A stretch of DNA of 63,977 nt, counting the filler, from Collodictyon triciliatum (taxonomy: Eukaryota): NCBI GenBank assembly GCA_043381765.1. It is 14 parts of 14 records of this genome, joined end to end, with 100 filler letters (N's around TTAATTAATTAA, not from the genome) between each part and the next. Parts side by side here need not be neighbours in the genome. Positions count along the whole stretch, not along the records: positions 37,592 to 42,182 come from JBHJMP010005940.1; 13 more parts are not named here. One strand, given 5' to 3'. This document shows, piece after piece, positions 1 to 63,977 of the stretch (position 1 is the first letter of the stretch; each line of letters begins with the position of its first letter). The notes under the pieces are model-generated. The model saw nothing but the letters and a program-made list of their open reading frames with translations, was not told the DNA's origin and made no database searches. The position numbers were made by a program, and so were the translations under genes.

Positions 1-180
1 GGTTTTTTTATTTGGTTTTTTTATTTGGTTTTTTTATTTGGTTTTTTTATTTGGTTTTTTTATTTGGTTTTTTTATTTGGTTTTTTTATTTGGTTTTTTA
101 TTTGGTTTTTTATTTGGTTTTTTATTTGGTTTTTTATTTGGTTTTTTATTTGGTTTTTATTTGGTTTTTATTTGGTTTTA
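1..180. repeat. (GGTTTTTTATTT)n-type T-rich simple repeat at window start
   Basis: Directly visible 11-13 nt tandem unit; a similar array lies in a RINT1 intron at ~12540-12680. Confidence 0.9.
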
Positions 181-199
181 TTTTTTCGACTTTCTTAAG

Positions 200-601
200 G
201 GTAAGTATACAATTTGGAGAATAAAGTGGCTTGGTATGTAATGGTGATGGAGTGCGTGTACAAGCAAAAGTGTCAACGCAAGCAGCACAAAGTCACGCGG
301 ACTAAAAATGAGCCATCTTTGCAACCTCTATCTCTCTTTCGATCGTGTGGAATGATAAGTTTTGTTTGTCTGCTGCGATTCTGCTTCTGCTTCTGATTCT
401 GCCTCCAGGGAAACCATGGGATCTGAAAACGGTTTTGTTCTGCGGCCGGTTATTTCCGTGCCCTTCTTTGTTCTGTGGAAATTGTCTTTTTATGGCATGG
501 ATGCTCAGTCCAGCGGGTCGATGTTCATGTGTGTGTTCGACGAGCTCTGTGCAGAACCCTGGTTGCCCGGTGAAAGAAAGCCGCGGAGGATGTCGCCCTG
601 A
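200..601 (+). CDS. 3' exons of an unidentified gene (partial)
   Basis: GT-AG exons 200-233, 409-448 and 514-601 splice in phase to GKYTIWRIKWLGKPWDLKTVLFCGRGSMFMCVFDELCAEPWLPGERKPRRMSP*; no family recognised. Confidence 0.4.
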
Positions 602-2117
602 TTAAGTAAGATTGAATAAGCCCTTTATTTTTTTTGGATTTTCTGCATTTAAATCACAGAAAATATGGCGTGTTTTGGTGATGCATGGACAGGAAAGAGA
701 GTGACGCACGAATAGGTTTTGGAGTCCGTTTGATCTTTGTGGCGTTTGGAAGAACTTTGAGGAGATGGAGTCGATAAGCTAATTTACAGACGGGGGTAGA
801 AAGTTCATCAATCATGTAATTGGTTATGGCTATAATTGGTTCTCAACGAGCTCAATGTGCATCGAGGTTGTCGTGGATGGAATTCATACGCCAGAAAATG
901 CAGGGTCTCGGTTTATTGATTCCTCATATGTTGTTTTAAGCATGTTAAAGAAGGGTAGAGATTTCTTCTCCAAAGCCTATGGAATAAATGGTTGGTTTGC
1001 TCGTTATCTTAGTTTTTAGGTACAAGGAAGTCAATTTTATATTAACAAGGTATGGTTTTGGACACTGGTGTTTGTATAATCACTCCAACTAAGTTGGGGG
1101 ATTTATCAGTCTGTGTGAATATATCAGGGCTTTGCAAATATGTTTCGATTGTACCTTGAAGAGAAGGCCAATATAGTTGATCAAAGGGGTTTGCGGAAAG
1201 TCAGCGGATGGGACGTGAGTGCAGATATATTTGAACAAGTCTTTTCCCTCATCCAAGAGGCCTCTGGAAAGGTAGCTAAGTTGTAATCCAGGTCAGATAT
1301 TTGTTCCACAAAAGTGGCCTGGGTACCAGCGAATGTCATATTTCATGGCATGAAGATAGATAAACTAGCCCTAGAATCGGTATTCTCTATTCAATAAATA
1401 CATTCATCAAGAAAATTACACTAGGACTGGCCGGACGATGAGCATATCTTTCTCCGTTGCCGCACATTTACTGGACCACTTAACAATTACATTCCCAAGA
1501 GAGTTTACAGAAACAAGCTTCAAATAGAATTTCTGAGCCCTGGAATCCAGTTAATGGTAAAATACAAATCTTGAGATGAGAATATATGCATATAGGAGAA
1601 TGCTAGCCTCAAATTTGGCTTTACATTTGGCTGGTGTACAATAGTTCTACTTTTTTCATATTTTTTTTTTAAAAAAAAAAGCAATTTTCGTTTGATATTT
1701 CAATACAAAATAATGATACATTCCATAATTCCCAGCCGTGTAGTGGGATTCTGCCAGGGAGAGTACTTGCTCCGCCGACAGCTCTTCCTTCCCGTCTCCA
1801 TTCATGAATCTATTTGACAGAAAGATGGAATAAAATAGAAAAGAGTATAGGAATATATTTATCACATTTTTGTCATATATTGTTTGGTATGTCCTCTTGG
1901 TTGGGCTTAATTTCAACATAATTATGATTATGATTTTTTTTATTCTTCCTTTCAATTTTGTGCAGGATGGTGAAGATGTTGGCTTTTCAACATAATTATG
2001 ATATTAAGTTTTGTAAATCCATCCTACTTTGTTGATGTTGTCAAAAATTGAACTCGAGCCTGTCCAGGAGGCAAAAGTTCCTCAAATTTTCTAACTACCT
2101 CTTCAATAATAATTAAG
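602..2117 (-). CDS. GET4: Golgi to ER traffic protein 4 (GET4/TRC35); 5' part lies in the N gap
   Basis: Spliced product contains ARVQFLTTSTKF...AESHYTAGNYGMAQKFYL...VKWSSKCAATEKDMLIVRPVLVYLSRG...PLINYIGLLFKALEKKSLPFFNMLKTTYEESINRDPAFSGLIDSISSKFF...GLQNLFGLFNLT*, which matches GET4 motifs; possible ATG at ~2738 beyond the gap. Confidence 0.85.
1911..2002 (-). mobile_element. Tiny A-tailed insertion (family B) with 18-bp target-site duplication, in a GET4 intron
   Basis: TTTCAACATAATTATGAT at 1911-1928 and 1985-2002 flanks (minus strand) ...TCCTGCACAAAATTGAAAGGAAGAATAAAAAAAA, nearly identical to 53678-53710. Confidence 0.7.
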
Positions 2118-2284
2118 CTATTTCAGTTGGTGATTAAGATAGAAAAAATACTTCATCTTAAGTGTAAAATTTTCATTAAAAAATTGTTGACTGTAGATAC
2201 TTCGACCATAGTCTCTAATTTGATTTTTGTTTTTGTTGTTTTGTTGTTTTGTTGTTTTGTTGTTTTGTTGTTTTGTTGTTTTGT

Positions 2285-2728
2285 NNNNNNNNNNNNNNNN
2301 NNNNNNNNNNNNNNNNNNNNNNNNNNNNNNNNNNNNNNNNNNNNNNNNNNNNNNNNNNNNNNNNNNNNNNNNNNNNNNNNNNNNNNNNNNNNNNNNNNNN
2401 NNNNNNNNNNNNNNNNNNNNNNNNNNNNNNNNNNNNNNNNNNNNNNNNNNNNNNNNNNNNNNNNNNNNNNNNNNNNNNNNNNNNNNNNNNNNNNNNNNNN
2501 NNNNNNNNNNNNNNNNNNNNNNNNNNNNNNNNNNNNNNNNNNNNNNNNNNNNNNNNNNNNNNNNNNNNNNNNNNNNNNNNNNNNNNNNNNNNNNNNNNNN
2601 NNNNNNNNNNNNNNNNNNNNNNNNNNNNNNNNNNNNNNNNNNNNNNNNNNNNNNNNNNNNNNNNNNNNNNNNNNNNNNNNNNNNNNNNNNNNNNNNNNNN
2701 NNNNNNNNNNNNNNNNNNNNNNNNNNNN
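2285..2728. other. Intra-scaffold assembly gap (444 N)
   Basis: N run with no linker motif. Confidence 1.
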
Positions 2729-3108
2729 GTCGACATGCGCTCAAAACTACCATTGCGAGTCGTGGAGAAATGGTTTTAAACAAAGTGCATATCCAGAAGT
2801 ATTGTGTGTGGGCCCATTCTAGTGCTGTTTCCCAGCTTCTTTTTTTCTTTTTTCCTTTTCTGTTCTTTTTCGCCCTAGATTAGTGCAATAGGTGATGCTA
2901 AAAGATCTTGTAAAAATATATGCCATTAAATGATGAGTTTATGATGGCATCGATATTTTTATTGGAGAGCGACAATTGGTTGGCTGCACACCATCCACAC
3001 AAAGAAAGGCTGCGAGTGGGTATTGTCACCAGGAAGAATGGTGAGTGGGGGGTATAGAACCACGTGCCGTCTGAGACACTCCTCGCCGACTTGCTCCACT
3101 GATTTTGC

Positions 3109-4037
3109 TTACAGTCTGGCAGTGATAAAGTTTATTCAATCACTCCGATAAAGTAAAATGAAACAATGAGCTTTTCATAGATAGTTAAGGCAGTAGGCAG
3201 AAATGAGATACTTTTTTGAGACGCCCATGGCGATCAGAACGATAACTGTAATGATAACCGCGACAACAAAGAAGATGAGCAGGGTGAGCTAATTTGCATG
3301 GAATTCTTGTTAGAGCCATGCGGTTACGTGTAATTAGGGGAACATGAATACTGGAAGTTAAGTTCATAATGAGGGATGTATGTGCCAGTATGTATTCTGT
3401 TAAACTCACTTTGGCGTTCTTCCACCACATGTTTCTCTTGAGGGTAACAGCTTGCTTCTGGAAGACGTGGGCATCCTTGCTGAGATTGTCTATATCCCGT
3501 AATGATAGTGAGGCGACAATGAGGGTGAATAAGAGTGATTAGTGGTGAGATGGAATACTTGATACAAGAATGCACTCATCAATTATAATGAGAGGATATG
3601 TAGAAACCTAGTAAGTGAAGAAAAGGAATGGGGCGAATACAAAATCGTGTAACAGGTTAGAAACCCCCACCGGTTTTATCCTTGAGCACGTCAAGATTTT
3701 CTTGATTTCTTAGAGCAGTGTCTATGTTTTTTTTCATGAGCCCGGTGACTTCATCAACTTGGCCTTGGACTTGCTTGATCTTTTCAGTTCTGGTGCATGT
3801 ATGTATTTTGAGAGTTAGTACTATTCTAACCTCTCTCTCTCTGTCTCTGTCTCTCTTTTTTTAAGAAAAAAATGTGGGAACAAAATGAGATGCGTTTGAG
3901 GGCTACAAAGAAAATGTTAAATATGGTTGTGTGATTAAAGCAAATAGGAAAAGGTGACTGCGATAAGCTCAAATAAGATTTTCGAATTTGTGTTAGCAAG
4001 AAGCAAGAAAGGACACAGTAAAACTCTACCCTGACAT
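3109..4037 (-). CDS. Synaptobrevin/VAMP-type R-SNARE (short brevin, about 100 aa)
   Basis: Five exons splice to MSGTEKIKQVQGQVDEVTGLMKKNIDTALRNQENLDVLKDKTDNLSKDAHVFQKQAVTLKRNMWWKNAKLTLLIFFVVAVIITVIVLIAMGVSKKL*: R-SNARE coiled coil, WWKN motif and C-terminal TM helix. Confidence 0.93.
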
Positions 4038-4602
4038 CTTGCGTGATGCTTCAGTGAGAGAGTTCCTAAAAGTTACGTTAATAAGACCTCAGACTCTGAT
4101 CATTTGTCTTTGAGAGTTTAAGACAACACAAGCACAACACTGTCAAAAAGTAGGACAAAGTCGGCTGAAGGGCTTGGGCTGTATTAGTTGTGCAATATTA
4201 TGCGTGCAAGTGTCCTTTTCGTGTATCCGAGTCTTTTATTAACGATGGTCTTTTGAGTGAAAGCAAAACTAGATGGATGGACACTCCGCAAAGTAATTAT
4301 AGAGCACAGAGTGTGTCTATGTTGACGAGGCAGATTGATCAAATCGAGCAAGTTAAATTCCGACAGCTGATACTCTTCATTTTTCTTCTTTTCTTTTCTT
4401 CTTTTCTTCTTCTTTTCTTCTTCTTTTCTTCTTCTTTTCTTCTTCTTTTCTTCTTCTTTTCTTCTTCTTTTCTTTTCTTCTCTTCTTTTCTTTTCTTCTT
4501 TTCTTTTTCTTTTTTTCTTTTTTTCTTTTTTTCTTTTTTTCTTTTTTCTTTTTTCTTTTTTTCTTTTTTTCTTTTTTTCTTTTTTTCTTTTTTTCTTTTT
4601 TT

Positions 4603-4702
4603 NNNNNNNNNNNNNNNNNNNNNNNNNNNNNNNNNNNNNNNNNNNNTTAATTAATTAANNNNNNNNNNNNNNNNNNNNNNNNNNNNNNNNNNNNNNNNNN
4701 NN
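4603..4702. other. Artificial contig linker (44N-TTAATTAATTAA-44N); repeated at 9304, 14005, 18706, 23406, 28106, 32800, 37492, 42183, 46874, 51565, 56256 and 60947
   Basis: Identical 100-bp spacer with stops in all six frames; intervening segments fall from 4601 to 4591 bp in non-increasing order. Confidence 0.98.
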
Positions 4703-4774
<72 letters not shown>

Positions 4775-4797
4775 GATTCAAGGCTGTTTATATATAC

Positions 4798-7700
4798 CTG
4801 CAATCATTCCTTGCATCAGTCCACACAAACTGGATACGAGATTGAAGTCAACTGATGGTATATTTTCCTTGCATTCCTTCCTGACAAATGCGAGACCTTC
4901 AGGGACGTACTGCTCGAATAATGATACGATAAAGTCCTTTTGGTTGGCATTAATCTGTAATGAGAGTTTTATGTAAAAGAAATGGTCAAATTTCCGTGTA
5001 CTTAATATAAAAATGTCGCAATTATAAGTATTCGGATGTAGGGTAGAAATAGCAATAATAATAGTAATAAGCAGAGCATACATCAGATAATGACTCTGCC
5101 CATGACTTCACGTAGGGTATATATCCTATGACAGATGGTTGCATGTCTGCAAATGGTTCAGGAACTATATGTGGAACTACATGTGGAACATATGCACCTT
5201 GGAAATAATAGAAGACTCCCCATAAAGTCAGAAATATGTACCAGGTTATTTTTCTAATAAATGACTTCAAATATCAAACTAATGTAAAGTCATGCATCAT
5301 CAAGGATACACACCATGCCACAACGACTGACAGTGGCGGGTGATGCATTCGCCAAGTCACCAACTTCAAACATCATATGAACGGTCCTAATCATTAAGAT
5401 TAAAAGATAGCGGGGTTATTCCTGCATTTCGCTAATATTTTCATCCTCCTTTTGTATGTACATTTTATAAGCATAAAATGGTGGCTTTTCCATTCTTTTT
5501 TTCTTTTTTTCTTTTTTTCTTTTTTTCTTTTTTTCTTTTTTTCTTTTTTTCTTTTTTTCTTTTTTTCTTTTTTTCTTTTTTTCTTTTTTTCTTTTCTGTT
5601 AATATCTGGTCTTGGAGATTTTTGATTCTTACACAATGATAAGATTAAAATCTAAGAGTATATGTAAAAAGGACTCACGAAGACAGCTTTATACGCTCTC
5701 CATTGGCCAAACAGAGAAGTTTATTATCATCAAGTACGCTGTTCATGTCTGAATGTAATGTAAAGCAATAATTAAGATTGCTTTGAATGCAATTTGCATC
5801 AATAAAATATCAACAGAAATAAAAAAAATCTATGCTTTAAAAGGATTTGTAGATGAAACCGCTACGTTCCACTTTCACCAAAACAAACTTTCAATCCACA
5901 AGGCATCAACAGGGCCATCAAATATAATCCACTTTTGCATTTTCGAGTGATCATTCACTGATTGTCGGACAATAGACGCTGCGAGTCCATCATGCCATTC
6001 TCTGGTGATTGTGTTGTACTCACCATAAAGTTCACCCATGGTTATACACTAATGAAATATAGCTATTGAGTTATCAAATTACAATCTTTATGTTCGGAAC
6101 AGAAACGCACCTTTGGGTTCATAGTGAAAGTTTTCACTGGCAAGTACGTAGATGTAGTTTTTTGCAGGCTGTTCATAGCTTGTGCAAGAGTCTAATCCGA
6201 CATAACCCCCTCAGACTTTGCTCATTTGTCTAGAAACTGAACTGAAATGCTACACGATTATTATTATTATTTTTGTTTGTGTATCTTGAGAACCTGGTAT
6301 GAAACAGTCTTGCCCGATGCTGTTGGGCCCACAAGCATAACTCCATGTCTTACATTCATCGTTTCGTAAAGCTGTAATACTTTGGTTTCCAAGTCGTGTA
6401 CATACTGGAATAGAAATATGGCTCTAAATTAGTAAAGACAACATAAACCTCATCACATCAACATTATAATTACTCGCCCAGATGCTCCAATTTCGATCAT
6501 TCTTTTAATATATATATATATCACCCACTTGGTATTTGCTAGCGGCTAATGACTGTTTGATCGCCACAGATAAGCTTCCATATTCCTTTTTAAAATGAAA
6601 AATGAGGCATTATTAAATCGTCTTCTATTTAAACTCTTTTTTAAAAACAAAAATTACAATTATAATAAAGATAAGGGTATTTGCTTGCCTCTTCTTTCTC
6701 ACAGAACAAAAAATAAAGACATGTATTGAAAATTACATGCTCCGGGACAACGATTCCTGGAAATAGATCGGACAGAATTCCTTGGAAGAGCGGTACATCC
6801 TCGGCCAGGAATTTGGGAAGGTCTTCAGAAAAAAAATATATTAAATTTTGAGAGAAGGATGCTAGTTTGTTCATTTTTCTGTGAGAAAATAGAAAGAAGG
6901 AAGGAAAATTCCAATGTGGAAGCGAAAATTTAAAACAATACTGCTATCGCGTAAAGCACGGATAAGTACAACATCTTCTTGAAGAGACTGGTTTGCACGC
7001 TTCAATGTACCAGCCATGACAAGAACTGATTTTACTGCTCGAAGTCCAAAATCATAATGGTCTTGCTGTGAAAGTTGCTCAGAGGACAGCTTGTACAAGT
7101 TAACCTTATTATTTTAGAAGAAAAGGAAAGCAACGTGTATTTTGTTAGTATCGCAAAAAATAAACTATTTGAAAAACATTTCATCGCTGGATTCATACTG
7201 CAGGTGAATACGATAATTTCATAAGTACACTTCATACATGGATTAAGTATTTCCTTGATCATATAGAGTTTTTTTTTCATTACCAGCTTTGATGCATACA
7301 TCCTAGCTCCTTCAAAACCTTCAGAAAACAAGATAATCTCAGTAATGAGTGCGTAATCAGGTATCATCATAGCCACCGGGCGAAACAACGCTTGGAGATT
7401 GTCAGGAAGTTCTGTTCTTCCCGCATATCCCGGGTTCATTGTGATGAAATACCTATGTGTCGAATAAATAATCACGATTAGAAAAAAGTACGCCGCAAGG
7501 GGGTAAAAAATAAAATATAGATGTTACCCGCATGTAGGATTCAATTTGATTTCATGTCCTTCGAACATAAATCTTGATAGACGTGCAGACATGGCATACT
7601 TTATCGTCAGGATTTGCTGTGCAATCACAGATAGGACTTCGATGTCAATTCTGGTGGATTGTTTTATTGATAAGTATGTTTTTTTTTGATTTTTTGATTT

Positions 7701-9072
7701 TTTGATTCTTTTGATTCTTTTGATTCTTTTGATTCTTTTGATTCTTTTGATTCTTTTGATTCTTTTGATTCTTTTGTTTTTTGTTCACGAAAGTGAGATA
7801 CGATGGTAGAAACATAGTCAAATTATCTGGGGATTTAATGAAAAGAATTGCACAGTGACCTGTTAAACTCATCAAAGCAACACCAAGCACCAGCTTGCAC
7901 CAACCCGGAAAAGAATTTACCCATCATTTTGTAATCAAGTCCGTCAGAACAATTGAAGACCTAAATATGATTTCAGATGAGATGGATCTCACCAAGCACC
8001 TTGACATGAAAAGAATTCCGTTTTATTTACATGTTTTGGTGAATAAGACCACATACGACACACTGCTTTCCAAGAGCCTTTGCCAGATCCTTCACCGTTT
8101 CAGTCTTTCCTGTGCCTGCTGGTCCAGATGGAGCGCCACCAAGTTGGAGATTCAATGCAGTAGTAAGAGTGATATCTTTTTTGGTCAAGAAATTAACAAT
8201 ATGTTTTGTTTTTTACGTTATTAATAAGAGAGATGGCGAGGACAAAAGAACGATAGAGACAAGATAATAACAGAGAAGAATTGAAAAAAAAAAAGGAATA
8301 AACCGAACGTTTTATATTAGAATTAGTATATAGAGATGAACTGAAATGAGTGTTATATTTTGCACACAAATTTGGATACAGCACCGATCTGTCAATGGTG
8401 TTAACACGAGACGAGTCGTGCAGCCTAGATACTCGTATCCATAGTTGAAAGAAGCACTGGTCTGCCGAATGCTTGTATCTTCAGCTTCGGAATCGTAATA
8501 ATATCTTTGAAATAAAAATCACCAGGGAAAATATCAGCAAATACAATGACGTGGTCTTATGTACGTGCTTCTCGTTGTTATTACCCCAACCGTAAATAGT
8601 ATTAATAATACTAACGGGATAAAAATAAGAATGCGATATTCGTTTTGAAAAATAAGTGAACATTATGAATATGAATCAAATATGCCATGAAAAGGACTTC
8701 GTTTGATCTAAATAATACCGCAGTTGTTTCATCCACGAAAAGTCCGTTGTAGCAGAAACTTTCTCATCAATCATAGCTGAGAGAATATCCCTGGCGTGAA
8801 CGTCAATTGTAAGGAGGGCTCCGAGGACACCTCTCTGTATAATTATCAATGTTTAGCTTGAAATTGGTAAAAGATTCTGAATAATTTGTGCGTGTAGGTG
8901 ACGTATGGGAAGGAAATAGAAAAAAAATAAAAACCTGAAGAGAAGTCAGCTCTCCTCTAACAAGTTCAGCAAGCTTTGATAAGTTGGCAATTGAAGTGGT
9001 CCTCATTTCAGTCAGTCCTTGGTTTGGGTTTGTAGAGTTTAAGCACGCTGTGACTTGTTTACACCAAAAAAT
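4798..9072 (-). CDS. Axonemal dynein heavy chain, internal fragment (linker end, AAA1-AAA2), about 17 exons
   Basis: [36 protein letters not shown] (P-loop 1), [54 protein letters not shown] (P-loop 2), [44 protein letters not shown]; the sequence type resembles inner-arm axonemal chains. Confidence 0.97.
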
Positions 9073-9206
9073 CTATGAAAATTGTAATGATTAAAATGCA
9101 TGCGGTTTATGGGATTTGTCGCGATGATACTATGTAAGGGAGCTATTACGTTATAAGTAGGATATGGAAATTTTAATATTCGTAAGTTCGAAAAGGATAA
9201 AGAACA

Positions 9207-9303
9207 AAGGAAAGGAAAGGAAAGGAAAGGAAAGGAAAGGAAAGGAAAGGAAAGGAAAGGAAAGGAAAGGAAAGGAAAGGAAAGGAAAGGAAAGGAAAGG
9301 AAA
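9207..9303. repeat. (GGAAA)n microsatellite at a contig end
   Basis: Direct tandem array. Confidence 0.95.
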
Positions 9304-9404
9304 NNNNNNNNNNNNNNNNNNNNNNNNNNNNNNNNNNNNNNNNNNNNTTAATTAATTAANNNNNNNNNNNNNNNNNNNNNNNNNNNNNNNNNNNNNNNNN
9401 NNNT

Positions 9405-9499
<95 letters not shown>

Positions 9500-9527
9500 T
9501 AACTTAAGGATCAATCCCAGAGGTTCA

Positions 9528-12500
9528 ATGGAAGAGTCTGGATGCGATGCATTTGAGAGTGCTTCAGCATATTTGGAGACGCACGGACTTTCTTTATCTG
9601 AGATTCGCAAGTATGGCCTCAACAACCAAAGCTCAATCGAGCTTCTCATAAAAAAGGTTTCGTCTTATTCAACCAGAATATTGTCACTCGCTACCAGGTC
9701 TTTCATCATTATCGATAGGCCCATCATACAGTTTAGTTAAGCACAACCCTATGGCAACGTGCTAGAAATAATTATTCATTCATATCCAAACAGAGTATTA
9801 GAACATAAATTTGTATAGAAGGACGCACTCATCGCAGAAAGGCTTCATCTGAGTCATCAAAAGAAAGCCATTTCCGAGCAAAAACGTGAATACATATCAA
9901 CGTCTCGTGAGAAGCTTTGTGAGCTCATTTCTGAGATTGAAAGCACCCTCCAGGAAGTGTGTTGAAATAAATTATATCATGATGTCTGATTTTTTTCCTT
10001 TATTCGACTATCATGATGTCTGATTTAACCTCATATATAATTACTCTTGTTCGTCTTCTGAGACACTTGGTTGAGCTAAATAATGCATAAAATTCTGCCC
10101 TAATAGGAGCAATTGTATAAGGAATCAGAGGGAGCCCTCAACTCCATGATTATCACCCTTCGCGAAGATGTTTATCATCGCATAGTCTCTAAAATTCTTG
10201 AAACACAGTTAGGGAATATTCAATATGTGCATATTTGCTGTGAGCATTTGAACTTTGGCAAGTAGCCATCTCCATTTGCCATATTTTTCTGACTTTATCG
10301 TTAAAAAAAAAAAGGAAAGATATCGATGAAAATCTCAAAAAAACATCTGACACGATGAGTTCTACACCAATCATCATCTTGTTTAAAATTGTGAAGCTTT
10401 TGGACCAAACTCCATGGGATAACTTGAAGAAAAAATCAGCCCTGCTCTTTCATAATTATCGTGACCAGTATTATGGGAAACTCAAAGAGTATTTCCTTTT
10501 GTTATTTATTTGTACATATCCTCATCCAATTTTCTATCTCGCTTCTTGATTTATGGAATTTAATTTTATTTCATTATCTTTTCCTTCTCGCATGGAAGTG
10601 GGTTCAGGTCTTCCTTATGTGCTATGAACTGGCCGATACTAAAAGTGTTAGATTCCAAACAATTCCAAACACCAACTCAATCGGATGATAAAGCCACAGC
10701 TGGAGTATCATCCCCAGAAAACAAAGAATTTACTTCTGTATTGACCACTCTTTTTGAAATCGATCGAGAGTATGATGTCCATACGTATACCACCTCTCCA
10801 ATACCAGTGAATCTTTTGGTCCTTTCTTTCTGGTCCGAAAGAACTTTTCTCAGTATAATACACATGTAGAATACATTCAAGTAACTCAAGTGATACTCCC
10901 ACCGACATGAATCTGACTGCTTTTGATATTCTCATGGAGCCGCTGAAGATTCGATTTCAATATCATTTTGATGGAAACAAGAAAACAAATAATATTGCTA
11001 AAGTAGAGCCACATTTACGTGTCTAATTTGAAAAACAATGATAAAAATCCATCTCAAGTACATTATTAACACGAATTTTGTAAACTTAGCCAGAACTGTA
11101 CCTGGTATTTACGATGGATACAATTTATTCACATTCAAGCTTTATTGAAAAAAACATCGCAGGTGTTATGAATAAAACGTTGCCATCTTACCTAGACGCA
11201 AAGGTGTGGTATTTCTATTCATTAATTGTGAATTAATATCTTAGAATCCACTGATAATATCCTGTTCTCAAATATTTATCTTTTTTTTTCTCTCGTTTTA
11301 ATAAATACTATTTTATTAGACTGAATTTATCAAAAGAGCGATGCAGCTTGTTAAAGATAAATTGAACCGAGATTTTCCAAAGATATCAAGTCATTCAGAA
11401 ATACTCCTCCATACGGTATTTGATTTACAAAAACAATGTGAATGAAACATACACCTTAGCTTTGAGCTGAGTAGTCCTCCATAGATTCATATTTTTCTTT
11501 CATTTGCAAGGAAAACTCATGGATTCAGTTTTTTGGTATATTTTGGTATACATAATTAATTTTCTGACCATGAGACAGTTTAGAGAAGTTGCTCAATTCG
11601 ACAATGACGTGAAGAAATTATGTGAAGAATCTGAAGAAATGGAGCCATGTCTATCAGTATTCCTTGAAAAGTCTCGTTGGGATATTATCATATCCAATTT
11701 AATGGAAGGCATGTCGAATATTTGAATGCACGGCTTGCTTTGATGATTTTTTACCCTTTATCTGACTCAAATTTTGGTACGTTTTGAAGTTATGAATCAT
11801 TTTTCCAACCTCGCTTCATCATATAGATTTTATTGGGAGATTCAAAAAAATGAAAACTTCAGACAGTGCATGGAAAATTAAATATCAACAAGGGGGTGTT
11901 GACCCATACAACCACTCGAATATTTCAGATGAACTCGTAAAGTACTTAAAGGAAATAGAAGGTAGTTTATATGAGCGAACACATTTGAGTAAATAATTGA
12001 AAATGCTATCACAAAACATTCGTGTATATACCGACTTATTTCCAACCTCTTTGACAGTGTTAGCATCCCCAATACCAAACCTTGAAACTAGGCTACAAAT
12101 GAGTTTTGATCTTCAAATTGAACTATTGCGTGAGTTCAAAATATCTGTAAGTATTTCGATATCTAACAGCTTGTGATTTTTTTCCACTTGTCTAGAATAA
12201 TCATTTTCATTTATGTTAGAAAACATCAGATTCTATAAATTTTGCGTGGCTTCTTTAAAAGTACTTATTTCTGATATGTTTGAAGAATGCCCAAATACTG
12301 GATGAAATCGATGGTGAAATGACCAGCGCTACCTTACAGCAAATATACACGGTTATCAATTCAGTATTTTACATTGAGCATGTTCTGGCCAATTTCGAGG
12401 ACCAGCAGGTATTAAAAAAATTTTTGTTGTATGCATTTTATTTTTTTACTTCATTCGATATTTTCCTTTTATATATTACTTCAAGGATATTACAATCAAC

Positions 12501-13628
12501 CATTGCTGTTTTTTTTTTTTTTTGATTTTTTGATTTTTAGTTTGGTTTTTATTTTTGGTTTTTTATTTTTGGTTTTTTATTTTTGGTTTTTTATTTTTGG
12601 TTTTTTATTTTTGGTTTTTTATTTTTTGGTTTTTATTTTTTGGTTTTTTATTTTTGGTTTTTTATTTTTGGTTTTTATTTTTCGTGCTCAGCAGAGCTAT
12701 TTAGTTTGCGAAAAAAATCACCGCGTAGTACTCGTATAAACTTGGCTCCAGTTTTACATAGAACTTTCCTTCACGGCAGCGGAGAATGGTCGTCTCTCGG
12801 AAGCGGCTATGGGCTCTAATCTACCGGGTCTCTTTGGCTCAATAACATTCGAATTATCAAAAGTCCGAAAGGAGGGTCTTAGCAAAGTTCTTCAGTATTT
12901 GAAGGACTTTTTCACAGAATCTGGGAAGCACTACTTTGGGAGAAGGTTGTAGTTTATTTTTCTTTTCATTTAGTCTGTGTATTTGATGTGAAACCTAGAG
13001 GACTCTGTTGGAAAACAAAACCTACACATTGCCAAATTAATCAATTTTAAAATTGTGCGTAGTTGTTTTATTATATGCAAATGACTTTATGTGTCAAGCC
13101 TGTTTTCGCTTGATTAAAGTGAAGGGAATATAGGAAATTATGGAGTGCTGCACATTTAATATCACTTACGGAAAGTGAAACTCCTGCTGTATCCCCCGAT
13201 ATCTTTTCTCTGATTTACGCTCTTCAACAACAAATCGATTTAATGAAAAACATACTACATCCTGAAATTTGGCGAACTGTTATCCGCAGACTCTTCGAAG
13301 TGATAGACGAGCTTGTATTTTTGGATATAGTAAATTTAAATTACGATATACTTTCCATTTTCCAGAAATGAAAACCCAAGAGAACACTTTTAAACCCCAT
13401 GAAAAGTGTTTTTATGCTATATATTACCTAATCGCATATTCAAATCAAAAATTTTATACTCGATATATTTATGTCAGTATGTGAGCGATTAATATAGCTT
13501 ATTGAAAAACTATTGTAGGTTCGTTTTTTCCATTTCAAACTAGGGGAAGCATCACAATTTCTTGTGGACATGGATTATCTCTTTCAATTCTCCCATATTC
13601 ACCTTGAAGAGAGAAAATCTTTCCCCAG
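9528..13628 (+). CDS. RINT1: RINT1/TIP20 family ER tethering (NRZ/Dsl1) subunit, 3' end incomplete
   Basis: Spliced product includes DILMEPLKIRFQYHFDGNKKTNNIAKPELYL (the family's RF.YHF...TN...KPE motif), SEILLHTFREVAQFD, INSVFYIEHVLANFEDQ, VSPDIF and GEASQFLVDM. Confidence 0.85.
9975..10026 (-). mobile_element. Tiny A-tailed insertion (family A) with 18-bp TSD, in a RINT1 intron
   Basis: TATCATGATGTCTGATTT at 9975-9992 and 10009-10026 flanks (minus strand) GTCGAATAAAGGAAAA. Confidence 0.65.
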
Positions 13629-14110
13629 GTGCGCATTACCTACATTTATTTTTTTCAATTTCATTCTCTTTTTCTTTTTCATTCTCTTTTTCATTCTCTT
13701 TTTCATTCTCTTTTTCATTCTCTTTTTCATTCTCTTTTTCATTTTCGTTTTCGTTTTCATTCTCGCTTTCATTCGCGTTTTCATTTTCATTTTCATTTAC
13801 TTATCTCAATGACATAATATATTTGTATTGACTGGACTAGATTCTCTCATAATAAGTTGAGCTTCGTCCTAGCGTCTATTTGGTTTAGACAACCTATAAT
13901 GATTTTTCCTTTTTCTTTTTTCTTTTTTCTTTTTTCTTTTTTCTTTTTTCTTTTTTCTTTTTTCTTTTTTCTTTTTTCTTTTTTCTTTTTTCTTTTTTCT
14001 TTTTNNNNNNNNNNNNNNNNNNNNNNNNNNNNNNNNNNNNNNNNNNNNTTAATTAATTAANNNNNNNNNNNNNNNNNNNNNNNNNNNNNNNNNNNNNNNN
14101 NNNNAAAAAA

Positions 14111-14178
<68 letters not shown>

Positions 14179-14564
14179 GATAATCGCGCTACCCCCATAA
14201 TTTTTCCCTTTATTTAGAGTTCACCGCCTGCACCCAAATCATTACTCGCCTCATCCCACTCATAAAAGCATTATCAGCAAATACTTTTCTTAAAAGGCAC
14301 AGTAGACATAATGATAATAGCGATACATACAAAAGAATATGGAAACAAAGAACATAACTATTGGCTCTAGTGCTGGTTTATATTTCTTCGAGACTGATAC
14401 AAGAAATTGCAAAGCACCGAATCTTGGATATCATGCATCATTAGATTGGAGTTAGGTATGGCAAAGACACGATGTGGTGATCAACTTTTCATAATTTTAC
14501 GATTCTGATTAGGATATAAGAGGGGATGGGAGGCTTTGCCAGTCAAGAGCATGAATCAGGTACA

Positions 14565-16758
14565 TTATATGGATGTGGGATGCGTGTATGACAGATGCAT
14601 CCTGGCCTCGTCCGCGTTATCGAAGATGGGATAAATGACAGGCGTATTTCCCAAGGGCGCTTTAGCTAGGAAGTCTCTCCAGTCGAGTTTTTGGCACAGG
14701 AAAGTGTCGCCTAAATGCGAAAGTGAAGCTGTCTCCAGCACCAAACCAAGGTGCATATGAACGAGACCCAAAAAAACTGCGCCGAGCAGAAAATAATGTA
14801 GCCTGCTTATATAAAAATACATTAAAATAATATGATTTTTTTTTTAGAGGACGCATTAATAATGAAAAAGCCGGGAAAAAATTACAAGGTAGCTACCCAA
14901 CCCGAGTTTAACATTTTTTTTTTTTTTTTGTTGTTTTCAAAGCATAATGACTAATAAAATTTTAGAAATATAGGCGATGAAAAAAAAAAATACAAACCAA
15001 AATTGACTTTCAGTTTCGCCAATGAAGATAAAGTCATCACAGGCAAACAAGAGGACAGACGAAGGAATAATAATTATGGACGCAAAAACTGAGAGCTCTG
15101 CCCCATTCGTGATTTTCAAAAGAAGAGCTACGATGAAATCGTGCCCAATTATAGTGCAACCGTAAGTCAAAACGTACAACCACAGATCTATTTTAAGCAA
15201 GGAGGTATATCAAGAAATCGACAAAAATTTAAGCGAGTTTAATAAGTATCGAAGGTAGTATTTGCTTGCAGAGTAATATTCAATCAACGGGTAAAGGAAC
15301 GAATATAATAAAATATGGAGGCAGTGTGTCAGTTTACAACAAAGCTATTTTCTTGTAGATGTTTAAATCATACCATCATCACAACCAGCGATGTCGGACA
15401 AGTTCATTCCAAGCAAGCATCTGAAGCCATCAGGAATCATATCTTTGAATTTAGTGATATCAAACTCGCCGAAGCCAGGAAGAAAAACGGCAATCGAAAA
15501 GACAATTACAAAAATTCCCCGAAAGAGAGACGACATAGCGTGGAAAAGAAATACATTTTGGTACTATATCAAATAAGTAGAATGTTAAGATTTAAAGTAG
15601 TAAAGGGGAAAATTTTGTTGACAAAGAAATCTTCCCTTCTTTTTATTTTTTTCCACTTTTATAGGGATACCCCCGTTCATAATATATACACATTATATGT
15701 ACACACCTTCTCAGATTTGATTTTAGTCTTTAGAATATTTGATATTGAAATCGGGATTCCTGCTAGAGCAAACAAAATGCAATAGAAAAACAAGGATTGC
15801 TCTCTCTCAACCTGTTGGTGATATGTAAATTATTAGCATTAGCAAGCATCAGAATATATTTTACCGGAAATTAATTAGAAGATATGTAACTAATACTCTT
15901 TTTTGATTGATGTTATGTTCTAGGATAATAAATTCGTAGTTGTGGAAAAAAAAAAGGTAAAATATGGTTAAAATAAGCAATATGATGTGGCTTTAAGCTC
16001 GAATTCTTGTATTTTCTTTTCTTTTTTTTTTTTTGGCAAAAAAATGCTGGGCATTGATAATAATTACATCATCGTACTCATCCCCTGTGTATGCAATACA
16101 TAGAAAAAGTGTTATTGTTGATACCAATAGTATTATGGTTCCTAAGTGGTGTTGGGTAACTGAAACTCTGGAGCTACGTGAAATTGACAGAATCAGGTGA
16201 TAGGTTAAATTTTAGATTTTATATACAAACCCTGGGAAATCCAGTATGAAAAATAATAAAGTACCCTGGTCTTAATATATATGCTGCACCGACATTCATG
16301 AATATAACATAACTCTACAAATAGGTAATGTGTACCAGATGAAAAAATATTCAGAAAACATTATAGGGATTTTTTATTTAAAAAAAAGTGCGTGCAAGGG
16401 GGTCTTCATTATTTTTTTTCTGAGTAACTATACTCGAGACTTAATTATTAGGAAATGGAAATTTAATTAAGCATTTTTTTTAAAAAAGAAAGGGGAATTA
16501 CTTTATCATTCTTTTATATTAATAAACCATCAAGAGGAGTAAGACCTGAAGCAAGATTTGTTGGAGAGATCCTGGCACATATGCGCTCATTGGGAATAAT
16601 ACAGATACAGCCAGAGCGTCCAAGAATCCGATACAAACAGGCACTCCGATAGATTTCCAAACATTTGATCCCTTTACAATATTTATAATATACATAGAAA
16701 TATGCCTTTATGAATAAAATAATGAGGTAAAGGGATCATTTCAGGAAATAGGGACACT

Positions 16759-16855
<97 letters not shown>

Positions 16856-17743
16856 TAATAATGATAATAAAACAAAAAAGTAGTAGCGCACCTGGGTGCG
16901 AGGATTCTCGTACGGAAGAGACCAAAAGACGACTTGTGGAGGTTTCCACAAAGTAGGGAGCGCAGCCACACCACAAATCAGTCCTGCCAGAATAGACAAA
17001 GTCGCATGCGTGGCCAGCGAGACGGAGACCCAATACTGACCAGCCGCACGGGCTGCTTGCACAAAGGTGAGGCGCTGGACAGAGCCCACAAGCACGAGCA
17101 ACAGCAGCACAGCAAATCGCCCGACGACGGAGGAGAGTCTGGGCGGAGGCTGCTGGGTAACCATAGAAGCAGAAGCAGAAGCAGAAGCAGAAGCAGAAGC
17201 AGAAGATGCAGCCGCGTCAAAATCAGCATCCAGGCGCCGGACACTGCCATTTGCGCGTTGCTGCTCAGCCGAGTTCTGCGCCTCGTTTGTCCACAGCAAC
17301 GAATGCTCGATGCTCTCGCGGTACGGACACGACGCGTGGCCTTCGCTGCGGTCGGCTGTGCATCTTGTTGGGACGGGCGTGGCCAGCGCGTGGTCTCTGC
17401 CTGTTCGTGCCGCTTCAGCATCATTGCCGGCGCAGTTGTCCTCGTCCGACTCGGAGGAGTCCGGCAACGGGATCACGTCGCTCGGCCGCGATTGGAGCCC
17501 CCACCACGCTGCTGTGCCGCGCTGCCGTCCTGCCGCGCTGCCGTTTCTGGCCTCGGTTGGGCTTTCCTGCGTGTTGGGAGTGTTTCTGTGCATCATTGGC
17601 CTGCTCGCTATAGGTATCTGTGTCTTCGGCTGTCTGAAAGGGCTTTTGCAAAAGGAGGTTGGCAGTGTTTCCTGGTGCGAGGCGGCACAAGATCCCACCT
17701 GCTCGTCTTCGAGGCGGCCGTAGACCTCCTGTCGGTGCTTCAT
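14565..17743 (-). CDS. CRT-like (chloroquine resistance transporter-like, DMT superfamily) transporter with a long N-terminal extension
   Basis: Spliced motifs GFLDALAVSVLFPMSAYVPGSLQQILLQ, MSSLFRGIFVIVFSIAVFLPGFGEF...PDGFRCLLGMN...GCDD and LLKITNGAELSVFASIIIIP follow the CRT/CLT pattern; long GC-rich first exon; middle exons not fully resolved. Confidence 0.75.
16761..16870. repeat. (TAA)n microsatellite in intron 1 of the CRT-like gene
   Basis: Direct tandem array; similar arrays at 4703-4773, 23889-23986, 58454-58555 and 61768-61863. Confidence 0.95.
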
Positions 17744-17956
17744 GCCTGCTGCGCGCTTCTTTGTGGGCGCAAGTGAGGGCGGCGGCGGGAAGATGTTGGG
17801 TTAGGAACGCAGGCGTGGATAGACGTGGCTGACCAGTGGTAGGCTGCTTCAATGCTACAAAAAAAGAAAAAGAGAATCAAAAACCAATTCCGCAGAGGGC
17901 GTAATCTGGGTCGTGTTTTGTCATCGTGGCTACACGGAAAGTTGCCCAAAATATTA

Positions 17957-18029
17957 CATCCGCGACGGGAATCGAACCCGCAATCTCCAGATCCGAAGTC
18001 TAACGTGATATCCATTACACTACGCGGAC
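17957..18029 (-). tRNA. tRNA-Arg(UCG), intronless
   Basis: Minus strand GTCCGCG-TA-GTGTAATGGATATCAC-G-TTAGA-CTTCGGA-TCTGG-AGATT-GCGGG-TTCGATT-CCCGT-CGCGGAT-G folds into a 73-nt cloverleaf with anticodon TCG. Confidence 0.93.
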
Positions 18030-19040
18030 GTTTTATGAAAAGAAGGAGTTTTATGATAATCATAATCTGTGTACGATTTTAACTGCGTCGAGTATCTGGT
18101 ATTTTTGATTCGCGCAACATGTTTAGGCATTGGAAAAGTAATTTAATTAAATTGCATTTACCAGTTTAAACCACAAGAGGAATTAAAAGGAAACTGTATA
18201 TAATTTGCAGGAGGATAGAAACCATAAGCAAATAGGATCACTGATGGATGAGGCCACTGTTAATTTTCATTTATTTCTCATTTATTTTCTTCATTTGAAA
18301 AAAAAAAGAGCAAATTTCCATCAGCATATTTGAGTATTGAAGAGTGATTATACGAACGCCATATGGTGATAGGGTATTCAGTGTTATTTTCAAGGGCTAC
18401 TTCTCATACGGCTGTCCTTTAACAGAAAAAATATTTTATTTATTCAGTATTTGAATTTTTGACAAAAAAAATTAAAGAAAAGTCATAAAAAAAACTATTT
18501 CTTTTCAGCAGAGTTGGGCTGTGATGAGTCATCTGATTTTATGTCTGGAGTATCATGTGTCTGTAAAAATATAAAAATATAGTTAAGACAACATGTAATA
18601 TTTATTCTAGAACTATTTCTTCAACCATCATAGCCTTATTTAAAAATTATTTCTTTTTTTTTTTTAAAAAAAAAAAAACAACTGAATTTTTTAAAAAAAA
18701 ATTTTNNNNNNNNNNNNNNNNNNNNNNNNNNNNNNNNNNNNNNNNNNNNTTAATTAATTAANNNNNNNNNNNNNNNNNNNNNNNNNNNNNNNNNNNNNNN
18801 NNNNNTTTTTGTTTTTGTTTTTGTTTTTGTTTTTGTTTTTGTTTTTGTTTTTGTTTTTGTTTTTGTTTTTGTTTTTGTTTTTGTTTTTGTTTTTGTTTTT
18901 GTTGACATATTTTAACATTCAATGATAAAACTAAATCTTTAAAAATGGAAAAGAACAGTGCAGAGCACCGTTGCCTCCTGTAAAGATCAATACAGCTTTT
19001 GGAGAAACGGAAGATAGAATGGAAAGCATCAGCCTCTGAC

Positions 19041-19130
19041 CTGATCCATGAGTTCCTCGAAGGCAGACGCGCTGCTTCGGCAAAGGGCAGCTTGCTTCAA
19101 CGCCTGCGCCACGATATCTTGCTCTGCCAT
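19041..19130 (-). CDS. First coding exon of an unidentified gene, divergent from the TSNAXIP1-like gene
   Basis: MAEQDIVAQALKQAALCRSSASAFEELMDQ followed by a GT donor; an apparent 5'-UTR intron (GTAAGT...AAAG) precedes it. Confidence 0.4.
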
Positions 19131-19656
19131 TTTCCTTTCCAAAAATTAATTAGTCTCACACAAGTTCACACATTATCCCCCGCAGGAGTCAGTCTTGTTG
19201 AGGAAAAAGAGTTTGAAGCTGATTCAACTTACCGACGGATCAGAGTTTCACCCGGCGCAAAAAAAAAAAAAAAAGGAAATAAAGTCTTCGGATCAAAAAT
19301 ATTATTTTCCAGTTATGTTTTCCACAAAAGCTATCGGTTGCACCGAATAAAGTGTGATCGCTCGGGATTGTGTGATGAATCTGATCCTGGAGGCGACTCA
19401 ACAAATCAACACGCAAACGCCTTTCAGCTCCTCGAAATCGCCTTACCGAGTGGGAGTACATATATTTTCATCATGACAAGATACGAAACAATGTTAGTTT
19501 TTAGATCGACCCTGCCAAAACCGCAAAGGGAAGCCTGCCATGGATCACATTATGCGTCGCCGGCAGACAGATCGATCGAGAGGGGTTTTGGCGCCGACAG
19601 CTGGTTTTCCTCAGCGAAGCCCATCTCCTGCTACACTAAAGGCCACCGCACAAAAT

Positions 19657-22600
19657 ATGTCCCATGACAGTTTCTTCGGGTATTTTTTAAATATTCTCTT
19701 ACTTAAGCTCATGAAGTAGTTTTCCCGACGTTTGGTTGATGGTTTAGATGAATATTATTTTAGTTTGTTCGTTCTTTCATTTTATACTTTTATTTTATTT
19801 TATTTTATTTTGTTCTATTTATTTTATTTTATATTATTTTATTGCTTATTATTCCATACTTAAAGAAAAAGAATATTATGGTTTGCAGATATATGAGGAG
19901 CATTTGATATTTCACCGGCTATAAATAATTTGTTTCAATATTTTAGTTTTGGTTTTCCCCTTTTTTTAAAAAATACCTTCTTCGTTTCTTCTTTGATTTC
20001 TTTGGATATTTGCGCACTTGGACCGTTAATTCAGCGCTTCTCGTCAAAGGAGTCCATCACCATTGGGAGTGAACCATACAGATGGCAGACTCGATGGGAC
20101 ATTGTAATTTATTTATGGTTTTTAGTGAATCGATCGACGTGTCTCCATTCTCGCTTTTTTATTATTGATTCACTATTGAAATGAATATCATTGATAACCG
20201 AATTATATTTCAATGTAGAAGATCCGCTGCGTTAAAGCACTCCATGATGATAAATAGTCTGATTAGCACAACCAAGTATGAGTGGCCCTTGATTAATTTC
20301 GTTTAGTACTCGTCATTTCAAGAATCATTCAAATATATTCATTTCATAATAGCATATAATTTTTCATAACTGAGTACTAATTCATTTTTTTATTGATTTA
20401 CACAATCAAGTCAAGCTGTAGCATCTATGAGTGATGAAGAGACCCTTTTGCAAAAGTAAATTACCAATTCAAACGATTTTCATCTCTGCATTTTCATATA
20501 ACATACTTGGTTTCGGACTTACATGAATTCATATAGGAAGGAAATGGACGAGACGATATATTTCTCACCCACTAATCCTTACAAGTCAAAACGTACTTTC
20601 ATTATAACGCAGTTTCGTCTGCCAAATTTAAAAATATTGAATATATCCTTTTTCTTTTTGTCTCTTCTTTTTTGTCTCTTCTTTTTGTCTCTTCTTTTTG
20701 TCTCTTCTTTTTGTCTCTTCTTTTTGTCTCTTCTTTTTGTTTGTCCTCTTATATATTTCCTTTTTTGTGTGTGAAACTTTTATGTCTGTTGCATCGAATC
20801 TTAAAATTTTCGTAATTTTCTTTGAATCGAATAAAGGGAAAAGATGTTTTCTAATTTTCCTCGTTTATTTCAAGCTCTTGAATATGAGGTGAAAATATCG
20901 GAAGCGTTGTACAAAAAACGAGCTGCGCCTCACCCAGACAGAACTTCAGCAATTATGGAGGTCTTTGGTATGGTGAATGGGATTCCATAAGGAACCTCAA
21001 ATTAAGACTATCAATATGTAAACCATCCGTTTATCAAAAGGGGTTTTTTTTAAAAAAAGAAAAAGAAAAAGCACGAGATGTTTTAATTTGAATATCTTTA
21101 AGATTAAGGACGAAGCAGAGCAACCCTTTTGCTGAAAAAAAAATATATGTATATACATTGAATAGATGAGTTTGTACATGATGAAGTCAACATTGCATTT
21201 CGTCGTTTTTTACAAACGCTCTATGAAGAAATGTACCTCTCAATCTACAGTGAAAACTACTTGACAGCATCAACATCGGCAGATTCTAAAGTACATAATC
21301 ATACAAAAACCATATTTTGTTTGCTTCATCAGCGAGTCTAATTAGAAGAAAAATTTTCATTCGTTTATGGGCAACCATAATTACAGACCCCGATTGTCAA
21401 GTCTCCTTTCTTTCTTGCGGTCAAACGACTGGAACAGGAAAAGTTAGACAATATTATAACTAAAAAAAAAAAATAAAAAAAAATTGCTCGATTCAATTTT
21501 GTTTTTAGCAGATATTTCGACATTATGTCTATTATCGAACCCAAAAAGGAAAAATATGCTCAAGCATTGAAAACCAAATATGATTATATAGGCAGGACCT
21601 TATGGTTGGTAGAATGAGGCTTCAGAGTGATATTAAAGAGCAAGAAATCAACTACACAAACCTCGTCGATGACCTCACGCGCCTCAAGTAAGGAGACCCT
21701 CAATCATTCTTGGAAATAATCTACTCATTAAAGTTAGCCATTTATGGCTCATAAATGCATTTTAGCGCTATTTTACTAAGTACATAATCTATGCAGGGAA
21801 TCCATATCCGAAAAAGACCAGGAAATACACAATCTGCATATGAAAGAAACAAAGTAAGGATTATAGCTCCGTTTATTATTGCCATTATTTCACTCAATTT
21901 GTGCAAGGTGTGACCTTTTGGAATTAGTTCAAGAAGTGAATTTCCCGTTAGAAGTATTCGATGAACGCCATATTAACTCATGAATACTAAAGAATCAGAA
22001 ATGAGCTCACTAAAGTTAGGGATCAGATGATTGAACTAAAAAAGGACAGGTAATATGCAAATTATTCTGTTGCATTCGTTTCCTAGTATAAGTTCACAGG
22101 GGGTGAAAACGAAGGGAAAATTCTTCTGACTCATGAAAATAACAAAAAAAAAAAAATTACTTATCATCTAGGGAAAGATTTGAGACACTCTGGGCAGCTG
22201 GTATTTTTCATTCATGGATATTTTAGAATGCATGCTATTATCTTCCTTGTTGATGCCTTATATATTGTGTTTTGGTAGACCATCACCGGGTCGACACATT
22301 AAAGAAAGAGCTTGACGACACAACAAATGAATTCACTACCCAATTGGAAGAAATGAGGGAGCTTAATGTGAATCAAGTTCCTCGTCATCAAGTATGTGAT
22401 TTTAGTTCTTTATAAAAGAAGCAATATCATAAATCCTTCCTTACATATCTATGTCAAAATCTATTTGTTTACTGGCTCGATTATCTTATTTGAGATGTAC
22501 CTTCAGCGAACCACCTTTTAAAACTACAAAACTATTAGTATGAAAGGTCGCAAAACAAATTGATGAGACTGACATCCGACCATGCATCTTTGCAAGAAGC

Positions 22601-23257
22601 TCATCATGATTTAACTGATAAACACAAGTATTTATGTATATTTATGTCCATGATTGCACCTCAGATGCCCGTCACCCAAAATAATTTTCTCCTGAAATTT
22701 TCTCTCGAGAAAAAAAACTAATTTCGGATACACAGCCAACTGATTACCAAAATGCATGAGTCTGCAAAAATCATACATGATTTTGAAAAAAGAGCAGCGG
22801 TCACTACACCACGTCCACAGGTTTGCTATGATTACATACTATGCACGCTCAATAAGATTGTATGTTTTGAGTCCAATTGCTTTATTTTATATATGCTAAT
22901 GATATTTGACATAATTCCTTTAATTAATTGGCAGGTTGAGCTTTATGAAGCCCTTTTTCCAGATAAGACTGGTGAAGATATGGACGATGATGACAGTGAA
23001 AATCAGGATTATATGTTCAGTGCACCATTCGTGGCGAAGGTATTCGTCTATGTGATTGCTTTTTTTTCCATGGTGTTTGTTAAATTTTTATTTAGCATAA
23101 AATGGTTTCTTCTTCTATATTACAATATTGGTTGCCTTATTAACATCCATCCCAGAGAAATCTAACTTTAAGTGTGACCTCTGAAGTCATCCAGGGACAA
23201 ATTTTCAGTTCTGGCCAAAAGTGTGGAGATACTGAGAGGGGAAGTTACTGATCTAAG
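19657..23257 (+). CDS. Coiled-coil protein resembling TSNAXIP1 (cilia-associated), 3' end truncated
   Basis: Many small GT-AG exons splice in frame: ...SKPLEYEVKISEAL...PHPDRTSAIMEVFDEFV...FRRFLQTLYEEM, then a coiled coil and TTPRP. The gene model is good; the family call rests on recalled motifs. Confidence 0.5.
20820..20842 (+). mobile_element. Family A tail copy, intronic
   Basis: CTTTGAATCGAATAAAGGGAAAA with degenerate flanking repeat TTTTC(G)TAATTTTC. Confidence 0.5.
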
Positions 23258-23920
23258 GTGTGATAGTTTATTATATATTCTTCTAATAAATAAACATTTT
23301 TATGCTTTGTTTTGTTTTGTTTTGTTTTGTTTTGTTTTGTTTTGTTTTGTTTTGTTTTGTTTTGTTTTGTTTTGTTTTGTTTTGTTTTGTTTTGTTTTGT
23401 TTTGTNNNNNNNNNNNNNNNNNNNNNNNNNNNNNNNNNNNNNNNNNNNNTTAATTAATTAANNNNNNNNNNNNNNNNNNNNNNNNNNNNNNNNNNNNNNN
23501 NNNNNTTTTATTCTCTTTTTATTCTCTTTTTATTCTCTTTTTATTCTCTTTTTATTCTCTTTTTATTCTCTTTTTATTCTCTTTTTATTCTCTTTTTATT
23601 CTCTTTTTATTCTCTTTTTATTCTCTTTTTATTCTCTTTTTATTCTCTTTTTATTCTCTTTTTATTCTCTTTTTATTCTCTTTTTCTTTTCTTTTTCTTT
23701 TCTTTTTCTTTTCTTTTTCTTTTCTTTTTCTTTTCTTTTTATTCTCTTTTCTTTTCTTTTCTTTTCTTTCCTTTTCTTTTTGGTTTGTTTTTGTTTCCTT
23801 AGTATTCATGGAAATAAAATCGGTGTGTACCTGGCAACCAATAATAAAATAACTCAAAACTTCGGTTCTTTAGACATAGCATTAACGTAATAATAATAAT
23901 AATTATATAATAATAATAAT

Positions 23921-23989
<69 letters not shown>

Positions 23990-24012
23990 CACACCTAGGG
24001 ATATACTTTGAA

Positions 24013-26236
24013 ATGAAAGCTGCATTTCGTGTGTTGGCTCTTTGTTTCGTCTCATGGCCAACCTTTCATACAGCAGCATCCGGCAGCACATGGGTACCAC
24101 TCTCAGCCATCCGTGTGGATGATGAACCTTGGGGCAGCGGGTATGCAAACTCTCTCGCGATACACGAAGGGACATTAGTCATCGGCGCACAAGGGGTCAA
24201 GAAACCTGGATGGATTAGATATGGTACAGTTTACGTTTATACGGTCAAAGGAAGAGAGTTGGTTTATGACTCGATGCTTGCTCCGTCAACAAGAAAGTCT
24301 GAAAATAAATGTGGAATCAGCGTAAGTGTTTATAGGAGCTGGATTGTTTTTGGTTGTCCAAACGAGCGCATTTTAGATGGCTCGATTGTAGGCGCTGCAT
24401 ATCTTTTTCACAGACAAGATTTAGTATGGGTCGAAGTTCAAAAGTTTTTACCAAGCTCTCCTTGGTTCAATATCTTTGCACTCAACGTTTTTATAAATAA
24501 ATCATTCCTCCTGATTGGAACTCCTAGTGCTTTCAATTATCCGGAGGCTCACGGTGGGGCAGTATGCACTTACATATTTGAAAAAGACGAGTGGAAGAAT
24601 TCTGAATGTTTGAGTTCTACGATTGAAGAACCGACTCCTCTTTTCGGGCATTCCTTTTCATTGACTGAAGAGTTTTTAGCTGTCGGTGCACCAGGTTCGT
24701 TGACATACAGTCGACCAGGATATGTATACGTATACACTTTCCAGCAACAGTGGCAACTAACCCAAAAAATAGTAGGAGACACCTTTGAGGTTGTCGGAGA
24801 ATTATTTGGGAACTCAGTCTCAATGACAGATAATTTGATGGCCATATCCGCTCCACATCAGAAATCTGAGGATGGGAGAATAGGTGTCGTTTATGTCTAT
24901 TCAATGGCGTCTTCAAAGTGGAGACTTCACGCTATAATCAAACCAACGAGTCATTATGAAGAGATGTTGAATGGATACATTATCAGTCTTTCTAAGATAT
25001 ACTTGGAGTTAACCGATGGCACAAAAAGAGTATGGTCATTTAGCTTCAACGGAAATGAGTGGAAGGAGTTATCTCAGACACAAGGACAAAAAAGCGTAAT
25101 GGATGATCATGCTCTGTTCCGAGTGGTTAGCAGTCATCCTACAGCAGATGAAAATACTATATCAGTATACTACAACCCATCTGAATTTACTCGTATGTCT
25201 TTATATTTGATAAAGCACACAAACATCATCATAATTTTTCCGCTTAGCGAGTACTTTTTTTTTTTGTTTATTCGATTCAAAGTTCCGCTTATCTGGTACA
25301 ATCTTTTGAACAGAAACAAATATCGCGACAATATCACGCGTCCCAGAGACAGGTTCCCCAAGATAATTCATATTTTTAGGGAATATTTTGTTTAATCCTT
25401 CTGTTATTTCCCTTAAGGAACCACAAAATATTGGTGTTAATTTTCATGCTTCATGCCCTCACAATTTTTTTCCTGTTGCATATGACTTTGTTTTAAATTA
25501 TCAAAAAAATTTTTAGATAGCGCCTCAGCAATATGTAAGTTTTACATTCTTATGGCTTTCATTTACGTACTTTAAAGGTGATTTATATCACATGAATAAG
25601 TCTGGAGTACTAATGATAAATATTTTTAACAGCAACGGAATCTCCTAGCCATTATTCGTGTATGTTACTATAATATCACAGTAAACCGATAAATTTATGG
25701 AATCAGGATGATAAATTTACTAACTATGCTTGTTTAATTGAATAAAAGTGAAAATTAGTAACTATGTAATATATAGATTCGTGTCCTGTTGATTGTAATA
25801 GGCCCTATCTTGCCATAGGAATATATATTGAAAATATAAGAAAGATAAAGTGCTTTTGTTTTATTATTGTATATGTCTAGTTTGAATCAGCAATTATTTT
25901 ATTTTTATGTTTATATGTTTATGTAGAAAACTTTTAACTTATATAGGGGAAGATATACACAGTAAAGACGATAATGGCAGTATGGTCTATATGATTGTAT
26001 TGACTGGCTTTCTCCTGGCATTTACTCTTGGTGGAATCTGTGTTGCTGTTAAGAGATGCATAGAGAGACGAAAAATGTCAAAAGCGTTGGAAACTGTATT
26101 AGTGAACGATGCTCACCAGAGTGAAGCTGCTCCAAAGGATGACCTCCAAGAGATACTTCAACTCAAGCCCCATGATATGGAATCTGATTACGGGTCTACT
26201 AGTTTGAGATTCGAAATCGAAGACATTCTGGAATAG
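24013..26236 (+). CDS. FG-GAP repeat (integrin-alpha-like beta-propeller) type-I membrane protein
   Basis: N-terminal signal-like peptide; repeats LVIGAQ, IVFGCP, LLIGTP, FGHSFSL..LAVGAP and FGNSVSM..MAISAP with VYVY strands in a ~1.18-kb first exon; small stalk exons; TM helix MVYMIVLTGFLLAFTLGGICVAV followed by KRC in the last exon. Confidence 0.8.
25238..25299 (-). mobile_element. Family A insertion with degenerate 17-bp TSD, in an FG-GAP gene intron
   Basis: TTCCGCTTAGCGAGTAC / TTCCGCTTATCTGGTAC (14 of 17 identical) flank (minus strand) CTTTGAATCGAATAAACAAAAAAAAAAA. Confidence 0.55.
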
Positions 26237-27219
26237 ACCATGACCAACAATCATAAAAATTTTCTTTTGGGGGCTGATGAAGATTTTACTAGTCACGCTT
26301 TTGTGCTCTTATATCTGGACTATGACATAATGGAAGCATTTTGTTGTGATTTATTTATAGTCAAGAGATCGTATTCACCATTCGAATTAGTAATATGTCG
26401 TTTAGAAAACACCTTGGTTCGTTTTTGGGGAAAAAAATCCTGTTCTAGATAAGTGCGTATTAGCCAGAGACATTATCGATTATCTTTTACTTAGAATTAA
26501 AAACCGAAATGCTTTTGAATCCAGATAATTATTTGGTGTGCTGATATTCCGAAATGCCATATTTTCATTAGATTGCGCAATATAGTCGATGCATGGAATA
26601 TTCTGCATGATTGATGGCTCAAGTATAAACTGATTGCACATCAGATTTTCCAATTGTGACCAGCCAGCCACAGAACGAGAGAATCAAGTACTAAAATTCA
26701 AGCCTCTCTTAAACCGATGGAGGGTATTTCATGAACTAGTCCCTAGAAGAGTTACCCAAAATGATATTGTCATTGTTTGTTTGTGCTCTCGCCTTTCTAA
26801 AAAAAAAATATGAAAATGATTTGATATGATATGATGTGACAGCAAAGGTTTATGTTGTTTTGTTTTAACAGACAGGCTCAAAGAGTATGTAATTCATTTG
26901 ATGAGTAGTTCTGGTTCGATTGATGGATGATGATGCAATCATTTGTGCTTTCCTCTACTATATAAATCAGTTATTTGTGATGTGATTTTATTTATATTTT
27001 TTGTTTACAGGAAAGTGTAGTTACTTGAAAAAATAAATCGGCAAGGAATTGAATTTCCGGATTATATTATAAAAGGAGTATTTTTTTCTTTTAATAGAAG
27101 CTAATCAATTTCATTACCTTGGAAAGCTTCGTTGAATCAGTAACTTGTATTGCTGTAATATATTTGTCTCTATCTTCTGGGCTAAGATCATACGCAATGA
27201 GTTGCCGATGAGCATTCCC

Positions 27220-27554
27220 TTCCTTTATTCGATTCAAAGTTCAAGACAGCTAGGTCAAACAGGTGGAAAGTAAAGTGTGCATGGTAAAGAGCCAGCATGA
27301 GAAGGGGATAATACCATGAGGATGCTACCGCTGGAAAGGTAATAGTAATATGGAGTGGTCAGGCGCACGACCCAAACTGTTAGACCTGCTGCGTAGATAT
27401 CGGTGGTCTGAGTACCAAGAGATATATCTTCGGACGCTTCCTTACATCTCTTCGCTTGTGGTCGGAGTAGCAAAGAATGCAGGCGTGTTTCACTAAGCTT
27501 TTCAAGAACTGATATTCCACGATGCCGTTTAGGCTGAAGAGAATCATTATTCAT
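27220..27554 (-). mobile_element. Possible decayed non-LTR retroelement remnant ending in the family A tail
   Basis: ORF with PKRHRGISVLEKLSETRLHS (weakly like the LINE RT YRGISLL motif), followed on the same strand by GAACTTTGAATCGAATAAAGGAA at 27220-27242. Confidence 0.3.
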
Positions 27555-28363
27555 TTGAACAAGAAAAGAAACACAAGAATAAAATAGCGCAATCCACCTG
27601 GACAGCTGTCAGTGCTTCAAAGAATGTAATGGTGGCGAACCAAAGTTTCATGATTCACAGTTCCAGCATGTGGGCGCTGATGAGTAATGATTTTATCCAT
27701 ATTGTTCCTCACTTTTGGGCTGGGGAACGACAATAAGGGTTTTGAGCAAATCAAATCAATCGGTTCAAACACTTGGGACTGATAAACAAAATATAATTTC
27801 CACTTCGGAATCGAGTGTCAAACATGACCCAACTCTGGTTTTTGCTCCTTGCCTTTTAAACAGAAGTTGTATAGCCAGGCCTGGCAGGAGGAAAGGCCTT
27901 TAAAAAAGTCTTAGAGATAGACACTGAGGGATGGAAGAGCAATTTTTGTCTACTTTTTTTTTTTACTTTTTTATTCATCTCTCTCTCTCTCTCTCTCTTT
28001 TCTCTCTCTCTTTTTTCTATCTCTTTTTTCTATCTCTTTTTTCTATCTCTTTTTTCTATCTCTTTTTTCTATCTCTTTTTTCTATCTCTTTTTTCTATCT
28101 CTTTTNNNNNNNNNNNNNNNNNNNNNNNNNNNNNNNNNNNNNNNNNNNNTTAATTAATTAANNNNNNNNNNNNNNNNNNNNNNNNNNNNNNNNNNNNNNN
28201 NNNNNATTGTATGTATTGTATGTATTGTATGTATTGTATGTATTGTATGTATTGTATGTATTGTATGTATTGTATGTATTGTATGTATTGTATGTATTGT
28301 ATGTATGTATCTTTGTATCTTTGTATCTTTGTATGTTTTTTATTAAAGAAAGTAATTTTATAG

Positions 28364-31300
28364 TGGCGGCGGAACAAGAAGTAAAAAAAACACGAATCAC
28401 AGAACATCGAAAAAAAATTGTTCAGGAAATTTGCTCTACTGAAAAAACTTATGTCCATAATCTAAGCATTATTATAAAGGTATATATTCCTCCAGTTCGT
28501 TCAATGACTCATTTTTGAATCAGACTTCATGCTTTTGTATGATTTTAATATTTTGACTTACTCAGAAACACATGGAACCTTTACAAAATCCAGCAAGCGG
28601 GCGAAGGATAATAAGCGAAGAAGACTTCAAGTATATACTATATTCAGATTTCCGATGAAGAGATGACGACCATGCTTTTATCTTACGAAAATCAACCATT
28701 ATATAGGTCTATATTCTATCTAGTAGGCTCTATATTTGCCTTGCATGAGGTAATCTTTGTCACGTATTTTTGTTGAACTTTTTTTTTCAAGTCATGAGTT
28801 TGAGGCTATCTTTGACCATGATAAAAAAAAATAGTAATTCTTCTGTGAAAAGAAACCATAAACATCTTTCTATTGTAAGTATTGCTCCTCTGAGTAATCT
28901 GTGCCTGTTGTTCTGTAGATGACAATATTACCCGGTCTTGAGAAAAGTCTTTTACTTGAAGAATCTGCTGCAAAAGTTGTACAAGTTTTCACTGAAGCAG
29001 TAATTGAATAAGCTTATCCTGTTTGGCCTCGCACTAATCAAATTATCACTTAAATGTTCTTACTGCTGTATTCACTATAATCTCATTAACGAACACTTGT
29101 CATATTAATCCCTGATATTGTTTGCAGCAACATTACTTCAAGATATACAGTAGTTTTGCAGATAATTATGAAACTGCCGCTTCAGTTTTCAAACGATGTA
29201 GTGCCACGCCAACATATTCAGCCTTTTTGAAGGTAGTGATATTAATCAACCTCACATCAAAGTTAAGGTTTCCTTTTCATCTATGTTTTTTTTTTTTGGA
29301 ACCGTGTTTGAGTAGATTAATTTATTACATTTGGATTCAGGAAACTCTAAAGGATCCGATATGTCAAAATCTCGATCTGCTATCCTTATTAATTCAGCCT
29401 GTTCAACGCATTCCGAGATACAAACTTTTACTGGGGGTATGTAGAGCTCTTGCAAATAACAGTAATTATTAGTATTAGTTTTAATATTTACTATTCAATG
29501 TATCGCTTCTTTATTTCAGGAACTCTTAAAGTACACGCCTACATCAGACCCTGAATACGAGGTAATGATTCATGACGCCACTATTTAGCCCATCGGCGTG
29601 CAAGATTTCCGTTTTACATTTTCTTTATTAAAAAGTTTATTTTCTAAACGCAAACTCCTCGTCTTAAAACAGTCTTTGGTTGCTGCAAATGACTCGATCA
29701 AGAGAATTGCATCACTCATCAATAGGTTATCCATTTAAAAAATAAGGATGAATTATATTTACAATAGCATCATATATCTTTCTTAAGTTGTCAATAACCC
29801 ATTACTTTTTCTTTTCGTTCGCATTATTTTAAATAAAGCCGTGTGAAGACGAATTACATACGAGAAAAGATTGGAAAGATTGATGGATTTGAGGTAACAT
29901 TTTGATTCAGATTAATTCTTCGTTCAGGTATAACACCGTAGAAACAGGTATCTCACATTTAAACTCTTTATCAATTGTTAGAATTACTTTGAGCCCCATA
30001 GGCATTATGTTTCAGAGGGCGTTGGAATTCTGAGTGAAATGTGAGTATGCATATACATTTAATCCTTTGTGTTCGTATGGATGAAAAGTCCTTAAACCAT
30101 CTTTTGTATTTGGTAATCATTCAATCAATTATGAAAAATTAGGTATTCAAATGCTGAAACAACGCTTGGACCCTGCACTTTGATTTTATTTTCAGATATC
30201 TTACTAATTTGTGTTGGTTTGATTTTATTCAATAAGCGGATATTTTATACCCAGAACGCCAAATATGACATTAGGGAAGAAAAATTAGCACAAACACAAG
30301 GTTGGATTCTTATCTTATATGATTCACCAGGACGTTATGTGCTGTGCAAGATGGAACTCTATTCCTTATGGATTCTTGACAGTGACTCTGGTAAATACAT
30401 ATGTTTCGTTTTGTTTTATTTTGTTTTATTTAATCTGGATTCATATTTCTAAAAAAAAAAAAAGAAGTTGGATACACAAAACAATTCAAAAGCTTTGTTT
30501 CCGTGCTACATTAACTAGAATTTAAACCGTTGGATGTAACATTTGTTGACCCGGAACACTCATACCGATTTACTGGGGCTACCCTCGAAACCAAACTGCA
30601 ACTTGTTAATAATATTCATGAAAGACTTGCGGATATAACAAAGACGAGTTTGTAAAAATAGTCTACGATTTCTGATTCTTGTATTCTTGCCTGAACGTAA
30701 ATTAGAATGAACTTACATTTTACGTGATGTCTTTTTTTTTCTTTTATTCGACTCAGAGTTACGTGATGTCTTGAATTTAAATAAATCATCAAACTTAATT
30801 ATGAACCTGTACATAAAGGCAATAGTGATTTCTCGAAAAGAAATTTGAAGTTCAAGTACAAGGATGAAACAGAATATAGTGGCGAGATGCTCAACGGAAA
30901 AGTATTTCTTTTATTTGCATAAAAAAACAACTTAATATATACTAAAAAAAAATTGATTACTATCTCTTTCATATTTTTATAGAGGCACGGGCGCGGTTTG
31001 ATGAAATATAAAGACGGTAATTGATTTATACATTTATATTTTCCTTAGGAAATAGCATTTTCGTTTACATACTCATCATATCATTAAAATAATAAATTAA
31101 AAAAAAGGTGCTGAATATGACGGTGAATGGTATCAAGACAAACGAGAAGGGAAAGGATTTTACTCTAAAGCAGCTGCGGAGCGCACTGAGTATTATGACG
31201 GTGCTTGGGAGAATGATGAACAAAGTATACTACATCGATAAGATTGTCTTTTGAACTATGGTGAGAAATTATTAGATGTATGACAATATTATACCGCATA

Positions 31301-32645
31301 GATGGTAGAGGTATTCGGATGTATCCAACTGGTATCCAAGTCGAAGGCTTATTTGAACGAGTTATTTTTTCTTTATTTTATAAATATTATTTTTCTAGAT
31401 TTATTAGGTACTTTTTTACAATTATATGGTTACTTTTTTTTTTGTAATTTCGAAGCATATTTGCTTTACATTAAATTTTTGTTAGGTTTGTAGTTGGATT
31501 TTAATTTAATTATTAAAAGTAAAAATATAATAAAAATAAAAATAAAATAATGTGGCAAACAGGGCATACCTGTCGGTGATGTTACTGAAATATCTGTGGA
31601 TGGCTCGAGATACAAGGGCCGTTGGAAGGATGGGAAGGTTAGATTGTCCTAAATCGATATTTTATGTACTGAAAGAAGAAAAAAATAGTTCAATATCACA
31701 AAAGGTTTACAAAGCCACTTAAATTTCTTTATTGGCCACGTACAACTTTTTCTTCCCTAGAGAAATGGTTTTGGTGTCTTGGAGTATGAAAAAGGTGGAC
31801 GATATGAAGGAAACTTTGTGAACAACTTACGGTTAGAATTTTATAAAAAGATTTCTAAATTCTAATTTGGTTTATTCCTTTTAGTTTTCAATTAAAACCA
31901 TTAATTATATCAATAAAAAAATTTTGCAAGTAGACAGGGTAAAGGATACTATATCTTAAAAGAGCTCGGTGTCGAATATGATGGCGAGTGGAAATATGAC
32001 AAAGTAATGAACCCAATATAATTCGATTCCAAAAGAGTACAATTTAATATCAGATATAATTATTGCATCCTGTATGATTATAATCAACTCTGACATGCAG
32101 TTTCATGGTTATGGGTCGTATGTTTGGAGCGACAAGAAATGCAAGTATATTGGCTGGTGGGAAAATGGAAAGAAAACAGGGCATGGTATGGAGTCCAGAA
32201 TTTTAATAATATATACGATGTTTTGCGTTTAAACTGTTAAGCTTTGAATTACCTCTATGATAACAGGATTTATCAAATACGAAAATGGTGACCAATATGA
32301 CGGAGAATGGGATTCAGACGAGGTATCCAATAACCCCTTTGAGATTTACCCTTCCCCCTATATCGATGTTCTGGTCGCTTTGATTTTTGTTGCTTTTAAA
32401 ATAAAATACTATCATTTTTTATATATTTTATGCACTCCAAAGAATCAATCCATTTTATACGCAATCGTTCATGAATCAGTATTTTATCCTGATTTATTAA
32501 CTATAGTTTATCTTATAAGCGTCACGGCCACGGCATTTTTACTGAAGTATCTACAGGAATAATTTATGAAGGGAGTTTCGCTCGTGGAAAAAAGGAGGGG
32601 CGTGGGCGATTAATTCTAGAGTCAGGAGATGTTATTGTTGGAAAC
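28364..32645 (+). CDS. RhoGEF (DH) - PH - MORN repeat protein, partial at both ends
   Basis: RKKIVQEICSTEKTYVHNL and LDLLSLLIQPVQRIPRYKLLL (DH); HRHYVSEG...LILFSDILLIC (PH); about 10 MORN repeats such as YDGEWYQDKREGKG, YKGRWKDGKRNGFG and YEGNFVNN. Confidence 0.92.
30720..30772 (-). mobile_element. Family A insertion with 14-bp TSD, in a RhoGEF intron
   Basis: TTACGTGATGTCTT at 30720-30733 and 30759-30772 flanks (minus strand) CTCTGAGTCGAATAAAAGAAAAAAA. Confidence 0.65.
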
Positions 32646-33057
32646 GTATGTGAATATATTTCTTTATTCCTTTATCTATTTATCTCTTTCGTATTTGTAT
32701 TCGTATTTGTATTCGTATTTGTATTCGTATTTGTATTCGTATTTGTATTCGTATTTGTATTCGTATTTGTATTCGTATTTGTATTCGTATTTGTATTCGN
32801 NNNNNNNNNNNNNNNNNNNNNNNNNNNNNNNNNNNNNNNNNNNTTAATTAATTAANNNNNNNNNNNNNNNNNNNNNNNNNNNNNNNNNNNNNNNNNNNNG
32901 TATGTATGTATGTATGTATGTATGTATGTATGTATGTATGTATGTATGTATGTATGTATGTATGTATGTATGTATGTATGTATGTATGTATGTATGTATG
33001 TATGTATGTATGTATGTATTTGTATCACATGCAAATGCACATAAAACGGACAATAAC

Positions 33058-36000
33058 TTGATATCGCTATCTGAACTTCTTCGAAGAAGAAAATATATTT
33101 AGAAAGAAAAAGGATATCAAAAGAATTCTCTGTCTGATCCGAATTGGAGTAAATTGGGCTTTGATGGTGTTCTGCTGAGACTGTGGCACAAAACTTGAAT
33201 TTCATAATGTTTTCGGTCAGAGTTCCTGTTTTGTCAGTAAATATATACTGTATTTGACCCAAATCCTCGCTTATTGCAGTGCTACAAGGAAAAGAAACAA
33301 AAGAAATTGTCATTTATTTTCCCTGGAAATATTTAAACCAAACATAAGCGACGGGAAAAAATATGATGACAATGGTAATAATAACAATAATCGTAACGAT
33401 AATTATAAAAGAATTATTAAATAAAACCTATTAGGATTAACTTTTTTTTTCTTTTGAAATAATATTAACAATTTTGGCATGCAATGTTGATAAGTTTCGT
33501 GGATGATAAGTCCCATATCAAAATACATACTTGGATGCTACTGGATACGTTTCAGTCTCCTTTTCGTACATTTCATCATCCCACATGATAAGGGAGGCAT
33601 AGAAATATTTGCATATGTCTAATGTCACTTTGAGGGAGATTGGAATCATCAAAGACATCAGGAGTAAGAATCGCAGTGGGATGACGACCACGTCAAGACT
33701 GGAATCATTAAGATCGTATTTCAAGTAGGTGTGCTGTATATCGTCGAGATATGTATATTGCATCAATACCAAGTTATTTATATATTAATTTAGCACCGAT
33801 AGTTGTGAGTAGTTTATGTACATCGATAAATTTCCAACCTTATCTTTGTTTTCATTTTTCCAAACAGTTCCGATAGACCCCATGATGACAAATATAGTTA
33901 ACTGGAGACAAAATACTACTGTTGTTATTTGGTTAATGAATCGGTCGGCTTTTGTCCACTTTGTGGGTGGGGATTCTTTGTTTTTTCCAAGTTTTGTCTC
34001 GTTGCCTAATTTGAAAAGGAGATTATTAAAAACACGGAATGATAATCCAGAATTATAACAATTATAGTGAACACGACTTTCGTAGTTTAAAAGAAATGTG
34101 CGCTAACGTAGAGAAAAGGAAAGAATCTCACCCGTGTAAACAACAACTCCATAGATGTAATCTACATTTTTTATGAAGGTTGCTTGAGGTATCATTTGCT
34201 TGTAGCTAAGTGAGAGAGGCTCCTGAACACCATCCAAAAATAATTGCGAGTCGAATCGATACACCTCAGCATTTGGAATGGAGCAGATAATATAGCCCTG
34301 AAGTTGATTGAGAACAGCAAAAATATAACTCATGATTAAACATGGAAATTTGAAGTAGTGTTGAAATAATGAATTATAATATTATAATATGTCCAATATA
34401 ATATTTTATTACCTTTAAAGATGTCAAGCGTTCTTCTGAAAGAGATTGAGTTTGTTCCAGGCCACATCTTTGTTTTAGATCAGTTTCTCCGTCAATATTG
34501 GCAGTCTGTTTGAATTTCAGCACAATTAGTTTCTATTGTCTAACCTCCAGGAAAAAAAAACAATCATCAAAATGTCTTTTTTGGATTTCAAGTTTAGATG
34601 TCAATTCAACATGCATTTATATTGAATTGAAAAAAAAGTTCGACTGCTCTCACAGTTCAATCACATGATGTCGTTTTTTTTTCCTGAATATATATGGGAT
34701 GATTCGTACGCATATTTGAGAGGAAATGGCTCTTGTAAGGCCATTAAAGAATTTATGTACGACGGTATACCTGAATGTAGCACGCTCCTTGTTCATCAGA
34801 AGACTTTAGCAGGACAATATCACATGGAACTTCGTCACCTGCTGTAAGCCGAATAATATCGCCAACCATAATATCCTGCGAGATGCCATTCTAAGGAATT
34901 GAAAGAAAATTATGGGGGTTTTTTTGTGTGCGAAGACAGCAAAGTTAGAAACTCATTGTTGCTTGGCCTTTTCTTTCTCATGTATTTTTTACTCAATCTA
35001 ATTTTCAATCTTAATTCATTTGATATATAAAAAACTAAATGGATATGAATATTTGAGATAGTGAGTGACATTTTTTCGTTTCTTTAAAGGAAATATCACA
35101 TTTGAGTATATGCACATTGATAAAATAAAAGTTCTACTCACATGATTTGGTTCGGTGTCTCTGATATACCTGACTTTCTTTTCATTTGCTAGCTTATCCC
35201 TTCGGTAACGTTTGTAGTCGTCGAGTCCTTCCTTCAGTGCAGACAAAGCAAAGATGAAGATTAAAGGACCCCACGTTGATATCGGATTCACTGGGGTGAC
35301 GTCACTCCAGAGTTGCAAGGAGGCAATCATCAGGAAATAGATGTTCATGAATCGGCTACATGTGTGCATTGATTCGGATTCAGATGGATTTAACGCTGCA
35401 TAAAGATATAAATGCTAGATATAAATTTGTTTTTTCTTTTTTGTTTGATAAGATTTCCTGCGACCTTAATAATTGCAACGAAAAAAACATACAAAGTAAG
35501 AGGAAAATATTAACGGATGGTGCAATTAATCGTGCATGATTAATGACATTTTAAAAAAAATGATACCTGAACTGCTCATACAAGTTCTTGGGGAGGAAAG
35601 TTATGATATTGTACTTTGTATTTGATACCACATTGGTAGGGTATTCTAAGTTCCTATCACTTTGGTTGATATAGACCGTGCGATGTGTTTCCAAGGTTCT
35701 CGCCTTTATTCCGGGATGGGAGAGTGTGGTGGTGTGTTTTTGGTAGAGGCAATGAAAATGATCAAAGATACCGGAAGGGTTCAAAAAAAAAAGAAAAGAC
35801 TAAGTTAACTTGGATCCCTGCTTCGATTGGTTCGGCTGAATGAGCGCAATAAATATGGCGAAAGCACGTGGCGTTTGTTGTTTATCATAAAAAAAACTGC
35901 AACTAAGAGAGTATGTAGACGTCACTCGTTATTTTTAGATACTCCTTTTTTTTGTTTTTTGTTTGTGCTCCCTCTTTCTTATTCCTTTTTCCTCTTATGC

Positions 36001-36111
36001 AACGTGTCAGCCTTAAAGGCAAATCATTAAAACTTCTCAGCCTCACAATGAGAAGAAGAAGGAAAAAAAAAGATTCCTTACACGCCCGATGAGTCGCAGG
36101 AAAGTGTCCAT
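33058..36111 (-). CDS. P4-ATPase phospholipid flippase (ALA2-like), N-terminal part, 3' truncated
   Basis: [85 protein letters not shown] and [23 protein letters not shown] (phosphorylation motif); first exon [10 protein letters not shown] is inferred. Confidence 0.95.
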
Positions 36112-37385
36112 CGTACGAGGACAACGCAGCTTCAGAAGATCGTCTCTGGTTCCTTCCTCCTCTTTGACCGTCGACCTGCGTTTGGCCTTTCATGAGACAA
36201 AAAGCCCGCATTGTCGCGGTACACGAAGCACGGAGCCGCGAAGACAATCATATGGATCCAGCGAAGTCGGATTCGGATCTGCGGTTTTTCTCACCGTGGC
36301 AACCAGGAAATAATAAGTATTATTGGAGAATGGCTGAATATGCGAACATGATGGAATTTTAATTTATGTGGAATAGGGAAGGAACAGAGAACTGAATCTT
36401 GGGAGTGGTCTCGCATTTCCTTTGCAGCTTGGTTTGCCTGTCTTCTGATGCCGCAACGTTAGAACAGCTTCCAAAGAATATCATCATGAAATATAAATGA
36501 CCTGGATTGTATTTGAAAAAATTGGAGCTCAGATAATTTTTGTCAGCGAGGTTTTTTTTTTTTTTTTGGTCGTCTTCCGTCACGCCTTCATGGGCCGACT
36601 ATAAGGTCTGCGGAGTGGCTCTGGCATGAGTTTTGCACTGAAGCGACAGCGAAATAAAAATCACTGATTCTTTCCAAAAAAAAAAAATGTGTGTATAACA
36701 GCCTCTGCATAGGTGCCGCTCCAAATCTGTGAAGATACATGCAAGGGATGATGAAAGAAATAAAGGACGATGCGCCATTGCGAGAAAGCGCTTGAGATGT
36801 GGCAACTCATCATTTACCCACCCAGCCCTTCAAACAACTTTCCACACATGAAGATGCAAATCATTGCTTCCTGCACCCGTTATTAGATTGTAGGAATATG
36901 CGCGGATACGCACAGAAATTGATCCACATAATGTAGGTGTGAGTGTAGTATGATATATCATATGATTTGGAATGTGCAGAGATAAATCAATTTCATATAT
37001 AAATGGAAATAATGACATATATGCATATATTCCACAATTAGTCAAATCAAGAATGGAGAGTTTCCATTTTGAAACAAATTCTGTGAAACACCAAAATCCG
37101 TTTAAGGTTCGTTTATTTCTGGAACAAAGCAGGCCAAAGAATCTGCCGTTACAAAGAGCCGTTATGCAGAAACAAGCGCCTGTCTCTTCCCAAATCCGCC
37201 ACCATATCCTGCAAAAAAAACAAAATCAAAAACAAAAGCAAAAGGGTGCTGTGAATTACGGATCCAGAAATAGCCGGATTCCACGAATGGGATAAACAAA
37301 CCACCTATGAGGCACCTAATCAAAGCCTGCTACATCGCGACAACTGCTCCGGCAGGGCGTGATCAGCGTGATCATCACAACGGAA

Positions 37386-37491
37386 GACAAAGACAAAGAC
37401 AAAGACAAAGACAAAGACAAAGACAAAGACAAAGACAAAGACAAAGACAAAGACAAAGACAAAGACAAAGACAAAGACAAAGACAAAGACA
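37386..37491. repeat. (GACAAA)n microsatellite at a contig end
   Basis: Direct tandem array. Confidence 0.95.
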
Positions 37492-37591
37492 NNNNNNNNN
37501 NNNNNNNNNNNNNNNNNNNNNNNNNNNNNNNNNNNTTAATTAATTAANNNNNNNNNNNNNNNNNNNNNNNNNNNNNNNNNNNNNNNNNNNN

Positions 37592-37880
37592 GCTTCGCAC
37601 CGCCGAAAAATGCAACGATATTCCACTCCTCGAATGCAACCCCAACCACAGCCGTCCTGAACAACAAAGGAGAATGGCGCTCACGACGTCCCATCTCATA
37701 CGGAGCGTCGTCGCCATTTTTCTTTCGCCTGAAGAACCAAAGGCGGTCCATTACGCCTGATTCTCCGCGATTCTCGATGGCGATGTCATATTCCAAGCTG
37801 CTTCGATATAAAATCATCGGCCCGAATCCCTACAAACCTGAGGTAACCATTCGTTGGGCCGAAACGACAGGCATTATAGA
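37592..37880 (+). mobile_element. Copy of an unclassified coding repeat, homologous to 53307-53597
   Basis: Clear nucleotide alignment with 53307-53597; open frame ...VLNNKGEWRSRRPISYG...MAMSYSKLLRYKIIGPNP...WAET. Confidence 0.75.
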
Positions 37881-37926
37881 CTCGCCTGTGGTTGGTGGTT
37901 GAATCCATCAGCCAGATTTGCTTAAG

Positions 37927-37975
37927 TTATTTTATTCGACCTTTCAATTTGTCCAAAACGGTGGAGGCTTTGGCT
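37927..37975 (-). mobile_element. Diverged family B tail copy
   Basis: AGCCAAAGCCTCCACCGTTTTGGACAAATTGAAAGGTCGAATAAAA aligns with the 1929-1984 insert AGCCAACATCTTCACCATCCTGCACAAAATTGAAAGGAAGAATAAAA. Confidence 0.5.
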
Positions 37976-38019
37976 TTGGGTTTGGTTCGCAAGCCTTGGT
38001 TTGCGCGGGCGCTACTTGA

Positions 38020-38421
38020 AAAGTCAGAGCAGATATGTTCTTGGGATATAGCTACGGATGACTTCTTCCGATTAATATGTGCCCGCAGTTGAAACTTACA
38101 ATTTTGACCTTCGCATATAATCAAAGGCGCATACAACTACGTCGGACTGTAGTAAAATCTAAACACCCTTCCTTCCCTTGAATCGAATAAAGGAAAAATA
38201 AACCTTTGCATATAATCTGATAATCACTTTCTTTGATTCAAAACCGAAAGAGTCTGCCTATGTGAGGGCAGCAAGAAGTATGCATGATGAGAAGTACAGA
38301 TGCGTTCTATAGTACTATTCAATCGATTTGATTGCACAAGGATATCTGGGTCGGCTACATTCATTTGCCATTCAAAATTTATACTATCCGCTCCAACATT
38401 TGGTTCATAACCATAAGGCAT
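38020..38421 (-). pseudogene. MuDR/Mutator-like transposase N-terminal zinc DNA-binding domain remnant
   Basis: One frame with two stops: ...RFYYSPT*LYAPLIICEGQNCKFQLRAHINRKKSSVAISQEHIC, a C-x4-C-x-F-x-LRA...H-x-C pattern as in MULE/FAR1 DNA-binding domains; interrupted by a family A insert at 38160-38203. Confidence 0.45.
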
Positions 38422-38522
38422 TGTTACTTTCGATAGACTTTATCTAGAGTTTTAACACACGAAGCTTATGTTGCAGGGTTACTTATTTACTAGAGAGGTA
38501 TACTAATCGAATGATTGATAAA

Positions 38523-38592
38523 CCTGGTTGGCTAGTATCCAAGGTCTTACCACTTGTTTCACAAAGGTTGTGTAGTGGCGAAGACTGCCAGG
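38523..38592 (-). ncRNA. Candidate Fanzor omega-RNA scaffold (structured core)
   Basis: Starts ~45 nt after the Fanzor ORF end; nested stems CCTGG/CCAGG, GTCTT/AAGAC, CCACT/AGTGG and CACAA/TTGTG, plus a TTGG/CCAA side hairpin. Confidence 0.5.
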
Positions 38593-38637
38593 GAAAGACC
38601 CGACAACCTGTTTTTTTAAAAAGGAAGGGTGTATGCA

Positions 38638-40506
38638 TTATTGAAGGGTTGTAAGAACTTTGTTGGGTATATTATTAGCGCTGTTAAAGTACCTTGTCGA
38701 GAATACACTTTTTTTTGTTTTAGCTATCTGACCCATTGGATTCTTTACATATGAGACATCTATACACTTTTTTTGTATTTCCTTTCGGTAGAATACATTC
38801 CAGTTCTTTTTCGCAGTCACAACACATCTTGGAGGTTCAAAATTCATCGACACTATCTGTTTCAAAACGTTTGGACAGTATTTTTCGTAATCCTCTTTCG
38901 ATTATTGACATAAAATGTTTCATTAGAGATTTTCTGCTCCAGTCTCCATACGCCAGTGCAACATCCTTGCCAAATGTCTCTTCGATTCGGTCCATAAGCA
39001 ATTGTTCACTTCTTTTTGTATTAACATACTGTCTCCATCTCATCTTTCGAAAAGTTACGTGTTCATAAAATCTGGATAATTCTATCTGGTATCTTGATTT
39101 CATAGATACATATTCTCGAAATTATACATAATCGACCGTGTATGATTATGTTTACTCAGTTCTGTCTCTAAATCGATTAAAGATGTTCTTGGTGTCTCAA
39201 ACCGCTGATTCTCTTCAAAAGTCCTGGCACTAAAAGAAACAGCACTTTGTAAATCTGTTGCCATGCATATCCCTGAAACATTGCATTTTTTTTCTCGCGC
39301 AAGAGTATTTTGTGATTTTTAAGAGATTTGCAATCATGTCTTGTTTGGTGTGCCGTGTAACACAATTTCTTACCTGTCTCATCCACCATGTAAACCAAAT
39401 TAAACTTGCCAGCTGTAACAACTTTCTTTTTTGTCGCTAATAAAAATAACTGCTCTTTGGAAAGTTCATCTGTATAAACATATTCTTGGGTTGTTTAGAT
39501 TATATTTGGATTTTGAATTGAAATACCTTTCTTTTCAAACAATAATGGCACCACCAAGCCGTCTGTTTGTATCATGTATTTAAAATTGCAGTTTCTTTGA
39601 TGAAATACCCTCTTCTTCATTACAAAGAACTTATCCCATAGGGTCTCTTTGCATCCTGATATATTCTTCAGTAATAATGATTTCCCAGATAATACTAATA
39701 GACCTTTCAAATATGCAATATCTAGAGTAATATACCATAGTACATAATTAGTTCTTATAGAGATTGGTTGAAACAGTTTGGTTCCAATGTCCTCAAAACT
39801 GTGATTCATGTAAATCAGACATGGAACGTACTTATTTGGATTGACTTTGATGTCATATTCGATACCTTTTACAATATCGCTGGGAATGATATGATGCAGA
39901 TGCGTTATAGCCCATTCTTTATATTGTTCCGGTATTTCGAGATTCTTGAAGATGGCTTTTTTTTTTTTAACTTTCGTAGCTCTGCCTTTTTAATAGCTTC
40001 CGTCATATTCTCATCTTAAGGGTAATGTTGATTTGTAACGCGCAGAAACCTCTTTACCAAATGTCCTTAATTTTATTATGATAAGCTGTTAACATTTGCT
40101 TCGCCAAGTACGGTAATACATGAGACAGCCCAGCCAACGGAAAGCGTTCTTCTCGGGACAAAAGGAATCGAAAATCATTGAGATAAAAAGTCATCATGTC
40201 ATCTCTCATATCTGGTTTTTTTTTTTTAAAACTTGCGGGTCTATATTGTGAAACTATTCTAACTGTCTTTAAAGCGTACAAAAAAACCATTTCATCGATT
40301 GTTGGGAGCTGTTGTGATTTCAGTATGTAACATCTTGGAAACAGATAAGTGTCGGTAAGCAAATTATGACACAATAAAACCGTATCGTTGATTTTGTTAT
40401 AGTCATCCACATTCTTTACAATCGGCTCCAGACATGTTTTCAGATTTCGATAGCCTGGTTTTACATACTTGAGATTCTCAGACTCAAGACGTTTTCTTTT
40501 CTTCAT
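38638..40506 (-). pseudogene. Fanzor1-type (TnpB-derived RuvC nuclease) gene, near full length but frameshifted and inactivated
   Basis: Collinear intronless fragments: LKTCLEPIVK..INDTV; YDIKVNPNKYVPCLIYMN..KLFQPISIRT..YITLD; FKYMIQTDG; VVTAGKFNLVYM..LCYTAHQ; FYEHVTFRKMRWRQYVNTKRSE..FGKDVALAYGDWS..GLRKILSKRF..VDEF*TSKMCCDC..RCLICKES; TRYFNSANNI. Confidence 0.88.
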
Positions 40507-40552
40507 CTGAAAGTCTTTGTTTTACTTTTTCCTTTAGAAAACTACTTAGTTT

Positions 40553-40560
40553 TCAATTTT
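40553..40560 (-). promoter_or_regulatory. AAAATTGA motif (Mimiviridae early-promoter consensus) ~47 nt upstream of the Fanzor ATG
   Basis: Plus strand TCAATTTT at 40553-40560; a 1-mismatch copy CAAATTGA at 40582-40589. Confidence 0.35.
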
Positions 40561-41203
40561 AATAAATCTTTAGTCAATCAGTCAATTTGATAAAAAAAAT
40601 AAAATAAAATAAAAAACTGCATAAAATCAATTCAGGTAAAAGTAAGCATCTACCGAGACTTTCAAAATGTGCGCATTGTGGCAAACAAACACACAAAGTT
40701 TTTTATAAGTGATTTGAGACAAAACGCTGAGAGCCGATTCGGCGAGTTCGAAAGGACGGCCGTATATCAATTGCGACTGAAAGTCAACACATTGGTTCCA
40801 GACAACATGATTACCGCCGCAAGTGTGGATAGTGTGGTTTTATGAAATGGATGTTTGGTGGCAGGTTTATAGCGTGGGTTCTGTCTGGGCCAAGGCAAAG
40901 GCTTGTTTGTAATTTTTGAATTTAATATTGCATGAATGGAAAATAAAATATAAATTAATTACAGAATAGATTGATATTATTAAGTATTTTTAACCTTATC
41001 ATATATCCTAATTATTATACTATTATTCAGGTTGTTTCTTAGATTCACCAAAGCTCCTGCTTTTGTCAATCCAGATTTAATATGATGGCTGTTTGTGCAA
41101 TAAATTGTTATGTATGGGTACACTTTCGTTGGATTAAAAATGTAGTGTCTTGAAAGGGGATAAAACCAAGTTTCTCACAACCTTCGCGATGAAGTTTATC
41201 CAT

Positions 41204-41737
41204 TTACAAGCCGTATGAGACCTAAGAAAAAAAAAGGGAAAAAGAAAAAAAGGGAAAAAGAAAAAAAAGAAAAAGAAAAAGAAAAAGAAAAAGAAAAAGA
41301 AAAAGAAAAAGAGAAAGAAAAAAAGAAAAAAAGAAAAAGAAAAAGATAAAGATAAAGATAAATGAATCAGAGCAACTAAATCTGTGCATTATATTCATAC
41401 TTATGTTGCTACCCGTGGGTCTATAGCAGAACTTGAATCATATACGCCCTTTCTTCAGCAGTTTCTTATTCCCTTGCTACCCGTTAGTTTATTTTTAGAG
41501 CTCGATAAGTCATTTTTTATTCCACTTTATTATTATTATTATATTTGTGTCAAAGAAATCGCTCCGTCTTATTCATAGGTTGTTGTACTCACGGGTCGGT
41601 GGCAGCTGGCGTCTCGATCGTCGGTGTGTCGCTGTGCATAACCTGTGTTGAAAGGGATTTGGTAAAGTGACCTTTTCGCTCTCCGTGTTGGTTGTTGCGG
41701 CCTTTTCAGTTTGCGTACGATCAGTAGGCGTTTCCAT
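41204..41737 (-). CDS. Small hypothetical spliced gene
   Basis: Three exons can splice to METPTDRTQTEK...RRSRRQLPPTRNKKLLKKGVYDSSSAIDPRVSYGL*; no family recognised. Confidence 0.3.
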
Positions 41738-42448
41738 GGGGCAGGGCTGTGGCGTCGGTCTTCTGGTAGGCGCTCTCGTCCTTCTCAGGATCCCTCTTTC
41801 CGATCACTTGCGTGTTTTCTTTTTTCCCGACTTCTGAATGTGGGGTTAGGAGAAGAAGGGAAGAACGCCAGTGTAATAATATTATATTCTGGAGAAGGTG
41901 TATTTTTTTTTCTCTCCGTGTTTATTATTTCTCAGCAAAGGAGACTTCGTAATATTGTTTTTTTATTTTGCTGTTCCTCTCAAGTTTGTCTCTCTCAGTG
42001 TGATCTCCACATTTATTCGCATTGTGAGGTGTAGAATAGATCGATCTTTGGAGAAAATTCTTCACACAAACCCACAAACCCACAAACAAACCCACAAACG
42101 GATATAAAACAAAAAACAAAAAACAAAAAACAAAAAACAAAAAACAAAAAACAAAAAACAAAAAACAAAAAACAAAAAACAANNNNNNNNNNNNNNNNNN
42201 NNNNNNNNNNNNNNNNNNNNNNNNNNTTAATTAATTAANNNNNNNNNNNNNNNNNNNNNNNNNNNNNNNNNNNNNNNNNNNNTTATGTTTTTGTTTTTTA
42301 TGTTTTTGTTTTTTATGTTTTTGTTTTTTATGTTTTTGTTTTTTATGTTTTTGTTTTTTATGTTTTTGTTTTTTATGTTTTCTCACCAAAGGGGTATGAC
42401 TTTTACAGATAGATTGAGTGCAATATATATGGAAACGAAAGGTCTCAG

Positions 42449-42804
42449 GTTACTTGGCTTTCCGCTGGTGGACATTTGTCGGGCTCTTGGAGACGTGTCC
42501 TGCCAGGAAGACAAAATAAATATAAAATCGAGACGGTGGAAATAAGGACACAGAGAGGAAGAAAACTAATATCGATGATGAGATAATAAGCAACGGTGGC
42601 CATAAGTGTGTGCGTCTTGAAGTAGAGCTCAGTGTATTGTTTGCGAGTTACTTGCAGACTCTGCATCCGCGGTTCGGCCCACTTTTCCGAGTGGCGCACA
42701 AAACGGATTTCCTGTGGTTTGGTGTGATTGATTGGTTCGAAGATACAATGATCATCGGCTGCAAGCAAACTAGCAAATACAAATGTGGAGTATATAGTAT
42801 TTAA
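42449..42804 (+). CDS. 3' exons of an unidentified gene, convergent with spastin
   Basis: Two in-phase exons: LLGFPLVDICRALGDVSC...RRNGGHKCVRLEVELSVLFASYLQTLHPRFGPLFRV...YSI*. Confidence 0.35.
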
Positions 42805-43099
42805 GGCATTTTAATATATTGTTGCAAGCTTTCTAATTTCAGAAAACAATTTGGCATTTCTTATATATAAATTATTAATTGATTATAAATGTAGATGGGA
42901 TTTCTTTTGTCCTTAGGGTTTTATTCACGTCGATGCGTTCAGTGCACAGAACTGAAGGCAAACTACATAGGCACAAGGTTCCGGTTCTTTTCTTATATTC
43001 TCTTTATTATTTGCGTTTAAGTTGGATTTAATGCCTTTTTTTTTTATTGTTCTTTCTTTTTTCGTTTATGAGGCGTAGCAGCGTCTGGGAGGTTGTCAT

Positions 43100-46549
<3,450 letters not shown>

Positions 46550-46778
46550 CGTACTCGCTACTGTCGAGAAGCTATGCTTAAAGGCGATTGCGTGGCGCTC
46601 GGCAAAGAACTGGCGGATGCGCGCTTGTCGCTCGATGGAAACCTGCTTCCAGTGTCAAATTCGTGCGGGATTTGTTTATTCATCAGCCGCGCAGAGACGA
46701 CCGCCTTCTTGGCTGCGGGTTGACAGGCGCACGGCGCAGAGGAGCGTGGATAGCTAAAGGAAAGAACAACAAGAAATG

Positions 46779-46817
<39 letters not shown>

Positions 46818-48285
46818 CAGAGAGAGAGGACCAAAAAACACACCCACCCGCCCACACGCGCCCGCCACCCCCCNNNNNNNNNNNNNNNNNNNNNNNNNNN
46901 NNNNNNNNNNNNNNNNNTTAATTAATTAANNNNNNNNNNNNNNNNNNNNNNNNNNNNNNNNNNNNNNNNNNNNTTTTTATGTTTTTTATGTTTTTTTTAT
47001 GTTTTTTATGTTTTTTTTATGTTTTTTTTATGTTTTTTTTATGTTTTTTTTATGTTTTTTTTTGTTTTTTTATGTTTTTTTATGTTTTTTTATGTTTTTT
47101 TTATGTTTTTTTTATGTTTTTTTATGTTTTTTTATGTTTTTTTATGTTTTTTTATGTTTTTTATGCTTTTTATGCAAGGTCGAGAGAGAAAGATCCGGCT
47201 GAGCAATTGGAAGAGGACACTAGACAGAAAATAGTTGGGGTAGTCGACCGATCCAGGGAAATGGTGTGTCTTTTCTTCTGTGCGTCTGTTGTTCCTGGAA
47301 GGATGTGACTCACGCAACACGATTATTCCCCAGCGTCGGGCGTCTGATCCGCGAGGCTTTTGATCACTCGATGGTGCTTGGCTAATCACCTTTCAGAACC
47401 GAGGGTTTGATCTGGTGCAGAGGAATCCAGGTTTAACAGAACATTCATTGAATGAAGGGAACATAATTTTAACCACGTTTGGATTAATTCTTTCAAATTG
47501 TATTGTCTTTAAGGGACAGAATAAAGCATCCCGCTCAAACTATCCTTATATGTATGCTGTTTCGAATATTTTCTAATTGTGGAAAATTTGGTTTCTCAGA
47601 TTTATTCCAATTGTCCAGTTCCCAGACCCAATGCATCGTTATACACAAAATAAAACAAAAAACAAAAAACAAAAACAAAAATAAAAATAAAAATAAAAAT
47701 AAAAATAAAAATAAAAATAAAAATAAAATAAAAATAAAAAACAAAAACAAAAAATAAAACAAAAACAAATACAAAACCAAAACCAAAAATAAAAACAAAA
47801 ACAAAAACAAAAACAAAAACCAAAACAAAAAACCAAAACCAAAAATAAAAATAAAAAACAAAAACAAAAACAAAAATAAAAATAAAAATAAAAAACAAAA
47901 ACAAAAAACAAAAAACAAAAAATAAAACAAAAACAAAAAACAAAAACCAAAACCAAAACCAAAACCAAAGACAAAGACAAAACCAAAATAAAAAATAAAC
48001 AAAAAACAAAAACAAAAAACAACATAAAACAAAAAACAAGCTAATAAATGTTACCAGCAATAAAAAAAAAAGATTATTGTATGAGTTGTAAATCTTAAAT
48101 AATTCGATAATAATCACATAGATAGTATTTCTTCGGTAAAATATTAATAAATAAAGGGGTGGGGTAAATGAAAAAACATGAATCTGGAACTATCAGCTCA
48201 TTTGATAAGATTAGTTATCTAGTATATTAACGTTTTCATTATTTTATGATGTTTGGTTTATGAAGTAATCCAAGCAGCCAACGAA

Positions 48286-50109
48286 ATGAATCAAGCGAAT
48301 GCTCGAAATGCGTGGACGAACGTCCAAGTTGATCCAGTTGGGCAAAGAAATGAAGCAAACATCTTGGGAAATGGTGAAGACAGGGCGGGAACGATGAGAC
48401 TCAAGATTGAGGCAGATATCAAATACATCGACGGAAGAAAAACATTCCTCTCTGCAATTATTTCGAACAAGTTTTCACTCCATTTCATCGTTCACTTATA
48501 CAAAACTAAACTGATGGGCTCTATAATGATGCTACTTTGGCTTGGATGTACAGTTTTGTTCTTCTCTTACGTTTATAAAAGACCAATTTTACCGGCCAAA
48601 ACGTATGTGATTCTGCAAATATTACAATCTTTAAACTTTACCTTGGGAAACGCTGCTTTTATTCGCATGGAAATAGTGAAGTCTTTAACAAAGTCGTTCA
48701 GTTTCTGGTATACGATGTGGAACATCATAACTTTCCACGTCTGCGCTTTTTTTGTATGGGGAGTATCTGCTCCAACCGTCTGTATAGTAACCCACTCCTT
48801 TACTTCGATTGTATTTACTATGGTTTTCTACGACGCACACGCATTTAAAATTCTGCCATTCCTGAAGCTATCGACTGTTCTGGGAGTGTTTTCTTACTCA
48901 ATTGTTGCCGTTGGAATCCAATTCAACCTCATTGACCTAGAACCAGTCTCTTTTGAAGACAGAGGAAGGAACATTCAATACCTTGATTTAAATGCTCAGA
49001 TAATGGACAGCTTGATTATAATGATAATATACTTTTTCCGAATCATATACAACCATTTGATAAAAGGGAAAACAACACGAATAGCTTTTCTATCCAAATA
49101 CTATGTTATGGACAGCAATCCATCAGAGATGAATAATCGCGGTGTTCCTCTAAATAATAGTGAAATCTTCGAACTAAATCATTATTCATCGACTGAAACT
49201 TTCCATGTTCCTCAGAAGAACAAACGAAATAGGTTGTTTATCCCCGTCATTCCTTTGAAAGAAGGAGAACCTATGCACAGTATGCATAGAGACGATGAGA
49301 GACGTAGCAATGGAAATCCTGAAAGATCCAAAAGTAATCAGCCAGTTCAATGCCATTCAGATTTTCACATGAAAATAGGCATTACGGAGACAAAATATGT
49401 TGTTTATGATAAAAAGGACACCATCTATCATAGTTTTATTAAAAACCAGTTCCCTCTGGTCTCGAAAATAATCAGATCGAAAGCTTACTCGCTTAGTGGA
49501 CTTCTGTTTGGTATCATACCGGCTTACATGTCCCTTCCCATCATCGCAGACTGTGACCTGGGAGTATTTTATTCAAATGTGATAATGATTGGGGCTTTTA
49601 TTGGCTCAACAATAACCTTGGTTCAAATAATAGTAACAAGCAATCGGTTTATGGTGAGGAATATGATGTCCTCGTTTGATTTCTGGTATGTGGTGTTCTT
49701 GATTGTGAAAATATTTGTGTCCTTTGGGATTCTGTGCAACTGGGATATCAGAATGGTCTATCTAGTCGGCTCAATGGTGGGATATATGTGGTGTGTGATG
49801 ATAGATTCATTTAGTGCTTCGAGGAGGATGCTGTCATACGTTTCCATTACCGGGATTATCTGGATGGTAAGTGTATGGGTTTTTTGTAAATTCTCTATTG
49901 GAGGTATGTTCCAGGAGAACGAGCGCTTGATGCTATCCAACATCACCGTCTTAACGCCCCGAACGGTTCTTGCTGGCTCTCTTTTTTCATCTATTTTATT
50001 CATGCTCCGCTTTCTATGGAGTTACCATCGAGACCCGATGCGCGTTCTGTTCATCACAGAAAACATAGTTGTGGAAAAGCTGCCACGATGCCCTGCTGCC
50101 CCTTTATAA
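48286..50109 (+). CDS. Intronless multi-pass membrane protein with two internally duplicated TM blocks
   Basis: 607-codon uninterrupted ORF from the first ATG; repeated motifs IVKSLTKSFSFWY / MVRNMMSSFDFWY, FYDA / MIDS and YFFRIIY / FMLRFLW. Confidence 0.85.
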   Translation: MNQANARNAWTNVQVDPVGQRNEANILGNGEDRAGTMRLKIEADIKYIDGRKTFLSAIISNKFSLHFIVHLYKTKLMGSIMMLLWLGCTVLFFSYVYKRPILPAKTYVILQILQSLNFTLGNAAFIRMEIVKSLTKSFSFWYTMWNIITFHVCAFFVWGVSAPTVCIVTHSFTSIVFTMVFYDAHAFKILPFLKLSTVLGVFSYSIVAVGIQFNLIDLEPVSFEDRGRNIQYLDLNAQIMDSLIIMIIYFFRIIYNHLIKGKTTRIAFLSKYYVMDSNPSEMNNRGVPLNNSEIFELNHYSSTETFHVPQKNKRNRLFIPVIPLKEGEPMHSMHRDDERRSNGNPERSKSNQPVQCHSDFHMKIGITETKYVVYDKKDTIYHSFIKNQFPLVSKIIRSKAYSLSGLLFGIIPAYMSLPIIADCDLGVFYSNVIMIGAFIGSTITLVQIIVTSNRFMVRNMMSSFDFWYVVFLIVKIFVSFGILCNWDIRMVYLVGSMVGYMWCVMIDSFSASRRMLSYVSITGIIWMVSVWVFCKFSIGGMFQENERLMLSNITVLTPRTVLAGSLFSSILFMLRFLWSYHRDPMRVLFITENIVVEKLPRCPAAPL

Positions 50110-50288
50110 GCAACCGCGATAAAGCTAGGAAAACATCTGCTGCTTAACCATAAATATGCTCCTAAGTTATTGAGAGGTGCAAGATGATGTGATGTTTTTG
50201 TTTCCCTTTATTTTTTGTTTTTTTTTGTTTTTTTTTGTTTTTTTGTTTTGTTTTGTTCGTTCGCTGTGACACCATCTTCTGGCTGGGG

Positions 50289-51451
50289 TTAATTTGAGTA
50301 ATGTTTGCCGAATCTCGTTCTGCCTTCGTGCGCAGCCCAGATTTCCTTGAAGATGAATCTAAGCGAGACGGAAAAGCGGTAGATTATGCGGGTGATTGAG
50401 AAGCGTATGCAGTATTGAACACAAAAGACACGATTTTCATGGTATTATTTCAACCTTTCGGTTCCTTCCAAAAGAGTAGACAGGCTCATCGCCCTATTAC
50501 CGCATGAAAGAATTGAGATATGCACAGTTACAATATTATGTTTTGAGATGCTACGAGTCGGGGTGGTGTGATTTTCATACTCAATTACGGTCATGCTTTC
50601 CAGAATGTATTCGATGCCCTGCATGATTTTATCCTTGTAGACAGCAGGGAGAGGTTGCACAGATGTGAACGCGCAATAATCTCCGATGAGATACATAGTG
50701 AATTTCCTTAGCGAAGCGATGCTTTTTGTAGTTTCCTAGCGTTAAAAAAAAAAAGAGATGAGAGGTGAGAGATGAGAGATGAGAGATGAGAGATGAGAGA
50801 TGAGAGATGAGAGATGAGAGAGAATATTAGGGCGCCAACGAAGAGATTCTTAATTTTCCTCCTTGATTCTCGACTAATTCAATAATATTGGATGGATTTT
50901 GAATGAAAGAAAAAAGAGCTGGGTCGTTTGTCCCATAGCGATAATAAAATTGGACGGTTCTGTTACCCCTAATATGCGATTAAAGCCATCAAAAACATGG
51001 AGAGAGAGCAACGGACTTGACTTGTTGCTGCCGGGTTGTCTGTAAAATAAGGCGTAGAGAAGTGCTCCAAAATGTCAAGGAAAATTTAATGTGATGGGAA
51101 ACATATTTTAGTCCTTGTCAAGCTATGCACGCCTAGACGGCGACAAATTTTAACAACGACTGGGAGCAATAGCTGAAAGAAGAAAAAGGAAAAGGAAAAG
51201 AAAAAAAAAGAAAAAGAAAAAGAAAAAGAAAAAGGAAAGAAAAAGAAAAAGAGGAAAAGGATACTGCGCAGAATCCCAACAAAACTATGGATGTTCTGGG
51301 ACATAATTCTTGGATGATGTCGGGCAACCCAGAATAAAATCTGGGAGACTATACTGTATATTGAATTGTCACATACATACGGAATCGTTGTAAAGTAAAA
51401 CTGCCTCTGGAATGCCATAGTGTCCATCTCCTGCATTTTCATTTTAGACAA
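50289..51451 (-). CDS. URB2: URB2/Npa2 nucleolar ribosome-biogenesis protein, C-terminal exons
   Basis: HHPRIMSQNIHSFVGILR...SLRKFTMYLIGDY...KIMQGIEYILESMTVIEAMSLSTLLEGTERFIFKEIWAAHEGRTRFGK follows the Urb2 C-terminal domain pattern. Confidence 0.7.
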
Positions 51452-51664
51452 AATAAAGTCGACTGGTGGTTAGAATTATAATAATAATTTTTTAACCCCC
51501 CCCCCCCCCCCCCCCCATCCGACTAAAAAAAAGTATCTGTGTCGAACTCAATTTTTATACCTATNNNNNNNNNNNNNNNNNNNNNNNNNNNNNNNNNNNN
51601 NNNNNNNNTTAATTAATTAANNNNNNNNNNNNNNNNNNNNNNNNNNNNNNNNNNNNNNNNNNNN

Positions 51665-53597
51665 TGGACGTGTGGCCGCAACTCCTTCGTGAGGAGCTGA
51701 AGCCGTTCAGACCGACCCCCTCAGGACATCAAAAAGGACAAAGGCTTCTTCACAGACACGGCCGTGGTGAAGCTTCTTTGCCACAAGAACCAGCTCCCTT
51801 CAAAGTTTACGGTCATGGGTAAAAAGTGTCCAAATTGCATCCTCAAAGAGCGTCCGCCGGTCGCGAACAACGAACGACAGGTAAAAGCTCTGCAAAAGAA
51901 TACACCTGCCAAGCGGAAAAGCAGCAACGTGGTCAAGGAAGCCAAGGCCAGGCAAACAGCAGAGCCCGCAAGACTCACAGCAGATACGCGCATACAGCGA
52001 CAGCGACGACGACATGGAAGGAAATCTCGGTTCCTCTTCAGAATCTACGCACTCGAGCCCTTCATCACCGACACTGGACAAGCCCGCACATCGCAAGACC
52101 CAAGAGCAGCGCATCTCCAAACCCCGAAAGGAATCCCCCCTTGAACTACCCATTCAGACTGACGTGAATATGATTAAAGAGGAGGCATCAAGGCAGTCTT
52201 TGTTACTTATCCGAAAGGAAACTCCAAAGCGAAGGCAACACAAGAACCAGCGCCCACCAAAGATAGTCCGTTTATCCTGCCCCAGCCCTTCGCACCGAGA
52301 ACCAAGGAGCAAGAGCAAACAGCACAAGCCGAATACAAGCTTGGAACTTCACACACCCAAGACAGTCCGAGCAAGCAGGAGCGTATGTTTCTAAAACCAC
52401 AAACGCTTATCCATACTCCGGTTAAGCAAAGTCCACTGCCGGCTATGCATGGTTCCGAAACCAGGGGACGGTCAAGCGCCGCTTCCGATATTTCCAGACA
52501 AACAACGATGTATCGCTTTTTGTCTGAGTCGCCCAGCAAGAAACGCAAGGAAAATGACCCGTTATCCTCTCAAAAGACTCATCCTGTGAGATGAAAAAAA
52601 TGTAAATCTTGTCTGGGATAGACGGTTGAAAGGACTCGTCGGAATCGATTTGAGAAGTTACTGCAATGCGCGTATTTTCGTCGACCCGACAACTTTAACC
52701 GCTTCTTCTGCCAGTCTCGAATACAACCAGAAATCGTGTTGGACTCAATCACCTCGGGTAGAATATTCTGCGTGTGAGAACACTTTCTCTCCTTTCTATT
52801 TTCTTTTCTTTTTCCACCCAAAACATAAAAACTCCAACCACACAATCAGGGGTTTCCACCGTCTTGTCCGCAGCTCATTTATGTCTTAGAGGCGAAGGCG
52901 GTTTCCTCGGCTTTGTTTTCTCTCAATAAACTGTTGAAAAGAAATCGAAAATAACGTCTGGTATTGCATGGACATCGCTCACGATGAGATGGTGGACAGA
53001 TATGCTTATCCATCCGAAAGGATTTTGGCAGCATGGAATGTGGCATCTTATTCACCGCATATGTCCGAACTTCAAAGCACAGCTCTGTGAGAGTAGAATC
53101 CCATCACCCCCCGCCAAACACTCCCGAGCCGCTACTAGCGCGGTGGAAGATTCTGTATGAAAACTGTGAAATGTGCGAGTCTACCCAACTACATGCTGTT
53201 ACAGGTCAAATCTGCTGGGATAGAGCGAGAGGCTTCTGTATCATCAAGTCGAGAGAAGGAAACAGCTCCTTCATTCTGCAACATGTCGCTTTCCAAAAGG
53301 ATGGGAGCTTCGCACCGTCGAAAAATGCAACGATATTTCACTCCTCGAGTGCGACAGCCAGCCACAGTCGTCCTGAACAACAAAGGAGAATGGCGCTCAC
53401 GACGCCCCATCTCATACGGAGCACCGTCGCCATTTTTCTTTCGCCTGAAAAACCAAAGGCAGTCCATTATACCTGACTCATTGAATTATCTATGGCCATG
53501 TCATAATCCAACCTGTTTTGATACAAAATCATCAGTCCTAATCCTCAATAACCGGAGAAAATGAGTTAATGGGCCGAAACTATACGCATTACAGACA
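51665..53597 (+). mobile_element. Decayed, GC-richer, intron-free element of unknown class
   Basis: Overlapping broken ORFs with CxxC motifs (CPNC, CEMC); its last ~290 bp recur at 37592-37880; multiple stops and frameshifts. Confidence 0.55.
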
Positions 53598-53654
53598 AAT
53601 ATTTGAAAAAAAGAAGGAAGACAACATTCTTCGATACTTTGACTGCAAGAAAAT

Positions 53655-53727
53655 ATAGATGTGTAATGTGCCCTCGGTCCTGCACAAAAGTTGAAAGGAA
53701 GAATAAAAAAATAGATGTGTAATGTGC
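53655..53727 (+). mobile_element. Family B insertion with 17-bp TSD
   Basis: ATAGATGTGTAATGTGC at 53655-53671 and 53711-53727 flanks CCTCGGTCCTGCACAAAAGTTGAAAGGAAGAATAAAAAA. Confidence 0.75.
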
Positions 53728-54638
53728 GTCGTGCGATACCTCCCACAAAATACCCGAAACCCATGTTACCCACGCAACCAATCAACCAGTTGGGCCGCCC
53801 ACCTCTCCCTAACGCCCACTGAGTTCTTTCCAGTGCTAGCCTCTTCTCAGTAACATCTTCTCCTAATCGCGTTTGCTCTGTACCATGTGCACCATCTCAT
53901 CCCTTTTTATGGCATTAATCTCTTTCCCTTACATCTAACAAGGAGTAAAAATATGCTAAAGCCTCGCAAATCACAACAAAATGGACCTAGCTGCACAGAA
54001 TAATTCAAATATATATATATATGAAGCTTTTATCGTAAATCACAAAAAAAAAAATTGTGATATACAACCAGAAATATATGTCATGGGCTTCAATATCATG
54101 TGAGTTTCATGTTGCAAGTCACAAACGATGGTACGGCTCTTTGCATTTTTATTTCTAATATAATACATCAGTTTAACAAAAGAATGAATTTACAGGAACA
54201 GAACCAGATTATTTGCTTTATTATTCCATTGGATTGTGGTGCTTAAATAACAAAAACTTGATGAAGTTGAATTTTAACAGTTAATTATATGAATTCCCTA
54301 TGTTTTGTGAACATAATGTACAATATCAGATTTATATTTTATGTATATAACAATATCCAAACAATATTGACATTTTGCATTAAAAAAATTTTATTAGTTG
54401 ATTTTTATCCTTTACATTTAAAAGAATCCAGTTCGAATTTTCTATTATCTCTTTATCACATATCAATAAGCTTTTCATATTTTCAATTATTGTAAAAGAT
54501 TAAAATATTCATCTCCATATTTGATTCATACATGGTTTATGATGTAATTTATGCTTTGATTTATTAACTTTTGTAGCAAAATGTCATTAAAAATTATGTT
54601 TTCTGGACGAAAAGATACTATGAAAGCATAAAATTCAT

Positions 54639-56218
54639 TCAAGAGAAGATGTTTATCCACCACATAGTATAGAGAAAACAATGGCTCGAAAAAGATAATA
54701 GTATAATTCTATTCATAGGTCTCCAACTTTTAAACCCATCCTCACTAATATGACCCTTGTGTATTTCAATCGAAAGCGTTGTGATGTCTGACAAAATTTC
54801 AAATATTAGTTGTATCAGGATTTGATAGAAGCATATAGAAAACGATTTGATTACTTGAAATTTTGATTCTTTTGCCAAAGGTTGCATAAAATACATGAGC
54901 AAGGGTGCGAATATGATTGAATAGAACTCCGATATGATACCGTCATAGATGTATTTTGCCTTGAATGCGATTGATTCTTTCACAAAATTCGCTTCTTTAC
55001 CTAATAGACTCAATTGATTATCATGCTCTCTTACATGCAAGCCTTGAGAATACTGAGCCTCATCTCCAGGGATGATGGGAGCAAGCTTTCTCGATTTCAA
55101 TCGATATGATAATTTTGACTGAATACTAGATGCCAAATTTTGTATCCGAAACACACATTTCATCCTTTGTTCGAAAAATACGGTCGAAAGTATCTCAATC
55201 ACAGCTGCTGCAAAGTTGACCATGATGAATTCAATAGAAATATGTTTGAAATCAATATTCTTCCAACTAACTGAATGAAGTGATTGCACATCGTGTTCAT
55301 AGTCAACCTTTTATCCGTGTACTCTTTCGATAAGCAATTTATCAGCCTCAGCTGAATCCAATTTGATGAAACAAAACAAACAGGGAAAACAGCAAAACGG
55401 AAAACAAGCTGCATGGTAAATGAAGAATTTATATAAATCTCCAATATGTTGGAAAGAGAGAAGACTACAAGAACGTAAAATGCAGCCAACCCTTTCAGTA
55501 AAGCAGATACCGAGCCGTCTTTTGTTGCAGTGTAATATCGTTCTTCCTCATTGCTCATTTCCTCAGGTTTTTTTGATTTAGAAACTATGAATAAACCGAT
55601 AACAATCCAAATGAATTGATTAATGACAAAGATGTTTATTAACACCGTGTTTGAGGCCAACAAGAAGTTAATGATATTGTCCAAAATGCATCCTGGTAAA
55701 AGGGCATACAATATTGCATTTTTTGAGAACTGGAGGCTGAAAATCTCAACAGATGCAAAAGCGAAGGATGACCAAACTGCAAACGCACTCAAAAGAACTC
55801 TTCCACTTTGGTAGGTGATATCCTCGACCATCCCAAGCAAACTCGGAGACAGTACAATGGCGGGTATGAAGTAAATCCAAAGAGAAAATAGATTTGCTGA
55901 GAAGACGGGCAATACCTCATATACAGCCTTCAACCATAATATACATGCCAGCCTCACGAAACTAATGCACGAAGTCTTGATTAAAGCTTCATCGTTTCCT
56001 TCCTGCTCACTCTTTCTGTCTTCATTTATTGTTCCCGGCTGATTATTCTGTGAATTACTTCCAACTGGCCCGTCTGCATTCTGAAATCTTGTTGTATTTT
56101 TACAGCTTTCTGGTCGTGTGACTATTTTTCCTGTCTGCTCATCTCTCTTGTGCGGTTCTGGTTGCCTTTGTGTTTTGATCTGGTCTGGTGTCTTCTCTTC
56201 GATCTCCTCAAAACCCAT
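54639..56218 (-). pseudogene. Intronless multi-pass membrane protein gene split by one frameshift near 55240-55250 (pseudogene or sequence error)
   Basis: ORFs 55199-56218 and 54639-55289 overlap and read on as ...GRILISN / ISIEFIMVNFAAAVIEIL...ISEFYSIIFAP...QLIFEILSD... Confidence 0.65.

Positions 56219-63977: not shown

Follow-up and report, generated by a model that had tools for sequence, protein, structure and literature searches.

Positions 38554-40506 (minus strand) of the window, by which we mean the whole 63,977-nucleotide stretch of Collodictyon triciliatum DNA analysed here, most probably (about 0.92) represent a dead copy of a Fanzor1 gene, drawn from a multi-copy, transposase-less repeat family of about 2.6 kb that resides in the host or its close relatives. 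Fanzor1 is a eukaryotic member of the TnpB family, a transposon-borne RNA-guided DNA endonuclease; when such an element works, its protein takes up an omega-RNA transcribed from the element's 3' end and cuts DNA that matches the guide beside a target-adjacent motif. This mechanism has been established for Fanzors that include SpuFz1, and by homology we infer it for the working elements of the family described here. The decayed gene runs on the minus strand from an ATG at 40506 to about 38554, is near full-length and contains no introns. It is collinear with residues 1-633 of the intact 648-aa relative P0001, at 58% identity (369 of 636 aligned residues), and the tblastn pieces, lying in three frames, place residues 1-148 at 40506-40063, 180-412 at 39962-39270, 402-455 at 39303-39140, 455-595 at 39145-38723 and 596-633 at 38720-38599, with a joint E-value of 2e-114 for the first pieces. 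This bears out the preliminary description, which had reported about 1.87 kb of collinear, intron-free Fanzor1 fragments on the minus strand between 38638 and 40506; its start at 40506 holds, but the homologous frame reaches some 85 bp further in the 3' direction, to about 38554. The frame map, together with the tblastn of P0001 and matches to PDB sequences, resolves the pseudogene into six collinear segments (40506-40063, 40063-39956, 39956-39288, 39285-39142, 39145-38723 and 38715-38554). All 269 Fanzor1-family proteins tested match the locus and none of the 628 HSPs falls elsewhere in the window, so that the matches to 38554-40506 are far beyond chance.

The membership of the locus in Fanzor1 by descent is firm, as judged from sequence comparison and from a structural model of its intact relative. 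The fragment at 38720-39121 matches the Fanzor1 chains 9cf0 (9.5e-9), 8gkh (3.5e-8) and 9cer (3.6e-5) in the PDB, the other three of its six matches having E-values of at least 0.26, and the three matches of the fragment at 39177-39989 are all Fanzor1 chains (9cf0 at E 0.0015, the others at 0.69 and 0.77). A profile of 40 family sequences retrieves 8gkh (SpuFz1) at 4e-103 over positions 7-598 of its 608, 9cf0 at 1.7e-100 and 9cer at 3.2e-74; its only matches outside Fanzor1 are two LaTranC chains (E ~5e-4, 65 profile positions), and the Fanzor2 chain 9b0l and the TnpB chain 8h1j are absent from the PDB sequence matches of both the window fragments and the profile. Among 22 candidates, P0001 alone passed (E = 1.4e-50). 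Its AlphaFold (AF2) model has a pLDDT of 85.3 and a pTM of 0.83, and in a Foldseek search of the PDB the top seven of 127 matches are all Fanzor1 (SpuFz, PpFz and GtFz, TM 0.63-0.78), with TM values of 0.72/0.77 against SpuFz1. Fanzor2 9b0l follows at rank 22 (TM 0.22, E 7.4e-5), TnpB 8h1j at TM 0.19 (E 8e-4), and Cas12f chains give weak structural matches (E ~1e-5). These TM values of 0.19-0.22, with Fanzor1 as the best match, speak against a Fanzor2 or TnpB identity; the similarity of the stitched protein to Fanzor1 that had been anticipated is thus significant in profile and structure searches, while that to Fanzor2, TnpB and Cas12 is weak. The RuvC fold and zinc finger are common to Fanzor2, TnpB, Cas12f and the family of the window copy, but P0001 exceeds TnpB in length by about 200 residues and carries a Fanzor1-type N-terminal half. 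The Pfam models searched do not detect this Fanzor1 family: the six window fragments gave only a sub-threshold Cas12f1-like_TNB match (E 0.31), and P0001 itself gave E 0.11. SpuFz1 (8gkh, 9ceu-9cez), PpFz1 (9cf0) and GtFz1 (9cer) are full-length members of the same family, of which the window copy is a pseudogene. SpuFz1 has the same fingerprint of DPG, alternative Glu, C4 zinc finger and RD as P0001, despite only ~20% identity in the structural alignment with the P0001 model.

Every motif of the Fanzor1 series named in the preliminary description is found at its minus-strand place, namely YDIKVNPNKY..LIYMN at 39857-39828, IQTDG at 39572-39558, and FRKMRWRQY...RSE followed by AYGDWS (38953-38936), and the three damaged RuvC blocks read as it had claimed. 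The RuvC-I remnant VVTAGK (39422-39405) is the family's GVDPGK minus one residue, its DPG now TAG (D364T, P365A) and its catalytic Asp replaced by Thr. In RuvC-II (38848-38828), a TGA at 38839-38837 follows DEF, in the position of an Arg or Lys in relatives, and the block runs on as DEF-TGA-TSKMCCDC (38848-38813). The alternative Glu is retained here, six positions ahead of the first CxxC (E-F-(TGA)-T-S-K-M-C-C-D-C), and this residue, E555, is invariant in all 40 family sequences. Yoon et al. 2023 (PMC10711439) give as the fingerprint of the Fanzor RuvC domain a DPG together with an alternative Glu placed six residues ahead of the zinc finger's first CxxC; the DPG is absent from the window copy, which reads V-T-A-G, and present in P0001 as GVDPGK. 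The C4 zinc-finger remnant (38824-38747) keeps all four Cys, CCDC at 38824-38813 and CLIC at 38758-38747, in columns that are invariant in the family alignment A2. In the RuvC-III block TRYFNSANNI (38697-38668), which includes the terminal NSANNI, the catalytic Asp of RD has become Tyr (D604Y). Measured against the motif of Bao and Jurka 2013 (PMC3627910), in which [TS][TS]-x-x-C4 zinc finger is followed by the RD of RuvC-III, the window copy has TS and the four Cys intact and RD lost to RY; the motif is complete in P0001. Five of the 14 invariant family columns are altered in the window copy (P254L, D364T, P365A, E391D and D604Y), as are two of the 26 near-invariant ones.

The claim that the copy is dead, with several frameshifts, is corroborated: in addition to the substitutions of the catalytic Asp residues, five frameshifts (near 40063, in an A13 run near 39956, near 39288, at 39144 and at 38715-38723) and five in-frame stops (TAA at 40018, 39497, 39124 and 38640, and the TGA at 38839) interrupt it, and its end branch in the tree is 0.74, against 0.10 for P0001. 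With two of the three catalytic carboxylates lost, the frame broken ten times and the 3' region showing no stable fold, the copy is, judged by its sequence, nonfunctional and incapable of RNA-guided cleavage. That the gene is instead alive, its breaks being short introns, recoding through a variant code or programmed frameshifts, or assembly errors, is hardly credible. The host is intron-rich and Fanzor genes can gain introns, as reported in PMC10530073, but the homologous pieces abut or overlap with nothing intervening, so introns lack room. TAA accounts for four of the five stops, which might suggest a variant code; the stops face Lys, Arg, Glu or Tyr of the relatives rather than one residue, however, one of them is a TGA, and the standard code leaves host ORFs of 491 and 619 aa uninterrupted. 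The frameshift inside the 13-A homopolymer near 39956 could be a sequencing error, but no such reading accounts for the substitution of D364, D604 and three further invariant residues, and sister contigs differ at exactly the lesions of the window copy.

These sister contigs also establish the repeat. Aligned to the window, contigs of four public runs (X1-X4) show that a unit of about 2.6 kb is repeated in multiple copies, with 605, 584, 217 and 119 contigs, respectively, lying on 37600-42180 at 80-99% likeness, neighbouring repeats included; at the listed positions of the ORF, coverage is 3-17 contigs per site in X1 and 3-21 in X2. Depth is about 1 below 38518, the repeated part ending near 38505-38520, and is zero over the flank 38212-38364 in the runs with sister copies; with the unique flank uncovered, the four runs may derive from other species. 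Copies of the repeat family, not of this locus, occur in two freshwater-metagenome runs that stem from separate studies, with small word shares (0.05-0.17); a scan of metagenome contigs with P0001 found one distant locus only (21% identity). The sisters lack lesions that the window copy carries: an extra base at 39144 is present in most of the sister depth (141 of 189 in X1), a 7-base difference at 38716 abolishes a frameshift, and the stop at 40018 reads AAA in all seven X1 contigs. Translated by eye, the loose ends of sister contigs at 39410/39419 read ..IIVGVDAGKFN, with the RuvC-I Asp retained, and two X1 records read ..SVFLTRDF, with RD retained. Intact sisters of 648 aa, P0001 and P0391, which differ from each other at 8 of 648 residues, exist in public protein data. 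The earlier suggestion that intact sister copies may exist is therefore upheld in part by these two proteins and by the contigs with the RuvC-I Asp and RD, with the reservation that the intact ones are only 58% identical to the window copy and may belong to another subfamily or host. Upstream of the ORF, a non-coding stretch (40507-41094, minus strand) is repeated with it, as contigs bridge 40417-40917 and depth reaches 200-440 at 40660-41118 in X1/X2; its ORFs have no Pfam match, and neither tblastn nor hmmsearch with viral transposases detected a transposase remnant there. The adjoining stretch with an A/G-rich microsatellite (41095-41558) is missing from some copies, one contig each of X1 and X2 joining 41094 to 41559 and skipping 464 bases; it probably reflects an insertion or expansion, either inside the repeat or at its margin. 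Up to 122 Fanzor copies per genome are reported in PMC10530073, and the family resembles, by description only, CMe-1A of Cyanidioschyzon merolae, an old non-autonomous Fanzor1 family described in PMC3627910 as multi-copy, diverged and mostly decaying with few intact ORFs; here, the contigs are 80-99% alike and two sisters are intact.

Searches for the ends of the element and for a transposase were negative within the scope covered. The repeat search gave no convincing inverted pair around the locus, and no target-site duplication was found there. One inverted pair, 38505-38522 with 40569-40587, scored 21, which 51 of 300 shuffles equalled, and a 13-nt pair at 38162 and 38633, similar to the tip of a viral end, lies in homologous coding sequence (alignment A3), its motif occurring 18 times against 15.3 expected by chance; both candidates were rejected. 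Viral-type ends aligned to 37600-42180 no better than to shuffles, the upstream region gave only low-complexity matches to the viral loci, and neither tblastn nor a three-sequence HMM detected transposase similarity anywhere in the window. The 3' tail of the ORF and the sequence downstream (38486-38616, minus strand) show weak homology to the 3' RNA and right inverted end of giant-virus elements. The best match of the covariance model R1, built from four viral relatives, falls at the expected place among positions 37600-42180, at a weak 15 bits (rough E 0.003) that partly reflect coding-sequence homology; by this similarity, 38486-38616 is probably a degraded scaffold region of the guide RNA (omega-RNA). 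No stable fold emerges for the 201-nt 3' region of the window copy (z = -0.45, equalled or bettered by 62 of 200 shuffles), in contrast to the 3' RNA of a viral relative (z = -5.58, none of 200 shuffles as good). In SpuFz1, the guide RNA sits directly after the stop codon (PMC10432273). The SpuFz1 element as presented in that source resembles the repeat described here in having the nuclease as its sole gene, in its case between inverted ends, but neither 30-nt inverted ends nor a folded 3' RNA was found in the window copy.

Relatives with DNA context are 13 giant-virus MAG loci, 27-47% identical to P0001 (the closest ten at 41-47%); the nearest lie in 3.3-kb IS630/Tc1-mariner elements with inverted ends of 32-33 nt and a strongly folded 3' RNA. 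Two-gene giant-virus elements that combine IS630/Tc1-mariner with Fanzor1 are the family's nearest kin of known context. A DDE_3/HTH transposase adjoins the Fanzor gene in L002 and L005, inverted ends of 31-33 nt occur in five of the seven giant-virus loci searched, and L002, L004, L005, L006 and L010 bear Tc1/mariner-type ends and/or transposase features that the window copy is without. L006, at 2.74 kb, is a derivative that carries Fanzor alone and resembles the ~2.6-kb unit of the window family. IS630/Tc1-mariner Fanzor elements of the PGv-1 and PUl type, and Fanzor-only Mariner elements (PUl-4), have been described (Bao and Jurka 2013, PMC3627910). The giant-virus Fanzor1 proteins (Pfam DUF8286 clusters) fall in the same length class as the window family (593-634 aa), and there is homology to the window copy in their C-terminal tail and, weakly, in the 3' region. 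The viral elements differ in their perfect or near-perfect 31-33-nt ends, in a divergent DDE_3 transposase gene or its remnant, and in a folded 3' RNA (z = -5.6) with 11 of 50 pairs compensatory; the window copy, for its part, sits in a eukaryotic chromosome context. In an unrooted tree, the window copy, P0001 and P0003 form a clade of their own (support 100, stem 0.81) that joins a polytomy.

This kinship raises the question of whether the copy belongs to an endogenous viral element, left by an integrated fragment of a giant virus, rather than to a host-resident transposon family. The location of its closest relatives with context in giant-virus MAG contigs would fit such an origin, as would the Atlas neighbours of P0001, which are 92-100% viral (Nucleocytoviricota), and the lack of introns in several long neighbouring ORFs. 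We nevertheless consider it improbable, since the window showed no viral hallmark gene, the locus is flanked by intron-rich genes for dynein, a P4-ATPase and a RhoGEF, a long stem sets the clade of the window copy apart from that of the viruses, and the repeat is short, has 3-21 variants per listed site in X1/X2 and is immediately flanked by unique sequence. For two of the long intronless ORFs, viral contigs yielded no close relative, but a query with a single protein picks up near kin only, which makes this a weak test. A contaminant or chimeric scaffold, foreign to the named organism, is very improbable in view of the even base composition across the window, the same kinds of microsatellites on both sides of the locus and the intron-bearing eukaryotic genes on either side. 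GC ranges from 0.28 to 0.46 in the window and is 0.355 at the locus. The preliminary description held that ordinary genes of this genome are intron-rich, which stands for the one gene mapped, that of a dynein heavy chain at 5.3-8.8 kb of the window, whose pieces of 33-130 aa lie ~170-210 bp apart. A dynein exon is 55-60% identical to named animal, fungal and protist proteins alike, and the 619-aa window ORF obtained scores below 0.9 in the Atlas search. The locus itself sits among ordinary eukaryotic genes, in an intergenic, repeat-rich stretch.

Returning to the host-resident repeat family, it can be hypothesised that it entered the host lineage on an IS630/Tc1-mariner element carrying Fanzor1, that the transposase was then lost while copies multiplied, and that the family is now decaying, the window copy having decayed neutrally in its intergenic, repeat-rich stretch. 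The locus is a relic of an already known kind, as both pseudogenes and multi-copy families of Fanzor1 are familiar. Neither 'DUF8286' nor 'PF26935' was found in the texts searched, and the lineage may already figure in the host or family tables of Fanzor surveys. A bolder reading, which we regard as unlikely but worth stating, is that the window copy, P0001/P0391 and P0003 constitute an undescribed host radiation of DUF8286 Fanzor1, gained from a giant-virus mariner element and spread as a 2.6-kb unit. If so, a unit with neither a transposase of its own nor recognisable inverted ends would have been mobilised in trans or by an unrecognised route, and a freshwater eukaryote would possess active RNA-guided nucleases in the members that are still intact. 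A dead copy alone changes nothing, and its value is that of a pointer. It marks a distinct branch beside the giant-virus Fanzor1s, resident in a eukaryotic chromosome; its two intact 648-aa relatives are candidates for testing as compact RNA-guided nucleases; and the family offers a concrete case of how virus-borne mariner-Fanzor elements may settle and multiply in their hosts after the loss of the transposase.

The Fanzor1 pseudogene of the window lies at 38554..40506 on the minus strand and consists of six abutting reading-frame segments, running from 40506 to about 38554 and ordered as residues 1-633 of P0001, an intact 648-aa relative in public protein data. When the window fragment 38720-39121 was searched against 5.8 billion proteins, P0001 alone passed among 22 word-sharing candidates (E=1.4e-50, 66% identity). 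By tblastn, all on the minus strand, its residues 1-148 align to 40506-40063 (64%), 180-412 to 39962-39270 (55%), 402-455 to 39303-39140, 455-595 to 39145-38723 (65%) and 596-633 to 38720-38599; the gap at residues 149-179 is covered by a third frame (HLVKRFLRV...ELRKL). The stitched window protein, in which the segments were concatenated with an X at every break, is 58% identical to P0001 (369/636 aligned residues). The pseudogene stretch was matched by 269/269 family proteins, and none of their 628 HSPs against the whole 64-kb window fell outside it; there is exactly one Fanzor1 remnant within these 64 kb. The preliminary description had placed the remnant at 38638-40506 and listed its motifs, and both are borne out.

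The window locus is Fanzor1 by descent, neither Fanzor2 nor TnpB, as profile and structure searches, the structural match of the P0001 model and the fingerprint of P0001 attest. The window fragment matched the PDB Fanzor1 structures PpFz1 (9cf0, 9.5e-9), SpuFz1 (8gkh, 3.5e-8) and GtFz1 (9cer, 3.6e-5), the other three matches having E>=0.26; for a second fragment, all three matches were Fanzor1 chains, with E<0.01 only for 9cf0 (0.0015; others 0.69 and 0.77). Among 1.84 billion cluster representatives, 3147 match P0001 at E<=1e-3, and 537 of them reach E<=1e-30. Against the PDB, a 40-sequence profile retrieved SpuFz1 at 4e-103 over nearly the whole length, PpFz1 at 1.7e-100 and GtFz1 at 3.2e-74, the remaining matches being two LaTranC chains near 5e-4. 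For the AlphaFold2 model of P0001 (pLDDT 85.3), the top structural matches in the PDB are the seven Fanzor1 chains (TM 0.63-0.78), against just ~0.2 for Fanzor2, TnpB and Cas12f. P0001 also carries the Fanzor fingerprint set out in passages of Yoon et al. (PMC10711439) and of Bao and Jurka (PMC3627910), namely DPG, a C4 zinc finger with a Glu six residues ahead of its first CxxC, and RD.

The preliminary description regarded this copy as dead, and the lesions are in full agreement with that. Five frameshifts were found (near 40063, at a 13-A run near 39956, near 39288, at 39144 and at 38715-38723), together with five in-frame stops, TAA at 40018, 39497, 39124 and 38640 and TGA at 38839. With conserved columns defined from an alignment of 40 family members, the window copy is altered at 5/14 invariant columns (P254L, D364T, P365A, E391D and D604Y) and at 2/26 nearly invariant ones. 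Lost among these are the aspartates of RuvC-I (D364) and RuvC-III (D604); E555, the RuvC-II glutamate within DEF, is still present, as are all four cysteines of the zinc finger. Two other explanations of the interrupted frame can be set aside. Introns would also break a coding sequence into collinear segments, but here the segments follow one another with no intervening sequence, and the breaks are therefore not introns. A variant genetic code would account for the stops if these stood for one residue; the relatives have Lys, Arg, Glu or Tyr at these positions, and two host ORFs (491 and 619 aa) stay open with the standard code, so that no such code rescues the frame. We infer that the window copy is inert.

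The pseudogene belongs to a multi-copy repeat. Of the words sampled from the stretch, 5-17% occur in each of twelve public sequencing runs from seven studies, and contigs from four of these runs, X1-X4, were placed on 37600-42180 at >=80% likeness (605, 584, 217 and 119 contigs, with two adjacent repeats counted in). In X1/X2, bins over the ORF (38671-40506) have summed depths of 139-356 and those at 40660-41118 of 173-441, whereas depth drops to ~1 below 38518 and is zero at 38212-38364; the distinct contigs per listed ORF position number 3-17 in X1 and 3-21 in X2. Contigs also span the ATG into upstream sequence (e.g. 40417-40841 and 40501-40917), and one contig in X1 and one in X2 carry a direct joint 41094 -> 41559. 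The fall in depth, the contigs crossing the ATG and this joint together define a repeat unit of ~2.6 kb, with one limit near 38505-38520 and the other at 41094 or beyond. The contigs of P0001 (2610 bp) and of its 99%-identical sister P0391 (2597 bp) are suggestive, and only suggestive, of the same unit length. The 590 bp upstream of the ATG repeat together with the ORF; they hold no ORF recognised by Pfam, and comparison with the viral elements gave nothing but low-complexity matches.

Several lesions of the window copy are absent from sister copies, and the family is a mixture of variously decayed copies. At 39144, 141/189 depth units of X1 and the whole of X4 carry one additional base; at 38716, a 7-base difference brings the final two segments into a single frame; and the stop at 40018 is AAA in 7/7 X1 contigs. 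Loose ends at 39410/39419, translated by eye, continue as ..IIVGVDAGKFN, and the RuvC-I Asp is therefore retained; those at 38723 read SDSK(TAA)SVFLTRDF, also by eye, with RD retained and a stop of their own. The expectation that intact sisters might exist proved right in part: two are found in public data, P0001 and P0391 (640/648 identical), though they represent a subfamily 58% identical to the window copy. They are the only demonstrably intact members.

The nearest relatives of known DNA context belong to giant viruses. Among 242 proteins of similar length with E<=1e-20 to P0001, the nearest are 41-46% identical and nearly all unnamed metagenome proteins; a viral-contig scan confirmed 13/30 candidate stretches, all on IMG/VR giant-virus contigs or MAGs, ten of them at 41-47% identity. 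In the Atlas, the clusters neighbouring P0001 bear Pfam DUF8286, and 92-100% of their content is viral (Nucleocytoviricota). A quick maximum-likelihood tree (64 rows, unrooted) groups the window copy with P0001 and a further relative, P0003 (SH-aLRT 100); the stem of this clade is long (0.81), and the clade joins a polytomy with a 40-row clade containing the giant-virus loci L002-L006. The end branch of the window copy, 0.74 versus 0.10 for P0001, is in line with its pseudogene status. Long branches meet in this unrooted tree, and the direction of transfer is unreadable from it.

Five of the viral loci (L002, L003, L005, L010 and L004) are 3.3-kb elements with the Fanzor gene tail-out, a divergent IS630/Tc1-mariner-type transposase of 300-346 aa (DDE_3 and HTH by Pfam in L002 and L005, homologous by BLASTP in L004) and perfect or near-perfect inverted ends of 32-33 nt; inverted ends were detected in 5/7 loci searched, L007 and L009 being the two where none was found. 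L006 (2156-4898), on a giant-virus contig, spans 2.74 kb and carries Fanzor1 only, between inverted ends of the same kind (31 nt). All that is left of its transposase gene is the C-terminal half (about 50% identity, aa ~169-343), so that this element is a natural deletion product of the two-gene 3.3-kb form. The final 201 nt of L002 fold much better than shuffled sequence (z=-5.58, 0/200 shuffles as good), and a consensus structure common to four viral 3' ends (L002 4733-4952, L005 4730-4949, L004 4700-4919 and L006 4679-4898) has compensatory change in 11/50 pairs. Pairing with the right inverted repeat and overlapping the end of the ORF, this RNA is presumably a guide-RNA scaffold like that of SpuFz1, for which passages of PMC10432273 describe the same overlap with ORF end and right inverted repeat. 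At the window unit, we found no viral-type ends and no significant inverted repeat around it, and tblastn and HMM searches revealed no transposase similarity anywhere in the window. The 3' 201 nt of the window copy fold no differently from shuffles (z=-0.45). A covariance model of the four viral 3' regions has its best match in 37600-42180 at 38616-38486 (-), exactly the expected place; this match is weak (15 bits, rough E 0.003), its signal being partly shared coding sequence.

The copy sits in a stretch reaching from ~36 to ~48 kb that has no recognisable genes, flanked by other repeats. A 290-bp dispersed repeat (37592-37881 and 53307-53596, 83% identical) has high depth in all four runs and matched neither a tRNA nor any Rfam family. 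Distinct from it is a very abundant repeat at 41578-41730, which lies in GC-richer sequence (41578-41880) where contig depth of the mapped region peaks (X1 828, X2 668, metagenome runs only 10-18), and this repeat adjoins the Fanzor unit in some copies, through the 41094 -> 41559 joint. The host is intron-rich, and its axonemal dynein heavy chain gene (5.3-8.8 kb) shows gaps of ~170-210 bp between aligned pieces. A RhoGEF lies at about 29 kb and a P4-ATPase at about 32.8-35.4 kb, on the same strand as the Fanzor1 copy. The intronless 491-aa ORF (23920-25395, +) encodes an FG-GAP protein (FG-GAP repeat E 2e-16) and has a poly-Asn-coding AAT microsatellite upstream; the intronless 619-aa ORF (48250-50109, +) encodes a predicted multi-pass membrane protein with no Pfam family, no close relative in viral contigs and weak Atlas leads (score 0.81-0.88), some to Piezo-like clusters. 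Two long adjoining ORFs of 346 and 223 aa at 54639-56239 (-) resemble membrane proteins and match no Pfam family. The sole Rfam match of the window, a tRNA gene at 17957-18029 (-, 60 bits), adjoins GC-rich sequence (16.7-17.9 kb, GC 0.45) where each strand has long ORFs that overlap one another and CAG/CTG-type repeats occur. Microsatellites are unusually dense throughout (di- to octanucleotide units, many of ORF-like lengths; GC 0.28-0.46). The 1588 N comprise 44 N, 12 bases and 44 N, recurring with strict regularity every ~4700 bases (4603-4702, 9304-9403 ... 60947-61046) and a single 444-N block at 2285-2728; most blocks lie within or beside microsatellites and look like masking or scaffolding artefacts, not biology.

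SpuFz1 and other Fanzors are described, in passages of PMC10432273 and PMC10530073, as cutting DNA guided by an RNA from the 3' end, and by analogy working members of this family would do likewise. The family may descend from a mariner-type two-gene element, the transposase having since been lost. Passages of PMC3627910 already report Mariner-borne Fanzor1, derivatives with Fanzor alone, carriage by viruses and old families in decay, and the finding is correct but ordinary. A bolder reading, in which the giant-virus branch of Fanzor1 has radiated in hosts in a way not yet described and multiplies without its own transposase or recognisable ends, appears unlikely, at roughly one chance in five.
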